From assembly GCA_965218695.1 (NCBI GenBank), contig OZ244651.1:1984001-2048000 (forward strand): DNA of 64,000 nucleotides, read 5' to 3'. The translations under genes and the position numbers were made by a program. The notes under the pieces were generated by a model that ran no database searches, was not told where the DNA came from, and worked only from the letters and a program-made list of their open reading frames with translations. Each line of letters starts with the position of its first letter. Positions within the stretch are counted from its first letter, which is position 1. Of the stretch, positions 1 through 64,000 are shown one piece after another. This DNA is from Nitrosopumilus sp. (GTDB lineage Archaea; Thermoproteota; Nitrososphaeria; Nitrososphaerales; Nitrosopumilaceae).

Positions 1-355
1 GGGCTCCTGTACATGGCTTCTGCTGTCCCATGTTCTCAGCCTCTCAATTGGTGTTTCTCATAGTAGCCGAAAGCGGCCTGCCTGAGGCATCCTTGTTAAT
101 GGGGTTGATTATGGTTGCTAGTCCCATGTCATGCATTGTCAGTGAGGTTGGTGCGCCGGTTCTTGCCCGGTCGCCGTGCTCATCTGATACAAATGATCGC
201 CATTCTGGACCTGTTTCCTGCAGTTTTTCGGTGATTACAAACCCGCACCGGGGACAGAATGTCTCCCCTGATTCATTGTCTGTGACCAGTTTTTCCCCTG
301 CACATCTGGGACAAACCATCGCCGCCTTAATTGACATAGTTGTTTCTAGAGTCAT
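1..355 (-). pseudogene. tfb: Transcription initiation factor IIB (TFB), N-terminal part, frameshifted; runs off the window start
   Basis: Zn ribbon CPRC...CPRCG and B-reader GPEWRSF...RARTGAP...HDMGL. The frame stops at MRNTN*, but the conserved IERLRTWDSRS continues in another frame after one extra base near 49-51. Confidence 0.85.
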
Positions 356-482
356 GAATTTTGTACTATTTATGAATCAACGGGACTTTTGTAGGGGGGG
401 TGTCTCATGCCAGACTGCATGCATTCGGAGTTCTGCGCCAGACAGGATAATAGTCATAACGGAGTAACGCGGGTTAAGAGGC

Positions 483-1415
483 ATGAACCTGTTCTGGATT
501 ATACCGCTGCTGGCAGCATTCCTGGTACTAGTCTCAGATGCACACGCCAGTACCGAAACCATGAATGTGGAGGGCGGTATAGAAGTCAAGATTACGCATC
601 CTGGTGAGATTGTCGCGGGCAGAGAGGGAATAGTCTCCATCTTGGTAAGGAACAACGGATGGGAGGACAAGCAGGACATCTCGTTTGTCTTTTCACTGCC
701 TGATGTTCCGTCGATCACCGTGGAACCGTCAGAGGGGATCACCATAGACAGACTCGCACAGGGTGGATCGTACGGCAAAAACGTCCGCCTGCAGGTTGCA
801 GAGGAGACAAGGCCCGGCGTCTACTTTCTAAATATGAGGTACACGCACGTCCTTGTTGCAAACAACGAGACGCCGCAGGATCCATTCATTCAGGACATAG
901 CAATCCCGATCACCATAAAGGAGGATGCAAGGGTGACAGTCATCACAAAGACGCCCGAGTCGATCTTTGCAAATGCCCAGTTTCCAATCGAGGTGGAGGT
1001 TTTCTCAGAGGACATAGACATTACAGATGTCAGGATTAGAATGGTTCCCCCCGAAGATATCGAGTTTCTGGGCGAGACGCTTTACGCGTTCTCAAGGATT
1101 GAAAGGGATACGCCCGTTGGAGTAACCGCACAGATAATTACGCCTGCAGCCGTGGACACGGAGCGCAGGATTCCGTTTGGAATTGTTGTAGAGTATACAG
1201 ACGACGTCGGAGCCGAAAAAGCCGACTCGCAGACAGTCTCCCTAGTTTTAAGGCCCAGAACATTCATGGAGCTTACCGGTGATGGCGGAATCTGGGTTGG
1301 TGATTTTTTTATTGCGCCGTATGTCAGTATTGGGACGATCATAGGAATACCTGCAGGCACAATAATGACACTGTTGATAAAAAGAAGAAATACGGGCAAA
1401 AAGCACGGTTCCTAA
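483..1415 (+). CDS. Secreted, membrane-anchored protein with Ig-like/CARDB-like beta domains
   Basis: N-terminal signal peptide, two beta-rich domains, C-terminal TM helix followed by a basic tail. Confidence 0.75.
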   Translation: MNLFWIIPLLAAFLVLVSDAHASTETMNVEGGIEVKITHPGEIVAGREGIVSILVRNNGWEDKQDISFVFSLPDVPSITVEPSEGITIDRLAQGGSYGKNVRLQVAEETRPGVYFLNMRYTHVLVANNETPQDPFIQDIAIPITIKEDARVTVITKTPESIFANAQFPIEVEVFSEDIDITDVRIRMVPPEDIEFLGETLYAFSRIERDTPVGVTAQIITPAAVDTERRIPFGIVVEYTDDVGAEKADSQTVSLVLRPRTFMELTGDGGIWVGDFFIAPYVSIGTIIGIPAGTIMTLLIKRRNTGKKHGS

Positions 1416-1711
1416 GATTTCAGCATGTCTGTGATCGCCTGAATGTACCTTTCATTGTACCTATTGTACATCTGGATTTTGCCTTGGGCCAAGGCCATTG
1501 CGCCTGGCCTGCTGTTGATATGTGCTCCTACCACCCTCTGCTCATCCAGAATTCGCTCAAGATGGTCCCTTGTACATGATTCAAGTTGTGCAAGCAGGCC
1601 TGCAAGCTCCCTCTCAAGAATATCCCGGGTGTCGGGAATCTCCGGAGGCCATGCGCCAATAATCTCCTTGACGGTAATCCTCCCAAACACCTTTTTGTCC
1701 AGTTCCAACAA
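1412..1711 (-). CDS. Conserved hypothetical protein
   Basis: 99-aa helical ORF (MLELDKKVFG...) abutting its neighbours. Confidence 0.7.
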   Translation of the reverse strand: MLELDKKVFGRITVKEIIGAWPPEIPDTRDILERELAGLLAQLESCTRDHLERILDEQRVVGAHINSRPGAMALAQGKIQMYNRYNERYIQAITDMLKS

Positions 1712-1766
1712 CAGGCAGGATCACACCCTGCCATTATAAACCGAGTCTGCGTGTACGGCTTCCGGG

Positions 1767-1997
1767 TCAGGCACGCTCGCCCAGAAAATGAACGGTGCTG
1801 TCTGTCACTATAACTGTCCTGTCCTTTGGTACCCTGTACAGCTTTTTTGTGTCGTTGGGAAGTTGGATAATAACCTTGGAAAACGGATCCTTTATCGACT
1901 TGTACAGGACGCTCCTGTCGCCTACTGACTGTGACCAATGTGTGCCCTGTACGAATGATATCGACTGAAATCTCACAACATGATACGAGTAGACCAT
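1767..1997 (-). CDS. Small hypothetical protein
   Basis: 76-aa ORF with ATG start and TATA-like CTTTAT upstream. Confidence 0.65.
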   Translation of the reverse strand: MVYSYHVVRFQSISFVQGTHWSQSVGDRSVLYKSIKDPFSKVIIQLPNDTKKLYRVPKDRTVIVTDSTVHFLGERA

Positions 1998-2048
1998 TCC
2001 TGATTAGGTAGTAGCGGCGTTACGGATAAAGGATCTTCCAATCAAGGC

Positions 2049-3581
2049 GTATGAATTCACCTGTCCTTCCTGTCACAAAAAAATGATCATACTGATCCAT
2101 ATGCTGGTAATACACATCCCTGTCCATGGGGAACCCACGGCACATGAACAGGGAACAGCTGGAGAGGGAACTGGCTGAGGAAAGGAAGAAAAATGCCATG
2201 CTCGAGTCCAAGATTGAAGAGGTGCTTGCCAAGATCGAACGTCTTGAAAGGGCCTTGGGGTACAGCGAGCGCATCATGACATACTATACAAACCCCAACA
2301 CGCCGCCCTCATCTGAATCCCTGGAATGGAAGGCCCAGAAGAGGGAGCGGGCAAAAAAACAGGAAAAGGGAGACAAAGCCAAGCGCGGGGGAAGAGATGG
2401 ACACGTGGGGGCGTCGCGCCCCCGCGACCCGGAAAGGACCGTATCCCACAGGTTCGGGCGCAGGAAGTCGGGCAGGAGACGGGTGCCGGTACTCCCGGAA
2501 TGCGGGTGCGGCGGCGGCCGGATGGCGATTGGCAGTCCGCGCGTGCGGGACATCACGGACATCATGGTGACTGCGTGCGAGACGCGGCACCGCGTGGAGA
2601 CTGCAATATGCGGCTCATGCGGCCGCAGGGAAGATGCCCCAAACGACCTGCCGCGGCGGGGCAACTTCGGCAAGGGACTGGTCGGGCTCGTCTCAGAACT
2701 GCGCGCGGCACGGGTGCCGCTCAAGGGAATCTCGGTCGCGGTGCGCTCCATAACGGACATTGAGCTTGCAGGATCCACTGTCAACAACATCATGGCGCGC
2801 GTCGGGGACGCCTCGGGCCACGAGGCAGGCAGGATCCTCGGGGAAGTGGAGGCTTCTGACTGTGCCGGGTTTGACGAGACCAGCTGGCGAAACGACGGCC
2901 AGAGGGTGCACGCAAACGTGGCACAGTCGGGCAAAAATATCGCAATAAACATCAGCCAGAGCAGGGCCACGCTCATGCTCGATGCCATGGACAAATTTGA
3001 CGGGGTGGCGATAACTGACGGGTACAACGGGTATGACAGGTTTGACAAGGGCGGCATGCACCAGTCGTGCTGGGCGCACGACCTCCGGCAGACAAGACAC
3101 CTGGCAGAAAAATACTGTGCCGTGCCTCCCAAGACCAAACGCGTCCGGCGGCGGCGGCAGCTCCACGAGGACCACAAGTGGGTGTTTGAGAGGGCAAAAC
3201 TGCTGGCCGCGCAGGAGGCGCACTCGCCACATCTGCGGCATGCGATGAACCGCACCATGCAGGACGTGCTTGACCGGTATCGCGATGCAGGTGGTGGTAA
3301 CGATGACGACATGCAAAAGGTGCTGGACAAGCTTGAGAGGCACCTGCACCGCATGTTTGCGTTCCTGGAGCATCCAGGTGTCGACCCTACAAACAACGCC
3401 GGCGAGAGGGCACTGCGCTATCTGGTGGTGTTCCGCAAGATAAGCGGGCAGACCAAGGGTGGACCCAAGTCCATGAAGCGTCTTGCAGATTTTGTTACAT
3501 GCGTCCTCACGTGGAGGGCACATGGCAAGAGCGTGGCCGAAGAAGTTGGTCGACTGATATAAGGGGCAGGTGAACTCATAC
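2049..3581 (+). mobile_element. IS66-family insertion sequence (single-ORF type)
   Basis: TIRs GTATGAATTCACCTGTCC and (rc) GTATGAGTTCACCTGCCC; 8-bp TSD ATCAAGGC at 2041-2048 and 3582-3589. Confidence 0.95.
2126..3562 (+). CDS. IS66 transposase (TnpC-like)
   Basis: Coiled coil, PPSS motif, Zn finger, DETSW, TDGY, Q-CWAH, TNNAGERALR. Confidence 0.95.
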   Translation: MGNPRHMNREQLERELAEERKKNAMLESKIEEVLAKIERLERALGYSERIMTYYTNPNTPPSSESLEWKAQKRERAKKQEKGDKAKRGGRDGHVGASRPRDPERTVSHRFGRRKSGRRRVPVLPECGCGGGRMAIGSPRVRDITDIMVTACETRHRVETAICGSCGRREDAPNDLPRRGNFGKGLVGLVSELRAARVPLKGISVAVRSITDIELAGSTVNNIMARVGDASGHEAGRILGEVEASDCAGFDETSWRNDGQRVHANVAQSGKNIAINISQSRATLMLDAMDKFDGVAITDGYNGYDRFDKGGMHQSCWAHDLRQTRHLAEKYCAVPPKTKRVRRRRQLHEDHKWVFERAKLLAAQEAHSPHLRHAMNRTMQDVLDRYRDAGGGNDDDMQKVLDKLERHLHRMFAFLEHPGVDPTNNAGERALRYLVVFRKISGQTKGGPKSMKRLADFVTCVLTWRAHGKSVAEEVGRLI

Positions 3582-3806
3582 ATCAAGGCTGCGTGCAAGA
3601 GTAGTTCTGCAGCAGCACAACAAACAGTTGCACAGGTATGGTTCCAAGACGTTTTGGGTTGCGCCGCTAGCAGAGACGTGCCATGACACATCCGGTCATG
3701 TTTGTGGCGTTCTGTGACCATTTCGTTGCCCGAACCGTCGGGTTGTGGGCAAAAACGCAGAATATTCAGGATAGGGTTTTATAGTTTAGCGTATCCTCGA
3801 TACTAA

Positions 3807-3998
3807 ATGGTTCTCAAATTGAGATGTGAGGAGTACGGTTTTGAATGTCCATTTGCCATAGATGGTGAGGAAACGTTGGAAACGATCGGTAGACTAAGGA
3901 AACATTTTGACGATGTTCACGGTATCGACTATACCATAGAGGCAGTAACGCAGATGATTTCAAACCGGGGATATTCACTACAATCAATAAAAAAGTAA
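3807..3998 (+). CDS. DUF1059-like small metal-binding protein
   Basis: LRCEEYGFECPF...HFDDVHG pattern. Confidence 0.75.
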   Translation: MVLKLRCEEYGFECPFAIDGEETLETIGRLRKHFDDVHGIDYTIEAVTQMISNRGYSLQSIKK

Positions 3999-4379
3999 GA
4001 GTCCGATGCGGCCAGAAGGATCGTAACAGGCGTCCACTTGGTGCGGATCCATTCTCAACAGGGTTGTTTTTTGAGCCATATTTCAATCCCGTCTGATTGT
4101 ACGCATACCATCATGATGGTCAGGTGTGTTGAAAAAGGGATACGGGCCAAGGCATGTCTTTCTCACATGTAGAAGAGATCACAGTCCCACGCGGATAGTT
4201 GTTAGTATGCGCGTTTGTATTTTCAAACAGGTCAATGTTTATTACATTGTAGATATATCAAATATTGCATCCGTACTTGTTGCAAGGGAACAGGAATTTT
4301 TTGCATGCAGGAGCATGTTTTAGCACTAAAATTACCTGTAAGATATTCCTTTTATTCTAAAAACGCCAATATAAGGTGA

Positions 4380-5294
4380 GTGATAATAGGGTATTCAGAT
4401 AATTTTGAAGGCAGGTGCGAAATTGATACCTGCCAAACCCAGCCCACCATAACAGATTCTGAGAGAGGAGAGGTTGTGTGCGGGGGATGCGGGACAATCC
4501 TAGAGCAGAGTATGTCTGACATGTCGCATGAGGTGGGTGGCCACGGTGCAGACGAGTACATGAAACAGACAAGGACCGGACCCTCTACATCACTGACGAT
4601 GTACGACAGGGGGTTGTCAACGGTAATTGGCAGCAACAAGGATTCTGCTGGAAACATCCTGTCCAACGAGACAAAATACGAGTTTAGTAGGTTGCGGACA
4701 TGGGATCAGAGAAGCAGGTCAAGAAGGACTGCCGCACTGAGTAAGGCGTTTACTCTGCTTCACGGAATGAAGACAAAGCTTGGAATCCCGGTCAATGCTG
4801 TGGAGTACTCGGCATACATCTACAGAAAGGCAGTCGCCGCAAAGCTTACCAGAGGAAGGACGATGGCATCGCTGGTTGCAGCGTCCCTGTATGCAGGATG
4901 CAGGGCCAACAACATTCCAAGAACGCTTGACGATATCGCAGATGCCGGGAATGTGGAGAGAAGGATACTTTCGCGGGATCTGAGAACCCTGATCAGGACG
5001 CTTGGTCTAAACCTGAACCAGTATGATACAACGTCGTTTATCTCAAAGATTTCAAACAACATGAAACTCAAGGAGAAGACAAAGAGGGATGCGTTTGAAA
5101 TACTCAAGCGGTGCGAGAAGGAACGGATCACGGCGGGAAAGCATCCTGTGGCACAGGCCGCAGCCTCGCTGTACATTTCGTGTATTATGAACGGAGAAAA
5201 GATCAGTCAGAAAAGGTTTGCAGCAGAGGCCGGGGTAAGTGACGTCACGATAAGAAACAGAATCATCCTTATCAAAAAGACCCTAGATGTCTAA
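4380..5294 (+). CDS. tfb: Transcription initiation factor IIB paralog
   Basis: Zn ribbon (C-x4-C...CGGCG), RTGP...DRGLST, RLRTWD, two cyclin repeats ending in GVSDVTIRNR. Confidence 0.93.
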   Translation: MIIGYSDNFEGRCEIDTCQTQPTITDSERGEVVCGGCGTILEQSMSDMSHEVGGHGADEYMKQTRTGPSTSLTMYDRGLSTVIGSNKDSAGNILSNETKYEFSRLRTWDQRSRSRRTAALSKAFTLLHGMKTKLGIPVNAVEYSAYIYRKAVAAKLTRGRTMASLVAASLYAGCRANNIPRTLDDIADAGNVERRILSRDLRTLIRTLGLNLNQYDTTSFISKISNNMKLKEKTKRDAFEILKRCEKERITAGKHPVAQAAASLYISCIMNGEKISQKRFAAEAGVSDVTIRNRIILIKKTLDV

Positions 5295-5335
5295 AGGTCG
5301 ATGCCGGAAGCGGCACGCAATCATGAGGGGGTGTA

Positions 5336-5554
5336 TCATTTGTAAAAGCTGGGTTCCTGATCCCTCTTTTGTTTTGGAAGATCATCCATAACTGCCTGGA
5401 TCACCTCGTCGTGGTTGTATGTCAGGTGTCTAAGAAATTTTGCCGATTCGTATGCACGGGCCTTGTCATCACCGGACAGTATCTCCGGGCTGCACAGCGC
5501 AGCCATCATAAAGTCACATTGTGAACACGGCTCAAAGTCAAGATAGATCTTCAT
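5336..5554 (-). CDS. Small hypothetical protein with CxxC
   Basis: 72-aa ORF containing PCSQC and RHLTYNH. Confidence 0.65.
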   Translation of the reverse strand: MKIYLDFEPCSQCDFMMAALCSPEILSGDDKARAYESAKFLRHLTYNHDEVIQAVMDDLPKQKRDQEPSFYK

Positions 5555-5694
5555 TATATCATATCGCCGTCATCCTCAGTATTTAGATTGTTGTATGGCG
5601 CATCAGACTGTCTGGAGACGCACCCTCTGCAGTCGGAAGGGGGGGGGTGTGGCTCCTGGCAAGCATGGGGAAATTGCCGCATATTTTAGAACGT

Positions 5695-7827
5695 CTAGGA
5701 GGCAACAGGTACCACCTTTCTTTCTGGATCCACCGTGTACACAGCATCCACCAGATCCTGTTGTGTAATCCGGATGTCTTTAATGCCCGGGTGCTCGCCG
5801 CCTACGTGTCTTCTCAGGGCTGCAATCGAGGCCCTGTTGGCCACTGCGGCAATCTCGGCTCCAGAGAATCCGTCTGTCAGAACCACAATGCTGGCAATAT
5901 TGGCATCGTCTGCAAGGGGTTTTTTCCGGGTGTGGATTTCAAGGATATGGCGCCTTCCTTCGGCGTCAGGCACGGGCACCCTGATTATCCTGTCAAACCG
6001 GCCAGGTCTTAACAGGGCCTCATCTATGATATCCAGCCGGTTTGTCGCGCCCACCACCAGTACGTTGTGAAGTTCTTCAAGTCCGTCAATCTCGGTCAGG
6101 ATCTGGGAGACTACGTTCTCTGTAACGTGTGAGCCAGAGCCATCGCTTCCCCTTCGCGGAACAAGCGCATCGATCTCATCAAGAAAGATGATACATGGTG
6201 CTGCCTGCCGCGCCTTTCTAAAGATCTCCCGTACACCTTTCTCAGACTCGCCAACCCATTTTGAAAGCAGTTCCGGGCCCTTAATGCTGATAAAGTTGGA
6301 CTCGGTCATGCGGGCAAGGGCCTTTGCAATCAGGGTCTTGCCGGTTCCAGGCGGGCCGTGCAGCAGTATTCCGTGCGGAGGCGTTGCGTCAACATACTCA
6401 AAGGCCTCCTTGTACCGGACAGGCCACTCAACTGCCTCGCGCAGTTCATCCTTTAGCTGATTCAGGCCTCCCACATCGTCCCATGTCACATCTGGAATAC
6501 GGGCTTGGACCTCCCGCAGGGCACTGGGACCGATCTCCTTTAAGGCATCCTCAAAATCCTTGTCTGTAATTCGTATGTTCTGAAGAATCTCTGGGGAGAC
6601 CTCGTCCTCGTCAAGATCAATCTCAGGAAGAACCCTGCGCAGGGATCTCATCGCGGCTTCCTTGGAGAGCATCTGCAAGTCGGCTCCCACAAACCCGTGT
6701 GTGATTCGGGAGAGATGCTTAAAGTCCACGTCTTTGTCAATTGGCATTCCGCGCGTGTGAATTGAGAGTATCTCTAGCCTTCCATTTTCATCCGGAATGC
6801 CGATCTCGATCTCCCGGTCAAATCTTCCCGGCCTCCTGAGTGCGGGATCGATTGAGTCCGGTCTGTTGGTGGCAGCAATTACCACAACCTTCCCCCTAGA
6901 CTTGATTCCATCCATCAATGTCAGAAGTTGGGAGACAATTCTCTTTTCAACCTCGCCGGATACGTCGTCCCTCTTTGGCGCAATCGAGTCGATCTCATCA
7001 ATGAAGATAATGCATGGGGAGTCTGCCTCGGCATCTGCAAAGATCTTGCGGATTCTCTCCTCACTCTCTCCATAATGGCTTCCCATTATCTCAGGGCCGC
7101 TAATCGAGATAAAACGGGCGTTGGTCTCACCGGCTACTGCCTTTGCAATCAGGGTCTTGCCTGTTCCAGGTGGACCATAAAGAAGGACGCCTCTTGGAGC
7201 ATCCACGCCGATCTTCTTAAAGAGTTCAGGGTGTCTCATCGGCAGTTCGACTGTCTCACGGATCTTCTGAACCTCGTTCTTCAACCCACCAAGTTCATCA
7301 TATGTAATCCTTGAAACCGAAGCATCCACGGTCTTGGTCATGGTTCCAAGACGAAACACGGTACTTTCCGTAACAAGGACCGGCCTGACGGGTCTTGTCC
7401 CGGTCACTATGAACTGTACGCGATCCCCCATCTTTGTATTCAGGGATACCGAGTCTCCCGTGGCAAACACGTGGTTGAGATAGTTATGGGTCATAAACTC
7501 CTGCAGTCCCTCGACTGCGACCTTCTCTGTCGGGGACAGGACGATCTGCTCGGCGTTGGCCGCCTCCACTGATCTCAGCGTGACTCTGTCCCCTATACCT
7601 GCGCCCAGGTTTTGTCTTGTAACACCGTCAATCTTGATGATTCCCTCGCCGTACTCTTCGGGGGCTCCCGGCCAGAGCTTGACATGAGTCTTCCTGTTGC
7701 ACGTCAGCTCCAAGATTTGGCCGGTGCTCCACTCTTGCTCCTCAATGACCCGAGGGTCAACAATTGCCCTCCCTCGTCCAACATGCAACAAGGGAATCTC
7801 ACCTATCTTTAATGTGGTTTCGTTCAT
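5695..7827 (-). CDS. cdc48: CDC48/VCP family AAA+ ATPase
   Basis: N domain plus two AAA modules (GPPGTGKT x2, DEID, RPGRFDR); start moved to MNETT at 7827. Confidence 0.95.
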
Positions 7828-7835
7828 ACCATTGC

Positions 7836-7852
7836 CCCAAAAAAGGGGGGGG
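7836..7852 (-). terminator. Possible oligo-U terminator between hsp20 and cdc48
   Basis: CCCCCCCCTTTTTT immediately after the hsp20 stop on the minus strand. Confidence 0.35.
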
Positions 7853-8338
7853 TTATTCCACCTCCACCTTGGTGCCGGTTGGTTTCTCTGAAACCAACCC
7901 AAACACGAGCTGCAGGATCCCGTTCTTGTAAGAGGCCTTTGCAGAGTTCTCATCGATCCTGCGTTTTATGGGAACCCTAGCATGGTATCTCGTCTTATCG
8001 CGGGCAGCAGAGATATCCACTACTTTGTTGTCGACTACGATCTGGATGTCGTTCTTCTCAACTCCGGGTATCTCGGCAATGAGTTTCACCGTGTTGTTCT
8101 TCTCGTCAACGATCGTGTCCACGACCGGCTCCCTTGCATTACCTTGGCCGGGTGCCTCTTGGCCTGTCCCGCACTCCCTTAGAACGGGTCTTCCGTTGGG
8201 TCCGATACTCAGGGTATAACCATACCAGTACGGCCCGGTTTCAGAGTTGCCTCTGTTTCCTTCAAAGATGTCGTCCGTGTCAAAAAAGGATCCAGACATT
8301 CTTCTGAAGGCTCTATTGATCTCATTATCAAAGAACAC
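7853..8338 (-). CDS. hsp20: Small heat shock protein Hsp20
   Basis: Alpha-crystallin domain: [11 protein letters not shown]...[11 protein letters not shown]-terminal VEV. Confidence 0.93.
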
Positions 8339-8354
8339 GTCATATTCACCTATC

Positions 8355-8376
8355 TAATGTAATATATATTACATTA
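8355..8376. promoter_or_regulatory. Perfect 22-bp palindrome, candidate operator of hsp20-cdc48
   Basis: TAATGTAATATATATTACATTA directly upstream of hsp20. Confidence 0.6.
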
Positions 8377-8498
8377 TATAATTTTTACTATGTTATATGG
8401 AAATGTTTGACAGTACATAATCTTATTTATAAACAAGTGAAGAACCAGAGTGATTAATTACACAAACTAATTATAAATGACATGGTGGAATAACCGTC

Positions 8499-9155
8499 AT
8501 GAGGACATCAGTACCCGATGCAGTAAGGGAGATCATTACCAGAAACCGTTCCATCTACGACTGTATGAGGATGGATCTGATAAACTACACGGCCCTTGCA
8601 GTAAGGATACGGCCCGAGGTTGAGAGGATTTTGGGAAACGTAGTAAATCTCAACACAGTGGTAGTTGCAATCAAGAGATATGCAGACTCTTTTGATCTCA
8701 GAGAAGAGGTGAGAGACGAGCCGGTTCTAAAGAATGCGCGACTGGTCCTAACAGGCGGAATCATGGATGTCAGGTTCTCAGCAAAGGAATCAGATGGGAT
8801 GGATCCGGCCGACATCCTAGACAAGTTCTCCAAGGTGACTAGCAATTATGAGTTCTTCAGGGTGAGCGACTCTTTCCGGTTTCTTGCCGAGGACATGGAT
8901 GATGTCAGGCGGATCTTTGAGAATGTGCCGGGAACCAAGGACATGTTCAATACCGGTCTTGTAAAGATCAGGATCATAATTCCAGAGGCCAGAGGCCAGT
9001 CAGGTGCAGTTTCGTACGTTGCAGAGGTGTTGCATAGAAACGGAATCGAGCTTGTAAATGCATTCTTCAGTCAGGATAGCATCACCGTCATTCTAAGGGA
9101 GAGTGACGCGCCAAGGGCATATGACATACTGCATTCAGACATCACAGGCGACTGA
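8499..9155 (+). CDS. ACT-domain-containing regulatory protein
   Basis: LINYTALA N-terminal HTH-like motif; C-terminal ACT-like fold. Confidence 0.75.
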   Translation: MRTSVPDAVREIITRNRSIYDCMRMDLINYTALAVRIRPEVERILGNVVNLNTVVVAIKRYADSFDLREEVRDEPVLKNARLVLTGGIMDVRFSAKESDGMDPADILDKFSKVTSNYEFFRVSDSFRFLAEDMDDVRRIFENVPGTKDMFNTGLVKIRIIIPEARGQSGAVSYVAEVLHRNGIELVNAFFSQDSITVILRESDAPRAYDILHSDITGD

Positions 9156-9195
9156 CAGTATTATATTTATGGCATATGCCAATAGAAAATCGAGA

Positions 9196-10536
9196 TTGGT
9201 TAAAAAGAAGAACATAGTTGTGGTAGGAGGCGGTTTTGCGGGTGTAAAATGCGCCAAGCAGTTAGAATCCGAGTTTGGAGACGATCCGGAGATCAGCCTG
9301 ATAATGATAAGCGAGGACAACTATCTGCTGTTTACGCCGATGCTGCCCCAAGTGGCGTCAGGGGCAATCGAGACGAGGCACATTGTCACGCCCATCAGAG
9401 CCATATGCAAGAAGACAAAGTTCTACAAGGGAAGGATCAAGAGTATCGACCCGTATGGAAAGAGGGTTACGTTGTGGGGGACTGTTGACAGGAGAAGTGT
9501 ATCAATCCATTATGAGTTTCTGGTGCTTGCCCTAGGCAGCGAGACCAATTTTTTCGGGATGGCGGATGTGGAAAAGAACGCATTCAGCATGAGAACGCTG
9601 AATGACGCAGTCATGTTGAGGAACAGGGCAATTGACATGCTTGAACAGGCAGAGAATGAGACGAACCCAATCCTTCGAAGGGGTTTTTTGCATTTTGTTA
9701 TTGTAGGCGCCGGTTTTGCGGGAATAGAGACGGCAGGCGAACTCATGGGGCTCCTGCGGGATGCAAGAAAGCATTACCCAACAATCCACAAAGAGGATCT
9801 CAAGGTAACGGTGGTGGAGGTGGCCTCTGCCATACTGCCGGAATTCGACCAAAAACTGGCCCAATACGCAAAGGAGAAGCTCATGGAGGGTGGGATTGAC
9901 ATAAGGCTGAACACGGCTGTAACCAGTTTTGATGGAAACGAGGTCACGTTGAAGCCCGCAAAGACAGACGATGAGGACGACATGGGGGGAATCATAACAA
10001 AGACTATGATCTGGACTGCGGGGGTGACGCCGGTAAACACAATCAAGAGATCAATGTTTAAGACCGAGAGGGGAAAGATCATAGTGAACGACTATCTGGA
10101 GGCGGAAGGGTTCCCAGGGGTCTTTGCGATTGGGGACTGCGCCGGATTTACAGACCCGAATACAAAAAGACATCTCCCACCTACCGCGCAGGTCGCAGAA
10201 TCCCAGGCAAAGACTGCAGCAAAGAACCTAAAGGCCATAATTAAAAACGCCCAAAAGGAAAAATTTGTCTTCAGGAACAGGGGGCAGATGGCAATTATTG
10301 GAAAGCGATCCGGCATCGCCCGTCTTAGAGGGATAAATTTTACAGGTTTTCTGGCATGGGCTATATGGAATAATGTGTATCTGTCAAAGGTCGCTACCGT
10401 GGACAAGAGGACCAGAATAGCCATCGACTGGATAGTAGATCTAATCTTTGACAGGGATGTGGCCCAGCTTAAACTGATGAAGCGTGATGTCGAAAAAGAG
10501 TACAGGGCCGTCGATGACGTCGATGATGTCTGGTAG
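9196..10536 (+). CDS. ndh: Type II NADH dehydrogenase (NDH-2 family flavoprotein)
   Basis: GGGFAG, LFTPML, GAGFAGIETAGE, WTAGV, FAIGD, PPTAQ; TTG start inferred. Confidence 0.9.
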   Translation: MVKKKNIVVVGGGFAGVKCAKQLESEFGDDPEISLIMISEDNYLLFTPMLPQVASGAIETRHIVTPIRAICKKTKFYKGRIKSIDPYGKRVTLWGTVDRRSVSIHYEFLVLALGSETNFFGMADVEKNAFSMRTLNDAVMLRNRAIDMLEQAENETNPILRRGFLHFVIVGAGFAGIETAGELMGLLRDARKHYPTIHKEDLKVTVVEVASAILPEFDQKLAQYAKEKLMEGGIDIRLNTAVTSFDGNEVTLKPAKTDDEDDMGGIITKTMIWTAGVTPVNTIKRSMFKTERGKIIVNDYLEAEGFPGVFAIGDCAGFTDPNTKRHLPPTAQVAESQAKTAAKNLKAIIKNAQKEKFVFRNRGQMAIIGKRSGIARLRGINFTGFLAWAIWNNVYLSKVATVDKRTRIAIDWIVDLIFDRDVAQLKLMKRDVEKEYRAVDDVDDVW

Positions 10537-10557
10537 TACAGGTTCGTAATGGTGCAG

Positions 10558-12123
10558 TCACGGTTTGGCGTTCTGGCCAGATGGCAGAATACGCAGGTGG
10601 GGGTTTTTCTTCAGGCCGTATATGAGAGTCACGGGTGCTGCAACATACATGCCCACGTTTAACAGAATTACGCCAATTCCATACCCTATCATCTCTGCCT
10701 CCGAGTCAATGCCGGCGTGGTTGAGAAGTGGCAGTGTCGCGAGGAGTGGGGTAATTGCCAGCCTGACGGCCTCTTTGAATACGGGATTCTGACGCTCCAT
10801 GTCAGCTATTGCAGGCGAGAATGAATAGTACAGTTGGTTGAACCCCGTCATGAATGCAGAGCCGGATGCCGTTGCGAGCACCGTGTTGTCACGCAGCTCA
10901 CGCAGTTGCTGAATCTGGGGCGCAAACTCAGAACCAATTGTTGCAGTTGCAATTAGGCACCCGCCGCCATCAAATCCCGGTCGATCCTCTGCCGGTATGG
11001 GTGACTCAGAGAGGATCTCAAAGGAGTCTAGGGTGTTCTGAAACGCCGAGAGTTGTGAACCAAAGTCCTCTATTCCGTTGGCATAGGTGATGGTATAGAT
11101 GTTGTCAGCGCCATAAACCACAACCTCTTGGAATCTTGTGTCAAATTCTGCGCCGTCAGCAGTGGATGCGCCGTCAGCGACGGTCACGTACGCAAAATGG
11201 TCGTTAAGGGTAAGGACCTCCCGTGAGACGATGTCTATTGTTCCCGCAGCCGCGATCTCATCAATCCGTAAAGAGGTCTCAGTAAAGATGTCATCGGTGG
11301 TCCTCTGGTTGGTGCTCTCTATTATTATGGAGATGAAGGGGGTCAGGGTGCCGGTCTTGGGCCCCACCGCGACCACGTTGGGGACGCCCCCGCCTGCGTT
11401 TGGAGGCTCCTGCAAGAGCCAACCGCCGGGCGCGTTGAAGGCAAACTGGTATTCTTGGCTTTCAAATCTCTGACTACCCGATGTTGGAGTCGTAGAGGAA
11501 GTGGGGGGGGAGTCTGTGCGTTCGGGTTCTGGCAGTTCAAGAAGATCCCAGACGTCGAAACGATCCACTATGTCTATTTTTGTTATTCTCACCTTCCCCG
11601 GATCTAGGGGGGCGTCTCTGTTTCCGGTGGGGGCGGCGGCAATAAGATCCAGAGTCTGGAAGCTTTCCTCGGTTACAATCCGTCCAAACACGGTATATTG
11701 TTCATCAAGAAAGGTAGAGTCCTGATGGACTATGAAGAATTGTGAGCCGGCACTGTTTGGATCAGTTGCTCTTGCCATGGACACGATTCCGCGGTTGTGT
11801 TTTATGGTGTTAAACTCGGCATCTACGTTGTCTGCTGGGCCTCCCTGACCCCAGGTTGAAGGATCGCCGCTTATTGTGTTGGGATCCCCTCCCTGAATCA
11901 TAAAGCCGGGAATTATTCTATGAAAGATGGTTCCGTCATAGAATTCGGTTTCTGCTAGTCTTACAAAATTCTCAACGTGGTCTGGTGCATCGTCCGGAAA
12001 GAACTCCAAGGTTATATCCCCAAGATCGGTCTCAATTACAGCCAAGGTTTCGGATTGTGCATGTGCCTGAACACTAGACAGTATGAGAAGGAGTGGCACG
12101 AAAAATAACAATAATTTATTCAA
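10558..12123 (-). CDS. Secreted cyclophilin-type PPIase with PsbP-like domain and CFI-box-CTERM anchor
   Basis: Signal peptide; FHRIIPGFMIQGGD, SMAR, SAGSQFFI; GGGCLIATA...LRELRD...YYSFSP; C-terminal TM. Confidence 0.9.
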   Translation of the reverse strand: MNKLLLFFVPLLLILSSVQAHAQSETLAVIETDLGDITLEFFPDDAPDHVENFVRLAETEFYDGTIFHRIIPGFMIQGGDPNTISGDPSTWGQGGPADNVDAEFNTIKHNRGIVSMARATDPNSAGSQFFIVHQDSTFLDEQYTVFGRIVTEESFQTLDLIAAAPTGNRDAPLDPGKVRITKIDIVDRFDVWDLLELPEPERTDSPPTSSTTPTSGSQRFESQEYQFAFNAPGGWLLQEPPNAGGGVPNVVAVGPKTGTLTPFISIIIESTNQRTTDDIFTETSLRIDEIAAAGTIDIVSREVLTLNDHFAYVTVADGASTADGAEFDTRFQEVVVYGADNIYTITYANGIEDFGSQLSAFQNTLDSFEILSESPIPAEDRPGFDGGGCLIATATIGSEFAPQIQQLRELRDNTVLATASGSAFMTGFNQLYYSFSPAIADMERQNPVFKEAVRLAITPLLATLPLLNHAGIDSEAEMIGYGIGVILLNVGMYVAAPVTLIYGLKKNPHLRILPSGQNAKP

Positions 12124-12228
12124 TGGTGTTATCGCATAATTCCTACTTAAAAGTTGTAACAGCCGGCGCATGCGTTCCTGCAACCACGCAAGCTAATAGT
12201 ATTTAACAAAGACGTCTGGGTTAGCAGT

Positions 12229-12720
12229 ATGCAGCCAGACGAGAGGATTCAGGCACATTTGGTCTCGGTTTGGAGGGAATCCAAAAAGTTTCTTTCGATT
12301 GGGGGCAGGGAAGGGATGTTGGTACTTACGGACAGGCATCTAATGTTTATCCATAAAACGGAGGCAAAGATAAACTGGTGGAGGGCCATAACCCAGAGAC
12401 AGGTGATTAACTTTATCAGATCAAGGAATACGATGATCCGGCACGATGGTTATGATGAGGAGGAGTTGATGGACGATCTTGAAAATGAGAAGAACGTGGA
12501 GGTTGCCTTTGACGACATATCTGCCATAGAGTACGAGGAGAAGGTTTGGGGCAGCGTGCTACAGTTGGAATATGAAAAGGGCGGAAAACGTGAGAGCCAC
12601 CAATACACCATAGCCCAAGACTGGGTAAAGTACCCGGCCAAGGAGCCTACAAAGTACATGAAGGTGGACTGGGGGCCCTTTGTACAATATATTAAGGAAC
12701 GGCAGAGGTTTACAAGATAA
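12229..12720 (+). CDS. Hypothetical protein, PH-like domain
   Basis: GMLVLTDRHLMF motif typical of prokaryotic PH domains. Confidence 0.7.
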   Translation: MQPDERIQAHLVSVWRESKKFLSIGGREGMLVLTDRHLMFIHKTEAKINWWRAITQRQVINFIRSRNTMIRHDGYDEEELMDDLENEKNVEVAFDDISAIEYEEKVWGSVLQLEYEKGGKRESHQYTIAQDWVKYPAKEPTKYMKVDWGPFVQYIKERQRFTR

Positions 12721-12722
12721 GA

Positions 12723-13445
12723 TTGGGAAGGGTGTTTGCCGTCGGCGTCGGTCCTGGCTCTCCAATGTATGTGACCGGGGTCGTAAGGGATATCGTGTTG
12801 AGGTGTGATGTGGTGGTTGGCTACAGATACACGCTAAAGACCATAGAGGATCTACTTCGTGGAAAGGAGGTTCATGAGATTACCATGGGAAACCAGGAGG
12901 AGGTGTATCACGGCGTTCTGCAGGAGCTTGGTGATAGGGTGTTGGTGATTCCATTTACAGGAGATGTGAATTTTTCAGAGTCAGAGGTGGTCGACAGGTT
13001 GGTGGAGATCTTCGGTGCGGTGGAGATCGTCCCTGGCATTAGTTCAATCCAAGTTGCAGCTTCCAGGGCGCAGGTTCCCCTTGACAAGTCCAAGGTAATC
13101 ACGATGCATGTAACTGCCCCGATCGAAGACAAGAAGGCAGAGATGAAGGAGGCGTTAGGCGGGGGCCTTAATGTCATCGTGGTTCCAAGGCCGTGGCCCA
13201 GACAGCCTGACAAGCATTTCATGCCCTCGGAGATAGCCGGATATCTCAGGGAGTCCGGCTTTGACACCGGGAGAATGACGGTGCATGTCTATGAGGCATT
13301 GACTACCCCCGATGAGACCAGTTTTAGTGGGATGGTGAGGGAATTGGAGGGGAGGGAATTTTCAGACATGTCTGTAATGGTGTTCAGCCAGACAAAACCC
13401 GACTCGTATATCAATTATAGGTGGCAGTGGGAGGAGAGTCGGTAA
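12723..13445 (+). CDS. cbiE: Cobalt-precorrin-7 C5-methyltransferase
   Basis: VGVGPGS, TGDVNFS, IVPGISSIQVAA tetrapyrrole methylase motifs. Confidence 0.85.
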   Translation: MGRVFAVGVGPGSPMYVTGVVRDIVLRCDVVVGYRYTLKTIEDLLRGKEVHEITMGNQEEVYHGVLQELGDRVLVIPFTGDVNFSESEVVDRLVEIFGAVEIVPGISSIQVAASRAQVPLDKSKVITMHVTAPIEDKKAEMKEALGGGLNVIVVPRPWPRQPDKHFMPSEIAGYLRESGFDTGRMTVHVYEALTTPDETSFSGMVRELEGREFSDMSVMVFSQTKPDSYINYRWQWEESR

Positions 13446-13489
13446 TCCAGGCATGCCCAAAGCAGGGTGTTGTGTGCAGGCAGTCATGA

Positions 13490-14026
13490 TCAGTACAGTG
13501 GGGCACGAAGGCCGTCCTCTGCAACCAAGGTTATCAGGGCGTATTCGATGTATGCTCCTGCCAGAAGCAGCCCCAAGGCAGCCCCAATCTCTATCAGTGT
13601 CAGTTTAAGGTGTTTGGAAAGGCCGGTTCTCTTAACGATCGCCAGTATTAGAATAAAGCTTCTGGATACTCCAAGGGTGTATGCAACCACCTCCATCAGC
13701 CCAAACGGGGTAAGAAACAGTATGGACAGCGGGGAGACTCCTGCAAGTTGGGGGGTTGTGGAGGCGATTGCTGCAAAAGCAAATCCGGTGGACCATGCAG
13801 AGAACATTCCCCAGCCCAGCCCAAACCCGGGAATAAACATGGGCAGGGCTATGGTTGCATTGTGCTGGAAGATGCCAAACGCATCAATGCCCTCAATAAG
13901 ATCCCTGAATTCGTTCATGAATGTGTCTGCCTCCTCTGGACTTACCACGGTCATTGAGCCAATCTGATATATGGCAACAAAGGCTCCAAGAGATGCAAAA
14001 AATACAATTATCCGGGTACCGTCCAT
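13490..14026 (-). CDS. SpoIIM/DUF95-like membrane protein
   Basis: IFQHN, PFGLMEV, LLLAGAYIE motifs; multiple TM helices. Confidence 0.75.
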   Translation of the reverse strand: MDGTRIIVFFASLGAFVAIYQIGSMTVVSPEEADTFMNEFRDLIEGIDAFGIFQHNATIALPMFIPGFGLGWGMFSAWSTGFAFAAIASTTPQLAGVSPLSILFLTPFGLMEVVAYTLGVSRSFILILAIVKRTGLSKHLKLTLIEIGAALGLLLAGAYIEYALITLVAEDGLRAPLY

Positions 14027-14186
14027 GTTGGGTTGGTTTTGCGATGGTATTTGAGGGTTGAGAGGTGTTAGTGTTGGGCCACGCATGTGGGGGTTTTCCT
14101 GCTTGGGTTAGTGCTTTTTCATTCTTTTGGCAAACATCAGTGTTGCGGGTGCGCGGCTCTGCATGCAGATTTAATTAAACCAGAGT

Positions 14187-15647
14187 ATGTTTGTTGGTGT
14201 GAATAGGGAGATCGCCTTTGTACTCAACTATGCGTTAAGCAAGGGTGTTCAGATTCACCCAGACGCCTTTAAGATTCTGACAGGGATAGATGGCGGGAGG
14301 CTTGAGAGGATCATCAAGGGAATAGTCAAGGAGAAGGCCAGGCAGGGGCAGTTTCAGATCAACAGGAGTGATTTGGAGGACTATCTTGGAATTAGTGAGG
14401 ATCCGTCGTTGCGGGGGGAGGTCAGGGTACAGTCTGACCCTACAGGCAGTGTTGCCACTGGGGAGGGGGTTAGTGGGTATAATGCCCTGTTTGCCAGTAG
14501 GTTCAACAAGTTAAAACAGATAATCTCCATGAGGCCAGAGGCCAGAATGCTCAAGACGGTTGCAGCAGCCAAGTCCCTTAAATCCGCAAAGCCCGGCGAC
14601 GATATCTATGTCTGTGGTTTGGTGTCTGAAAAGAACGTCAACAGGAATAGGATGGTTTTGGTTTTGGAGGATCCGACCGGAAATATTAGTGTGACGGTGT
14701 ATGACAACGAACTGCAAAAGACTGCAGACACCCTCTTGTCGGATCAGTTTATCATGGTCAGGATCGGTCTGGGGAAAACCGGTTTTGCTATGAGGGATTT
14801 GATCTTTCCAGACATTCCAGACCACGCCCCAAACAAGGCCGAGAGTGATGTTTACGCGGTGTTTCTCTCGGATCTCCATGTAGGAAGTAAGTATTTCATG
14901 GAAGAGGAGTTTGTGCGGTTCGTCTCTTGGCTTTCAAGCCCGGATCCGGTGGCAAGAAAGGTTCGTTTTGTTTTGATTGCCGGGGACATAGTAGACGGTG
15001 TGGGAATATATCCAAACCAAGACAGGGAGTTGGTCTGCCAGACCATTGAAGAACAGCTTGCAATGGTCGAGGGTGTAATAGACAGGATTCCCAAAAACAT
15101 TAAGGTTGTAATCATGCCCGGGAACCACGATCCCGGCAGGAGGGCGCTGCCCCAGCCGGCAATTCCGCAGAAATACAACTCTGGTCTGTGGGAGAGGGAT
15201 AATGTCATAATGGTGGGCAACCCGGCGGTGGTCTCATTAAACGGGGTAAGGGTTCTGATGTTTCACGGGCAAAGTATTGATGATATTGTAAAGACCACGC
15301 CTGGTCTCAGTTACGACAAACCTGCAAAGGTAATGAAGCACCTACTCAAGGCGAGGCATTTAAGTCCAATTTATGGTAGCCAGACGCCGATAGCGCCGGA
15401 GGTGGAGGATTTCATGGTAATAGAGGATGTGCCGGACATATTCCACGCAGGACACGTTCATAGGGCAGAGTTGGATATGTACAGGGGGGTCCTGGTTATC
15501 AATTCCGGTTGTTGGCAGAGACAGACCCCTTTCCAGACCAGTGTTGGAATAACCCCCAACCCATGTATAGCATTCATAGTCAACCTGAAGACGTTTCGGG
15601 TACTCATGAGTGATTATATGAATTCAGATGATGTCGTGGAGGGTTAG
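14187..15647 (+). CDS. polD1: DNA polymerase D small subunit DP1
   Basis: OB fold plus phosphoesterase motifs SDLHVGS, GDIVDG, PGNHD, FHG, GHVH. Confidence 0.95.
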   Translation: MFVGVNREIAFVLNYALSKGVQIHPDAFKILTGIDGGRLERIIKGIVKEKARQGQFQINRSDLEDYLGISEDPSLRGEVRVQSDPTGSVATGEGVSGYNALFASRFNKLKQIISMRPEARMLKTVAAAKSLKSAKPGDDIYVCGLVSEKNVNRNRMVLVLEDPTGNISVTVYDNELQKTADTLLSDQFIMVRIGLGKTGFAMRDLIFPDIPDHAPNKAESDVYAVFLSDLHVGSKYFMEEEFVRFVSWLSSPDPVARKVRFVLIAGDIVDGVGIYPNQDRELVCQTIEEQLAMVEGVIDRIPKNIKVVIMPGNHDPGRRALPQPAIPQKYNSGLWERDNVIMVGNPAVVSLNGVRVLMFHGQSIDDIVKTTPGLSYDKPAKVMKHLLKARHLSPIYGSQTPIAPEVEDFMVIEDVPDIFHAGHVHRAELDMYRGVLVINSGCWQRQTPFQTSVGITPNPCIAFIVNLKTFRVLMSDYMNSDDVVEG

Positions 15648-16826
15648 GTCGTCTTGGAACGCCTTTTTTACCATCTCAGACGAGACCGTAATTTTGTATT
15701 TTTTTGTCCTTCCATGAATTCCTTGGTGGATCAGCCTGCCTGAGATAATCCCAGACAGTTCAATCTCGCTTAACATTTGGGTAATTCGTCTCTGGGTGAG
15801 GTTGTCCCTCCCGACGACCTTGCAGAGGCTCTTGTAGGAGGCGTATATCTCTCCGGTACTTGATCCGTTTGCCTTTATTATTGCCAGAATTAGTAGTTTT
15901 TCGTGTAGTGGGTAGGATCTGAGTGATGCCTCCTCCTTGTTTTCCTCTATTTTTTGGGAGGCCTCCCGGACATTGTCTGCCGTTACGTGGCCGGACTGTC
16001 GCCGTTCTGCAATCTCGCCGGCCACACGAATCAGATCTATCGCCCTTCTAGCATCCCCGTGTTCGCTTCCCGCAAGAGCGGCGCACAGGTTTAGTGCAGA
16101 TTCCTCAACAGATCCGGTCACAAATGCCTTGTTGATTCTCTCCTGAAGGATTTTTTTGATTTGTTCTGTGTTGTAGTTGGGAAAGACGATCTCCTCCTCC
16201 CCCAAGCTGCTGATTACTCTGGGATCCAGTTTCTCTTTAAATGTTAGATCGTTTGAGATGCCTACTATTGTAAGGAACCCCATGCCCAGTCTCTCGTTTG
16301 CCCTGGTAAGTTGGTATAAGATGTCTTTTTTGGTTTTTGTGACTAGTTGTGCTAGGTAGTCAATCTCATCTATTACAAATATTGTGTTAAGTTTATCGTG
16401 GTTAATTTTGTTTAGTAGTCTTTTAAATACCTCGCTAATTGCAAGGCCGGTGATTGGTAGTTCCCGTTCCTCAATACCAAGCTGCCTGCCCATATTTACC
16501 AACAACCCGTAAAGTGTGGTCTCTTCCTTAGCATTGGAGTAGATTAGTTTGATTGGAAAGTTTGATTTTTCTACCCTGTCCTGAATCTTTGATATCACTT
16601 TCTTAACCACCAGTGTTTTGCCGGTGCCTGGTTTGCCATACACCAAGAGGTTTGACGGCCTTGATTGTTTCAGGATTGGGAGTAGTGATTGGGTAACTGT
16701 CTCCTGTTCTGCATCCCTATGAAGAATGGTGTCTGGTATGTATGTGAGGTGGAGTATGTCTCTGTTCTGAATGATCACGTCTCCAGACTCGGCTGCGTCA
16801 AGCAACCTATCTATCGGATCAGACAA
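15624..16826 (-). CDS. cdc6: Orc1/Cdc6 replication initiator
   Basis: YIPDTILHR, GKPGTGKT, DEID, GDARRAIDL, C-terminal wHTH with GRT. Confidence 0.96.
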   Translation of the reverse strand: MSDPIDRLLDAAESGDVIIQNRDILHLTYIPDTILHRDAEQETVTQSLLPILKQSRPSNLLVYGKPGTGKTLVVKKVISKIQDRVEKSNFPIKLIYSNAKEETTLYGLLVNMGRQLGIEERELPITGLAISEVFKRLLNKINHDKLNTIFVIDEIDYLAQLVTKTKKDILYQLTRANERLGMGFLTIVGISNDLTFKEKLDPRVISSLGEEEIVFPNYNTEQIKKILQERINKAFVTGSVEESALNLCAALAGSEHGDARRAIDLIRVAGEIAERRQSGHVTADNVREASQKIEENKEEASLRSYPLHEKLLILAIIKANGSSTGEIYASYKSLCKVVGRDNLTQRRITQMLSEIELSGIISGRLIHQGIHGRTKKYKITVSSEMVKKAFQDDLTLHDII

Positions 16827-16859
16827 CCCACACACCTATGTTTCCTGTCAACACCATCT

Positions 16860-17280
16860 AACCTATCTCCTTTCTGGTTTAGGGTGGAATGGTTATTCTA
16901 GTTAAGTTTGTAATTAATTATTTTTGCTTTAAAAAAAATTAAGAAAAGAGCAGAGTGGAAATACAGGTGTGTGGGTTGCCGTGGGCCTGCAGTTAACATT
17001 GTGTTGGATGTTTGTTAAGAAACACACCAAAAAGGGTGTTTCTGACCCCTTCATTTCCACTCCAGGCGTTAAGATGGGTCTTAACAGGGTTAACATGTGG
17101 TTTCTGACCCCTTCATTTCCACTCCAGTCACAAACAGGGCAGTTTTCCATCAACCACACTCACCAACGCGTTAACAACACCAACCACCCAGAACCCCCTA
17201 GGCAGTCAATGTTAACAAACCAATTCATTAACAAATTTTAAAGGATCCATTAATCTGTTAACGGCAGATCCATATGATCC
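16860..17280. other. Replication origin (oriC)
   Basis: Intergenic region upstream of cdc6 with an AT-rich tract (~16900-16945) and ORB elements. Confidence 0.85.
17038..17127 (-). repeat. Two identical 28-bp ORB repeats (17038-17065, 17100-17127)
   Basis: Reverse complement CTGGAGTGGAAATGAAGGGGTCAGAAAC matches the ORB core plus G-string; inverted mini-ORB GAGTGGAAAT at 16953-16962. Confidence 0.88.
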
Positions 17281-17281
17281 C

Positions 17282-17662
17282 ATGACAAGGAAACGGATCC
17301 GGATAGACATGGAGGACTCTGACGGGGCCAAATATGACATAAAACTGGAAGGAAACGTCACCCGAGAGAAAATTCTGAAGATCTTTGAGATGATGGATCT
17401 GATGAACATCGAGGAGGAACCAAAAACACCCAACATAGACTCAACGGGATCAAAGATCTGGCACACTGTGGATAAATTCTTCCCTACAGGAAATTTTACC
17501 TCCACAAACATACTTGAAAAGTATGAAGACGAGTTCAACGAACCAATCAAACTAAGCATAATATCCACATACCTATCACGGTTCTCATCAAAAGGGAAGA
17601 TCGGCAGAACCAGAACCGGCCGGGAATGGATCTACCAAACCACAAAGATCACCCAAAAATAG
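17282..17662 (+). CDS. Origin-adjacent winged-helix protein of unknown function
   Basis: C-terminal FTSTNILEKY...LSIISTYLSRF...GKIGR...WIY wHTH pattern. Confidence 0.75.
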   Translation: MTRKRIRIDMEDSDGAKYDIKLEGNVTREKILKIFEMMDLMNIEEEPKTPNIDSTGSKIWHTVDKFFPTGNFTSTNILEKYEDEFNEPIKLSIISTYLSRFSSKGKIGRTRTGREWIYQTTKITQK

Positions 17663-17943
17663 GCAACCCCTACCCCACACAAACTTACTGCGGCACTGCA
17701 TTCTGATGGTTGCGTGTGGGTGTTGTGAGATTAAGAGGATCCAAGGCCACAAACCCACACACACCCAAGACCAACACGTTAATGACGATTTATGGTCTTG
17801 GCCGTGTGACGTTTCAACCACACACAACACACGCCCCAAACACACCATTCATGGTCCAAACCAACCCGTTGTGGAACCGGCACACACCCTATTACACGAA
17901 CGCCCTGTTCGTGTTGGAGACATTCTACAGGAACCACCCCACA

Positions 17944-18540
17944 CTATATTTTGATCCTTGTCATACCCTTCTCCGTTATGGAGTACGTGTATGGTTTTGA
18001 TTCCATATTTCTCACCACACATCCCTCATCATACAACCTCTTCATTAACCGTGACGTGTGTTCCCTGCTCTTTTTTAACATGGTTTGTATATCACGTGAC
18101 GTCATTGGGTTATTTGTGATTAAATGCAACACATAATCTGTAGAGTTAAGGTGTTTGTTGGTGGTTTCTGGTAATGTAGCAACCTCTGGGCTGGTTGTGG
18201 TTTCTGGTTGCTGTGGTGGTTGTGTTTTGTTTGGCGTGGTTCTTGTTCCTTCCCCCCCCCAACTGGTGTGTGGCCGCACCGAAACCTGTTCCTGGACACC
18301 ACTTTTTACACCCTGCACACCCAAACCATCCAAACGTATTTTCATGTCTATTATCTGCCTCTCATAATACCTGAGCAGCTCCGAACGTGCGTCATCATCG
18401 GTCTTGTTTTTAGATTTGAAGTGTGCATTGATGATATAATACACATACACGCCCCCCACACCCACCAAAAACGCAACAATCACACTAAGAATCACCCCCA
18501 AATTCGGAATCTCTACCAACATCACAATATCTGCAACCAC
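17944..18540 (-). CDS. Membrane-anchored winged-helix (MarR-like) protein
   Basis: N-terminal TM helix, coiled coil, T/P/Q-rich linker, then TSRDIQ...SREHTSRLMKRLYDEG...YSITEKG. Confidence 0.8.
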   Translation of the reverse strand: MVADIVMLVEIPNLGVILSVIVAFLVGVGGVYVYYIINAHFKSKNKTDDDARSELLRYYERQIIDMKIRLDGLGVQGVKSGVQEQVSVRPHTSWGGEGTRTTPNKTQPPQQPETTTSPEVATLPETTNKHLNSTDYVLHLITNNPMTSRDIQTMLKKSREHTSRLMKRLYDEGCVVRNMESKPYTYSITEKGMTRIKI

Positions 18541-18645
18541 ACTGTGATTTATTGTAACCGAATTAGATGATTTTACATTTTACGTTGACAAATTACACAC
18601 ATGGTCACACCTAACCCCAACAAAACAACCCCAACAACCAGACCA

Positions 18646-19008
18646 TCACAACCTAACCATTTGCCGGATCAGCTTTTCTATCACATCAACCACCTCCTTC
18701 TCCTTTTCTGGTAACACATCACCATCTTTTATCACACTAACCTGATCTGAAATTTGTAAAATCACATCAATGTTATCAGGCACAAGTATGCCCAATCCGC
18801 GCAAAAGCACCACCGTGTAAAATAACGCAACCATCTTGTCTCTTGACTGACCCACCTGTCTATAGTATGCGCCTTTGGTGATTGCAAACTGCGCACGCTG
18901 CAGATCCATCTGATTTGAAATAATTTCAATTTGTCGTTCTGTAAACAAAGATTTTTTAATAATATGACGAATAACGTTGTTAAAACTGGATTGATTAGAA
19001 TCGGCCAT
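18646..19008 (-). CDS. Hypothetical protein with HTH-like motif
   Basis: SLFTERQIEII...ITKGAYYRQV. Confidence 0.7.
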   Translation of the reverse strand: MADSNQSSFNNVIRHIIKKSLFTERQIEIISNQMDLQRAQFAITKGAYYRQVGQSRDKMVALFYTVVLLRGLGILVPDNIDVILQISDQVSVIKDGDVLPEKEKEVVDVIEKLIRQMVRL

Positions 19009-19072
19009 AGCTATACAAATCTGTATGCAACACCACAATTAAACTTTAAAGCGTCATCTACAAACCAACCAC

Positions 19073-19837
19073 ATGGCGGGCAGAGTGGAGTCATTCCTAA
19101 GATCCGAACTAAGGGAGAAGGACACACTGCTCTTTGTACTGATAGACTCTGAGACATCAGATCTGGAGGCGTCTGCCAGATTGGCAGTTGATGTGGAGAA
19201 GATCGGAGCATCTGCAATCCTAGTTGGTGGTTCCTCCATTGCAGACCAGATGGGGATGGATGGTGTTGTTGCAGGAATAAAGAAGCGGGTTAAGATTCCC
19301 ATTATACTGTTCCCCGGTAACATAACTGGGGTCGTGCCTAGTGCAGACGCGATCCTGTTCAGCTCACTTATGAATTCTGAAAACCCATACTTTATTACAC
19401 AGGCCCAGGCGTTGGGAGCCCCAACCGTTGCCAGGTTTGGTTTGGAACCGCTACCCACAGCATATCTGGTGATAGGAGATGGAACATCTGCGTGGTTTGT
19501 CGGCTCTGCTCGAGGCATACCGTTTAACAAACCCAAAATAGCCGCCGCGTATGCTCTGGCAGCCAAGTTTCTGGGCATGAGGTTTGTGTACCTTGAGGCA
19601 GGCTCGGGAGCCAAAACCAACGTGACGCCCGAGATGGTCAGGACGGTTAGGATGACGTTCGATGGTTTTTTGATTGTTGGGGGAGGTATCAGAGACGCTG
19701 AAACCGCCAAAAGCTTGGCAAAGGCAGGCGCAGACGCCTTGGTTATTGGAACATTTCTTGAACAGGGCGGCCGTCTGGACAAGCTTCGGGGGATGGTAGA
19801 TGCCATCCAAAGCAGGGCACAACCACACCATGTCTGA
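19073..19837 (+). CDS. Geranylgeranylglyceryl phosphate synthase
   Basis: LVGGS, ILFPG, YLEAGSGA, IVGGGIR. Confidence 0.93.
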   Translation: MAGRVESFLRSELREKDTLLFVLIDSETSDLEASARLAVDVEKIGASAILVGGSSIADQMGMDGVVAGIKKRVKIPIILFPGNITGVVPSADAILFSSLMNSENPYFITQAQALGAPTVARFGLEPLPTAYLVIGDGTSAWFVGSARGIPFNKPKIAAAYALAAKFLGMRFVYLEAGSGAKTNVTPEMVRTVRMTFDGFLIVGGGIRDAETAKSLAKAGADALVIGTFLEQGGRLDKLRGMVDAIQSRAQPHHV

Positions 19838-22800
19838 AAACACATCAATCTCCAGAATCAGGGGCATCCCAATGCCCGAACACTATCGCAAGTACTACTC
19901 GGATCTCTCGACTAGGACATATACAATATTCGAAAAGGCCGCAGAGGCAAAATCCCACCTTGTTGACTCTTCTGGGATGGTAGAACCAAAAATAGCATTT
20001 GATCTGGCTGATCGTGTAGCAAAGATGCACGACATTGACATTGCCGACCCACTCAGGAAGCTGTTGCAAACAAACGGCAAGGAGATGTCGGCACTTATAC
20101 TGTCTGAGAGGATCGCCCTTGGTAAGTACTCACCTCTAGATGCCACCCTTGAAGAGAAACTCGACCTTGCCGTACGCGTGGGCCTTGCAATTGTGACGGA
20201 GGGGGTAACGATTGCTCCCCTTCAAGGAATCAGCGAAGTTACAATTAAGAGAAACAAGGACGGCTCAGAGTACCTGTCGGTATCGATAGCCGGACCAATG
20301 CGTTCTGCGGGGGGAACCGAATCTGCCGTAACAATGTTGATTGCAGACCATGTGCGGAAAAAGGCCGGACTGTCCAAATTTCAGGCCAACTCGTTTGATG
20401 ACGAAACAGGCAGGTTTGTAGAGGAGCTGAGGATATATGAGCGGGAGGCAAGCAGTTTTCAGTTTCATGTGTTGGATCGGGACATCGAGCACGTCATATT
20501 AAACCTGCCAGTAGAACTTGACGGGGTTGACACTGATCCCTTTGAGGTGGTCAACCACAAATCCATGACCCGTATTAAGACTAATCGGGTGAGGGGCGGC
20601 GCCCTGCGCGTGTTAAACGACGGACTGATCGGCAGATCCAAGAAACTCCTTAAAAGAATAGAGCTGTACAAGTTGGATGGCTGGGAATGGCTTAAGGATC
20701 TCGAGGGCGCAGTCCAGACAGACAACAACCAAGAGGGTGCCGCCACAAAAAGAATGCGCGAGGTGATTGCAGGAAGGTCAGTACTGTCAATGTCCAACAA
20801 ACCCGGAGGGTTCCGTCTCAGGTATGGACGCGCCTGCAATACTGGCTTTGCCGCAATCGGGATACACCCTGTAATAGCAGAAATTCTAAACCACGCCATC
20901 GTAGTGGGGACGCAAATCAAAACTGACATTCCTGGAAAGGGAGCAACGGTTGCCTTTGTAGACTCCATTGAGGCTCCGACAGTACTACTCAACAACGGCA
21001 GCGTCGTCAAGATCCGGGATCTGGAGCACGGAACCAAGATAAAAAACGAGATTAAGAGAATACTACACCTTGGAGACATCCTCATATCCTTTGGTGATTT
21101 TCTTGAGAACAACGCACAACTGGTTCCATCCGGGTACGTTGAGGAGTTCTGGACGGAGGAGCTGAGGCACAGGATTGAGGCACAGGATCCTGACCGTCAG
21201 AGCATGATGCAGTTTCTCCTCAGGGCCCCGACCGTACACGAGGCAATAAAGACATCCCTTGAGTGTGGCATATCACTGCACCCCAGTTTCTTGTACTTCT
21301 GGGATCTGATCTCAACCGGGGAACTGAGAGAACTCCTTAAACCTCTGGCATTAGACGAATCCGCAATCCGATACCCCTTGGGAACAAAACGAACTCTTGA
21401 GATGTTGGGGGTACCGCACAGGCTTGACGGGGAGAATGTGGTTTTAGAGGGCACGGAGGCCACAGTGTTCCACCATCTGTTGTTCCAGAAGAAGCCGGAC
21501 GTTGATAGAGATTCGGTTCCTGAGATACTGTCCAATTCTTCAGGAATCCAAATACGGGCCAAATCCTCATGCTCCGTAGGTGTCCGTATAGGGAGGCCTG
21601 AAAAGGCCGCCGCAAGGCAGATGAAGCCTCCAACACACATGCTTTTTCCGGTAGGCGATAAAGGGGGACCCACTAGGGATCTACTTCGGGCCTCAAGAAA
21701 CGGGAACTTCTTTACCAACATCTCTAACAGACGTTGCACCGGATGCGGCCAGCTCTCGATTGGCATCAAGTGCTCTATATGTGGTACCAAGACTGCCGTT
21801 ACATACTACTGCCCAAACTGCAGGAATGTAGTGGACGGCCCGGACTGCCCAAACTGCAAACGTGCGGCTCAGACCCACTCCCATAAGGAGTTTCCGTTGA
21901 AGGCAAGACTGATGCTTGCACAGGAAAGAATGAAGATACGTGCCCGTGAACCCCTCAAGGGTGTCAAGGATTTGATTGGGCAGGATCGAATTGCCGAACC
22001 CATTGAGAAGGGGCTGGCGCGCCAGAGCTTTGGGCTTACCGTCTTCAAGGACGGAACCGTGCGGTTTGACGCCACGAACTCCCCGCTTACCCAATTCAAA
22101 CCATCCTGGGTCGGAACCTCCATTGAGAGGCTGAAAGAACTTGGATACTCCTGTGACGTGGACGGGGAGCCGTTGAGTAGTTCCGACCAGATCCTTGAAC
22201 TCCGTATGCAGGACGTAATACTTCCATACGAAAGTGGAAGCTATCTGGTCTTGGTCACCAAATACATTGACGCCCTCTTTGAGAAATTCTATGAAACCGA
22301 GCCATTCTACAACGTTAAGGATCTGCATGATCTTGTAGGCCATCTGGTGATAGGGCTGGCACCACACACCTCAGTTGGGATAGTGGGGCGCATCATTGGA
22401 TTTACCAGCACCAACGTGTGTTTTGGAACGCCCAACTGGCATTCTGCCAAGAGACGGGACGCTGATGGGGATGCCGACTCTGTCATGTTGTTGACAGACG
22501 CCCTACTCAATTTTTCAAGACTGTTTCTATCTGATCGGATAGGGGGGCTCATGGACGCGCCGCTACTCATCCAGCCCCTAGTTCTGCCCCACGAATCCCA
22601 GCCGCAGGCACACAACCTTGAGGTGATAAGGTCGTTGCCACTGGAATTCTTCGAGTCCACCCTCAAATGTACCCGTGCCTCGGATGTCTCGTCAATAGAG
22701 ATTATAAAGTCCCGCCTGGATACTGAGAGGCAGTTCTGTGATTATTTTTTTACCCACGCCACCTCATCCCTGATTACATCAAAGACGCGTAGTGCCTACT

Positions 22801-23207
22801 CGACTCTTGGATCCATGCTTGACAAGTTTGACATGCAGATAAGAAACGCCGAGTTGATTGATGCCGTGGATACAACCGAGATCGTCTCAAACGTCATATC
22901 CACCCACTTTGTTCCTGACATAGTAGGAAACCTCAGATCGTACGCCAAACAAAAATTCAGATGCACGGCATGTGGGCTTTCGTATCGGCGCGTACCACTT
23001 ACCAAGACATGCCAGTGCGGCAACGAACTGCTTCCCACCATTACAAAAGCCTCAATTGAAAAGTATCTAAAACTTGCAAAGAGGCTGGTTACCACATATG
23101 ATGTGGGCAGGTATCAGAAGGGGAGGATACATGCACTCTCAGACGAGATTGAACTGGTATTTGGGAAGAGCCGTGGGGATCAGTCCCTTCTTACCGATTA
23201 CTCCTAA
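19830..23207 (+). CDS. polC: DNA polymerase D large subunit DP2
   Basis: AGPMRSAGGT, GFRLRYGR, GRPEKA, KRRDADGDAD catalytic motif, Zn fingers; no intein seen. Confidence 0.97.
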   Translation: MSENTSISRIRGIPMPEHYRKYYSDLSTRTYTIFEKAAEAKSHLVDSSGMVEPKIAFDLADRVAKMHDIDIADPLRKLLQTNGKEMSALILSERIALGKYSPLDATLEEKLDLAVRVGLAIVTEGVTIAPLQGISEVTIKRNKDGSEYLSVSIAGPMRSAGGTESAVTMLIADHVRKKAGLSKFQANSFDDETGRFVEELRIYEREASSFQFHVLDRDIEHVILNLPVELDGVDTDPFEVVNHKSMTRIKTNRVRGGALRVLNDGLIGRSKKLLKRIELYKLDGWEWLKDLEGAVQTDNNQEGAATKRMREVIAGRSVLSMSNKPGGFRLRYGRACNTGFAAIGIHPVIAEILNHAIVVGTQIKTDIPGKGATVAFVDSIEAPTVLLNNGSVVKIRDLEHGTKIKNEIKRILHLGDILISFGDFLENNAQLVPSGYVEEFWTEELRHRIEAQDPDRQSMMQFLLRAPTVHEAIKTSLECGISLHPSFLYFWDLISTGELRELLKPLALDESAIRYPLGTKRTLEMLGVPHRLDGENVVLEGTEATVFHHLLFQKKPDVDRDSVPEILSNSSGIQIRAKSSCSVGVRIGRPEKAAARQMKPPTHMLFPVGDKGGPTRDLLRASRNGNFFTNISNRRCTGCGQLSIGIKCSICGTKTAVTYYCPNCRNVVDGPDCPNCKRAAQTHSHKEFPLKARLMLAQERMKIRAREPLKGVKDLIGQDRIAEPIEKGLARQSFGLTVFKDGTVRFDATNSPLTQFKPSWVGTSIERLKELGYSCDVDGEPLSSSDQILELRMQDVILPYESGSYLVLVTKYIDALFEKFYETEPFYNVKDLHDLVGHLVIGLAPHTSVGIVGRIIGFTSTNVCFGTPNWHSAKRRDADGDADSVMLLTDALLNFSRLFLSDRIGGLMDAPLLIQPLVLPHESQPQAHNLEVIRSLPLEFFESTLKCTRASDVSSIEIIKSRLDTERQFCDYFFTHATSSLITSKTRSAYSTLGSMLDKFDMQIRNAELIDAVDTTEIVSNVISTHFVPDIVGNLRSYAKQKFRCTACGLSYRRVPLTKTCQCGNELLPTITKASIEKYLKLAKRLVTTYDVGRYQKGRIHALSDEIELVFGKSRGDQSLLTDYS

Positions 23208-23306
23208 CCATGATGATGCTTGGGGTGACTAGGTGTACGTTGTCTGCTCAAAAAACCCGGCTGCTACAACCCCCGTTTACCGGGGACCATTACAACAACT
23301 GCCCGT

Positions 23307-24626
23307 TTATCTCAGCTTGACGTACTCGTAGGCGCCAAGACCGTTGTTAAAACAGAACCTGACCCTCTGATAGTCTCTTCTGAACGCCTTAATCTTTGGG
23401 CGTATCTTCTTTGGATCCTTTCGGTCTATCACTACCTGCTTGATGAATGAGGCAATCTCCTGCATCTGTTCCTTCCTCATTCCGAGGCGGGTGATCTCTG
23501 ATACCCCGAGCCTGATTCCGCCCGGATGGAAGTAGTTTCTCCCCGCCTTTATGTCTCCTGGAATGAGCTGCCTGTTCACTATTATGTTGGCCTTCTCCAA
23601 CTCGGCCTCGACCAACCCCCCATCTGAGTAGTCTAGAACGTTGACTGCAATCTGGTGTGACTCTGTAAAACCCCTGTTCTCACCAAGCACCTTGAGTCCT
23701 GCATTGCTGAGTGATTCTGCAAGCACCCTTGCATTTTTTATAACCTGGTCTGCATACTTTGTCCCAAACTCCAGAGCCTCTGCAAAGGCGACTGCCTTTC
23801 CTGCCATGTTGTTGATGTGATGGCTACTTGTAAGACCCGGGAACACCGTCTTCTTTATGGCCTCCTCATGCATCTTGGAGCCCAAGATCAACCCGCCCTG
23901 GGGCCCAAACAAGGTTTTGTGCGTGCTCATGGTCATGGTGTCTGCACCCTCTCTGAGCGGATCCTGAAACCTGCGGCCGGCTATCAGTCCTGCAACATGG
24001 GCAGCATCATAATTGATGTGGATGTTGTGACTCTTTAGAACATCTGACAGTTCTCTGACCGGGTGTGGAAACAAGAAGAGTGAACCGCCAAACATTGCAA
24101 TCTTTGGAAGGCAACCGTCCTTATCCAACCGCGCGATCTTCTTCTTTGTCTTGTCAACATCAATCGTCATCTCCTCTGCGTCAAATGGATAAAACTCGAT
24201 CTCTAACCCGTGTACCAGCCCCGCGGTCCCTGAATGCTCCCTCTTGCCATGTGATATGTGACCTCCGGCAGGAATGGACGGTGCCAGCATTACATCTCCC
24301 GGATCTGAGTACGCCGAATAGATGGCAAGGTTTGCAATGACGCCTGAGATTGGCCTGACATCTGCAAATTCGGCCCTGTAGAGTTTCTTTGCCAGATCCG
24401 TACACTCTACCTCCACCTCGTCGATGTAGGTGCATCCGGCATAGACCCTCTCCCCGGGCCACCCCTCTGCGTATCTGTTGCCAAAGTCAGAGACCACTGC
24501 CTCCCGTACAGCCGGGCTGGGGACGTTCTCACTTGCAATTAACGGGATCGATTCTTCAAACCACCTGTGGTGCTTCTTTAACTTTGAGAAGATCCTGTTG
24601 TATGACTCCCTGTTCTGGCTTACCAC
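23307..24626 (-). CDS. glyA: Serine hydroxymethyltransferase
   Basis: LIASEN, YAEG, GGHISH, STHKTLFGPQGG; start inferred. Confidence 0.96.
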   Translation of the reverse strand: MVSQNRESYNRIFSKLKKHHRWFEESIPLIASENVPSPAVREAVVSDFGNRYAEGWPGERVYAGCTYIDEVEVECTDLAKKLYRAEFADVRPISGVIANLAIYSAYSDPGDVMLAPSIPAGGHISHGKREHSGTAGLVHGLEIEFYPFDAEEMTIDVDKTKKKIARLDKDGCLPKIAMFGGSLFLFPHPVRELSDVLKSHNIHINYDAAHVAGLIAGRRFQDPLREGADTMTMSTHKTLFGPQGGLILGSKMHEEAIKKTVFPGLTSSHHINNMAGKAVAFAEALEFGTKYADQVIKNARVLAESLSNAGLKVLGENRGFTESHQIAVNVLDYSDGGLVEAELEKANIIVNRQLIPGDIKAGRNYFHPGGIRLGVSEITRLGMRKEQMQEIASFIKQVVIDRKDPKKIRPKIKAFRRDYQRVRFCFNNGLGAYEYVKLR

Positions 24627-24709
24627 ACACGCCCATGTAATGACTCCCAATTTAAAAACACCGTCGCGAGACTGGAATACGGACCACACGTTACGCCTCT
24701 GGCCATAAT

Positions 24710-26140
24710 TTACTTCATTGTCACGAATCCGCCTCCTGTAGGTGCCGGAGGCGGCATGCGCTTGGTTCTGCCCAACCCCATGGTTGTGATGACCACCGAC
24801 GAGAGGATGATAAAGAATATGATCTGCGGATATGCCTCTGCATTGGGCAGGCCTAGGGTTACAGGATATGTGGCAAGTACGGCAGCTGCCAACCCCCTTG
24901 GAATCATCGATGTTGTTACCGCCTTGTCCAGCCTTGAGAACCTCTTTGTCAGGGTAATCCGGACGATTATCGACCGCCCAAGGTAGACTGCCACCGTAAT
25001 CAGAACCCCAAATATGACATACTCTATTTGTCCAAAACTTGCCATCAACCCCACAAACACAAAGAAGAACGATCTTATCAGAAACGTCAGCTGATTGTGC
25101 GTGGGATTGTCCGTCTCGATCTTTGGAAGTTTGAACCTGAGAACCCGAGCAAGATGGCTCTTGTTTCCAAGCATCAGGCCAAACACCAGCGCCGTCAACG
25201 CCCCGGACTCTCCAAACGAGGTTGCAAAGAAGAACAGGACAAACAGAATCCCCAAGGTAAGCATGTAGGCGTGCTGGGCATTTCCAAGCTTCGTGGTTAT
25301 GTACATCCAGGGAATCCCCACACCCAACCCCAAGGCCAGGCCCACTACGATTGCCCTCCCAAACGTATCCTGTATGGTCTGCGGGTCAAACTGTCCTGCA
25401 AGCACGGCCTCAAAGAGGACGAACGCAATTATCGTGGCCAGAATATCAGTCAGTGCCGATTCGAAGCTGAGCATGGACTTTGTCTCCTCTCCAATCTTGA
25501 TGTTCCTGACAAGACCGAAGACTATGACCGAGCTGCTTCCGCCTACGATGGAGCCCAGCAGAATGCTGTCCAGAATGGGCCACGCCAGAATGTAAAAGGC
25601 AGCAGCAGTAATCATGACCACTGACAGGACAAAACCCAGAACCGCCAGAACCACTGAAAAATGCGCAGTCTTGACTACGTGCTTGATGTCAAGATTCAAT
25701 CCCCCGTCAAACATTATGATTATCAGGGCAAGTGCGGCAAAATAAGGCACAATCTGGATGACAGCATCCGGCCCGATTATTCCAAGGACCGGCCCGATCA
25801 ACACCCCGAGGATCATCAGGAATACGACGTCTGGGATTCCCGTCTTCTTGAAGAACGCCTCGCCTGCAACCCCCAGAAGAATCACGACCCCTGCAGTAAG
25901 CAGCAGCACCTCGGCTGAGGCTATCTGTCCGTTCTGGATCGTCAGCGATTCCACCGTACCGCGCAGATCCGCAACCCTGTCTAGGATCATGTCCACACCT
26001 ATGTCTGGCAGTTGGATCCTCTCAACCTGTTCACTTATCATACCAAGAACTGTTAGGATTGTAGGATTCAACAGCTGTACCCGCACAGGTGCCGATAAAA
26101 ACCAAACCCCGTTTACGCCAGCATGAATCTGTGCGTGCAC
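24710..26140 (-). CDS. CPA1-family Na+/H+ antiporter (true start probably downstream of 26140)
   Basis: About 12 TM helices; FDGGL, ESALTD, PRGLAAAVLA. Confidence 0.88.
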   Translation of the reverse strand: MHAQIHAGVNGVWFLSAPVRVQLLNPTILTVLGMISEQVERIQLPDIGVDMILDRVADLRGTVESLTIQNGQIASAEVLLLTAGVVILLGVAGEAFFKKTGIPDVVFLMILGVLIGPVLGIIGPDAVIQIVPYFAALALIIIMFDGGLNLDIKHVVKTAHFSVVLAVLGFVLSVVMITAAAFYILAWPILDSILLGSIVGGSSSVIVFGLVRNIKIGEETKSMLSFESALTDILATIIAFVLFEAVLAGQFDPQTIQDTFGRAIVVGLALGLGVGIPWMYITTKLGNAQHAYMLTLGILFVLFFFATSFGESGALTALVFGLMLGNKSHLARVLRFKLPKIETDNPTHNQLTFLIRSFFFVFVGLMASFGQIEYVIFGVLITVAVYLGRSIIVRITLTKRFSRLDKAVTTSMIPRGLAAAVLATYPVTLGLPNAEAYPQIIFFIILSSVVITTMGLGRTKRMPPPAPTGGGFVTMK

Positions 26141-26210
26141 CCACAGATCTGTTGCCGGCCCGTCCTGACTGCGATACAGATAAAGTCAACTGCGCCGATG
26201 CACGTGTCAA

Positions 26211-26753
26211 TTGAGCGCTACAGAGACACTGAGGGAGGATCACCGGCAGATTAAACGCCTAGACAGGATCATTATTAGGTGTTATACGGAGCTTTATGCA
26301 GGCAGGGAGATTCCCCTAGCAGACATTGAAAGGATTGCAAAGATAATAGATGACTTTCTAGACTCAATTCACTATTCAAGGGAGGAGGACGCATACTTTC
26401 CGTGTGTTGCAAGCTACGACCGCCTCAAAAACGAGATTAGGGGATTGCTCATAGAACACGAATTCTCTAGGCGCATCGCTGCGAAGATTAAGAAACACCT
26501 CCGGGCTTGGAGGGAAGGAACGGATGCAAGGGAACCTGTGGCAAGATACCTTAAGACATACTCCGTATATCTGGCAGACCACATGGCCAAGGAGGAGGCC
26601 TTCTTTGACAGGGCCGCATCAGAGGTTCTCTCAAAGGAGGAGGAGTACGACATGTATGATCAGTTCAAGTCAGTCATGGCAGTATCAGTTGGCGTGGATG
26701 CGATGATCAGGGAAATAGAATATCTGGAGACGCTGCCCTGGACCCGTAACTAG
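26211..26753 (+). CDS. Hemerythrin HHE cation-binding protein
   Basis: EDH, HYSREE, EH, HMAKEE motifs. Confidence 0.85.
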   Translation: MSATETLREDHRQIKRLDRIIIRCYTELYAGREIPLADIERIAKIIDDFLDSIHYSREEDAYFPCVASYDRLKNEIRGLLIEHEFSRRIAAKIKKHLRAWREGTDAREPVARYLKTYSVYLADHMAKEEAFFDRAASEVLSKEEEYDMYDQFKSVMAVSVGVDAMIREIEYLETLPWTRN

Positions 26754-26790
26754 CGCAAACTCTTTATGGGCTGTTTTGGGACTCGTTCCC

Positions 26791-27306
26791 ATGAAACCCT
26801 TCGTTCTCTGGATGACCGGCCTGCCATGCTCCGGCAAGACCACCATTGTAAAGGATCTGCAAAAGGACATTCCAAACCTTGCAATGCTTGACGGGGACGA
26901 GCTTCGGGAATGGTTCTCCCCCAAGGACTTTTCAAAGGCCGGACGGGACGAACACAACAAGCGGGTTGCGCACCTAGCAAAACTGCTGCTAAAGCACGGG
27001 GTTCCAAGCGTAGTCTCCCTGGTGTCCCCGTACTTAGAGAACAGATCAAGTGCTAGGTCGATTGTGGATGCAGGCAACCAGTTTGCCGAATGCTATGTGA
27101 AATGCTCGCTTGAAAAATGTGAGGAGAGAGATGTCAAGGGTATGTACGCCAAGGCAAGAAGAGGAGAGATCAAAGGGTTTACCGGAATTGATGACCCATA
27201 CGAGGCTCCGGAGAATGCCGACCTCGTAGTTGACACCGAACACGAGCCCCTCTCAGACAGCGCAGACAGGGTAAGAGGCTTTCTCAGTGAGAGAGGCCTG
27301 CTTTGA
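26791..27306 (+). CDS. cysC: Adenylyl-sulfate (APS) kinase
   Basis: WMTGLPCSGKTT, LDGD, RDVKGMY, FTGIDDPYEAP. Confidence 0.95.
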   Translation: MKPFVLWMTGLPCSGKTTIVKDLQKDIPNLAMLDGDELREWFSPKDFSKAGRDEHNKRVAHLAKLLLKHGVPSVVSLVSPYLENRSSARSIVDAGNQFAECYVKCSLEKCEERDVKGMYAKARRGEIKGFTGIDDPYEAPENADLVVDTEHEPLSDSADRVRGFLSERGLL

Positions 27307-28147
27307 AATCCTTTAGAATCCTTTCATGAATTAGTCCGTTTGTAACCAGAATTCCGTTTCGATGCCGCACATCCATGTTGTTGTACGTGATGTCGTTCCC
27401 TGACATGTCAGTCATCCTTCCCCCGGCCTCCAATATGATGCAGTACGATGCCGCAGTGTCCCACTCCTTCATCATGGTAGTGGTGGTAATGTATGCCTCG
27501 GCCAGGCCTGAGCCGATCTTTGCAACCTTTAGCGAGCTGCCAACACTTGTAAAGTTATCAATGCCCAGACTCCCGATAAACGCCTTCTCAGCCGGGGACA
27601 GGTGGTGCCTTGAGCCCACCGCCCTGCACTCTGAGATATCTGAGATGGCAGTAACCGACATCCTCTCCCATGCCCCTTTAGAGCAGTACCTGTATGCGCC
27701 ACACCCCCCCTGTGCCACAAACAAAGCCCCTTCTGCAGGCCAGCTGATCACCCCCAGCACCGGCAGCCCATTCCTTACCAGCGCGATCATCACCGTAAAC
27801 TCGCCGGTCCTGTCGACAAAATCCGAAGTCCCGTCGAGCGGATCCACTATCCAAACCGTATCCTCTGAAAGTCTCTGCGGATCATCTGCATCCTCCTCAG
27901 AAAGTATCACGTGTCCGGTCTGCCTGAGAACCCCCTTGATAACCTCATTGCTTGCAAGATCAGCCTCGGTAACCGGGGAATTATCCGCCTTTGTCGATAC
28001 TGCAAAGTCCCCCCGATAGATCTCCATGATAATGCCCCCTGCCCTGACTGCAGCCTCCACGGCAGCGTCAAGATCCGGGATCCGGTCTGGCAGCGGCAGG
28101 CCTGACAAGATCTTCCCTAGGTCGTCAGTTCCGGTTTTAGCGTCCAT
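27284..28147 (-). CDS. cysQ: 3'(2'),5'-bisphosphate nucleotidase (start may be ~28108)
   Basis: SPVTEAD, LSEE, WIVDPLDGT, GSSLK, EWDTAA. Confidence 0.92.
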   Translation of the reverse strand: MDAKTGTDDLGKILSGLPLPDRIPDLDAAVEAAVRAGGIIMEIYRGDFAVSTKADNSPVTEADLASNEVIKGVLRQTGHVILSEEDADDPQRLSEDTVWIVDPLDGTSDFVDRTGEFTVMIALVRNGLPVLGVISWPAEGALFVAQGGCGAYRYCSKGAWERMSVTAISDISECRAVGSRHHLSPAEKAFIGSLGIDNFTSVGSSLKVAKIGSGLAEAYITTTTMMKEWDTAASYCIILEAGGRMTDMSGNDITYNNMDVRHRNGILVTNGLIHERILKDFKAGLSH

Positions 28148-28341
28148 ACCACTCCCAGCACGATGAACGGAATCGACATGATTCCTATGATGCCAAGTAT
28201 TGTGTTAAACTGAGGTGCCGACACCTCTGGATTGTTGATGATCCACGGCAACGGCAGGGTGATTATCACCCAGATGATCCCCAAAAGTATTATCAGCTTG
28301 ACCTTTGCCTTTCTGTCCTTCACAGCACCTCTAGCACACAA
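28117..28341 (-). CDS. Small two-TM membrane protein
   Basis: Two hydrophobic helices. Confidence 0.65.
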   Translation of the reverse strand: MCARGAVKDRKAKVKLIILLGIIWVIITLPLPWIINNPEVSAPQFNTILGIIGIMSIPFIVLGVVWTLKPELTT

Positions 28342-28571
28342 GCTGTATTAAATTCATGTTCATTGGCAGATCTTTTGGAACCCCTATCCCGGGATGCGTC
28401 TGCCAGATCTGCCATCGATTTCCTGCCATTCCGGGCGATCCTGCAACATGCGTGTTATGGCATGTAATTTACACCCCATTACCTAGAAACGAACCCAAAA
28501 CATCCAATAAAGTTATTAAAAAATTGAAATTTATTTAACTAAACCTTAAATAGTTAAAATTCCTATACATG

Positions 28572-28696
28572 TTGATGCCGATGGATGCAACTTCTATCGA
28601 CTAACCCGGCGTAGCCCCGCAGAACAAAAAGGCGCTCAGAGTATCTGACAGCAAGAGGAAATCTCTTAAAGTTCTGCCGTGAAGGGGGTACGCCTC
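28572..28696 (+). ncRNA. Candidate structured RNA with 9-codon micro-ORF
   Basis: TATA CCTTAAATAG upstream; helices CGATGGA/TCTATCG, GGCGTA-CCCC/GGGG-TACGCC, GCAGAAC/GTTCTGC, TCAGA/TCTGA, AAGAG/CTCTT. Confidence 0.55.
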
Positions 28697-29143
28697 TTAT
28701 TTCTTCAAAATGTCTACAGAGACCGCACCGTTTACGTCCCCGTTTGGATCAACAACTATTACCATCTTCCCACCAATTGGAATTGAAACGGTCTTCTGTC
28801 CGTCATAGTCCCAGGTAAAGTACTCTGAGATGCCTGTCTCCTGCAGCGTGCTCCTGAGCCTGAACTCCTCGTGGAAGTCAAGATCCTCCCCGATTAGCAT
28901 TATCGACAGGATCTCCGGACTACTCCCGTTTGGAACGAACCCAAAGACATACTCCCCGCTATCTGCTGTAAACGAGTTGGTGAAGACACCGTTCTTGTAC
29001 AGGCTGGGGTCTGCGAGGGTCGCATGAAACACGGCCTTGCTTTTGTCAGGTGAGTCTAGCGAGCTACCACTTACTATGGCGATTACGGCTATGACTGCCA
29101 GCGGAATTATTATCTTCCTGTCCATGGGATCAGTCAGGCGCAA
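28697..29143 (-). CDS. Membrane-anchored hypothetical protein
   Basis: N-terminal hydrophobic anchor followed by a beta-rich domain. Confidence 0.7.
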   Translation of the reverse strand: MRLTDPMDRKIIIPLAVIAVIAIVSGSSLDSPDKSKAVFHATLADPSLYKNGVFTNSFTADSGEYVFGFVPNGSSPEILSIMLIGEDLDFHEEFRLRSTLQETGISEYFTWDYDGQKTVSIPIGGKMVIVVDPNGDVNGAVSVDILKK

Positions 29144-29501
29144 TATTATAAAAACGAACTTTGAATTGTTACGTGCTTTTACGCCTTGGTGCCGGCCAGA
29201 AATTTATGTGATTCCACACCACGCATCCGGGGTCTCAAACCCAACTGCCCGTTTATAATGGAACGTTGCAGGGAACGCCTTGCCAGATCTTCAAACCGTT
29301 CTGTGCATTTGGGACTCTTCAAAATCGTGGATCTTAGACAAAACTCATCCAACCAATATGCGTCAGATTACCTTATTTGAACAGAGCCGCATTTGGGGTG
29401 GCGTACAGGGCATGCCCCAAATTACTCCCAGAACTGCAGGCCTCATGCCGTGGCATGTCCGTCAGGCCTAGCCGTTCACGTACACCCCCGTGACGCTGCC
29501 C

Positions 29502-29557
29502 ATTCTTGTTAGTGAAATTTTATGTACTGTTAATCAATATTTACACCTGAAATTAAG
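29502..29557 (+). promoter_or_regulatory. cdvB promoter module (TGT-N12-ACA plus ATTAAG TATA-like box)
   Basis: 39/56 ungapped identity to the region upstream of the second cdvB paralog. Confidence 0.65.
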
Positions 29558-29579
29558 TACGAACTACACGACCGTGATC

Positions 29580-30227
29580 ATGCCCAGTATGAGCGATAAG
29601 TGGTCAAAGCAACCAAAGCCAAGCATGTCCGATAAGATTAGTGATACCTTAAAACCCAAAGGTCCCCTGAAACCACGGGTTCAGCGCGCAATTGGCAAGC
29701 TACGACTGCAGACAAAGAAATTGGATTCCATGCTTGGTAACCTGCAGGAGCGTGATACAAAACTCTTCAAGAGAATTGTAGAGGCAACGCAAAAACACGA
29801 TGTCCAGACCAGCAGGGTTCTTGGAAACGAGCTGGCCGAGATCAGAAAGGTCACAAAGATTCTAAGCAGTGCCCGAATTGCGCTGGAGCAGATCGAACTG
29901 CGTCTTACTACCTGCCAAGATCTTGGAGACACGGTGGTGGCAATCATGCCAACGATAGGCCTTATGAAAAACCTGAAGACGTCCCTAGGAAAGGTAATGC
30001 CCGGGGCCGAACGGGAGATTGGCCAGATGGCAGACATGCTTGGTGGCTTCATGACTGAGAGTTTTGCAGGCGATGCCACGTTCGGACTTGACGATTCAAC
30101 CAACATCGAATCCGAAAACATCCTCAAGGAGGCTGCCGCCGTTGCTGAAAGTTCTACCAGCCAGATGTTCCCGTCGGTTCCATCCGAAACTGCCGGTAAG
30201 GCAAACTCGCTCAACTCCGAATATTAA
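29580..30227 (+). CDS. ESCRT-III (CdvB/Snf7) paralog
   Basis: PLKPRVQ...LQERD..LFKRIV...NELAEIRK...LEQIELRLTT...LGD; ILKEAAAVAE. Confidence 0.92.
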   Translation: MPSMSDKWSKQPKPSMSDKISDTLKPKGPLKPRVQRAIGKLRLQTKKLDSMLGNLQERDTKLFKRIVEATQKHDVQTSRVLGNELAEIRKVTKILSSARIALEQIELRLTTCQDLGDTVVAIMPTIGLMKNLKTSLGKVMPGAEREIGQMADMLGGFMTESFAGDATFGLDDSTNIESENILKEAAAVAESSTSQMFPSVPSETAGKANSLNSEY

Positions 30228-30367
30228 ATTCTGTCCGTGCCATACTGGTTCCTCCCGAATGCACAGGCTGGTACCTGTCTGATTTACAGTTCCCAGAATG
30301 GCCGCCCTGGCTGCTCAGGATCGGCACCATCATAAACTTCATATACATTTTCCCAACAACATTGAGC

Positions 30368-30562
30368 ATGGCCTCCAAGGCAATTACGGCAGGTGTGGGA
30401 ATTCCAATGATTGTGGTGGGTGCGTTAATGGCTTGGCTGTGGGCACCTACAAGTGCCGACCTTCAAAACCAGGTAGAGCTTGTGGGAAGCACAATCGGAA
30501 TTTTGGGAGTCGTGTTCTTCATCTCCGGACTCTTCTATTCAAAAGAACCTGTAATGCATTAG
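30368..30562 (+). CDS. Small two-TM membrane protein
   Basis: Two hydrophobic helices. Confidence 0.7.
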   Translation: MASKAITAGVGIPMIVVGALMAWLWAPTSADLQNQVELVGSTIGILGVVFFISGLFYSKEPVMH

Positions 30563-30594
30563 GTACATAACCGAGTAGCCTTCAAACACATTAC

Positions 30595-31308
30595 TTGAAT
30601 GTCAGACTGTCTGAGATATTTACATCCGTTGAAGGCGAAGGCATCCTTTACGGAACAAAGACGTTGTTTGTAAGGCTGGCCGGCTGTCCCTTTACGTGCT
30701 TTTACTGTGATACTCCTGAATCCCTTCCGCTTGACTCGGGCACGGAGCACACTGTTGAGGAGGCCTGCGGCATGATCGACTCAAGCCTGCAGAGAAAGAC
30801 ATTCAAGGTCAACTTTACCGGGGGCGATCCCCTGATACAGCACCAGGCCGTGGCGCTTCTTGCACAGCATGTCCAGAAAAAAAAGATCCCCACCTATCTG
30901 GAGTCATCATGCTTTGATGTAGACAGGTTCAACCACGTTCTGCCATATTTTGACATAATAAAGATTGAGTTCAAGACAAGGGATTCAAATTTTGTAGACC
31001 CGCAACACCATGAACGACTGACCGGCCATGCCATGAAATGCCTTGAGTCGGCTGCTAGAGGAGGCAAGACAACATACGTCAAGGTTGTGGCAAGCTCCAA
31101 GACAGACCCTGGCGACATTGAGGATCTGGCATCTGCAGTCTTTGGGGGTCCGTCCGGACATGCCGTGTCCGGGTTTGTCATCCAGCCAACCTATGGCGTT
31201 TCTGAGCCATTGCTGGAACATCTGCTGGAACTGTACGATGCTGTTGTTCCGTACTATGGGGATGTCCGGATAGTCCCGCAACTGCACAAGTTCATCGGGG
31301 CGCCATAA
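30595..31308 (+). CDS. queE: 7-carboxy-7-deazaguanine synthase (radical SAM)
   Basis: EIFTSVEGEG, FVRLAGCPFTCFYCDT, TGGDP, PQLHK. Confidence 0.92.
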   Translation: MNVRLSEIFTSVEGEGILYGTKTLFVRLAGCPFTCFYCDTPESLPLDSGTEHTVEEACGMIDSSLQRKTFKVNFTGGDPLIQHQAVALLAQHVQKKKIPTYLESSCFDVDRFNHVLPYFDIIKIEFKTRDSNFVDPQHHERLTGHAMKCLESAARGGKTTYVKVVASSKTDPGDIEDLASAVFGGPSGHAVSGFVIQPTYGVSEPLLEHLLELYDAVVPYYGDVRIVPQLHKFIGAP

Positions 31309-31493
31309 GGTGCAGATCAGGGCACATAGTGTTTTCTGGGCATGATGCCGGCGGCTACCCCGCGGCATGGACGAACCGCAGGACATGAACACGATACGTG
31401 AGGGCTGCAGGGTAAAACACCGCGCCGTGATGTAGGATAACTGACTGAGGATCCGCTTAGGTTCAAATATCCGACAAATGCCGTACCTGTCAA

Positions 31494-32048
31494 ATGGATC
31501 ATGAACGCGTAAAGAAGCTTATCCGGGAACTGATAATTGAGGTAGGCGAGGATCCGACCCGGGAGGGGCTACGGGAGACTCCCCAGAGGATTGCCAACAT
31601 GTACACTGAGATCTTTGAGGGCTACGACTCTGACTCGGAGCTGTCCGTACAGTTCTCCGAGGACTCTGATACGGTGATTGCACGCGACATTCAGTTCTAC
31701 TCCATGTGCGAACACCACATGCTGCCATTCTACGGAAAGATCCACATAGCGTACTCGCCAAACGGCAGGGTCTTTGGCATATCCAAACTGGTCAAACTGG
31801 TGGAAAAGTACTCAAGGAGGCTGCAGATACAGGAGAGGCTTACAAAGAACATCGCCAACGAACTGTACGGGCAGGGAGTCCGGGGCGTGGTGGTGCTGGT
31901 TGAGGCAGAACACCTGTGCATGAAGATGCGGGGGGTCAGAAACGACGCTGTGCTGCTGTCCTCTGCATTCCGTGGAATCTATGAGAGCCGGGAGGAGAAG
32001 GCAAGCATCATGACCATGATTAAGCAGCACGTACAGGACTCGCTTTGA
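31494..32048 (+). CDS. folE: GTP cyclohydrolase I
   Basis: GLRETPQR, SMCEHHMLPF, RRLQIQERLT, HLCMKMRG. Confidence 0.96.
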   Translation: MDHERVKKLIRELIIEVGEDPTREGLRETPQRIANMYTEIFEGYDSDSELSVQFSEDSDTVIARDIQFYSMCEHHMLPFYGKIHIAYSPNGRVFGISKLVKLVEKYSRRLQIQERLTKNIANELYGQGVRGVVVLVEAEHLCMKMRGVRNDAVLLSSAFRGIYESREEKASIMTMIKQHVQDSL

Positions 32049-32123
32049 GGGAACCGCATTCAAAGGCGGCTTCCCAGTTTTGATATTGGAATAATTAAAT
32101 AATCACCCCTCTTGATTACCAGC

Positions 32124-32375
32124 ATGGGATCGCACCCGAACGTCCACATTCCAAAGGAATCATGGCCCAACTGGACATGGTACGCACTGGAGGCCGGAAT
32201 CGTTCTTGCAGTGTCCATGCTGGTCTCACAGCAGATCACCGACTCGATTGAGGGCCTTGCAGCAGACACCCAAAACTACGTCTTCATGGGGATCGTCGGA
32301 CTGATATTTCTGGTATGGTACGTTGGAATCCGGGGACTCCTTCTGAAGAAGAAGATCCTCGGGAACAGCTACTAG
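32124..32375 (+). CDS. Small membrane protein
   Basis: Two TM helices. Confidence 0.7.
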   Translation: MGSHPNVHIPKESWPNWTWYALEAGIVLAVSMLVSQQITDSIEGLAADTQNYVFMGIVGLIFLVWYVGIRGLLLKKKILGNSY

Positions 32376-33082
32376 CGCCGCCTCAGATATCTTGTCCTGT
32401 CCGTAATGCCTGCCTCCTCAAATGCAGCCTTTCTGTTGTTGCACGACTCGCATACTCCGCAATGAAACCTCTTGTCCGTGTAGCAGCTCCACGTCTTGAA
32501 GATCAGGTCCCCCAAGGCGTCCGCTCCGGCTCTTAGCAGATCGCTCTTTGAGAGGCCGCGTCTGTAGGGCGACCATATCTCAATCTTGTTGTGCAACCCG
32601 GATCTGATTCCATCGATCTCGCCCTGGTTGAACGCCGCCTCGATCTTTTTTGTGAACGCCGGCCTGCAGTCCGGGTAGTGACTGTCCCCGGTGTGCGCAC
32701 CGTATCCTACCAAGGAGGCGCCAATGGCATATGCCCATGCCGAGGCAATTGAGAGGAATATCGCGTTTCTGATTGGGACTACAATCGAATACTCAAATCT
32801 TCCAGGTATGTCCCTGGTGCCTGTCAGGACATTTGCATCCCCGTACAACTCCTTCATAAAACCAATATCGACTACCTTGTGCTGTTTGAATCCGAGCCGC
32901 TTGGCAAAGGTTCCTGCCACGGCCACCTCTCCGCCTGCCCTCTGTCCGTACGAAAAACTGATCCCGTACAACTCGTATCTTGGCTTGAGAAGCAGTGCGG
33001 TGCACACCGAATCCAAACCCCCGCTGAAAACAATGACTGCCTTTGCTGGATCCAGCCTGGCATCATCCCCTGCGTGCAGCAC
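32372..33082 (-). CDS. queC: 7-cyano-7-deazaguanine synthase
   Basis: SGGLDS, YGQR, VPIRN, YPDCR, TWSCY...HCGVCESC. Confidence 0.94.
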   Translation of the reverse strand: MLHAGDDARLDPAKAVIVFSGGLDSVCTALLLKPRYELYGISFSYGQRAGGEVAVAGTFAKRLGFKQHKVVDIGFMKELYGDANVLTGTRDIPGRFEYSIVVPIRNAIFLSIASAWAYAIGASLVGYGAHTGDSHYPDCRPAFTKKIEAAFNQGEIDGIRSGLHNKIEIWSPYRRGLSKSDLLRAGADALGDLIFKTWSCYTDKRFHCGVCESCNNRKAAFEEAGITDRTRYLRRR

Positions 33083-33980
33083 CCCTGGCTGGCCTGCATA
33101 TGATCGTCTGTGACTCCGTGCCGGCTGTCCTGAACCCTTCTGACATGGCAGTTCTGATCGCCTCTAGATCCGCCGTGTCGTCTGTGAATGCTATTACTGA
33201 AGGCCCAGCGCCGCTAATCGTAACGCCAAACGCCCCTGCCCTCAGGGCACGGTGTTTGACTTGGGAGAACCCTGGAATCATATGCTGCCTTGCAGGCTCG
33301 ACTATCACATCCCTGACCGAGCTTCCGATTAGACGTGGATCCCTTCTCATAAACCCGGCCACCATGCCTGCCGCATTTGCCAGGTTCAGGATGCTGTCTG
33401 AGAGGCTGACCCTCTTTGGAAGCACCCCCCTTGAGACCTTGGTCTTCTTTTCAGGAACCTTGAGTCTTGGAACCGCCACACACATCCTGAGTTTTGACGG
33501 CGGCGTTATCCTGATTACGTCCAGGGGCTCGGTCCTTACAATCACGAACCCTCCCAAGACCGAGGCTGCAACGTTGTCATAGTGTACGGAACCCGCACTT
33601 GCCTTCTCCCCGGAACCCGCAAGCTCCACTAGGGTGTTTCCATCAAGATTCAGTCCAAACAGCCTGTCAAATGCCACGGCCGCCGCCGCCGCCGATGCCG
33701 CACTGCTCCCCATTCCGAATCCTGCTGGTACCCCCTTGTTGATCCTGATCTCCACGCCGCCGCCGATCTCAAACCTTTCTGCCATGTTCTTGACTACCAG
33801 CCCCGCCGTGTTTCTGGCAGGCTCCGCAGGAATGTCATCGTCTGTTACTATCACGATTCCGTCTCCGGCCTCAGTCAGGGTCACCGTGTCGTAAAACGCG
33901 TCCATTGCCAGTCCGAACACATCAAAACCCGGCCCTAGGTTTGCAGTTGATGACGGGGACTTTACAGTCACTGATGCCAT
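33063..33980 (-). CDS. thrB: Homoserine kinase
   Basis: TANLGPGFD, GMGSSAA, HYDNVA, ISGAGPS. Confidence 0.95.
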   Translation of the reverse strand: MASVTVKSPSSTANLGPGFDVFGLAMDAFYDTVTLTEAGDGIVIVTDDDIPAEPARNTAGLVVKNMAERFEIGGGVEIRINKGVPAGFGMGSSAASAAAAAVAFDRLFGLNLDGNTLVELAGSGEKASAGSVHYDNVAASVLGGFVIVRTEPLDVIRITPPSKLRMCVAVPRLKVPEKKTKVSRGVLPKRVSLSDSILNLANAAGMVAGFMRRDPRLIGSSVRDVIVEPARQHMIPGFSQVKHRALRAGAFGVTISGAGPSVIAFTDDTADLEAIRTAMSEGFRTAGTESQTIICRPARGAARRG

Positions 33981-34739
33981 CTAATCTTCCGCCTCCTCCC
34001 CAAGGTTGAGCATCCTGCTCAGGGCGCTCTCAAGGTTGACAAGGCCCTCTTCTGTAGTGTTGGAGATTGGAATCAGTCCCTGTGCAAACCCGCCCAAGTT
34101 CAGGCCGCGCAGAATGTTTATGGTAAGCGTGTAGGCCTCCCCGCCAGCCTCCTTGGACACCGCCCCCTCCAGCGCCGCCAAGTTTGTGGACCACCCGAGA
34201 ATCTCCCTTAGCCGGTCCGCTATGAGATCCGTCTTTGTTATTATGTTGACTGTGGGCAGATTCAGCCGCAGCCTTATTGACGTTGCAAGCAACGCAATTG
34301 AGATAAAGTTTACAGGAGTGGTAATTAGGGCGCCATCAAACAGAAAGATGCTGGCCTTCTCGTCAGATACGATGCTGTCTACAAGGAAACTCCCGCTGGA
34401 GCGGTATGCAGACAGTTCAATCTGGCCCGGAGTATCTATGATGAGGTAGTCCGGATTTACCCCGTCGATCTCCCTTTGTATGTCATCGATCCTTGATGCA
34501 AGCAGATCGCTTGCCATTATCAGGGCGCCGTTGGGACCCAGTTCATACTGCTGCATTATGGATGTCATGTCCACATAGTCCCTGGCATCTACATCACATG
34601 TGTATGGCAGGTTCTCCACGCCGGGATCTAGGTTCAGGGCTGCTGCAAACGCCCCATTCCTCCTGTAGTGATCGCACAGTTTTGATGTGAGCAGTGATTT
34701 TCCGGCACCTGCAGTGCCCAACACAAAGATCGACTTCAA
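33981..34739 (-). CDS. GPN-loop GTPase
   Basis: GTAGAGKS, NLDPG, LGPNG, DTPGQIE. Confidence 0.93.
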   Translation of the reverse strand: MKSIFVLGTAGAGKSLLTSKLCDHYRRNGAFAAALNLDPGVENLPYTCDVDARDYVDMTSIMQQYELGPNGALIMASDLLASRIDDIQREIDGVNPDYLIIDTPGQIELSAYRSSGSFLVDSIVSDEKASIFLFDGALITTPVNFISIALLATSIRLRLNLPTVNIITKTDLIADRLREILGWSTNLAALEGAVSKEAGGEAYTLTINILRGLNLGGFAQGLIPISNTTEEGLVNLESALSRMLNLGEEAED

Positions 34740-34970
34740 CGGTATGATCACTGCCTGCCCGTATTTCAAACTAGCTTGGCCCCTCACGTGGGAGACAGGA
34801 GATGATGCTGTCTTGGAACCCTACACAGAACCATGCTCTGTTCTCTTGCAGCCTGTAGGGGAACCCAGTGCACATACGCCATGTTCGTGGTGGGGGTAAT
34901 GGCAAACGCAAGCATCAAACCCGCAAAACCCTACCAACTTTCATATTTGATTCCCAAAACACACTCTTAC

Positions 34971-35987
34971 ATGAACTGGAGACTTGTCGTGATCCCTGTG
35001 ACATTGATCCCAATTATGATTATTGCCATCACCTTTGATATCAAACCGGAGGATGTTCTGGCCATCGGGATTGTTCCGTTTGCAGGCGCAGTAGCTGCCA
35101 TGATGATAAAACTGGGCCTTCAGGGGGCCAAGTTTGCCTACATTACAAGACGGTATGTCGGCAACATCGATTCTGTCCTAAAACTGAGCGGGGTCCGGGT
35201 CGGAAGCGAGTTCATCAAGTTCACTACTCCGATGTTTATCGGAGCGGAGTTTGTAGTAATCTATTATCTGCACAAAAAGGGCGTAAAGCCGTCCAAGGCC
35301 ACATGGATAGCCATTATGGACATCGTCACCGAGGTGCTTGCAGGAGGAATAATATCCATGATTGCAGGAGTGATTGCATTGCTGCACGGGGCATACACTG
35401 TCGGCATAGTCATTATGGCCACCAGCATCACTGTAACGACCCTGTGGATGATAATGTTCTTCCTGTCCTCCAAGCGTACATTCCAGGTTCCCGGCGCCTT
35501 GGCAAGCCTTGCCCAAAGGCTTGGAAAGGGGAAGGGCAGCAGATACATCGACAAGACCAACATGTGGATGGCCGAGATGTGTGAGATAAGCAGAAAGAAC
35601 CTCAGGACATCCGAATCCAAAAAAGTCTTTACTGTGTCATTTCTACTATCGCTTGCATCGTGGATATTCTATGGGATCTCGTTCCTGGTCATTGCAGTCG
35701 GGGCCGGATACGCGATAGGAATTTTTGACTCTGTAATGGCAGTCATGGGTGCCAACGCCATCGGAAACCTGCCGATTACGGTGGGTGGGGCGGGCCTGGC
35801 CGAGTTTGGGATCGTGGCATACCTGAACAACCTGAACCCCTTCGACTTTGATCCCTCACAAGCGGGTCTTGAATGGGACGCTGTAATCGGGTGGAGGATT
35901 GCAACATACTACGTGCCGATTCTCATTACCTGGCTGCTCTTGGTAAAGCTGGCCCTGAGCAAGATATCTAATACGCAGACTGCATAG
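34971..35987 (+). CDS. Lysylphosphatidylglycerol synthase TM domain / UPF0104 flippase-like protein
   Basis: Multiple TM helices; TP..IGAE, PITVGGAGLAE, WRIATYY. Confidence 0.85.
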   Translation: MNWRLVVIPVTLIPIMIIAITFDIKPEDVLAIGIVPFAGAVAAMMIKLGLQGAKFAYITRRYVGNIDSVLKLSGVRVGSEFIKFTTPMFIGAEFVVIYYLHKKGVKPSKATWIAIMDIVTEVLAGGIISMIAGVIALLHGAYTVGIVIMATSITVTTLWMIMFFLSSKRTFQVPGALASLAQRLGKGKGSRYIDKTNMWMAEMCEISRKNLRTSESKKVFTVSFLLSLASWIFYGISFLVIAVGAGYAIGIFDSVMAVMGANAIGNLPITVGGAGLAEFGIVAYLNNLNPFDFDPSQAGLEWDAVIGWRIATYYVPILITWLLLVKLALSKISNTQTA

Positions 35988-36014
35988 AGGCAGCCTAACC
36001 CATGGTTGTGGGTT

Positions 36015-36980
36015 CTATTTGAGGAACAGCGTCCCATACTCTTTTGTCCACGGGGACCACTCGCCTTCAGGGCGACAGTTTTCGATATTCTGAATGACCC
36101 CCTTGACCTTGGCATCCAGATTGTCGATATGGTGCAGTGCTACGGCCTCTGGGAATCTTGGAACTACGGGGGATGCCCACTCCAGTCTTCCATGGTGGCT
36201 TAGTATCATGTGGAGGATCTTCATGGCCAAGTTTTCTGGAAACGAATCCAGTCTTCCTATTCTCCGGACGATCATGTTGTATCCCATGGGGATGTGTCCA
36301 AGTAAGCTTCCCTTCGTGGTGTAGGTGATGCCGGTGCTTGCCTCCAACTCCTCCATCTTTCCGATATCGTGAAGAATGCATCCGCATACAAGCAGATCGC
36401 AGTCCAGCATGTGATGGGATTGGACCGCCATTTTGGCAAATCCGATCATGCTGAGCACGTGCTCCAAGAGTCCGCCGATATAGTTGTGGTGGTTTGATTT
36501 GGCGGCAGGCGTCTTGGCATATCTGTCCAAAAAGCCCTCATCATCAAACATACCCTTTAACAACGTCCTGATGTCCGTGTTGCCCATATTGTTAATGACG
36601 CCCCGAAGCTCTTCCTTCATCCCTTCCATGTCTCTTGGCGCAGTCTTGAGAAGATCGCCTGGTTCAAAATCATCCGTCTTTGAGATTCCTCCCTGTTTGG
36701 GAGTGACTGAGATCTGTAACTTGCCCTGATAACTGCTGACATTTCCGGAGACCCGTATGACATCCAGTTCGTCAAAGGAGGAATGAACCTGCCTTATCTG
36801 ACCCTCGTCCTCATCTCCCCAGTACCTGAGTTCGGCTTCTCCTGTTCGGTCTCCCAACCTAACCCCAAAATAGAACCCCTCCCTGTTCTTGTATTTTTGA
36901 ATGGATTCCTTCTTGGTTACAGCAAAGTAGGACTCTGCAGAACCCCCGTCCTTCAGATCCGTAACATACTGCTTTGCCAT
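36015..36980 (-). CDS. YhaM/Cbf1-like 3'-5' exonuclease (OB fold plus HD domain)
   Basis: LGDRTG OB fold; PAAKSNHHNYIGGLLEH, LHDIGK, LLGHI, HMILSHHG, LHHIDNLDA. Confidence 0.9.
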   Translation of the reverse strand: MAKQYVTDLKDGGSAESYFAVTKKESIQKYKNREGFYFGVRLGDRTGEAELRYWGDEDEGQIRQVHSSFDELDVIRVSGNVSSYQGKLQISVTPKQGGISKTDDFEPGDLLKTAPRDMEGMKEELRGVINNMGNTDIRTLLKGMFDDEGFLDRYAKTPAAKSNHHNYIGGLLEHVLSMIGFAKMAVQSHHMLDCDLLVCGCILHDIGKMEELEASTGITYTTKGSLLGHIPMGYNMIVRRIGRLDSFPENLAMKILHMILSHHGRLEWASPVVPRFPEAVALHHIDNLDAKVKGVIQNIENCRPEGEWSPWTKEYGTLFLK

Positions 36981-37216
36981 AAGGCTGGTTCATACCCCCT
37001 GTTTATCATAGTATCGTTGTTCTCTTGATGACCTGCAGGCCTGGTTCTGTATCCCGGTAGGGCACGTCGGCGGGATGTACATACTCAGGTTCCGATTAGT
37101 TCTAGGCACGGATTTGTAAACAGTTTCGCATTTTCACGCCTACACCGGTGATGGACCTGAGTATATACGGCGGGATATGGATAACCATTATATGAACTGG
37201 AACCGGCTTGTTGCTG

Positions 37217-37804
37217 ATGACTCCTACTGAGGGTGAGCAGCGGCTGGCAGAGCTGCTAGCCGAGACTGAGGCATTCAAGTACTCCCCGGACAAGCCATTT
37301 CAGTTGGCCGCAGGCGGAACAAGCATGTACTATTTTGATCTAAGGCTTCTGAACGGCCATCCGGAGGGAATCAACACCGTGGCCTGTGTGCTTTACGATC
37401 GAATCAGGAGGCTGGGTGCCAAGTCAATTGGCGGTCTGGAGGCAGGTTCCATTCCAATTGCGACTGCTGTCTCGCAGCTGAGCTATCTGGAAAACAAAAG
37501 GGATCCATCAAACCCCCTGCTGGAGTCATTCTATGTGCGCAAGAAGCCCAAGGAGCACGGGACTAGAAAGATGATCGAGGGAAGAATTTCGTCACCCGTG
37601 GTGGTGGTTGATGATGTAATTACCAGCGGCAAGTCTGCAATAACTGCCATGGACGCAGTAAGGGCCGCAGGGCATGACTGCAGATGTCTTCTGTCCATAG
37701 TGTTCCGGGGAACCCAACAGGATCTTAATAGGATCGAAGGGCACGGCGCATTTGAGTCCATCTTCACTGCAGATCAGCTGATAGGCAGGTTCAAGGAACC
37801 CTGA
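37217..37804 (+). CDS. pyrE: Orotate phosphoribosyltransferase-like protein
   Basis: FQLAAG..S.YYFD, GGLEAGSIP, VRKKPKEHG, VVVDDVITSG. Confidence 0.88.
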   Translation: MTPTEGEQRLAELLAETEAFKYSPDKPFQLAAGGTSMYYFDLRLLNGHPEGINTVACVLYDRIRRLGAKSIGGLEAGSIPIATAVSQLSYLENKRDPSNPLLESFYVRKKPKEHGTRKMIEGRISSPVVVVDDVITSGKSAITAMDAVRAAGHDCRCLLSIVFRGTQQDLNRIEGHGAFESIFTADQLIGRFKEP

Positions 37805-37923
37805 ACTGCAACCTAACGCAGAGTAGATCCGCACCAATTGGCGATGTTACACCAAAAGATCATCTGCATGCACAGACACCCCAATCGAAACTACTTTATC
37901 CAAAAAACACCCCCACCTGATCT

Positions 37924-38724
37924 GTGGATTTCCAAGGTAAGACTGTCCTAATTACTGGCGCATCTTCTGGCATCGGCAGGGAGGCTGCCGTCAGATTTGC
38001 AAAACGCGGCGCCAGCTTGGTTCTGGTTGCAAGAAGGGCGGACCTGCTTGAGCAGCTTGCAGAAGATCTAGGAAAGATTAATGCAACGACGCTTGTCTGC
38101 AGGTGTGATGTCTCCAAGAGGGAGGAGGTGCAGGACATGGTCAGTACCGCCCTTGAGAGATTCGGCTCGGTTGATATCCTGGTGAACAACGCCGGATTTG
38201 CAGTGTACGGCTCGGTAACCGATCTCTCCATTGGGGACATAGAGTCCCAGATGGAGACAAACTATCTCGGAATGATCTACTGCATAAAGAACCTTCTTCC
38301 GTCCATGATACAAAACGGCTCCGGCCATATAGTAAATGTCGCATCCGTTGCGGCAAGCTTTGGCCTTCCGGGGATCGCCCCATACTGTGCCACAAAGCAC
38401 GCAATGCTGGGATTCTCCGAGGGCCTCAAACATGAGCTGCAAGACACCGGAGTCGGCGTTACCGTGGTTAGTCCAATAATGGTACGGACCAGCTTCTTTG
38501 ACCATCCGTCCTTTGAGGGGATGCCCAAATACTCCCCGACATCACTAAGTCCTGGGGACGTGGCAGGGGCAATCCTGAGGGCTGCAGATTCGCCCCGGCT
38601 TGAGATCATAGTCCCCTGGGTAGCAAGGGCAGCAGTATGGCTCAAGCACACATTCCCCTACATCATAAATCCTATTCTTGGAAGATTCTTCAAAAGGCAG
38701 ATGGAACGCGCAAGGTCGAACTGA
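37924..38724 (+). CDS. Short-chain dehydrogenase/reductase
   Basis: TGASSGIG, NNAG, YCATK. Confidence 0.92.
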   Translation: MDFQGKTVLITGASSGIGREAAVRFAKRGASLVLVARRADLLEQLAEDLGKINATTLVCRCDVSKREEVQDMVSTALERFGSVDILVNNAGFAVYGSVTDLSIGDIESQMETNYLGMIYCIKNLLPSMIQNGSGHIVNVASVAASFGLPGIAPYCATKHAMLGFSEGLKHELQDTGVGVTVVSPIMVRTSFFDHPSFEGMPKYSPTSLSPGDVAGAILRAADSPRLEIIVPWVARAAVWLKHTFPYIINPILGRFFKRQMERARSN

Positions 38725-39102
38725 TTACTCTTCTGGAATCTCTGAACTTACGTCCAGCAGATCCGACGACCTGAGTTCAAACCGGTATGTGGCAGTCATG
38801 TCGATCCCTTTTTCCTCCTTGAGATACTCTGAGACCTTGCTGCTCAGATGTGCCTTGTACTGGTCAAAGATGAACTCATAGACGACCCCCTTCTCAAGAT
38901 TCTCCATCCCTTCTGGCAGATCCATTGTGACTATGCGTCTTCCGTCCTCTACAGGCTCGTACAACTGCACATCAATCTTGCCGTCTGCATCGTACATCTC
39001 CAAGATGTATCCTGTGTGTTTTTGCTCCGTAGGGCTACCAAACTCGGCATTTTGGATATCCTCTGAAACCCATTCTGGGATCTCGCCCTTCTTTTTTGCC
39101 AT
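38725..39102 (-). CDS. Conserved hypothetical protein
   Basis: Acidic 125-aa ORF coupled to the upstream gene. Confidence 0.7.
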   Translation of the reverse strand: MAKKKGEIPEWVSEDIQNAEFGSPTEQKHTGYILEMYDADGKIDVQLYEPVEDGRRIVTMDLPEGMENLEKGVVYEFIFDQYKAHLSSKVSEYLKEEKGIDMTATYRFELRSSDLLDVSSEIPEE

Positions 39103-39103
39103 G

Positions 39104-39424
39104 CTATACTCTATCCTGATAACTCTGCTTCTCTTTCTTGCTCTTCTGCCACCAGTCAAGGTAGTCGTCCTGTCTGTCCTGACGCGTCTTCTCCTTCTGG
39201 TTCAGCCTGTACCTGATGTCCGATACCTGCTCCCTTGTCGCGTAAAGACCGCACCTCCTACAGATGAAGTGCTTTGTGGCCACGTCAATCTTCATTGGAA
39301 TGTCAATCTCATCAAACAGTTTGTACAGATCATCACTGCTCCTGTCCTCTTCGGAGATCTGTGCCTCGTACCGTTCTTGGATCTTCTTTCTCTCCCTTGC
39401 AGAACATTCTGGACAGTTGGTCAC
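39104..39424 (-). CDS. Zn-finger hypothetical protein
   Basis: CPEC...CRRCG. Confidence 0.75.
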   Translation of the reverse strand: MTNCPECSARERKKIQERYEAQISEEDRSSDDLYKLFDEIDIPMKIDVATKHFICRRCGLYATREQVSDIRYRLNQKEKTRQDRQDDYLDWWQKSKKEKQSYQDRV

Positions 39425-39783
39425 TGTCTCTTTGGGTTAATTTTTTCCATAAAAGCCTTACCACGATGGCATTTTGCCTACACACGATCCTGTTGCCTTG
39501 GAGGGCTCCTGAGAACCACGTGGCCATACCGCCTTGCATTCTCGTGGTGCCACCTTACATCATCTGCAAAATTTACATCCGGCACGTTCGACGATCTGCC
39601 AAGCTCCACCATACGAATCTTCTGTTTACGTAAAAACTCCTTTGCCATGGCTAATTGGCATGGCACACCAATGCACAAACTAACTTGCATCTGACACGCG
39701 GATTTTTTCATCATCCCTTGCGGTCCGTTCGCCCATCGAACATCCCGCGTGCCAGACAAAAAACATTTCACAGGGGTGGCATT

Positions 39784-41025
39784 TTATCTCTTCTCTTCAA
39801 GGGTCTGCGAGGCAATCTTGGCAGTGTTCCGGGCACCTCCGGCAACAAAATTTTTTGAAAATTCGGCCAGACTCTCCTCAAAAACGTTATAGTCCTCCTT
39901 GATTCTGGTTATTGCCCTGACCACCTGCTTTGTCTTTGTGGCCAGCACCCCGAGATTTCTCTCGTCTGCCCACCTGATGTTGTTGGTGTGCTCGTCATAT
40001 ACCGGGATTCCTATGATCGGTTTTGACTTCCCGCCCATTATCTCCCCCATCACCGTGTGCGATCCGTTGACGACGGCATACCTGCACAGATTTAGAACCG
40101 TGTCCTTCTCCTGCTCTGAGAGGAACCCGACGTCAATCTGTATCCAATCTATCTTCTTGTCCAGAGCCTCCCGGACAGTATGCCTTCTCCCGTCCCTCCC
40201 AATGACTGACTCTATTCCTGGTTCATCCCTTGCATGCGATATGATCCTCTTCTCATTTTTCATCCCGTCCTGGGCAAACACCTCCTCGTACCTCTCACCT
40301 GTCCCATCGTTTGTAGACTTGTTTCCGGTACGCATCCAGTACCCAAACTCCTCATCCCTGACCAGCTTCTCAATGTCAGACTCTCCGGTTCTCCTGATCT
40401 TGCCGCCGTCTGTAAAATGTCCCACATACTCTACCTTGCCCCTTGCCCCGTCTGTTAGATTTAGGTTGTACTCGCACATGGTGTACGGCGGTGGCGAGTC
40501 TGCCACAAGAATTCGTGAGGCCTTGGCAATCTGTCTTGCGACAAACAACAGCGACGGATAAAGATATGATCTGGTGCTGTACAGCCTAGGCCTGAACTGG
40601 TTTGTGATGAACAGGCACGGTATGTTCCTGTTTCTTGCCAGAATGTTTGAGCCCATGTCGCCGTCGTTGATGACCAGATCAAACTTCTCAGTATCATACA
40701 GTTTTCTCTCCTCCCTGAGGTAGCTTACGACCTGCCTAACCAGCGAGGGGTTCTTTGAAACCGGCAGCAACAGATTCGCCAGCGACATTGAGACGCTTGG
40801 ACCCAACCGTCCGTCGATGGGAGTGGGCATTAGTATCTTGTGGATCCTGTCTGCCTTGTCTGGAAACCTCTTTTGCAGCTTTTCATACACGTGATCCTTG
40901 CTTGAAAAGTGAACGTCAGGCTCTTTTATGTAGTCGCCAAGCACATCGTTTAGTCTCATCATTCTGGAGTAGTGGCCGCTCCCCCACGGGTAAATGAACT
41001 CTCCTATCTTGGGCACAACATCCAA
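39784..41025 (-). CDS. GT-B glycosyltransferase (GT28/MJ1255-like)
   Basis: GSGHYSR, ITNQ, NGSHTVMGE, IPVYDEH. Confidence 0.82.
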   Translation of the reverse strand: MDVVPKIGEFIYPWGSGHYSRMMRLNDVLGDYIKEPDVHFSSKDHVYEKLQKRFPDKADRIHKILMPTPIDGRLGPSVSMSLANLLLPVSKNPSLVRQVVSYLREERKLYDTEKFDLVINDGDMGSNILARNRNIPCLFITNQFRPRLYSTRSYLYPSLLFVARQIAKASRILVADSPPPYTMCEYNLNLTDGARGKVEYVGHFTDGGKIRRTGESDIEKLVRDEEFGYWMRTGNKSTNDGTGERYEEVFAQDGMKNEKRIISHARDEPGIESVIGRDGRRHTVREALDKKIDWIQIDVGFLSEQEKDTVLNLCRYAVVNGSHTVMGEIMGGKSKPIIGIPVYDEHTNNIRWADERNLGVLATKTKQVVRAITRIKEDYNVFEESLAEFSKNFVAGGARNTAKIASQTLEEKR

Positions 41026-41047
41026 TCATGTGCGCCCGTTTAAATTC

Positions 41048-42178
41048 TCAATGATCCAGCGAGTCCAGAATGTCATGGACATTGTTGGGGCCCACTACAA
41101 CCTGAACCCTCCTGCGGGTCTTCAGGGCCTGGCCCACCTCCGTATCTGCAGGGGCAGGAACTTGACCTGATGTGATTGCAACTGTCCTTTGCAGTCTTGC
41201 AACCGCCCTTTCAAGCCCGATCTCCCTTGCATCTGCAAGCAGATCCGTATCTACTCCTGCAAGCGGCAGAACCGGAATCCTTCCTGCCCTGAAGACCTCC
41301 AGCACCATTCCGTCTGTAAACTCTGCAGACGATACCAGCGGCGATAGTGCTAGGGATATGCGGGCCTCAGGACCATGCAGCATTATCTCCAGAATCGACC
41401 TGACATACACCTGGTAGTTTCTGACCCCTCCCGGTCTGATCCTCAGGTGAAACAACTCTAGTTCTACCTCGTCTTGTACCAGTCTTGGAATTATCCTGTT
41501 GATTATTCGTACCAGCCAGACCAGCTCCGATTCCCGTCTGTAGCATACCATAATCCGGACGTCATGACCCTGCCTGATAGCCTCAAGACACGACACTGCA
41601 GAGATCTCGTCATACACGGCACATGCAGTCTTTTGCTCCTGAGGCCGGTACGGCACCCCCCCGCACCCCCCATCCAGAAAGATGCAGACATATGCGTTGT
41701 CCTTTGTAAGATACACATACAGCATCTTGTCATGGCTCCTCTCCGTTCCCGGACGGGCGTCGGGCTTCTTCTCTATGATGCTGGACGTTGCTGCGATCTC
41801 GACGTCCCCTGCAAGAAAACCGCTTGACGTACCCTCCACCCTTACCAGAAACCTTTCTCCCTTCAGGAGCAGGTTCCCCCCGGTGGATGCAATCTCCTTT
41901 ACGATGCCGTCAAAGTCGTTTCTTACGCATCTTGCAATTGCGATCTTTTCTATGCCGAAGAGGAGCCCTATGGTAGAAGAGGCAAAGACTGGATCGTTTG
42001 CGTGTACCAGGATTACGTCACCGTCACGCCTGACGGACTTGAACTGCTGGCCCCTGATCCTTAGAATGTCCTTGATGTTCTTGATCATCTGCCTGACATG
42101 CCTTCTTGAAAATATCGTTGGAAATACTACCACGTATGATACCTCATTCATACACGATACCCTGACACCTGCCTGCAT
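41048..42178 (-). CDS. ThiI-like THUMP-domain protein with degenerate PP-loop
   Basis: LFGIEK, FLVRV THUMP pattern, GGVP; the SGGxDS position reads YDEIS; start may be 42151. Confidence 0.75.
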   Translation of the reverse strand: MQAGVRVSCMNEVSYVVVFPTIFSRRHVRQMIKNIKDILRIRGQQFKSVRRDGDVILVHANDPVFASSTIGLLFGIEKIAIARCVRNDFDGIVKEIASTGGNLLLKGERFLVRVEGTSSGFLAGDVEIAATSSIIEKKPDARPGTERSHDKMLYVYLTKDNAYVCIFLDGGCGGVPYRPQEQKTACAVYDEISAVSCLEAIRQGHDVRIMVCYRRESELVWLVRIINRIIPRLVQDEVELELFHLRIRPGGVRNYQVYVRSILEIMLHGPEARISLALSPLVSSAEFTDGMVLEVFRAGRIPVLPLAGVDTDLLADAREIGLERAVARLQRTVAITSGQVPAPADTEVGQALKTRRRVQVVVGPNNVHDILDSLDH

Positions 42179-42199
42179 ATAATTTAGTGCCGGATCCGC

Positions 42200-43412
42200 G
42201 GGTGTGTCCTAGTAATAAAAAATGCCATCCCATGTACCAGAATGCCAAAGACACGATTGGTGCCAGAACCCGTCGACGTCAACAGTGCCGCACCGTCAAT
42301 CTTTCACAACCCATAAAATCCCCCAAATCCAAGACACGGTGCGGAGGCTCCGCTAGGAGGCGCGTGTCAAGACGCGCCGGTTACGCTGCAAGTGTCGCGA
42401 TTTGATCCTGTGTGAGCCTGCCGTCTTTTGCCTGCAATCTGGCCACGAGGTCGACGTTGTAGCACATGACACGGATCGCAGTCTCCCTTGTCCGGTTCTC
42501 GTGTTTTCGGCACCTGGTGCTGTCCCCGTACATCTTCTTGAGGGCGGCAAAGACTGCCTCGATGATGCTGCGCTGGTGGTATTCCGAGTCAAACCTGTCC
42601 CGTTCATCCATGTACAGGCTTACCATCTCGCGCCACGACTGGCTTCCCCTGGCGTTGCGTATGGTGTTGGATTTTGGCTTGATGCGGGGTACCATTCCCA
42701 TCGCAGATATCATGTTGCACATTAGCCTTGCCAGGTATGCAGAATCCAGGCAAAAGTCGCCGGTGCCCCGGCCTAACCTGCCGAGCATCGCGTACAGCCC
42801 GTTTATGTCTGCCACTGCGCTGTCAGTCACCATGCAGTCGATTATCACCCTGGTGCGGATATCCACGATTGCGTGCAGTTTGACCCATCCCTTTCTGGTA
42901 CGAAAACTGTCGGTCCTGACGTCAAACCACCTGACAAACCGCAGGTACGAGTATCCGGTACCGTCTGCTGCCAGGGAGCCTGCCTCCACCTCCCTGATGG
43001 CAATCCGGTGTGCCTCTGCCAGGTACCATTCCGGGATCAGGCCGTAGGCGCGTGCTATCGTGCTCTTGGAGGGAATTTTCTCTAGGCCCATCTTGGCTGC
43101 CATGGCGCTATTGTTTCGGAGGATGCCGACCATCTTACGGTAGGTCGTGCGCTGTGCCTCAAGCATGATGCAGACAGCTGCCATGGCGCCAGGCGGGTAT
43201 GCCGTCATGCCGCCCAGGCCGGGCCTGACGGCGTACGGATCCCCAAGATTCTTGATTATTCCCAGCACGGTATTCAGCATGAGGCCCGACAGGTACTGCT
43301 GAACCAAATCGTACTGTCGTTGGTCGCGTTTCTTTGTAGTCATTAGGCGATGCCGTGATCCGCCGATCCATATCTTTTGTCATCCGGGGGTATATGCCTC
43401 TAGGACACACCC
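42200..43412 (-). mobile_element. IS5-family insertion sequence
   Basis: Perfect 13-bp TIR GGGTGTGTCCTAG; 9-bp TSD CGGATCCGC at 42191-42199 and 43413-43421. Confidence 0.93.
42381..43343 (-). CDS. IS5-family DDE transposase
   Basis: DGTG, WVKLH, DSAY, YHQRSIIEAVFAALK (YREK-like). Confidence 0.92.
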   Translation of the reverse strand: MTTKKRDQRQYDLVQQYLSGLMLNTVLGIIKNLGDPYAVRPGLGGMTAYPPGAMAAVCIMLEAQRTTYRKMVGILRNNSAMAAKMGLEKIPSKSTIARAYGLIPEWYLAEAHRIAIREVEAGSLAADGTGYSYLRFVRWFDVRTDSFRTRKGWVKLHAIVDIRTRVIIDCMVTDSAVADINGLYAMLGRLGRGTGDFCLDSAYLARLMCNMISAMGMVPRIKPKSNTIRNARGSQSWREMVSLYMDERDRFDSEYHQRSIIEAVFAALKKMYGDSTRCRKHENRTRETAIRVMCYNVDLVARLQAKDGRLTQDQIATLAA

Positions 43413-43457
43413 CGGATCCGCACAATCAATATAAAACTAATAGTCCAAGACACCTCC

Positions 43458-44186
43458 ATGATAAGATTTACACCCGAGCAGGTCGGCAAGCTCAACGATT
43501 CTGTGAGGACTACCGAGGACGCACTGCGGTGGGCCTCTGAGAACCTGCACCCTAGGGTTGCCAAGGCATCGAGCTTTGGAGCCGAGGACGCAGTAATTAT
43601 GGACATCATGATGAAGATCAACCCGGAATTCAGATTCTTCACACTTGACACGGGCAGGCTGCCCCAAGAGACGTATGACATCATGGAGGTGGTTCGAAGT
43701 AGATACAACACCACCATCGAGGTACTCTTTCCTGACGCGGGAGAAGTCCAGGAGATGGTCAGGGAGAAGGGCCCAAACCTCTTCTATGACAGCGTGGAGA
43801 ACAGAAAACTCTGCTGCAGCATCCGCAAGGTTTACCCCATGAACAAGATGCTTGCAACCCTAGACGGGTGGATTACCGGGCTGAGGAGGGATCAGACTGA
43901 CATGCGAAGGGATACGGCCATGTTCCAACTGGACCACGGACACGATGGTATCCTAAAGATCAACCCCATTATTGACTGGACGTGGGAGCAGGTCCAGGAC
44001 TATATCCGGAAAAACGATCTTCCATGCAACGCCCTGCTGACGAAAGGATATGCGAGCATCGGGTGCGCGCCCTGTACCCGGCCGATAAGACTAGGTGAGG
44101 ATCTCCGGGCCGGAAGGTGGTGGTGGGAGCAGAACCAGCATAAGGAGTGTGGACTTCATATAACCCCTAGTACAGAGGAGTCATGA
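43458..44186 (+). CDS. cysH: APS/PAPS reductase with 4Fe-4S motif
   Basis: [37 protein letters not shown]. Confidence 0.94.
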
Positions 44187-45325
44187 TGGCACAGGGCACA
44201 ATCAGGGCACACGGGGGAACACTGGTGAACAGAATCACCAACACCAACCCTGCCGGTCTGTACTCTGTTACACTTGCTGATGATCTTGCAAACGACGTAG
44301 AGAATATAGCAGACGGGATCTTCAGCCCCCTTGAGGGGTTCCTTGGAAGGCAGGACTTTGAAAGCGTCGTGTCGCGGGGAAGACTTGAAAACGATCTGGC
44401 CTGGACCATTCCAATAACACTTGATGTGGACGGACCGACAGGCACCAAGATGAAGGATGCCGGAGACGTGCTGTTGCGCAACTCCAAGGGAGACGCAGTT
44501 GCGGTGATTCACGTAGAGGAGATATTTTCATTTGACAAAAAAGAGACTGTACAGGGCGTGTATGGCACCACCGATTCGTCCCATCCTGGGGTTGCCAAGA
44601 CCATGTCCATGAACGAATGCCTCGTAGGAGGATCAATTGACTACATTAAGAGACCTGAACATACTGAGATTAGAAGGAACAGGATGACCCCTGTCCAGAC
44701 TCGGGACGCCTTTGCGCAGGCAGGCTGGAAGAAGATCTGCGCGTTTCAGACTAGAAATCCTCCCCATGTAGCCCACGAGATGCTGCAAAAGACGTCAATT
44801 ACCACACGGGACGGTGTATTCGTCAATCCCATCATCGGAAGGAAGAAGTCAGGCGACTTTGCTGACGAGGTCATTATAAAATGCTATGAGACCATGATAG
44901 ATCTGTACTATCCTGAAAACAGGTGCATGCTTGGAACCCTTCACACCGAGATGAAGTATGCCGGTCCCAGGGAGGCAATCCACCACGCAATCATGAGACA
45001 GAACTATGGATGCACGCACATCATAATAGGGCGGGATCATGCAGGCGTAGGCAAGTTCTACGATCCGTTTGCCGCGCAGAAGATATTTGCAGACTATCGC
45101 GATCTGGAGATCTCCCCTGTCTTCTTTCCTGCGTTCTTTTACTGCAAGAGATGCCTTACGTATACCACTGGCAAGGCATGTCCGCATGGCGATGACTTAA
45201 AGGAGCAGATCAGTGGTACGAAGCTGCGGGAGATGATCCAGAACGGCCAGTCCCCGTCCGAGTTCATCCTGAGACCCGAGGTGGCAAGGGTGATCCTAGA
45301 TCATCCAAAACCGTTTGTAGACTAA
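44183..45325 (+). CDS. sat: Sulfate adenylyltransferase
   Basis: [37 protein letters not shown]. Confidence 0.96.
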
Positions 45326-45356
45326 ATATTTATTCAATCATACCTTCCCATACCTC

Positions 45357-46022
45357 GTGAAGTATCTGTATGTCATCATCCTGCTTGCAGGATTTCTGGT
45401 CATCCCGGCATCGGCACAGGATGTAATGAACCCCTCGCTTATCAACCAGACGATCGAGATCCCGGCCGACGAGTTCAACCGGGTTCAGCGCGTGGCCCCT
45501 GTGGTGATGCTCGACGAGGCTCATGCGGTACACTGGCAGGTAACCATCGATAACAATCTCATATATGAAAACCCTGACGGCAACGCGGTTCTCCGGCTGT
45601 ACGACCAAGAGACGCACGACGAGTTCATCGAGGTGGGCATGGGCTCTAATCCTGACAACAAGTACTGGGTTGCAGTACAAACGCCTGAAGAGGGATACAT
45701 CGTGGTTCACCGGGATCTGGACAGGGGATGGTACCAGCAGGCAAAGTCCATAATATCCTACACTGACAGGGCCGGCCTTACCGTGAATAACGGAGCCAGA
45801 ATTGTGGTGACGAATCTGGACATCGGATTGTTCGTCATTGACGGCTACTCGGTACACGGGATGGACGGCTCGACTGATCCCCCCGCTGTAAACTCTGGCA
45901 GCATGGTTGTAGAGTTCCGTTCCGGCGATCCCGCCGAGAACGTCCTTGCACTGTTCCCGTTCTATCTGGCAGCAGGCATCGGGGTAATAGTGGGCGTGCT
46001 GTACCTAACAAAGAGGCGTTAG
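45357..46022 (+). CDS. Secreted protein with C-terminal membrane anchor
   Basis: Signal peptide, beta-rich domain, TM helix plus KRR tail. Confidence 0.75.
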   Translation: MKYLYVIILLAGFLVIPASAQDVMNPSLINQTIEIPADEFNRVQRVAPVVMLDEAHAVHWQVTIDNNLIYENPDGNAVLRLYDQETHDEFIEVGMGSNPDNKYWVAVQTPEEGYIVVHRDLDRGWYQQAKSIISYTDRAGLTVNNGARIVVTNLDIGLFVIDGYSVHGMDGSTDPPAVNSGSMVVEFRSGDPAENVLALFPFYLAAGIGVIVGVLYLTKRR

Positions 46023-46088
46023 CAGGCATTATTCCCTTGGATGCAGATTCTCATGGCATGCCCGGTGTGCGACACCGGATGCAGGCAA

Positions 46089-46475
46089 TCATCTCTCGGA
46101 CATGACCTGTTCGGCGTTGGTATCTATGCGAAGCCTCATTCCGTCCTTTATGGAGTCAAACTGTTCTCCTGATACCGTCAGAAGGGGGATATCTGCAAGC
46201 GCACACCCTGTCACAACGGTAAGATCCACCTTTTTACATATCATGGCAAGCGGGGCCGCGCTGTTTGACTTTATGGAGTAGATGGTATATGCCCCCACAC
46301 TGCTCCCCACCCCTCCGGGAAACACCAGAATCGTGTCCCTGATCGACTTGCCGGACAGGTCGTGACCATCGTCGCTTATTACTCCCGTTCTCTTCTCGAC
46401 GGTTCCGAGAAAGTTGATCGGATTCTCGGACTTGAGGACAACCCCCTCTGTCCTGCCCCGGACCAGAACCTTCAC
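46089..46475 (-). CDS. Phosphomevalonate dehydratase small subunit (AcnX swivel, DUF126)
   Basis: INFLG, GVI, LVFPGGVGSSVG; adjacent to the large subunit. Confidence 0.88.
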   Translation of the reverse strand: MKVLVRGRTEGVVLKSENPINFLGTVEKRTGVISDDGHDLSGKSIRDTILVFPGGVGSSVGAYTIYSIKSNSAAPLAMICKKVDLTVVTGCALADIPLLTVSGEQFDSIKDGMRLRIDTNAEQVMSER

Positions 46476-47620
46476 CTGGTCTCCTCCCGGATTATCTGTG
46501 AGAGCGGTTTCAGATTCACATCGACCTTGTTGGAATTCTTTAGATAGAATGCGCCCTTGACGCTGTTGGTAGTCACCGCATCAACGTTGTCATGACTGAT
46601 CAGCGGACTCAGGCATATACAACAGTCTGCAAGAATTTCGCAGCCTGCCTTCTTTAGCGTGTCTGCGTGGCCGGACTCTCCGGCCAGCTCCTTTGCCGTC
46701 CTCGGGCAGAACACCATGCATCTCTTCTTAAACGATCTTCCCCCCAGCATGCCGGCCAGCCCTGCAATCTCCTCAAATCCAAGCTGGGGGCTTCCAAGCG
46801 CGATTATGTCCCCCTCATCTGCAGTGTTTAACTCATCATGGATCTTTTGTGCCTCGCCCTCGTCAAAATCCACACTCTCGCCTTGGATCTCCTCGTCAAA
46901 GAAAAACTTGGCACACGTACCAGATGTTCCCATTCCTCCACACATTGCCTTGCACTGCCGCCTGTCCATACTGCCCAGCCCGCATATGTTTACAGAATCA
47001 TCACCCATCCTCCCTGAAAAGAACCCAAGCATTCCGTACGTCAGCTCGTCTGGTTCCTTTACCCTCATCTGGATCGACATGCTGGGCGCATCATCCCTGC
47101 GCAGTGCAGAGTACGGACTCTTTCCAGTGATTGCACTTGCCAATGCACTAAACGCACTCTCCTTGTTTGTCCTCAGATTATCGTACGAGTTTGCGTGGAT
47201 TGCAGCATTGCTCTCGGCAAACGCCACCTGCGTGCCCGGTTCCGGAACATCAAATATCTCGTACGGTATGCACGAGAATGACGGTATTACACCCATGGCC
47301 TCGTATGATGACCTGATTGAGAGCTGTTTTGAGACAAAATTCTCTCCCAACCCATAATCATTCACACTGTCAATATCAAATCCCATGGGATTCAGAGTCG
47401 TCCTTACCCTGACCCGGGCATTTCTGATGCTGGAGAGGAACTCCTCGCCTGCATCGCCTATCGTGTTGTAGTTGACCCCGGCCAGATGCGCCCATCTTAT
47501 AGGAACCAGCCTCTCTGCTTCCGTGGCCTCACCTGTGGCAGCCAGAATCCTGTATGCCATCTGCATTATCTCCCCCTGTTCCCCATTAAGTGCGGCCTTC
47601 TCCGAGTCTGTAAGATCCAT
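46472..47620 (-). CDS. Phosphomevalonate dehydratase large subunit (AcnX, DUF521)
   Basis: AHLAGVNY, TTLNP, SCIPY, AESNA, LGSPQ, DCC, TNSVK. Confidence 0.88.
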   Translation of the reverse strand: MDLTDSEKAALNGEQGEIMQMAYRILAATGEATEAERLVPIRWAHLAGVNYNTIGDAGEEFLSSIRNARVRVRTTLNPMGFDIDSVNDYGLGENFVSKQLSIRSSYEAMGVIPSFSCIPYEIFDVPEPGTQVAFAESNAAIHANSYDNLRTNKESAFSALASAITGKSPYSALRRDDAPSMSIQMRVKEPDELTYGMLGFFSGRMGDDSVNICGLGSMDRRQCKAMCGGMGTSGTCAKFFFDEEIQGESVDFDEGEAQKIHDELNTADEGDIIALGSPQLGFEEIAGLAGMLGGRSFKKRCMVFCPRTAKELAGESGHADTLKKAGCEILADCCICLSPLISHDNVDAVTTNSVKGAFYLKNSNKVDVNLKPLSQIIREETR

Positions 47621-47674
47621 GATATCATTGCTGACGAGATCTACAGATATAATACTTCGTTGTACCCCCATGAC

Positions 47675-48322
47675 ATGAAGAGAATTCTGTCTGGAATGCG
47701 GGACACAATGAACTCCATCAAGCCTCCCAGAATGACTGCGCTGCGGGAGCTGCACGATGCGGAGAGGGGCGGTCCGTTCAACATCCTGATAGGGACCATC
47801 CTGTCTGCCAGAACAAAGGACGAGAACACGGCCAAGGTGGTAAAATCACTGTTCTCCACATACAAGAACGCCGAGGAGCTTGCATGTGCAAGACTTGAGG
47901 ATGTCGAGGCGATAATCCACTCCATCGGATTCTATCATGTCAAGGCCAGACGAATAATCGATGTTGCAAGAATTATACACACCCAGTACAAGGGATTGGT
48001 TCCTGACAGTCTGGAGAAACTTGTAGAGTTGCCGGGAGTGGGAAGAAAGACAGCAAACTGCGTGTTGGTCTATGCGTATGAAAAGCCGGCAATACCTGTA
48101 GACATCCATGTCCACAGAATCTCAAACAGGCTTGGGCTGGTAAAGACAAAGACACCCGAGGAGACTGAACAGGAGCTCATGAAGAAGGTCCCAAAAGAGC
48201 TCTGGCTTGACATTAATGACACCTTTGTAATGTACGGACAGAACATCTGCAAACCTGTGTCCCCCATGTGCGGCGTCTGCAAAATCCGACAAAGGTGCGG
48301 CTTTTACAACTCCCTGTCATGA
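47675..48322 (+). CDS. nth: Endonuclease III
   Basis: LSARTKD, LPGVGRKTAN, VDIHV, C-x6-C-x2-C-x5-C. Confidence 0.95.
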   Translation: MKRILSGMRDTMNSIKPPRMTALRELHDAERGGPFNILIGTILSARTKDENTAKVVKSLFSTYKNAEELACARLEDVEAIIHSIGFYHVKARRIIDVARIIHTQYKGLVPDSLEKLVELPGVGRKTANCVLVYAYEKPAIPVDIHVHRISNRLGLVKTKTPEETEQELMKKVPKELWLDINDTFVMYGQNICKPVSPMCGVCKIRQRCGFYNSLS

Positions 48323-48451
48323 CTCAAGACAGCCCTCCCATGCATCCGTCTCATACCCTGCCATCACACCTAGGCAGCTGCGGCACTTTGTGAAGAAAAG
48401 ATTACCCACGCATGAAATTTGTTATAGACTAATATTCAATTACCACCTCGT

Positions 48452-49618
48452 ATGGTTGAAAGGCATATGATTGCAAACAACCCCCAACTCTCGATAATTC
48501 TTCCCACATACAACGAGTCCCAGAACATACTGGGAATCCTCAAGTCCATTCGCGAGAACATTCCAAAGGGAATCCGCTCAGAGACCATAGTGGTCGATGA
48601 CAACTCGCCGGACGGAACAGGAAGGATAGTCGAGGACTACATCTTAGGCATCAAAAGGATGGCAGAGGACACGATTGACGTGATCCACAGAAGGACAAAG
48701 AACGGACTCTCCTCTGCGATCCTCAACGGAATCCAGAACGCAAGGGGAGACATGATAGTGATCATGGACTCGGACTTTTCACACCCGCCGCAGATCATCC
48801 CCAAGATGATCGAGGCCTTCAGGCACCACCGGTGCGATCTTGTAGTGGCCTCAAGATACATCACAGGGGGCCGCATTCGGGGCTGGACTGCCAAGAGGCG
48901 GCTCATGAGCAAGACTGCGACCATGATTGCAAAGAAGGGCCTGGGCGTTCAGATAAAGGATCCAATGTCGGGCTTCTTTGCCTTTCGGAAGAGCATCATC
49001 AAGGGAATGAGCTTTGACGCACTGGGCTACAAGTTTCTGCTGGAACTGCTGGTAAAGACCAAGGGAGTCAGCGTAAGGGAGATTCCATACACGTTTGAGA
49101 ACAGAAAGCTTGGCTCAAGCAAGCTTGACGGGGCGACGGTGGTAGACTATCTCAGATCCGTCTGGCGGCTGTACAGGAAAGGAAGACGGGACACAGGCGA
49201 GAGGCGCAGCTCCGTGCGCTTTCTGTCCAAGGCGGCACGGTTCTTTACAGTCGGAGCATCCGGTTTTGTCGTAAACTATGTGGTCTCGATGCTCTTTACG
49301 TCGGGACTTGCAGAGATGTGGTATCTTCATGCCAACATAGTTGGAATAATGGTATCCATATCGACCAACTTTATACTCAACAAGATCTGGACATTCGAGG
49401 ATAGGGACTTTTCAAAGTGGAGGACGCTGACCCAGTATGGCAAGTTTGGCCTGTTCAGCTCGCTGGGCGCGCTGGTGCAGCTTGGAATGGTGTTTTGGCT
49501 TATAGATACACATGATGTAGCGTATCCGCTCGCACTGATCCTGGGAATATCATCTGCAGCATTTGGCAACTTCCTCCTCAACAAGAAGCTGACCTTCAAA
49601 GAGAAGCTCTGGGGCTAA
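48452..49618 (+). CDS. Dolichol-phosphate mannosyltransferase-like GT2 with GtrA domain
   Basis: PTYNE, VDDNSPDGT, MDSDFSH, DPMSGFF; C-terminal four-TM GtrA domain. Confidence 0.9.
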   Translation: MVERHMIANNPQLSIILPTYNESQNILGILKSIRENIPKGIRSETIVVDDNSPDGTGRIVEDYILGIKRMAEDTIDVIHRRTKNGLSSAILNGIQNARGDMIVIMDSDFSHPPQIIPKMIEAFRHHRCDLVVASRYITGGRIRGWTAKRRLMSKTATMIAKKGLGVQIKDPMSGFFAFRKSIIKGMSFDALGYKFLLELLVKTKGVSVREIPYTFENRKLGSSKLDGATVVDYLRSVWRLYRKGRRDTGERRSSVRFLSKAARFFTVGASGFVVNYVVSMLFTSGLAEMWYLHANIVGIMVSISTNFILNKIWTFEDRDFSKWRTLTQYGKFGLFSSLGALVQLGMVFWLIDTHDVAYPLALILGISSAAFGNFLLNKKLTFKEKLWG

Positions 49619-49654
49619 TCCCTGATTAAAACAAAAAGAAGGTCTGTTCGTCTT

Positions 49655-50311
49655 CTACTCCTCAAAACTGGAAGTAGTTGTTTTGGACGAAAGTCCGATT
49701 GAAGTTGGCGCTGATGGGAATTTTTCTCCTATCTGTTGCTCGGCAACTGCTGCTGCCTCCTGAATGATCTTCTCTGTCTCCTCGTTTGAGAGGTCGGAGT
49801 CCATATTGCCGAATGAATCTCCTGCGAGCGAGTCGACCATGAGCCCGTTGAGCGTCTGGGTCATCGCATTCAGTTCCGAGTCTGCCTCTGGCATGAATCT
49901 TCCCAGTGAGGATTTTAATCCCTTCATGGTTGACATTGCTGGACCTATTGCCACCATGGCATCACCAAGATCATGAATGGTTGTTAGTCTTAGTTGAACC
50001 TGTTCCAGTGATACCCTTGCGTTACTTAGCATCTTTGTAACCTTGCGGATCTCTGCTAGTTCGTTGGACAGGACTCTGCTTGTGCTGATGTCGTGCTGCT
50101 GCATGGCAGTTACGACCCTCTTGAAGAGGTGTGCGTCCCTTTCATGCAGCTTGTTTAGCATAGAGTCCATCTTTGAGACTTGGACCTGTAGCTTGTTCAC
50201 TGCAGTCTGGATTCGTGGCTTCAAGGCCCCCTGAGGCTTTATGGCATCATGGAGTTTGTCGCTCATGCTTCCTTTTTCCTGTTTAGACCAAGTTTTGTTG
50301 AAGTTTGGCAT
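49655..50311 (-). CDS. ESCRT-III (CdvB/Snf7) paralog
   Basis: ALKPRIQ...LHERD..LFKRVV...NELAEIRK...LEQVQLRLTT..DLGD; clear paralog of 29580..30227. Confidence 0.92.
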   Translation of the reverse strand: MPNFNKTWSKQEKGSMSDKLHDAIKPQGALKPRIQTAVNKLQVQVSKMDSMLNKLHERDAHLFKRVVTAMQQHDISTSRVLSNELAEIRKVTKMLSNARVSLEQVQLRLTTIHDLGDAMVAIGPAMSTMKGLKSSLGRFMPEADSELNAMTQTLNGLMVDSLAGDSFGNMDSDLSNEETEKIIQEAAAVAEQQIGEKFPSAPTSIGLSSKTTTSSFEE

Positions 50312-50334
50312 GACTGCTGGTTTAGAAATTTAGT

Positions 50335-50390
50335 CTTAATGTATCGTGTATATTTAGATCAACATTGGACTAAATTTAGCTGACAATAAT
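50335..50390 (-). promoter_or_regulatory. Second copy of the cdvB promoter module
   Basis: TGTTGATCTAAATATACA dyad (50347-50364) followed by ATTAAG. Confidence 0.65.
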
Positions 50391-50478
50391 CTATCCGCGG
50401 CAGACACGATCCAACGGGGTCATTCCAACGCAGCCGCCCTGAAGGCATACTATTATGACAGAATCGCCTTTAAAATGC

Positions 50479-51234
50479 GTGGCAAGAATTGCCGTCTTTG
50501 ATTCGGGTCTGGGATCGCTTTCAATCATACTGGCAATCCAGAGTGTGATGAAGGCAGACATTGTGTATTTTGCAGACCAGCAGAACTTTCCCTACGGACT
50601 CAAGTCACACTCACAACTCAAGTCCATAATTACCAGAACCATCCGGATGCTTGAGGAGAGGTTCTCCCCGGACGGCATTGTAATGGCATCAAACACACCT
50701 AGCCTCATGCTGGACATTCACAATCCGAAGGTGATCGGCGTAAGACCTCCGCTGGCCGAGGCCTGCAAGGCCTCCAAGTCAGGAAAGATTGGAATTCTTG
50801 CAACCCGATCGGCGGTGAGAAGCAGGGGCCTATCGAGATACATCAAACAGAATGCCCTAGGACGGTGCAGAATTCACAGGATTGACGGCTCCGGGCTTGT
50901 AGATCTGGTAGAGTCCAAGCGGTTCCTAACAGACAAAAATCTGTGCAGGAAGACAATACGGGAGAGATTGGAGGATACAATATCCAGAAACTCTATCGAT
51001 ACTGTCACCCTCTCCAGCACGCACCTTCCCTTCCTGCAGGACATGCTGGATGGCGAGTTTCCCCAAGTCAAGTTCATTGATCCGGGCAGGATGGTGGCCT
51101 CGGCTCTCTCAAGGCGGCACGACAGTTCTCCAAGAAACTCACTGAGAATCTTTACCTCGGCAGAACCCGGGAACCTCCAGGAGAGCCTGACGGGCCTGGG
51201 GATCAAAAACAGGGTTTTGCGCCTGTCTATCTGA
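50479..51234 (+). CDS. Asp/Glu racemase family protein (MurI-like) with Ser in place of both catalytic Cys
   Basis: VFDSGLG, FPYG, MASNT (cf. IACNT), LSSTH (cf. LGCTH). Confidence 0.85.
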   Translation: MARIAVFDSGLGSLSIILAIQSVMKADIVYFADQQNFPYGLKSHSQLKSIITRTIRMLEERFSPDGIVMASNTPSLMLDIHNPKVIGVRPPLAEACKASKSGKIGILATRSAVRSRGLSRYIKQNALGRCRIHRIDGSGLVDLVESKRFLTDKNLCRKTIRERLEDTISRNSIDTVTLSSTHLPFLQDMLDGEFPQVKFIDPGRMVASALSRRHDSSPRNSLRIFTSAEPGNLQESLTGLGIKNRVLRLSI

Positions 51235-51991
51235 CTTTGGCCCTTCTGTAACCATGGCTGAACTCCTTGTCATACAGTTTAGAGTACTCGTATGACTCGG
51301 GCTCTATGACATCGCCGATAATTATGATGGCAGTCCTTGTGATCCCTGCCTCCCTTGTCCTTTTTGCAATGTCCTCCAGCGTTCCCTTCAGGATCGTCTG
51401 ATCCTTCCAGCTTGCCCTGTATACGACTGCAGCAGGCGTGGTCTCCTTGTAGCCTCCGGCCACTGCCTCCCTGGCAAGTCTTGCGATTAGCTGTGCGCTG
51501 AGGTAAAAGATCATCGTTGCCCCGTGCCCCGCAAGCTCGGATATCTTCTCCCTGTCTGGAACCTTGGTTCTTGATTCTACCCTCGTGATGATTATCGTCT
51601 GGGTGACTCCCGGCAGGGTAAGCTGTGTTCCCAGTGCGGCAGCCGAGGCAAGAAACGCAGTGACTCCCGGCACGACTATGGATTCTATCCCCTTTGCCTT
51701 GAGATTATCGATCTGCTCCCTTATCGCACCATATATGGACGGATCTCCGTCATGAAGCCTGACCACCCGCCTGTTCTCCCTTGCATTCTGGTACAGCAGA
51801 TCGAATATCTCCTCCCTGACAAGCCCTGATGCGTCATGCAGCTCCCCGTTCCTGCACAGCTTCAGGATGGGTTCGGGGATCAGGGATCCTGAGTACACCA
51901 CCACGTCTGCCTCCTGAATTAACCTGCTGGCCTTGACTGTAATGAGTTCGGGATCGCCTGGCCCGCACCCCACAAAGAAGACTTTAGACAC
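51227..51991 (-). CDS. cbiF: Cobalt-precorrin-4 C11-methyltransferase
   Basis: GPGDPELITVK, YSGSL, RLHDGDPSIYGAIREQ, SKLYD..FSH. Confidence 0.93.
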   Translation of the reverse strand: MSKVFFVGCGPGDPELITVKASRLIQEADVVVYSGSLIPEPILKLCRNGELHDASGLVREEIFDLLYQNARENRRVVRLHDGDPSIYGAIREQIDNLKAKGIESIVVPGVTAFLASAAALGTQLTLPGVTQTIIITRVESRTKVPDREKISELAGHGATMIFYLSAQLIARLAREAVAGGYKETTPAAVVYRASWKDQTILKGTLEDIAKRTREAGITRTAIIIIGDVIEPESYEYSKLYDKEFSHGYRRAKVR

Positions 51992-52706
51992 GCTTTACCA
52001 CCAGTATTGAAAAGTATTTGGTCGTCAGGGTGCTGTCATTTACCTCGCCAAGCGTCATCTTTCTGACGATCTCCTTGTCGGTACCAAGATCCTGTCCTAT
52101 TGCAAAGATAGAGTCTGCAGGGAACCCGGATTCCCTTAGCACGTCTATCACCTGATCAAAGTACCTCCCATCCTTGAGAAAGACCACAGTCTCGGAGTTT
52201 TTTGCAATCTCCCTGACGCTAGACAGGTCATAACATGATGGAATTATTGCAACCTTCTCTGCCCCCTCTGCAATACTTACGCCTATCTTCGAGGCAAACG
52301 TGAATATCGAGACGATTCCAGGTATTACGCTTATGTCCATGTCCGGATGGCTTTCCATAAGATTCCTGTGCATGTAGATCCACGTACTGTACAAGTATGG
52401 ATCCCCTACAGTGACATATACGATGTTCTTCCCTGACAGGACTCTTTCTGCCATGATCTTGGCATTTCTCTTCCATGTCTGCTCAAGAACCGCCCTGTCC
52501 TTTGTCATCGGAAAGATCAGCTTTACAACCTCCTGACCTGCCGACTTGTCGATCACTTGTGATATTATTGAGAATGCTATACTCGGTCTGTCCTCTCCTG
52601 ATGCCGGGCACATTATGACATCTGCGTTCTGGATTGTCCTTACGGCCTTTACCGTAAGCAGATCGGGATCCCCCGGACCCACCCCTATTGCAGTCAGACC
52701 AGGCAT
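51984..52706 (-). CDS. cbiL: Precorrin-2/cobalt-factor II C20-methyltransferase
   Basis: GVGPGDPDLLTVKA, FPMTKD, GDPYLYST, YFS. Confidence 0.92.
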   Translation of the reverse strand: MPGLTAIGVGPGDPDLLTVKAVRTIQNADVIMCPASGEDRPSIAFSIISQVIDKSAGQEVVKLIFPMTKDRAVLEQTWKRNAKIMAERVLSGKNIVYVTVGDPYLYSTWIYMHRNLMESHPDMDISVIPGIVSIFTFASKIGVSIAEGAEKVAIIPSCYDLSSVREIAKNSETVVFLKDGRYFDQVIDVLRESGFPADSIFAIGQDLGTDKEIVRKMTLGEVNDSTLTTKYFSILVVKRV

Positions 52707-52840
52707 ACGGGTTTTTGGACAGCCCCAATTAAAAATCTAGGTTAACTCCCCGATCCATGGCCGGTCCTGAACCTGCCTTGATCCAAATCCAGTATCCTGT
52801 CCGCCTGATATTATTAATACAATTGGCAAGCACGGTATGT

Positions 52841-53923
52841 ATGGACGGGAAGGATAATCTCAGAACAGGCTACACCACGGGAAGTTCGGCCACGGCAGCT
52901 TCCAAGGCCGCACTGCTGGCAATACTCGGCCAGCAGGACATATACAGCGTAGAGATCCAGCTGCCCAAGGGCAACTGCATACAGATTCCGGTAACCTCCT
53001 GCATGTATTGGTCAGATAGAGCAAGGTGTACCGTAGTCAAGGACGGGGGAGACGATCCCGACGTGACCCACGGCGCTGAGATTGTAGTGGATCTGTCCCT
53101 TACTGATACGGCAGGAAAAATAGATATAGACGGGGGCCAAGGCGTTGGAATAGTTACGAAGCCTGGTCTGGGACTGGAGATAAACAAACCTGCCATTAAC
53201 CCGGTGCCCAAAAAAATGATTACCAAGAACCTGCAAGATACCGGAGGACAAATACTTGACAAACGCGGGATCCGGGTGGTAATCTCGGTTCCCAAAGGCA
53301 CCGAGCTTGGCCCAAAGACTGACAATCCGAGAATAGGCATCAAGGGCGGCATCTCGATTCTAGGCACCAGTGGAATCGTCATTCCGTTCTCCACGGCATC
53401 ATACGCTGCATCAATCCGGCAGAACCTGGATGTTGCAGTGGCTATGGGTAATGATACCATGGTGCTGACGACTGGAGGACGAAGCGAGGAGATGGCAAAG
53501 AAGATAGTGAGTCTTCCAGAGCACTGTTTTATACAGATGGGCGACTTTTCCGGATACACCATACAGCAGTGCGGCAGGAAGGGAATCAAAAAGGCATACA
53601 TTGTGGGATTCATCGGAAAACTTGCAAAGATGGCAGCCGGAGTTAAGCAGACCCATGTCAAGGGTTCCAAGGTAGACATGGGGTTTCTTGCAAGATTGGC
53701 AGAACAGTCCGGTGCCGATGCAGATACTGTCAGAGAGATAAGGAGGGCAAACACTGCAAGGCACGTCTCTGAGATCGTTCAGGGCAGCCGAACCCGCGGG
53801 TTCTTTGATCTGATATGCAACCATACACACAAACACATGAGAAGGCACTGCAACGATTCGGTCCCAATCGAGGTTGTGCTGTTTGACTTTGACGGAAGCA
53901 TTCTGGCCCGGTCAAGTCAGTAG
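52841..53923 (+). CDS. cbiD: Cobalt-precorrin-5B C1-methyltransferase
   Basis: LRTGYTTG, KDGGDDPDVTHG, GGISILGTSG, GKLAK. Confidence 0.95.
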   Translation: MDGKDNLRTGYTTGSSATAASKAALLAILGQQDIYSVEIQLPKGNCIQIPVTSCMYWSDRARCTVVKDGGDDPDVTHGAEIVVDLSLTDTAGKIDIDGGQGVGIVTKPGLGLEINKPAINPVPKKMITKNLQDTGGQILDKRGIRVVISVPKGTELGPKTDNPRIGIKGGISILGTSGIVIPFSTASYAASIRQNLDVAVAMGNDTMVLTTGGRSEEMAKKIVSLPEHCFIQMGDFSGYTIQQCGRKGIKKAYIVGFIGKLAKMAAGVKQTHVKGSKVDMGFLARLAEQSGADADTVREIRRANTARHVSEIVQGSRTRGFFDLICNHTHKHMRRHCNDSVPIEVVLFDFDGSILARSSQ

Positions 53924-54052
53924 TGTCTGTAAACCTGATGACTGATCGATTCTCCAAGGACAGATGCCACCAGCACTCGAAAAATACATGCAAAAAATCT
54001 CAAAAAGACGCAACGGTTCCCAATGCGGCATATACATAATCAGGACAAAAAA

Positions 54053-54232
54053 TTATTCTTTTATCTTTAATGCGCCTGACGGACATTCCTTGACTGTTCT
54101 ACTTATCTCCTCGGCAGGAGCGCCATCCTGTATTATGACAAATTTGTCATTCTGTTTTGTAAACACGGAGGGGAGGTTCTTTACGCACTTGCCTGAGTGA
54201 ATACAGACGTCCTCATCCCAACTAACTTCCAT
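54053..54232 (-). CDS. Small divergent 4Fe-4S ferredoxin (Fer4_19/YjdI-like), 59 aa, absent from the ORF track
   Basis: Translated by hand: MEVSWDEDVCIHSGKCVKNLPSVF...VKECPSGALKIKE. Confidence 0.85.
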   Translation of the reverse strand: MEVSWDEDVCIHSGKCVKNLPSVFTKQNDKFVIIQDGAPAEEISRTVKECPSGALKIKE

Positions 54233-54839
54233 GGGTTTGTTCTAGCATGCTGTTACAAAAACCTATTGTTACATCCAGAATGATTCACCTTGCACCGCCT
54301 GCCTCCTGAATATTACCGTCACCGCATATGTTACAGCCGGAGCCTTGCGGGGTATGTGTGAACCAATTAAATACTGCTTTTTAGATTTTATCGTTTTTTG
54401 AATCACGAACGCGTCGGTTACTGCAAACGCGTCTAAATCCGTGCCAAAAAATGGATCCGGTATTTGACTAAAGGGAGAAACTACGGCCCGTCCCAACATA
54501 ACACAAATTAAAATCTCGTCACTGACAAATTTTTAAAAATTACACTGCATGCAGGCCACGTAGCCAGGAAGACCGCGATATTTTGCACAACAACTACATA
54601 CACATATACTCCAATCCTGTCAAATAAAATCTGACACCATCCATCCTAACCAGCACCGCCAATGGAATTAAGGCCAGGGTGACTGCAACGACAAACAATA
54701 TTTTTCCATTAAGAAAAACACGGACGTGTTTTAATTCGTGTGCGGGTACCTGTGGGGATCATGCATGTGGTCTATCCTGTGTGGGCCAGCAGTCTTTCTG
54801 CCATGTCTGGCTTGTGCTGTCTGTCTTTGACGATGACTA

Positions 54840-55941
54840 TAGTGGCGATCAAAAGTTCTTGCAAAATAATTCGGCTTTTCTGTTAAAGAATTTGATCAAA
54901 TCCAGATTGAATCTCGCAGTTCGATAATACTGGGAGATGGCCCTGTGCATGTCCAAGAAGGTTTTGTAGTATTCTGAGACAAGCAGGTTCCGTTTTCCCT
55001 GGTGCCAGCATTCTTCCACGGCGTTGAGATGCGGTGAGCCTTTTGGCAGGTATATGATCCTGATGTTCTTGTTCTTGCGCAGCAGCGTCCGGACGGCTTT
55101 TGCGCGGTGCGGGGACGCCCTGTCCACCATGACGGCCACCTTCCCAAAATGCCTCTGCATGGCCTTGAGATAGGCAACAAATGTGGGCGCATTAAACCCG
55201 CTGGCAGTCCTGAAGAACTGCCTGCCGTCCGTCGTGATTGAACCGTACACGGCAATTCTTTTGTGGCTTCCAGTATATGGTACGGTTATTGGCACCCCCA
55301 CAGGCGACCAATACTTGCGACCCGATTTTACGTCGTGTATGAAGAACGCCTCGTCTTGCACGGCCAGGACAAAACCGTCCTTTTCTAGGCGTGAAATTCT
55401 CTTTTTGAGGCGATATTGCCAACTTTTTACGGCCGTTTTGGTGGCCCTGTTAATGTGGATCCTTTGCGACCCCTTGGGAGACAGGCCGTATTTTTGCATG
55501 ATTTTCCTGACATTCGTCCTGTGCATCCTTGTTCCCGTTTCCTTGTGTATGACCTGTTGCAGTTCGGCAGGAGTGGTCTTGAACCTGTCTACCTTGTCCA
55601 GTATGCCGTCCATTGTTTCCGGCGAAATCTTGGGCGGCCTGCCGGATCTGGGAAGATCCAGGAGGCCTTCAAGGCCTCCCTTCTCGAAGCGTTCCAGCCA
55701 GTTGCGCACCCATCGAGGGCATCGCAAAAGATTGACGGCTGCATCCTCTATGCTCACTTTGCGAAAATATACCATGTGCACTGCAAGCATTCTGACTCCC
55801 ACCCTGAGGTCTTTTTCTTTTTTGTATGCTGCTTCGAGTTCTTCCCGTGTTACTTTGCTCATGCCGCGTTAGGCGACCAGATGATCTACATAGTTTTCGG
55901 TCTGAGGTGCTGAACTTGGAACGAATTTTTGCTTTTCACTA
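54840..55941 (-). mobile_element. IS630-family insertion sequence
   Basis: Imperfect TIRs starting TAGTG...CAAAA.TTC; TA duplication at 54838-54839 and 55942-55943 within a CTAG target. Confidence 0.88.
54849..55862 (-). CDS. IS630 transposase
   Basis: HTH with RSGRPPK; QDEA, DRASPH, PKGSPHLNAVEECW. Confidence 0.94.
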   Translation of the reverse strand: MSKVTREELEAAYKKEKDLRVGVRMLAVHMVYFRKVSIEDAAVNLLRCPRWVRNWLERFEKGGLEGLLDLPRSGRPPKISPETMDGILDKVDRFKTTPAELQQVIHKETGTRMHRTNVRKIMQKYGLSPKGSQRIHINRATKTAVKSWQYRLKKRISRLEKDGFVLAVQDEAFFIHDVKSGRKYWSPVGVPITVPYTGSHKRIAVYGSITTDGRQFFRTASGFNAPTFVAYLKAMQRHFGKVAVMVDRASPHRAKAVRTLLRKNKNIRIIYLPKGSPHLNAVEECWHQGKRNLLVSEYYKTFLDMHRAISQYYRTARFNLDLIKFFNRKAELFCKNF

Positions 55942-55994
55942 TAGTTCTGGCAGTCCCTGCAACAACCCGTGTCCATACTCGGACTGTCTTACAT

Positions 55995-57593
55995 GTAACT
56001 GTGTAGTTTTTTGATCAAATGTTGAATTCCATGCCTACAAACGTCTGTGTAGTTTTTTTGAAACTATTTTTAATCACTTGATCGAGTTTTTCTCTCCATT
56101 CCAATTTTTAGATCATCAGTTCCCACGGTTTGCATTATGTCTGATGATAATTCCGAGTCAAGGATTGCAGAACTGGAGGAAAAAGTGGAGATGATGGCAG
56201 GGCAGCTGGCCAAAAAGGACCAGCAGATAGCCAAACTCACTGATCTTTACGCTGCCGCCCTCAGGCAGATCCAGGACCTCACGGCAGAGTTGCAGGAAGC
56301 AAGGGGCACCATATCGGCTGCCGTTGCAAGGAGCATCGGCGCAAAACCTGACAAAAAGACGGGCAGTGCCAGACGCCGCACAAAGGCCAAGGGCAAGCCA
56401 AGCGTCCACAGGCGCACGGGCCTTGCGCGTCCTGAAAGAATAGACGCAGAGGAGACGGCAGATCCCCACACGTGCGACAACTGCGGCAGCTCCGACCTCT
56501 CCGAGTGCGTATCCACGTACACAAAGGTGGTAAGGGAGGCTGCCAAGACGGAACTAAAGCACATCAAGGTGACAGTAAAGAGAAGACGTTGCAGGAACTG
56601 CAAGAAGACCGTGTCCGGCAGGACTCCGCTGGCACTGCCAAACTCCAGGTACGGGATCAACTTTATGATAATGATGGTCATCCTCAGGCTGCACGGCATG
56701 TCAGACCTCAGAATATGCAATATTGTCATGATGATGTACTCGGCAAGAATCACGGAATCTGCGATAAACCGTATGGTGTGCAGGATGGCCCGGGAGCTCG
56801 GGCCGCTGTACGAGAAGATCAAGGAGGAGGTAAGAAACTCGCCTGCGATAAACGGGGACGAGTCCGTCTGGCGCGTCGACGGCACGAACTACTGGCTGTG
56901 GGCGGTGGTAACAAGGTACGCCGTAATCTACGAGGTGCACCGCCGCAGGAACTCGAAGGTTCCAAAAAAGATGCTCGGCAAGGACTACCCGGGATGCGTG
57001 ACGTCTGACTCGTGGGGAGCGTGGAACGTCATAGGAGCCATGCACCAAAAGTGCCACCTGCATTACGTCCGGGACGTCAAGGCCACCCTGAGATACAAGA
57101 ATCCCGGCCAGGACTACCGTCGGCACGCAAGGACGCTGCGCGCGATACTGCGGGACTCGCACGTCGACGGCGCCGTTCCGGGAGGGGCAGACGCGCTTGC
57201 CGCAAAGAAGAGGCTGGATCGTCGCATCGCGTCCATGATAGGCAGGCTCGAGAAGAACCGCGACTGCAAGCACTGCAACAGGATGCGCAAGAGGCTGGTG
57301 CGGGAAAGGGATCACCTGTTTGCGTTTCTGGAGACAGACGATGTCGAATACCACAACAACCGGGCAGAGCGGGCCATCAGGCCGTGCGTCATCCTGCGCA
57401 AGAACAGCAACGGGAGCAGGTCAAAGAAGGGCGCAGACGCCATTGCCACGCTGATGAGCATCAAGCAGACATGCAAGGCAAGGGGAGATGATCTTGGCAC
57501 GGTCCTGCGCGAGGGTCTGGTCCTATGTCAAAAAAATACATAGTTTCTTGGAGACATGGAATTCAGCATTTGATCAAAAAACTACACAGTTAC
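55995..57593 (+). mobile_element. IS66-family insertion sequence (single-ORF type)
   Basis: ~39-bp TIR GTAACTGTGTAGTTTTTTGATCAAATG(T/C)TGAATTCCATG; 8-bp TSD TCTTACAT at 55987-55994 and 57594-57601. Confidence 0.96.
56137..57543 (+). CDS. IS66 transposase (TnpC-like)
   Basis: Coiled coil, CDNC...CRNC, DESVW, SDSW, QKCHLH, NNRAERAIR. Confidence 0.95.
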   Translation: MSDDNSESRIAELEEKVEMMAGQLAKKDQQIAKLTDLYAAALRQIQDLTAELQEARGTISAAVARSIGAKPDKKTGSARRRTKAKGKPSVHRRTGLARPERIDAEETADPHTCDNCGSSDLSECVSTYTKVVREAAKTELKHIKVTVKRRRCRNCKKTVSGRTPLALPNSRYGINFMIMMVILRLHGMSDLRICNIVMMMYSARITESAINRMVCRMARELGPLYEKIKEEVRNSPAINGDESVWRVDGTNYWLWAVVTRYAVIYEVHRRRNSKVPKKMLGKDYPGCVTSDSWGAWNVIGAMHQKCHLHYVRDVKATLRYKNPGQDYRRHARTLRAILRDSHVDGAVPGGADALAAKKRLDRRIASMIGRLEKNRDCKHCNRMRKRLVRERDHLFAFLETDDVEYHNNRAERAIRPCVILRKNSNGSRSKKGADAIATLMSIKQTCKARGDDLGTVLREGLVLCQKNT

Positions 57594-57649
57594 TCTTACA
57601 TGTATAGCAATTGCAAAGATATTTTATCAAAGTAACCAACTCTTTGTTT

Positions 57650-58702
57650 ATGGAAAATGTGTCCGTTCTTGTCATTACCAGAAACGGGGTAAGAATGGGG
57701 GCAGACCTCAAGAAAATGTTTCCGGACTGGCATGTCCTTGCGCCTGAAAAGCTCTCCGACGGAAGCGACACAATAACCTGGTACGCTGAATCCACCACCC
57801 AAAAGATAGCCCAGCTGTTCCAGACCAGCGATGCGCTGGTATGCATCTTCTCCCTGGGTGCCGTAATCAGACTGATCGCACCGCACCTGAAGAGCAAGAA
57901 GACGGATCCGGCCGTGGTGGTGATTGATGATCAGGGGGGCTTTGTAATCAGCACGCTGTCCGGACATCTTGGAGGTGCCAACGAACTGACCCTGAAGATT
58001 GCAGACCGGATGGGGGCCACGCCTGTAATCACTACTGCCGCAGACGTGAACAAGACGATATCCGTAGACCTGATAGGGAGGAATCTGGGATGGCAGATTG
58101 AGGATGACTCCGCTGTTACTAGGGTCAGCGCCCACATGGTAAACGAGGAGGCCATAGGCGTCTTTCAGGATGCCGGCAGCAGGGAGTGGTACACAAAACT
58201 ACCGCACAACGTTACCATGTACCATGACATGAACTCCCTGAGGGGGTCCGGCTCCAAAGGACACATTATAATCTCGGATCGGATAATTAGCGGCGTGATG
58301 CCTGCAGATTCCGTGGTGTACAGGCCCCCGAGTCTGGTGGTGGGCGTGGGGCTGCACTGGGACACCCACAAGGACACCATCAAAGCCGGGATTGCAGACA
58401 CCCTTGAGAGGTTCGGCCTCAGCCCAATCTCTGTATCAGGACTGGCATCGATAAGGAAGCCGCAGGACATACCCGGGTTGACACAGGCTGCACAGGAGAT
58501 GAACGTACCAGTAGAATATGTGGATCGGGAGGAACTGGCCCGAATCCAGACCCCGAACCCCTCAGACACTGTAAGGTCCTTTGAGGGAACTGCAAGCGTC
58601 TCAGAGGCTGCCGCCATGATATCTGCTAGTGGCAACCTAGTTGTAGAAAAACAGAAATTCCCACCTAATCTGACCATAGCCATAGCAAGGAGAATGAATT
58701 GA
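57650..58702 (+). CDS. cbiG: Cobalt-precorrin-5A hydrolase
   Basis: GAVIRLIAP, KTDPAVVVID, LSGHLGGAN, ITTA, SVSEAAA. Confidence 0.93.
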   Translation: MENVSVLVITRNGVRMGADLKKMFPDWHVLAPEKLSDGSDTITWYAESTTQKIAQLFQTSDALVCIFSLGAVIRLIAPHLKSKKTDPAVVVIDDQGGFVISTLSGHLGGANELTLKIADRMGATPVITTAADVNKTISVDLIGRNLGWQIEDDSAVTRVSAHMVNEEAIGVFQDAGSREWYTKLPHNVTMYHDMNSLRGSGSKGHIIISDRIISGVMPADSVVYRPPSLVVGVGLHWDTHKDTIKAGIADTLERFGLSPISVSGLASIRKPQDIPGLTQAAQEMNVPVEYVDREELARIQTPNPSDTVRSFEGTASVSEAAAMISASGNLVVEKQKFPPNLTIAIARRMN

Positions 58703-59451
58703 GGCGCGGACTGTTACTCATAGACAGGGGAAGCCGGCAGAGGGAGGCATCTGAGGAACTTGAGACGATCTGCTCGGAGATAATGTCACGGAATCGACAT
58801 GCCTTTGTCGATTTCTGCTTTCTGGAAGTTGAGCCGCCATACATAGAGGACGGAATTGCAAGATGTCTCAGGCAGGATATCGACTCGCTAACAATTGTGC
58901 CGTACTTTCTGTACCCAGGAAGAAAGGTCAAATGTGCCGTCACTGACGTCATGAAGTTCCAAAAGGATACGGAGGTAAAGTTTGTCGTTACAAAACCCAT
59001 GAGCATGCACAAGACCCTAGTAAGCCTAGTCCGGAACAGGATAACTGCCGCCATGGAGGAGAACCACGTAACCCTTCCAGAGAAGGATGTAGATGTTATG
59101 CTTATTGGGCACGGAAGCAAAGATCCCAACGCGCGTCTGTCTCTGGATTACATTGTAAACAAATTGCAGGACTCGTACCGGAACGTAAGCCGGTGCTGGC
59201 TGGAGATAGAGCAGCCGGACATATTCCAAGGAGTCAAGAAATGCTCAGACGACAAGCCCCGGGTGCTGATAGTGGTGTTTTACTTTCTGCACGAGGGTGT
59301 ACACGTAAAGACTGACATCAACAACGATCTGATGCCTGCACTTGCCGACTCTGGAATCAAGACATTCTACACAACAAAACATCTGGGCACCGACCCAAAG
59401 ATGATCGACTTGATCATGGAGAGGGCAGGGGACGTGGAAAATGCAGACTGA
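58699..59451 (+). CDS. cbiX: Sirohydrochlorin cobaltochelatase (long CbiX)
   Basis: Duplicated chelatase fold: RGS...FLE..PYFL and GHGS...WLE..FLHEGVH. Confidence 0.85.
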   Translation: MRRGLLLIDRGSRQREASEELETICSEIMSRNRHAFVDFCFLEVEPPYIEDGIARCLRQDIDSLTIVPYFLYPGRKVKCAVTDVMKFQKDTEVKFVVTKPMSMHKTLVSLVRNRITAAMEENHVTLPEKDVDVMLIGHGSKDPNARLSLDYIVNKLQDSYRNVSRCWLEIEQPDIFQGVKKCSDDKPRVLIVVFYFLHEGVHVKTDINNDLMPALADSGIKTFYTTKHLGTDPKMIDLIMERAGDVENAD

Positions 59452-60076
59452 GAGAGGACAGTCCATAGAGGACGCAAGCATGCAGGTCATCGACGACGAG
59501 ATCGGATCACATCACTACGACGAGACGGAATGGCCCATCGTCAGGAGGGTGATTCATTCCACTGCAGACTTTGATTTTGCAGGAAAAAATAGGATAATCT
59601 TCTGTAACAACGCCATTCGGAGTGGCATGAATGCGCTGAGGAACGGCTGCAGCATAGTCGTTGATGTCAACGGCGTTCTGGGAGGCCTCAACAAGCAGAA
59701 CCTCAGGGAATTTGGCAACAAGACTGTCTGCAACATCTCGGATCCGACCGTCATGGAGGCTGCAAAAAGACAGGGAACGACACGTTCCAGAGTCTCCATG
59801 CGGATGGCAGCCGGACAGATCGACGGCGGCGTGGTGGCAGTTGGCAACGCACCCACTGCGCTGCAGGAGGTGGTTCAGATGACCGCGGAGGGCACGGTCA
59901 GCCCCGCACTGATAATAGGCATTCCCGTGGGATTCATATGCGCTGCAGAATCAAAGGAAGAGCTCTCAAAATCTGCAGCACCACACATTACCAATCTAGG
60001 CCGAAAGGGCGGCAGCCCGTCGGCCTCTGCAATAATCAACGCACTCTTCAAATTGATCCGGGCAGAATCCCCCTGA
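59441..60076 (+). CDS. cbiC: Precorrin-8X methylmutase
   Basis: RRVIHSTAD, VGNAPTAL, GIPVGF, GRKGGS. Confidence 0.95.
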   Translation: MQTERGQSIEDASMQVIDDEIGSHHYDETEWPIVRRVIHSTADFDFAGKNRIIFCNNAIRSGMNALRNGCSIVVDVNGVLGGLNKQNLREFGNKTVCNISDPTVMEAAKRQGTTRSRVSMRMAAGQIDGGVVAVGNAPTALQEVVQMTAEGTVSPALIIGIPVGFICAAESKEELSKSAAPHITNLGRKGGSPSASAIINALFKLIRAESP

Positions 60077-60083
60077 TTGGCAC

Positions 60084-61442
60084 CTACCCTTTTGAGTATC
60101 TGGCGCAGTTCCTGACAAACATCTCTGCGTAATCCGAACTGTCAAAATACAGGTGCCCGTATGAGGCAAGCGTGTCATACTCAACCATGCCGTCCCTGCT
60201 GCCGTCAATCCCCCTACCTATATCCATCTTGTATGCAAATCTGGAATCTTGTGAGACTGAGCCTATGCGGGAGTAGTGAAACTCATGCCCGCGAAAACTG
60301 CACGGTCCTGAAGATACGGGAGTGCCGGCAGCAACTATGTTCCCTCTGGTGTAGCCAAGCGTCATCTGTCCTGTCATCTCCGTCTCTGCGTCAAATACGC
60401 CAACCATCCTGTGTCTTTTGCCACCTGACGTGATCTGTCTTGTAAGATACATTAGTCCCCCGCATTCGGCATAGATTGGGAGGCCGTCCTCTGAGAGACG
60501 TTTGATGGTATCCTGCATGGGACGGTTTCCTGCAAGCCTGTCTCCGAGAACTTCTGGAAAACCACCTCCGATGTAGAGCCCGTCGCAGTCAGGCGGCCCC
60601 GCATCTGTGACTGGACTGAAGAACTCTAACGATGCGCCGCAGCGCCGCAGCGCCTCTAGGTTGTCGTGATAGTAAAAGTTAAACGACGCATCAAGAGCCA
60701 CTGCTATCTTGATCTTGGGCTCCTCGTATGTCGGCCTTGCCATGTCTGGCAGGGAGGCAGCACCATGTGCAATCTGTGTTATCCTGTCAATATCTAGGTG
60801 TTGTGACATGGTCTGCGCCACTTTGCTGATCTTGGCGTACAGGGCATCCCTGTCTAGCGTGGAGACAAGTCCCAGATGACGGGATTCCATCTCCAGCGCC
60901 GGATCCCTTGGAATGGTTCCAAGCACCGGAATGCCTGTCTCTTCCAATGCGGTTCTGCATGCCTGCCCGTGCCTGTCGCTGCCAATCCTGTTGAGAATCA
61001 CCCCTGCGATCCCGGACTCCCCGTGAAACATCTTAAAACCTGTGGCAGTTGCTGCAATGGAGCGGGCCGTCTTGGATGCATCCAGGATCAGAACCACCGG
61101 CGTCTTGGTTATGTACGCTGCATGGTGGGTGCTTGCATAGTTCGAGTCACCCCCAAAGCCGTCATAGTAACCCATCACGCCCTCGACTACGGATACATCC
61201 GATGCCGAGTTGCAGATGAAGCTCTCCAGTAGGCGATCCTCGCCCATCAACCAGGCATCAAGGTTGCATGCGTCCTGGCCTGAGATGCTTGAGAGGTAGC
61301 CTGGGTCGATATAGTCAGGACCCACCTTGAATGGCCTGACCGAGTAGCCCTTCTTCTGGAGCGCATAAATTATTGAGCATGTGACTGACGTTTTTCCGAC
61401 TCCACTGCTTGTGCCTGCCAGGACGATTCTGGGAATTTTCAA
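60084..61442 (-). CDS. cbiA: Cobyrinate a,c-diamide synthase
   Basis: SGVGKT, FKVGPDYIDP, EGVMG, SRHLGL, YAECGG, GHEFHYS. Confidence 0.95.
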   Translation of the reverse strand: MKIPRIVLAGTSSGVGKTSVTCSIIYALQKKGYSVRPFKVGPDYIDPGYLSSISGQDACNLDAWLMGEDRLLESFICNSASDVSVVEGVMGYYDGFGGDSNYASTHHAAYITKTPVVLILDASKTARSIAATATGFKMFHGESGIAGVILNRIGSDRHGQACRTALEETGIPVLGTIPRDPALEMESRHLGLVSTLDRDALYAKISKVAQTMSQHLDIDRITQIAHGAASLPDMARPTYEEPKIKIAVALDASFNFYYHDNLEALRRCGASLEFFSPVTDAGPPDCDGLYIGGGFPEVLGDRLAGNRPMQDTIKRLSEDGLPIYAECGGLMYLTRQITSGGKRHRMVGVFDAETEMTGQMTLGYTRGNIVAAGTPVSSGPCSFRGHEFHYSRIGSVSQDSRFAYKMDIGRGIDGSRDGMVEYDTLASYGHLYFDSSDYAEMFVRNCARYSKG

Positions 61443-61791
61443 TCCGTGTGACTAGGTTCGTTTTTTATTTAAACCACATGAATGGCATCTCCCACTCCTG
61501 CACAAATCCCCAAGATCATGGCATGCTACAGGACAGACACTCCCTCTTTGGATGCTGTCATTCCCTGCCAACAGCATACAAAGGCAATACGGAACCTGCA
61601 TCAATACCCGTCAGAAATGTCTGCAGATACAGCATGCGCCAGAAAAAAGATCACACATACTGCAACAACACGGGAATCATGCAGACGATCAGGCGCATGG
61701 AAGATTCCCTCACCTGCGTTCTGAATGGAACCATGAATGATGCAGTCCCGAACCCCCAATCTTTTTAGCAAGACCCATCAAGGGTGATATC

Positions 61792-62325
61792 ATGGAACCA
61801 AACGGCATAACCATAGTATACACCGGAAAGGGCAAGGGAAAGACAACTGCAGCACTGGGAATAGTGTTGCGGGCATCCGGGTATGGGAAAAAAACCTGCA
61901 TGATCCAGTTCATCAAGGGATCCTGGCATTACGGTGAGATGAATTCTGCCAGGAGGCTCGAGCCGGAGTTCGAGATGATTCGGGCAGGTAGCGGGTTTGT
62001 CGGGATTATAGATGACAAGAGCCCCCGGGAGGTTCACGAGATGACTGCAAGACATGCAGTCCAGACCAGCAGGGAGAAGATCCAGTCTGACGCATACGAC
62101 ATTGTTATACTTGATGAGATAAATTATGCCGTGAACCTTGGACTGGTCAACCTTGAGGACGTTCTGGAATTAATCAGTACAAAGCCTGCACGGCTTGATC
62201 TAATACTGACGGGGAATTATGCCCGGGACGAGGTTCTGGACGTTGCGGATCTGGTTACCGAGATGAGGGAGATAAAGCATCCGTTTCAGCACGGCATAAA
62301 GGCAAAAAAAGGCATCGACTTTTAA
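61792..62325 (+). CDS. cobO: Cob(I)alamin adenosyltransferase
   Basis: YTGKGKGKTTAA, QFIKG, LDE, ADLVTEM..KHPF. Confidence 0.94.
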   Translation: MEPNGITIVYTGKGKGKTTAALGIVLRASGYGKKTCMIQFIKGSWHYGEMNSARRLEPEFEMIRAGSGFVGIIDDKSPREVHEMTARHAVQTSREKIQSDAYDIVILDEINYAVNLGLVNLEDVLELISTKPARLDLILTGNYARDEVLDVADLVTEMREIKHPFQHGIKAKKGIDF

Positions 62326-62564
62326 CGGGAGCCATGTGATCCTCAGAAATCATATATGAGACTGCTGCCAACTCCATGCGGTCTGTCCTGTATGGACACA
62401 GAATCCGTTAGAATGCCCTGGTGCCTGCCCCTGATGACCATCTCAGTAGCGAATCGCAAGGAATCCTGCGTGAAATAACGAATTAAACAGCTGACAATGT
62501 AGCCATACCTCACAACGTTACCATCAGACTGCAGCGCATAATTCTGAATAAAGGAGGATTAAAT

Positions 62565-63062
62565 CTACAGTGAGTTGATTATGTCTTCGAATCCGGAGCT
62601 TGACTTTTCGATGAGGCTTGGTCTGCAGTCTTCAATTAGCCTGTCCACCACATCCCTCGTTTTGACGCAATATTTTTCCAGGTCTACAAACCTGATTTCA
62701 ATCAGCTTGTCAGAAACCATCTGGGATAAATATACCGAAACCGTTGATGGTGATTTCCCAACAGCACTTACAATCTCCTTGAATCCCAACTCGTTATTCT
62801 CTATTAATGCAAGCAGTATGTCTCGCGGCGTCTGCCTTCTTAATGCCCTGATTACATTGGATTCTTCCTCTGAAATCTGCGGCGGATAGAATCCTGTCCG
62901 TCTCGGGGTTCTCATAACCTTGACTACGCCATTTTTTTCGAATTTCTTAAGATAATGACTCAAAACTTCGTTTTTCAACCCGGACACCCTCATAATTTCC
63001 CTGAAGTGAATTCCAGGATTGTTCTGAATAATCTCCATCAGCAGCAAATTCCTGTCAGTCAT
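62565..63062 (-). CDS. Tandem winged-HTH transcriptional regulator
   Basis: NPGIHFREI..., second HTH GFKEIVSAVGKSPSTVSVYL. Confidence 0.85.
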   Translation of the reverse strand: MTDRNLLLMEIIQNNPGIHFREIMRVSGLKNEVLSHYLKKFEKNGVVKVMRTPRRTGFYPPQISEEESNVIRALRRQTPRDILLALIENNELGFKEIVSAVGKSPSTVSVYLSQMVSDKLIEIRFVDLEKYCVKTRDVVDRLIEDCRPSLIEKSSSGFEDIINSL

Positions 63063-63228
63063 TTCTGAACACTCCCATTGCCAGCAACCCCAGCGTGCTA
63101 AATACCAACAGATGTCCTATCTCGCCTAGGGGAACATCTCCCAGATCGTAACTGTACGGCCATGTCGCATCAATCAGCAAAACAATTTCTGCTTCAATAA
63201 AACATGTAAAGGCAATTGCGCTTAGCAT
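63055..63228 (-). pseudogene. C-terminal remnant of a membrane protein, probably cut by the adjacent IS
   Basis: MLSAIAFTCF...LGLLAMGVFRND*; two TM helices, stop overlaps the wHTH start, 5' end abuts the IS. Confidence 0.6.
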
Positions 63229-63229
63229 T

Positions 63230-64000
63230 AGAACTTATGAGTAATTCCCTCACCTCACATCGATAAATTTAGATCAGGCACGATCGCGTCTCACATCAAA
63301 TGCCAGATTCGCCTGATCAGATTATACGCAAGTTGGAACGGGAAAACAAAAAGCTAAAAAAGATTCTAAATTAGAAAGACGGGGAACTGGAGAGGAAAGA
63401 CGGGGAACTGAATCTCGAACGCGGCCTGTGGAAGAGCAGGGACACCGCATCGAACAGGGACGCCGACGGAAACGGGATGCTGCACCGGATCGAGGTTTTT
63501 GACGAAATAATCGGCAGCAAGACCAAGATTTACCGGGCCACGCTGAAAGACAAGGAAAAGTTCCAGTTCATGCTGGAGCATGCCAAGGAATTCATGAAGG
63601 ATTCTGGCCAGATGCCGCTGTTTCGCGACGACGACTCCAGAAGGTCCGATCCCGGAAACCGCTGCAAGCTGCACCTGAGGCACGCCCTGCTCATGGCGCT
63701 GATGCACAAAAAGGACAACATTACCCAGGGCGTGCTTGGCGCAGTCTTCGGGATAGACCAGGCCGCCGTGTCGCGGTACCTTAAGGTGCTCGACGCGATG
63801 CTGGAAGGGGTTCTTCCCACGGCAGACAAGATATCAAAAGAGATAGCAGCTGCCCCCACCAAGGAAGAGTTCAAGAAGATCGTGCCCGGGCCCGACGGGG
63901 GCGAGATATTCGCAGACGGCACGCACTGCCCCGTGCAGCGCCCGTCCGAAAGGACGGTCAGGCGCATGAGATACTCTGGCAAGAAAAAAAAGTTCACCAT
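63230..64000 (+). mobile_element. IS5-family (ISL2-like, DDE_Tnp_4) element, truncated by the window end; transposase from 63300 has an in-frame TAG at 63372
   Basis: Hand translation: HTH TQGVLGAVFGIDQAAVSRY, then DGTHCPVQRP...YSGKKKKFT; left end approximate. Confidence 0.85.

Follow-up and report, generated by a model that had tools for sequence, protein, structure and literature searches.

A putative small RNA family joining a conserved nine-codon frame to a three-way junction in Nitrosopumilaceae

The Nitrosopumilaceae, marine ammonia-oxidising archaea, are among the most abundant archaeal families of the ocean, and to our knowledge hardly any RNA regulators have been described for them. 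In the 64,000-nucleotide stretch of Nitrosopumilus DNA analysed here (the window), one intergenic locus had been read from its sequence as an orphan transcription unit comprising an operator-flanked promoter, a nine-codon micro-ORF and a nested RNA structure, and taken as an undescribed, regulated small RNA or micropeptide-RNA system. Is this locus an RNA gene, and, if so, what is conserved in its tiny reading frame: the peptide, the RNA, or the act of translation? A check of the sequence found every feature of the original prediction to be present, and the elements on which the argument depends are as follows.

28534-28558, no strand assigned: inverted repeat TTTAACTA-N9-TAGTTAAA straddling the TATA box, with arms TTTAACTA at 28534-28541 and TAGTTAAA at 28551-28558
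28546-28552, plus strand: TATA box TTAAATA, with 29 nt from its first T to the A of the start codon
28575-28604, plus strand: mini-ORF of nine codons and TAA in leaderless position (ATG CCG ATG GAT GCA ACT TCT ATC GAC TAA; MPMDATSID)
28579-28585/28593-28599, plus strand: 5' hairpin inside the mini-ORF, CGATGGA/TCTATCG with a 7-nt loop, from the minimum free energy (MFE) fold
28608-28694, plus strand: covarying three-way-junction domain, from fold, pairing and shuffles
28608-28613/28689-28694 and 28615-28618/28684-28687, plus strand: closing helix P1, GGCGTA-G-CCCC against GGGG-G-TACGCC (28608-28618, 28684-28694)
28619-28625/28671-28677, plus strand: inner helix P2, GCAGAAC/GTTCTGC
28626-28631, plus strand: A-rich joiner
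28636-28648, plus strand: variable hairpin
28653-28667, plus strand: conserved hairpin P3
28695-28706, plus strand: T-rich tail TCTTATTTCTTC, presumed archaeal oligo-T terminator, overlapping the end of the converging gene (last codons and stop)
28697-29143, minus strand: converging gene for a 148-aa family-specific protein with an N-terminal hydrophobic segment and an all-beta domain

The RNA gene, its promoter and its distribution

We find that the segment from 28575 to about 28700 on the plus strand encodes, as a gene of its own, a small RNA of about 125-130 nt. This RNA belongs to type A of what, judged by the model searches below, appears to be an uncatalogued RNA family found, within the range of genomes searched, in the Nitrosopumilaceae only. 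The MFE structure of the 91-nt domain (-39.0 kcal/mol) is exactly the roughly 87-nt nested three-way junction described earlier; shuffled domains averaged -23.3 kcal/mol (sd 3.05, z -5.14) and 0/200 folded as well. When the 5' hairpin was included z was -3.34, and the opposite strand gave z -1.67, with 12/200 shuffles as good. Across an alignment of 90 copies 26 of the 34 base pairs show compensatory changes, a count taken, like the others of its kind here, from alignments fitted to the covariance model and reached in 0/500 shuffles; 93.6% of the cells are paired, against 34-52% in slid controls. Copies folded singly behave alike, with the terminal helix closing in 90/90 and the two hairpins forming in 89/90 (median z -5.3). 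The type C set taken alone has 95.7% of its cells paired and compensatory changes in 14/31 pairs, again reached in 0/500 shuffles. The P3 hairpin is invariant in sequence in the alignments, and the junction has further helices and loops of invariant sequence. Regarding the strand, 93.6% of cells pair on the plus strand and 89.3% on its reverse complement; 170 cells are G-U, and the numerous G-U pairs of type C likewise point to the plus strand. On these criteria the folded RNA is probably that of the plus strand, which also carries the predicted promoter and T-tail.

The TATA box that had been placed at leaderless spacing is retained: TTAAATA lies 29 nt before the ATG in 79/87 copies (70 exact, nine a single mismatch away), or in 86/87 if 28-30 nt is allowed, a distance that indicates leaderless spacing, and a purine directly precedes the ATG in 73/87. 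A loose scan of protein genes that neighbour the RNA in relatives gave a small peak of TATA-like hexamers 27-29 nt ahead of the ATG, the largest cluster it contained (14/125 ORFs); a strict motif scan of the window, with three matches among 140 frames, was uninformative on the leaderless norm. The inverted repeat across the TATA box is real, but the operator, and with it the regulated promoter, that had been read into it did not survive comparison. Conservation extends to its right arm, which falls within promoter-proximal sequence, and not to its left; across homologous positions the arms are complementary at 8/8 positions only in the window copy (1/87), at 7/8 in one other and at no more than 6/8 in the remaining 85. 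Since the full match occurs in this genome only and the 64-kb window holds 245 comparable inverted repeats (arms >= 8 nt, gap <= 12 nt), we attribute the palindrome to chance. At the other end, a run of at least four T falls within 16 nt past P1 in 62/87 copies.

Searches with a covariance model (R1) matched 136/151 Nitrosopumilaceae genomes from 25/27 genera, a tally that includes three genomes flagged as unpublished (G117, G132 and G133, all three matched; 133/148 without them), and 0/106 genomes from 19 other families of the order. A second model (R2), run on another draw of genomes, found the RNA in 80/80 genomes of the family and in 0/70 from 11 other families of the class; without the unpublished-flagged G117 its tally is 80/150 overall and 79/79 within the family. 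A model search tied to the divergent paralog counted 42/150 genomes once G117 was left out. By BLASTN, 23/24 genomes of the same genus carry the gene, and in genus g21 none of the four genomes searched gave a match (0/4). Genomes of the family have one to three paralogous copies, which fall into types A, B and C, and the type A locus keeps its synteny across genera. The window's own genome has one full copy and one divergent paralog, the latter recovered by covariance model; BLASTN over this genome returned no copy beyond the locus itself. Because the RNA is near-universal in the family, has up to three paralogs per genome and contains a sequence-invariant hairpin, its role is likely to be a central one.

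The original prediction had recognised no known RNA class, and the catalogues agree. Rfam 15 gave no match at gathering score over the whole window and none at E <= 10 over 28350-28800, and in ten loci of relatives, covering types A, B and C, a search at E <= 1 gave one match, to an unrelated tRNA; ARAGORN found no tRNA or tmRNA gene in the window. Full-text literature searching found nothing on such an RNA; the relevant passages of PMC5069720 concern a non-coding RNA of group II Euryarchaeota and not one of Nitrosopumilaceae. A divergent housekeeping RNA is rejected because 5S, SRP RNA and RNase P RNA are all found elsewhere in the genome. A C/D box guide would carry RUGAUGA close to its 5' end and CUGA close to its 3' end, the two forming a K-turn; the 5' end reads UGAUGC here and UAAUGY in many copies, CUGA is lacking at the 3' side, and the candidate D-box position is the stop codon of the mini-ORF (UAA, UGA or UAG in the alignments). 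An H/ACA guide has a hairpin with a two-sided pocket and an ACA box behind it; here the internal loop opens to one side only, and what comes after the helix is C and a T-run where ANA would be required. Neither a D box nor an ACA box occurs in the alignments. Thus the call of an undescribed small RNA gene with its own promoter holds, though not that of a regulated promoter.

As to expression, one RNA library (6% of sampled words) yielded a single 175-nt contig at 28587-28759 with 93% identity and left the rest of the 1101 nt examined uncovered. It extends 60 nt beyond the presumed terminator and, being unstranded and from a relative, shows neither a transcript nor its ends; it could be DNA or the mRNA of the neighbouring gene, and it supports expression of the small RNA weakly. 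Three other sequencing runs compared with the window, of unspecified kind, are near-identical to it, and one of them may be the source of the DNA.

The nine-codon frame

What is unusual about this RNA is the mini-ORF, which is conserved in start, stop and nine-codon length and not in peptide. An ATG-started ORF is retained in 88/90 copies, with nine codons in 84, eight in three and seven in one, so that lengths differ by whole codons only. The stop position holds TAA in 62, TAG in 18 and TGA in eight of these 88, and nothing else, and the spacer from the stop to the closing helix is 3-5 nt in 88/88. The other two frames do contain stops (+1 in 71/88 copies, +2 in 16/88), and a frame free of stops in all 70 distinct sequences arose in 2/1000 column shuffles, a test that ignores the relatedness of the sequences. 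Among 34 type C copies, whose peptide and ORF interior differ from those of types A and B, 27 have ATG and nine codons and two have eight codons; the remaining five, read from the printed sequences, have GTG at the aligned start, eight codons and then a stop. In genus g29, which has the most divergent homologs, both ATG and stop are missing.

At the amino-acid level no comparable constraint was seen, and the claim of a functional micropeptide fails here. In types A and B the synonymous share was 0.103 against a null of 0.146 and the mean BLOSUM score -0.51 against -0.47 in column shuffles; the type C peptide likewise did no better than its shuffles. The codon positions, with entropies of 0.78 (first), 1.16 (second) and 1.03 (third), do not vary in a coding-like way. 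There is a loose consensus within type A (M-x-[KM]-D-[IVA]-x-[PS]-I-D) and within type C (M-x-K-[RSH]-[AV]-N-[FYS]-x-x), the peptides of the three types are unrelated to one another, and none contains a single-amino-acid run able to sense supply. By this comparison of copies, the mini-ORF appears conserved as a frame, with its start, stop and length kept and its amino-acid sequence not. The 25-codon open frame that had been noted after the TAA is real in this genome but not conserved, nor can it be, because the spacer before the helix varies among 3, 4 and 5 nt; read-through into it is rejected on the same grounds.

The same 30 nt also bear a constraint as RNA. The predicted 5' hairpin is paired in 82.2% of cells of the 90-copy alignment, with 5/6 pairs changed on both sides, and in two type B copies the ATG is lost but C-G to U-A changes preserve the hairpin. 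Type C forms a different 5' hairpin (84.4% paired), and the ORF nucleotides of type B are almost invariant, third positions included. Because the ORF region forms a covarying hairpin that survives loss of the ATG, RNA-level constraint could explain part of the conservation of the frame.

The converging gene and the competing readings

No protein gene follows on the same strand at type A and type B loci, where the next gene converges, as had been stated for this locus; for type C the reading covered the flanking sequence. At type A copies the converging partner is the conserved tail-to-tail gene for the 148-aa protein, a homolog of which lies beside 52/90 RNA copies, its stop codon starting 3-10 nt past P1 in 41 of these 52; in five copies the gene extends 5-25 nt back across the 3' end of P1. 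The gene occurs in 14/14 genomes of the family and 0/106 genomes of other families of the order, and in genus g21 in 0/3 genomes searched. The protein belongs to no Pfam or NCBIfam family; its AlphaFold model shows an all-beta domain (pLDDT 84.8), for which Foldseek found no PDB match at E <= 0.001, its weak rows being assorted beta-sandwich proteins. Types B and C keep the RNA architecture beside other genes, and at the one type B locus measured the end of a DUF1246/DUF1297 gene is 75 nt away. Pfam gave no support to a guess that ORFs downstream of the type B copy at locus L039 encode an integrase. On the opposite strand the joiner's A-run reads as T5, placed by sequence about 70 nt past the neighbour's stop.

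We consider the best reading to be a translation-coupled small RNA, type A of an uncatalogued family, to which we give about even chances of being right. Transcription would start at the AUG or 1 nt before it, yielding a leaderless RNA on which a ribosome would load at the 5' AUG, read nine codons and terminate. From general ribosome footprint dimensions, the leading edge of the terminating ribosome would then rest on the 5' side of P1, making ribosome occupancy and the folded junction mutually exclusive. Selection would keep the act of translating the mini-ORF rather than its peptide, and the structured 3' domain, a presumed effector that may bind protein or act as antisense to the 3' end of the neighbour, would have its stability or activity gated by translation. 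The principal competitor is a purely non-coding structured RNA whose 5' 30 nt serve as a hairpin or seed, the AUG-to-stop frame being a never-translated by-product of RNA constraint and ancestry. The covarying hairpin, its persistence in the two copies without ATG, the entropy pattern, the near-invariant type B nucleotides and the lack of amino-acid selection all favour it, and we regard it as a serious if minority possibility. Such constraint would still have to account for the start, a position occupied by any of three stop codons, whole-codon lengths and a stop-free frame in 88/90 copies, when stops do occur in the other frames; for a frame in all 34 type C copies despite their different interiors, with a start varying only between ATG and GTG; and for a TATA box fixed at leaderless distance from the ATG. 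That the peptide itself is the functional molecule, made from a very small mRNA whose junction merely protects the 3' end, would fit the conserved frame and the loose consensus within types A and C; the shuffle results for both sets, the unrelated peptides of the three paralog types and junction helices and loops more invariant than a stabiliser needs make this quite improbable.

The gene order bears on the remaining rivals. The RNA could be a cis-antisense and terminator module that controls the 148-aa gene by duplex formation or transcriptional interference, with the mini-ORF secondary: besides the frequent convergence and close stop codons, RNA and protein share a taxonomic range and are alike missing from the g21 genomes searched, the pair is still adjacent in the most divergent genus, g29, the RNA-library contig spans the junction of both genes, and the T5 on the opposite strand may belong to the same arrangement. 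We nevertheless hold it unlikely, given that types B and C keep the architecture beside other genes, that about 10 kb separates RNA from protein gene in one genus, that the conserved 5' ORF and the invariant P3 would be left unexplained, and that tail-to-tail packing is common in compact genomes. A cis riboswitch or leader-peptide attenuator governing read-through would account for a short ORF followed, 3-5 nt past its stop, by a stem and T-run, and for the complementarity of the joiner to the 3' strand of P1 and the tail (mean duplex -6.5 kcal/mol, against -3.6 for shuffled joiners). It is largely refuted by the converging gene downstream at types A and B and is very improbable; the peptides also offer no run for sensing an amino acid, and with the 5' strand blocked the alternative joiner pairing dominates in only 10/90 copies (constrained nested folds, pseudoknots unscored), so that the hint of an alternative helix given by this complementarity finds no support in the folds. 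A chance structure or mobile repeat (MITE) has nothing in its favour beyond small size and an intergenic place, and we take it as refuted by the lack of dispersed copies (one full copy and one divergent paralog in the genome), the synteny across genera, the covariation and the stability of the fold.

A bolder form of the translation-coupled reading, which we put forward tentatively and think rather doubtful, is that the sole use of the leaderless nine-codon ORF is to bring a terminating ribosome onto the closing helix, so that the RNA would report (leaderless) translation capacity and switch an effector. The family-specific 148-aa gene, which converges on the RNA and overlaps it at the 3' end, could then be one output. 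If true, this would be translation attenuation without a downstream cistron, in three paralogous versions.

Comparison with known systems

Archaeal guide and housekeeping RNAs resemble this one in being small, having their own promoters and being near-universal in a family; the lack of an Rfam match and of D and ACA boxes sets it apart. The RNA also shares with cis-encoded convergent antisense pairs a 3' tail reaching over the stop codon of a convergent neighbour kept in synteny, although here the paralogs keep their architecture beside other genes and the transcript overlap is putative. Like tmRNA, it unites in one molecule an ORF of about ten codons with a stop and a large conserved structured domain, but the ORF is 5'-terminal with its own AUG, the C-terminus of the peptide is not conserved, and the sequence has neither a tRNA-like acceptor or T-arm nor a 3' CCA context.

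SgrS/SgrT, RNAIII/delta-haemolysin and SR1/SR1P are dual-function small RNAs that encode functional peptides of 26-43 residues behind Shine-Dalgarno leaders. Like them, this is an independent small RNA in which a short ORF, conserved as an ORF, accompanies a conserved structured or regulatory part; it differs in its nine codons, their leaderless position and the lack of selection on the peptide. The leader ORFs of translation attenuation, those of erm and the nine-codon ones of cat and cmlA, likewise place a very short ORF immediately before a stable stem, an arrangement that couples ribosome position to RNA folding. Attenuation leaders control in cis the gene that follows them; no gene follows this ORF on its strand, and sensing codons are absent. 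A leaderless start for short ORFs has a parallel in the polycysteine ORFs of mycobacteria reported in one preprint (bioRxiv 10.1101/834739). With a frame that is conserved and a peptide that is not, the RNA offers a clean test of leaderless mini-ORF translation as an archaeal regulatory device, and the covariance models could annotate it in genomes and metatranscriptomes.

Sequence features, fold and strand of the small RNA

The TATA box, inverted repeat, short frame, hairpin and nested structure that the original prediction described are all present as given; the next long ORF lies on the other strand, in keeping with its statement that no protein gene follows on the same strand and that the neighbor converges.

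Features in the window, read from the sequence (the last from ORF reading)
28534-28558: inverted repeat TTTAACTA-N9-TAGTTAAA
28546-28552, plus strand: TATA box TTAAATA, inside the inverted repeat
28575-28604, plus strand: mini-ORF ATG CCG ATG GAT GCA ACT TCT ATC GAC TAA
within 28575-28604, plus strand: 5' hairpin CGATGGA/TCTATCG
28608-28694, plus strand: nested structure
28697-29143, strand opposite to the small RNA: next long ORF

Folding of 28606-28696 (91 nt) returned exactly the predicted three-way junction with a minimum free energy of -39.0 kcal/mol, against a mean of -23.3 (sd 3.05) for dinucleotide shuffles (z -5.14; 0/200 equal the native). Inclusion of the 5' hairpin gave a z of -3.34, and the complementary strand -1.67, with 12/200 shuffles equal or better. 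In an alignment of 90 copies, standard pairs fill 93.6% of 2999 cells and both-side changes occur in 26 of the 34 pairs, the alignment having been fitted to the covariance model, which favors the structure. None of 500 shuffled alignments reached any of five measures, and sliding the partner by 1-3 columns lowered pairing to 34-52%. Copies folded singly and alignment-free closed the terminal helix in 90/90 cases and formed exactly two inner hairpins in 89/90 (median z -5.3; below -2 in 88/90). Covariation, by which the original prediction proposed to judge the fold, is present in the fitted alignment.

The reverse complement pairs in 89.3% of cells versus 93.6% on the plus strand, which has 170 G-U cells. 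Since G-U pairs lower the pairing of the reverse complement, and both promoter and T-tail lie on the plus strand, the small RNA is encoded on that strand. Across the genus, the inner helix P2 and one hairpin, P3 (GAGAG-GAAAU-CUCUC), hardly vary in sequence, which suggests that they are recognized by sequence. One RNA library, a sponge metatranscriptome with 6% of sampled words present, yielded a 175-nt contig from a relative that spans 28587-28759 with 12 other letters; it begins 12 nt inside the predicted RNA, extends 60 nt into the neighbor and, being unstranded and possibly DNA carry-over, is no more than a weak hint of expression.

Phyletic distribution, paralogs and the converging gene

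BLASTN of the region against its own genome (2.63 Mb, 9 contigs) recovered the self-match alone, and against 24 same-genus genomes a homolog in 23 (the remaining genome is 78% complete), several of them with two copies. R1, a covariance model built from 31 genus copies, matched 136/151 family genomes (25/27 genera) and 13/14 in a second sample, with no match among 106 genomes from 19 further families of the order. R2, built from 90 copies, matched 80/80 family genomes and none of 70 from 11 further families of the class; these genome sets are samples, so that absence outside the family means not found in those searched, and the E-values of both models are rough. The conservation among relatives that the prediction called for is therefore found, and a chance fold or a repeat can be rejected. 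Within the family, genus g29 has weak homologs by R2 (2/2 genomes, E about 1e-5), and genus g21 gave no match (R2 0/2, R1 0/4 genomes). The g29 copies (L129 and L130, 1501-1632) are G+C-rich (61-62%) and keep P3 and the converging gene; their mini-ORF start and stop are both missing.

The same-genus copies sort into type A, including the window copy, which lies tail-to-tail with a converging gene for a 148-aa protein, and type B, which adjoins a converging DUF1246/DUF1297 gene. At two type B loci, L039 (G009) and L029 (G015), the latter gene was not found downstream; different ORFs, none with a convincing Pfam assignment, stand there instead, which suggests insertion or rearrangement beside the small-RNA gene. 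R2 also revealed a third and divergent kind of paralog, type C, which with a model of its own, R3, was located in 43/151 family genomes (7/27 genera). Its interior differs from types A/B and its layout is the same: TATA (28 nt upstream, by eye from printed sequences), ORF, 3-nt spacer, 11-bp closing helix and two hairpins. The window's genome carries one outside the window (G000:C1:1050343-1050486, minus strand), with the mini-ORF MVKHVNFMA and a CTA trinucleotide repeat (CTACTACTAC...) directly after it. Among other copies, L099 (G174:C1:1604376-1605102) is a same-strand tandem pair about 175 nt apart (5-124 and 301-427), and the very A+T-rich copy at L148 (G359:C1:695632-696762, 501-631; 24% G+C) may be decaying, its mini-ORF being cut short by an early stop (MLKI*).

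The converging 148-aa gene lies beside 52/90 copies; in 41 its stop codon starts 3-10 nt beyond the closing helix, and in 5 the gene extends past the helix 3' end by 5-25 nt, into the helix. The window's T-tail, TCTTATTTCTTC, is the complement of this gene's last codons and stop. The protein was recovered from 14/14 family genomes and from none of 106 belonging to other families of the order; it was also present in 2/2 g29 genomes, where its gene adjoins the weak RNA homolog, and in 0/3 of g21. Its taxonomic range matches that of the small RNA. It has no Pfam or NCBIfam family, and its predicted structure, an N-terminal hydrophobic segment followed by an all-beta domain, has no convincing match in PDB. 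Its mRNA would have to run at least some way antisense into the small-RNA gene. The A-run of the joiner (28625-28630) is, on the minus strand, the first five-T run after its stop, about 70 nt downstream, and could be its terminator, in which case its 3' UTR would cover two thirds of the small RNA in antisense.

Elsewhere in the window, a 245-aa ORF (29490-30227, plus strand) resembles the ESCRT-III type cell-division protein CdvB1/B2 (NCBIfam E-value 1.7e-43, below the curated cut-off), and an APS-kinase gene (26776-27306, plus) converges with a CysQ-like inositol-monophosphatase-family gene (27284-28147, minus), their 3' ends overlapping by 23 nt.

Promoter and reading frame

The heptamer TTAAATA has its first base 29 nt upstream of the A of the ATG in 79/87 copies (28-30 nt in 86/87), and a purine immediately precedes the ATG in 73/87. 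Archaeal TATA boxes are centered about 26-27 nt upstream of the site where transcription begins, which would here be the AUG or 1 nt before it. Among protein genes flanking the small RNA in relatives, 14/125 ORFs have a TATA-like hexamer in a cluster at 27-29 nt upstream of the ATG, consistent with leaderless mRNA use in this family. Runs of at least four T follow within 16 nt of the closing helix in 62/87 copies. The proposed operator around the TATA box did not hold up: its left arm is unconserved, its arms are fully complementary (8/8) in one of 87 copies and match at no more than 6/8 positions in 85, and the window has 245 comparable inverted repeats.

The short frame fared better. An ATG-initiated frame with its stop 3-5 nt before the closing helix is present in 88/90 copies, with nine codons in 84, eight in three and seven in one, differences always being whole codons; the stops are TAA (62), TAG (18) and TGA (8), and nothing else. 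Stops interrupt the +1 frame in 71/88 and the +2 frame in 16/88. Type C, with a different peptide, has ATG and nine codons in 27/34 copies, and eight codons in 2/34; the other 5/34, read by eye, have GTG at the aligned start position and reach a stop after eight further codons. Column shuffles of 70 distinct nine-codon sequences were stop-free in 2/1000 cases (46/1000 for type C). Since these shuffles ignore relatedness, it is suggestive, not proven, that selection acts on the frame (start, stop, length, openness) and not on the peptide.

Possible mechanism, rival explanations and known systems

We propose that a ribosome on the 5' AUG of a leaderless transcript would take nine steps to a stop 3-5 nt short of a G+C-rich helix. 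A ribosome also encloses several nucleotides on the 3' side of its A-site codon, so that to terminate here it would have to open the base of the closing helix. Translation and the folded junction would thereby be coupled, which would account for a constant frame and spacing alongside a drifting peptide. The role of the junction itself may be protein binding, pairing with the neighbor's 3' end or stabilization of the RNA. This combination of conserved architecture, leaderless transcript and translation-coupled junction we regard as about evenly balanced between right and wrong.

A purely non-coding RNA is a possible but doubtful reading: the mini-ORF region folds into a hairpin that shows compensatory changes in the 90-copy alignment, and two type B copies lack the ATG yet keep this hairpin; the frame's retention is the point on the other side. 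A module mainly serving the converging gene appears unlikely. The micropeptide allowed for by the original prediction is very unlikely to be the functional product, as synonymous share (0.103 versus 0.146 shuffled) and mean BLOSUM62 (-0.51 versus -0.47) do not exceed the values from 1000 column shuffles, type C behaves alike (synonymous share 0.059 versus 0.154), and the codon-position entropies (0.78, 1.16, 1.03) are not coding-like. Cis attenuation and chance we consider less probable still.

The small RNA matches no Rfam family, in agreement with the earlier failure to recognize its class, and a full-text literature search, mainly of articles outside subscription journals, yielded nothing on such an RNA; an earlier description is possible. 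It shares with translation-attenuation leader ORFs a short ORF beside a stem, but those have a downstream regulated gene; lacking one, it is not a member of these families. Dual-function small RNAs are among the systems that it most resembles in its working. It is a predicted small RNA that carries a short ORF, a kind already known, and one of clear interest for archaeal RNA biology.
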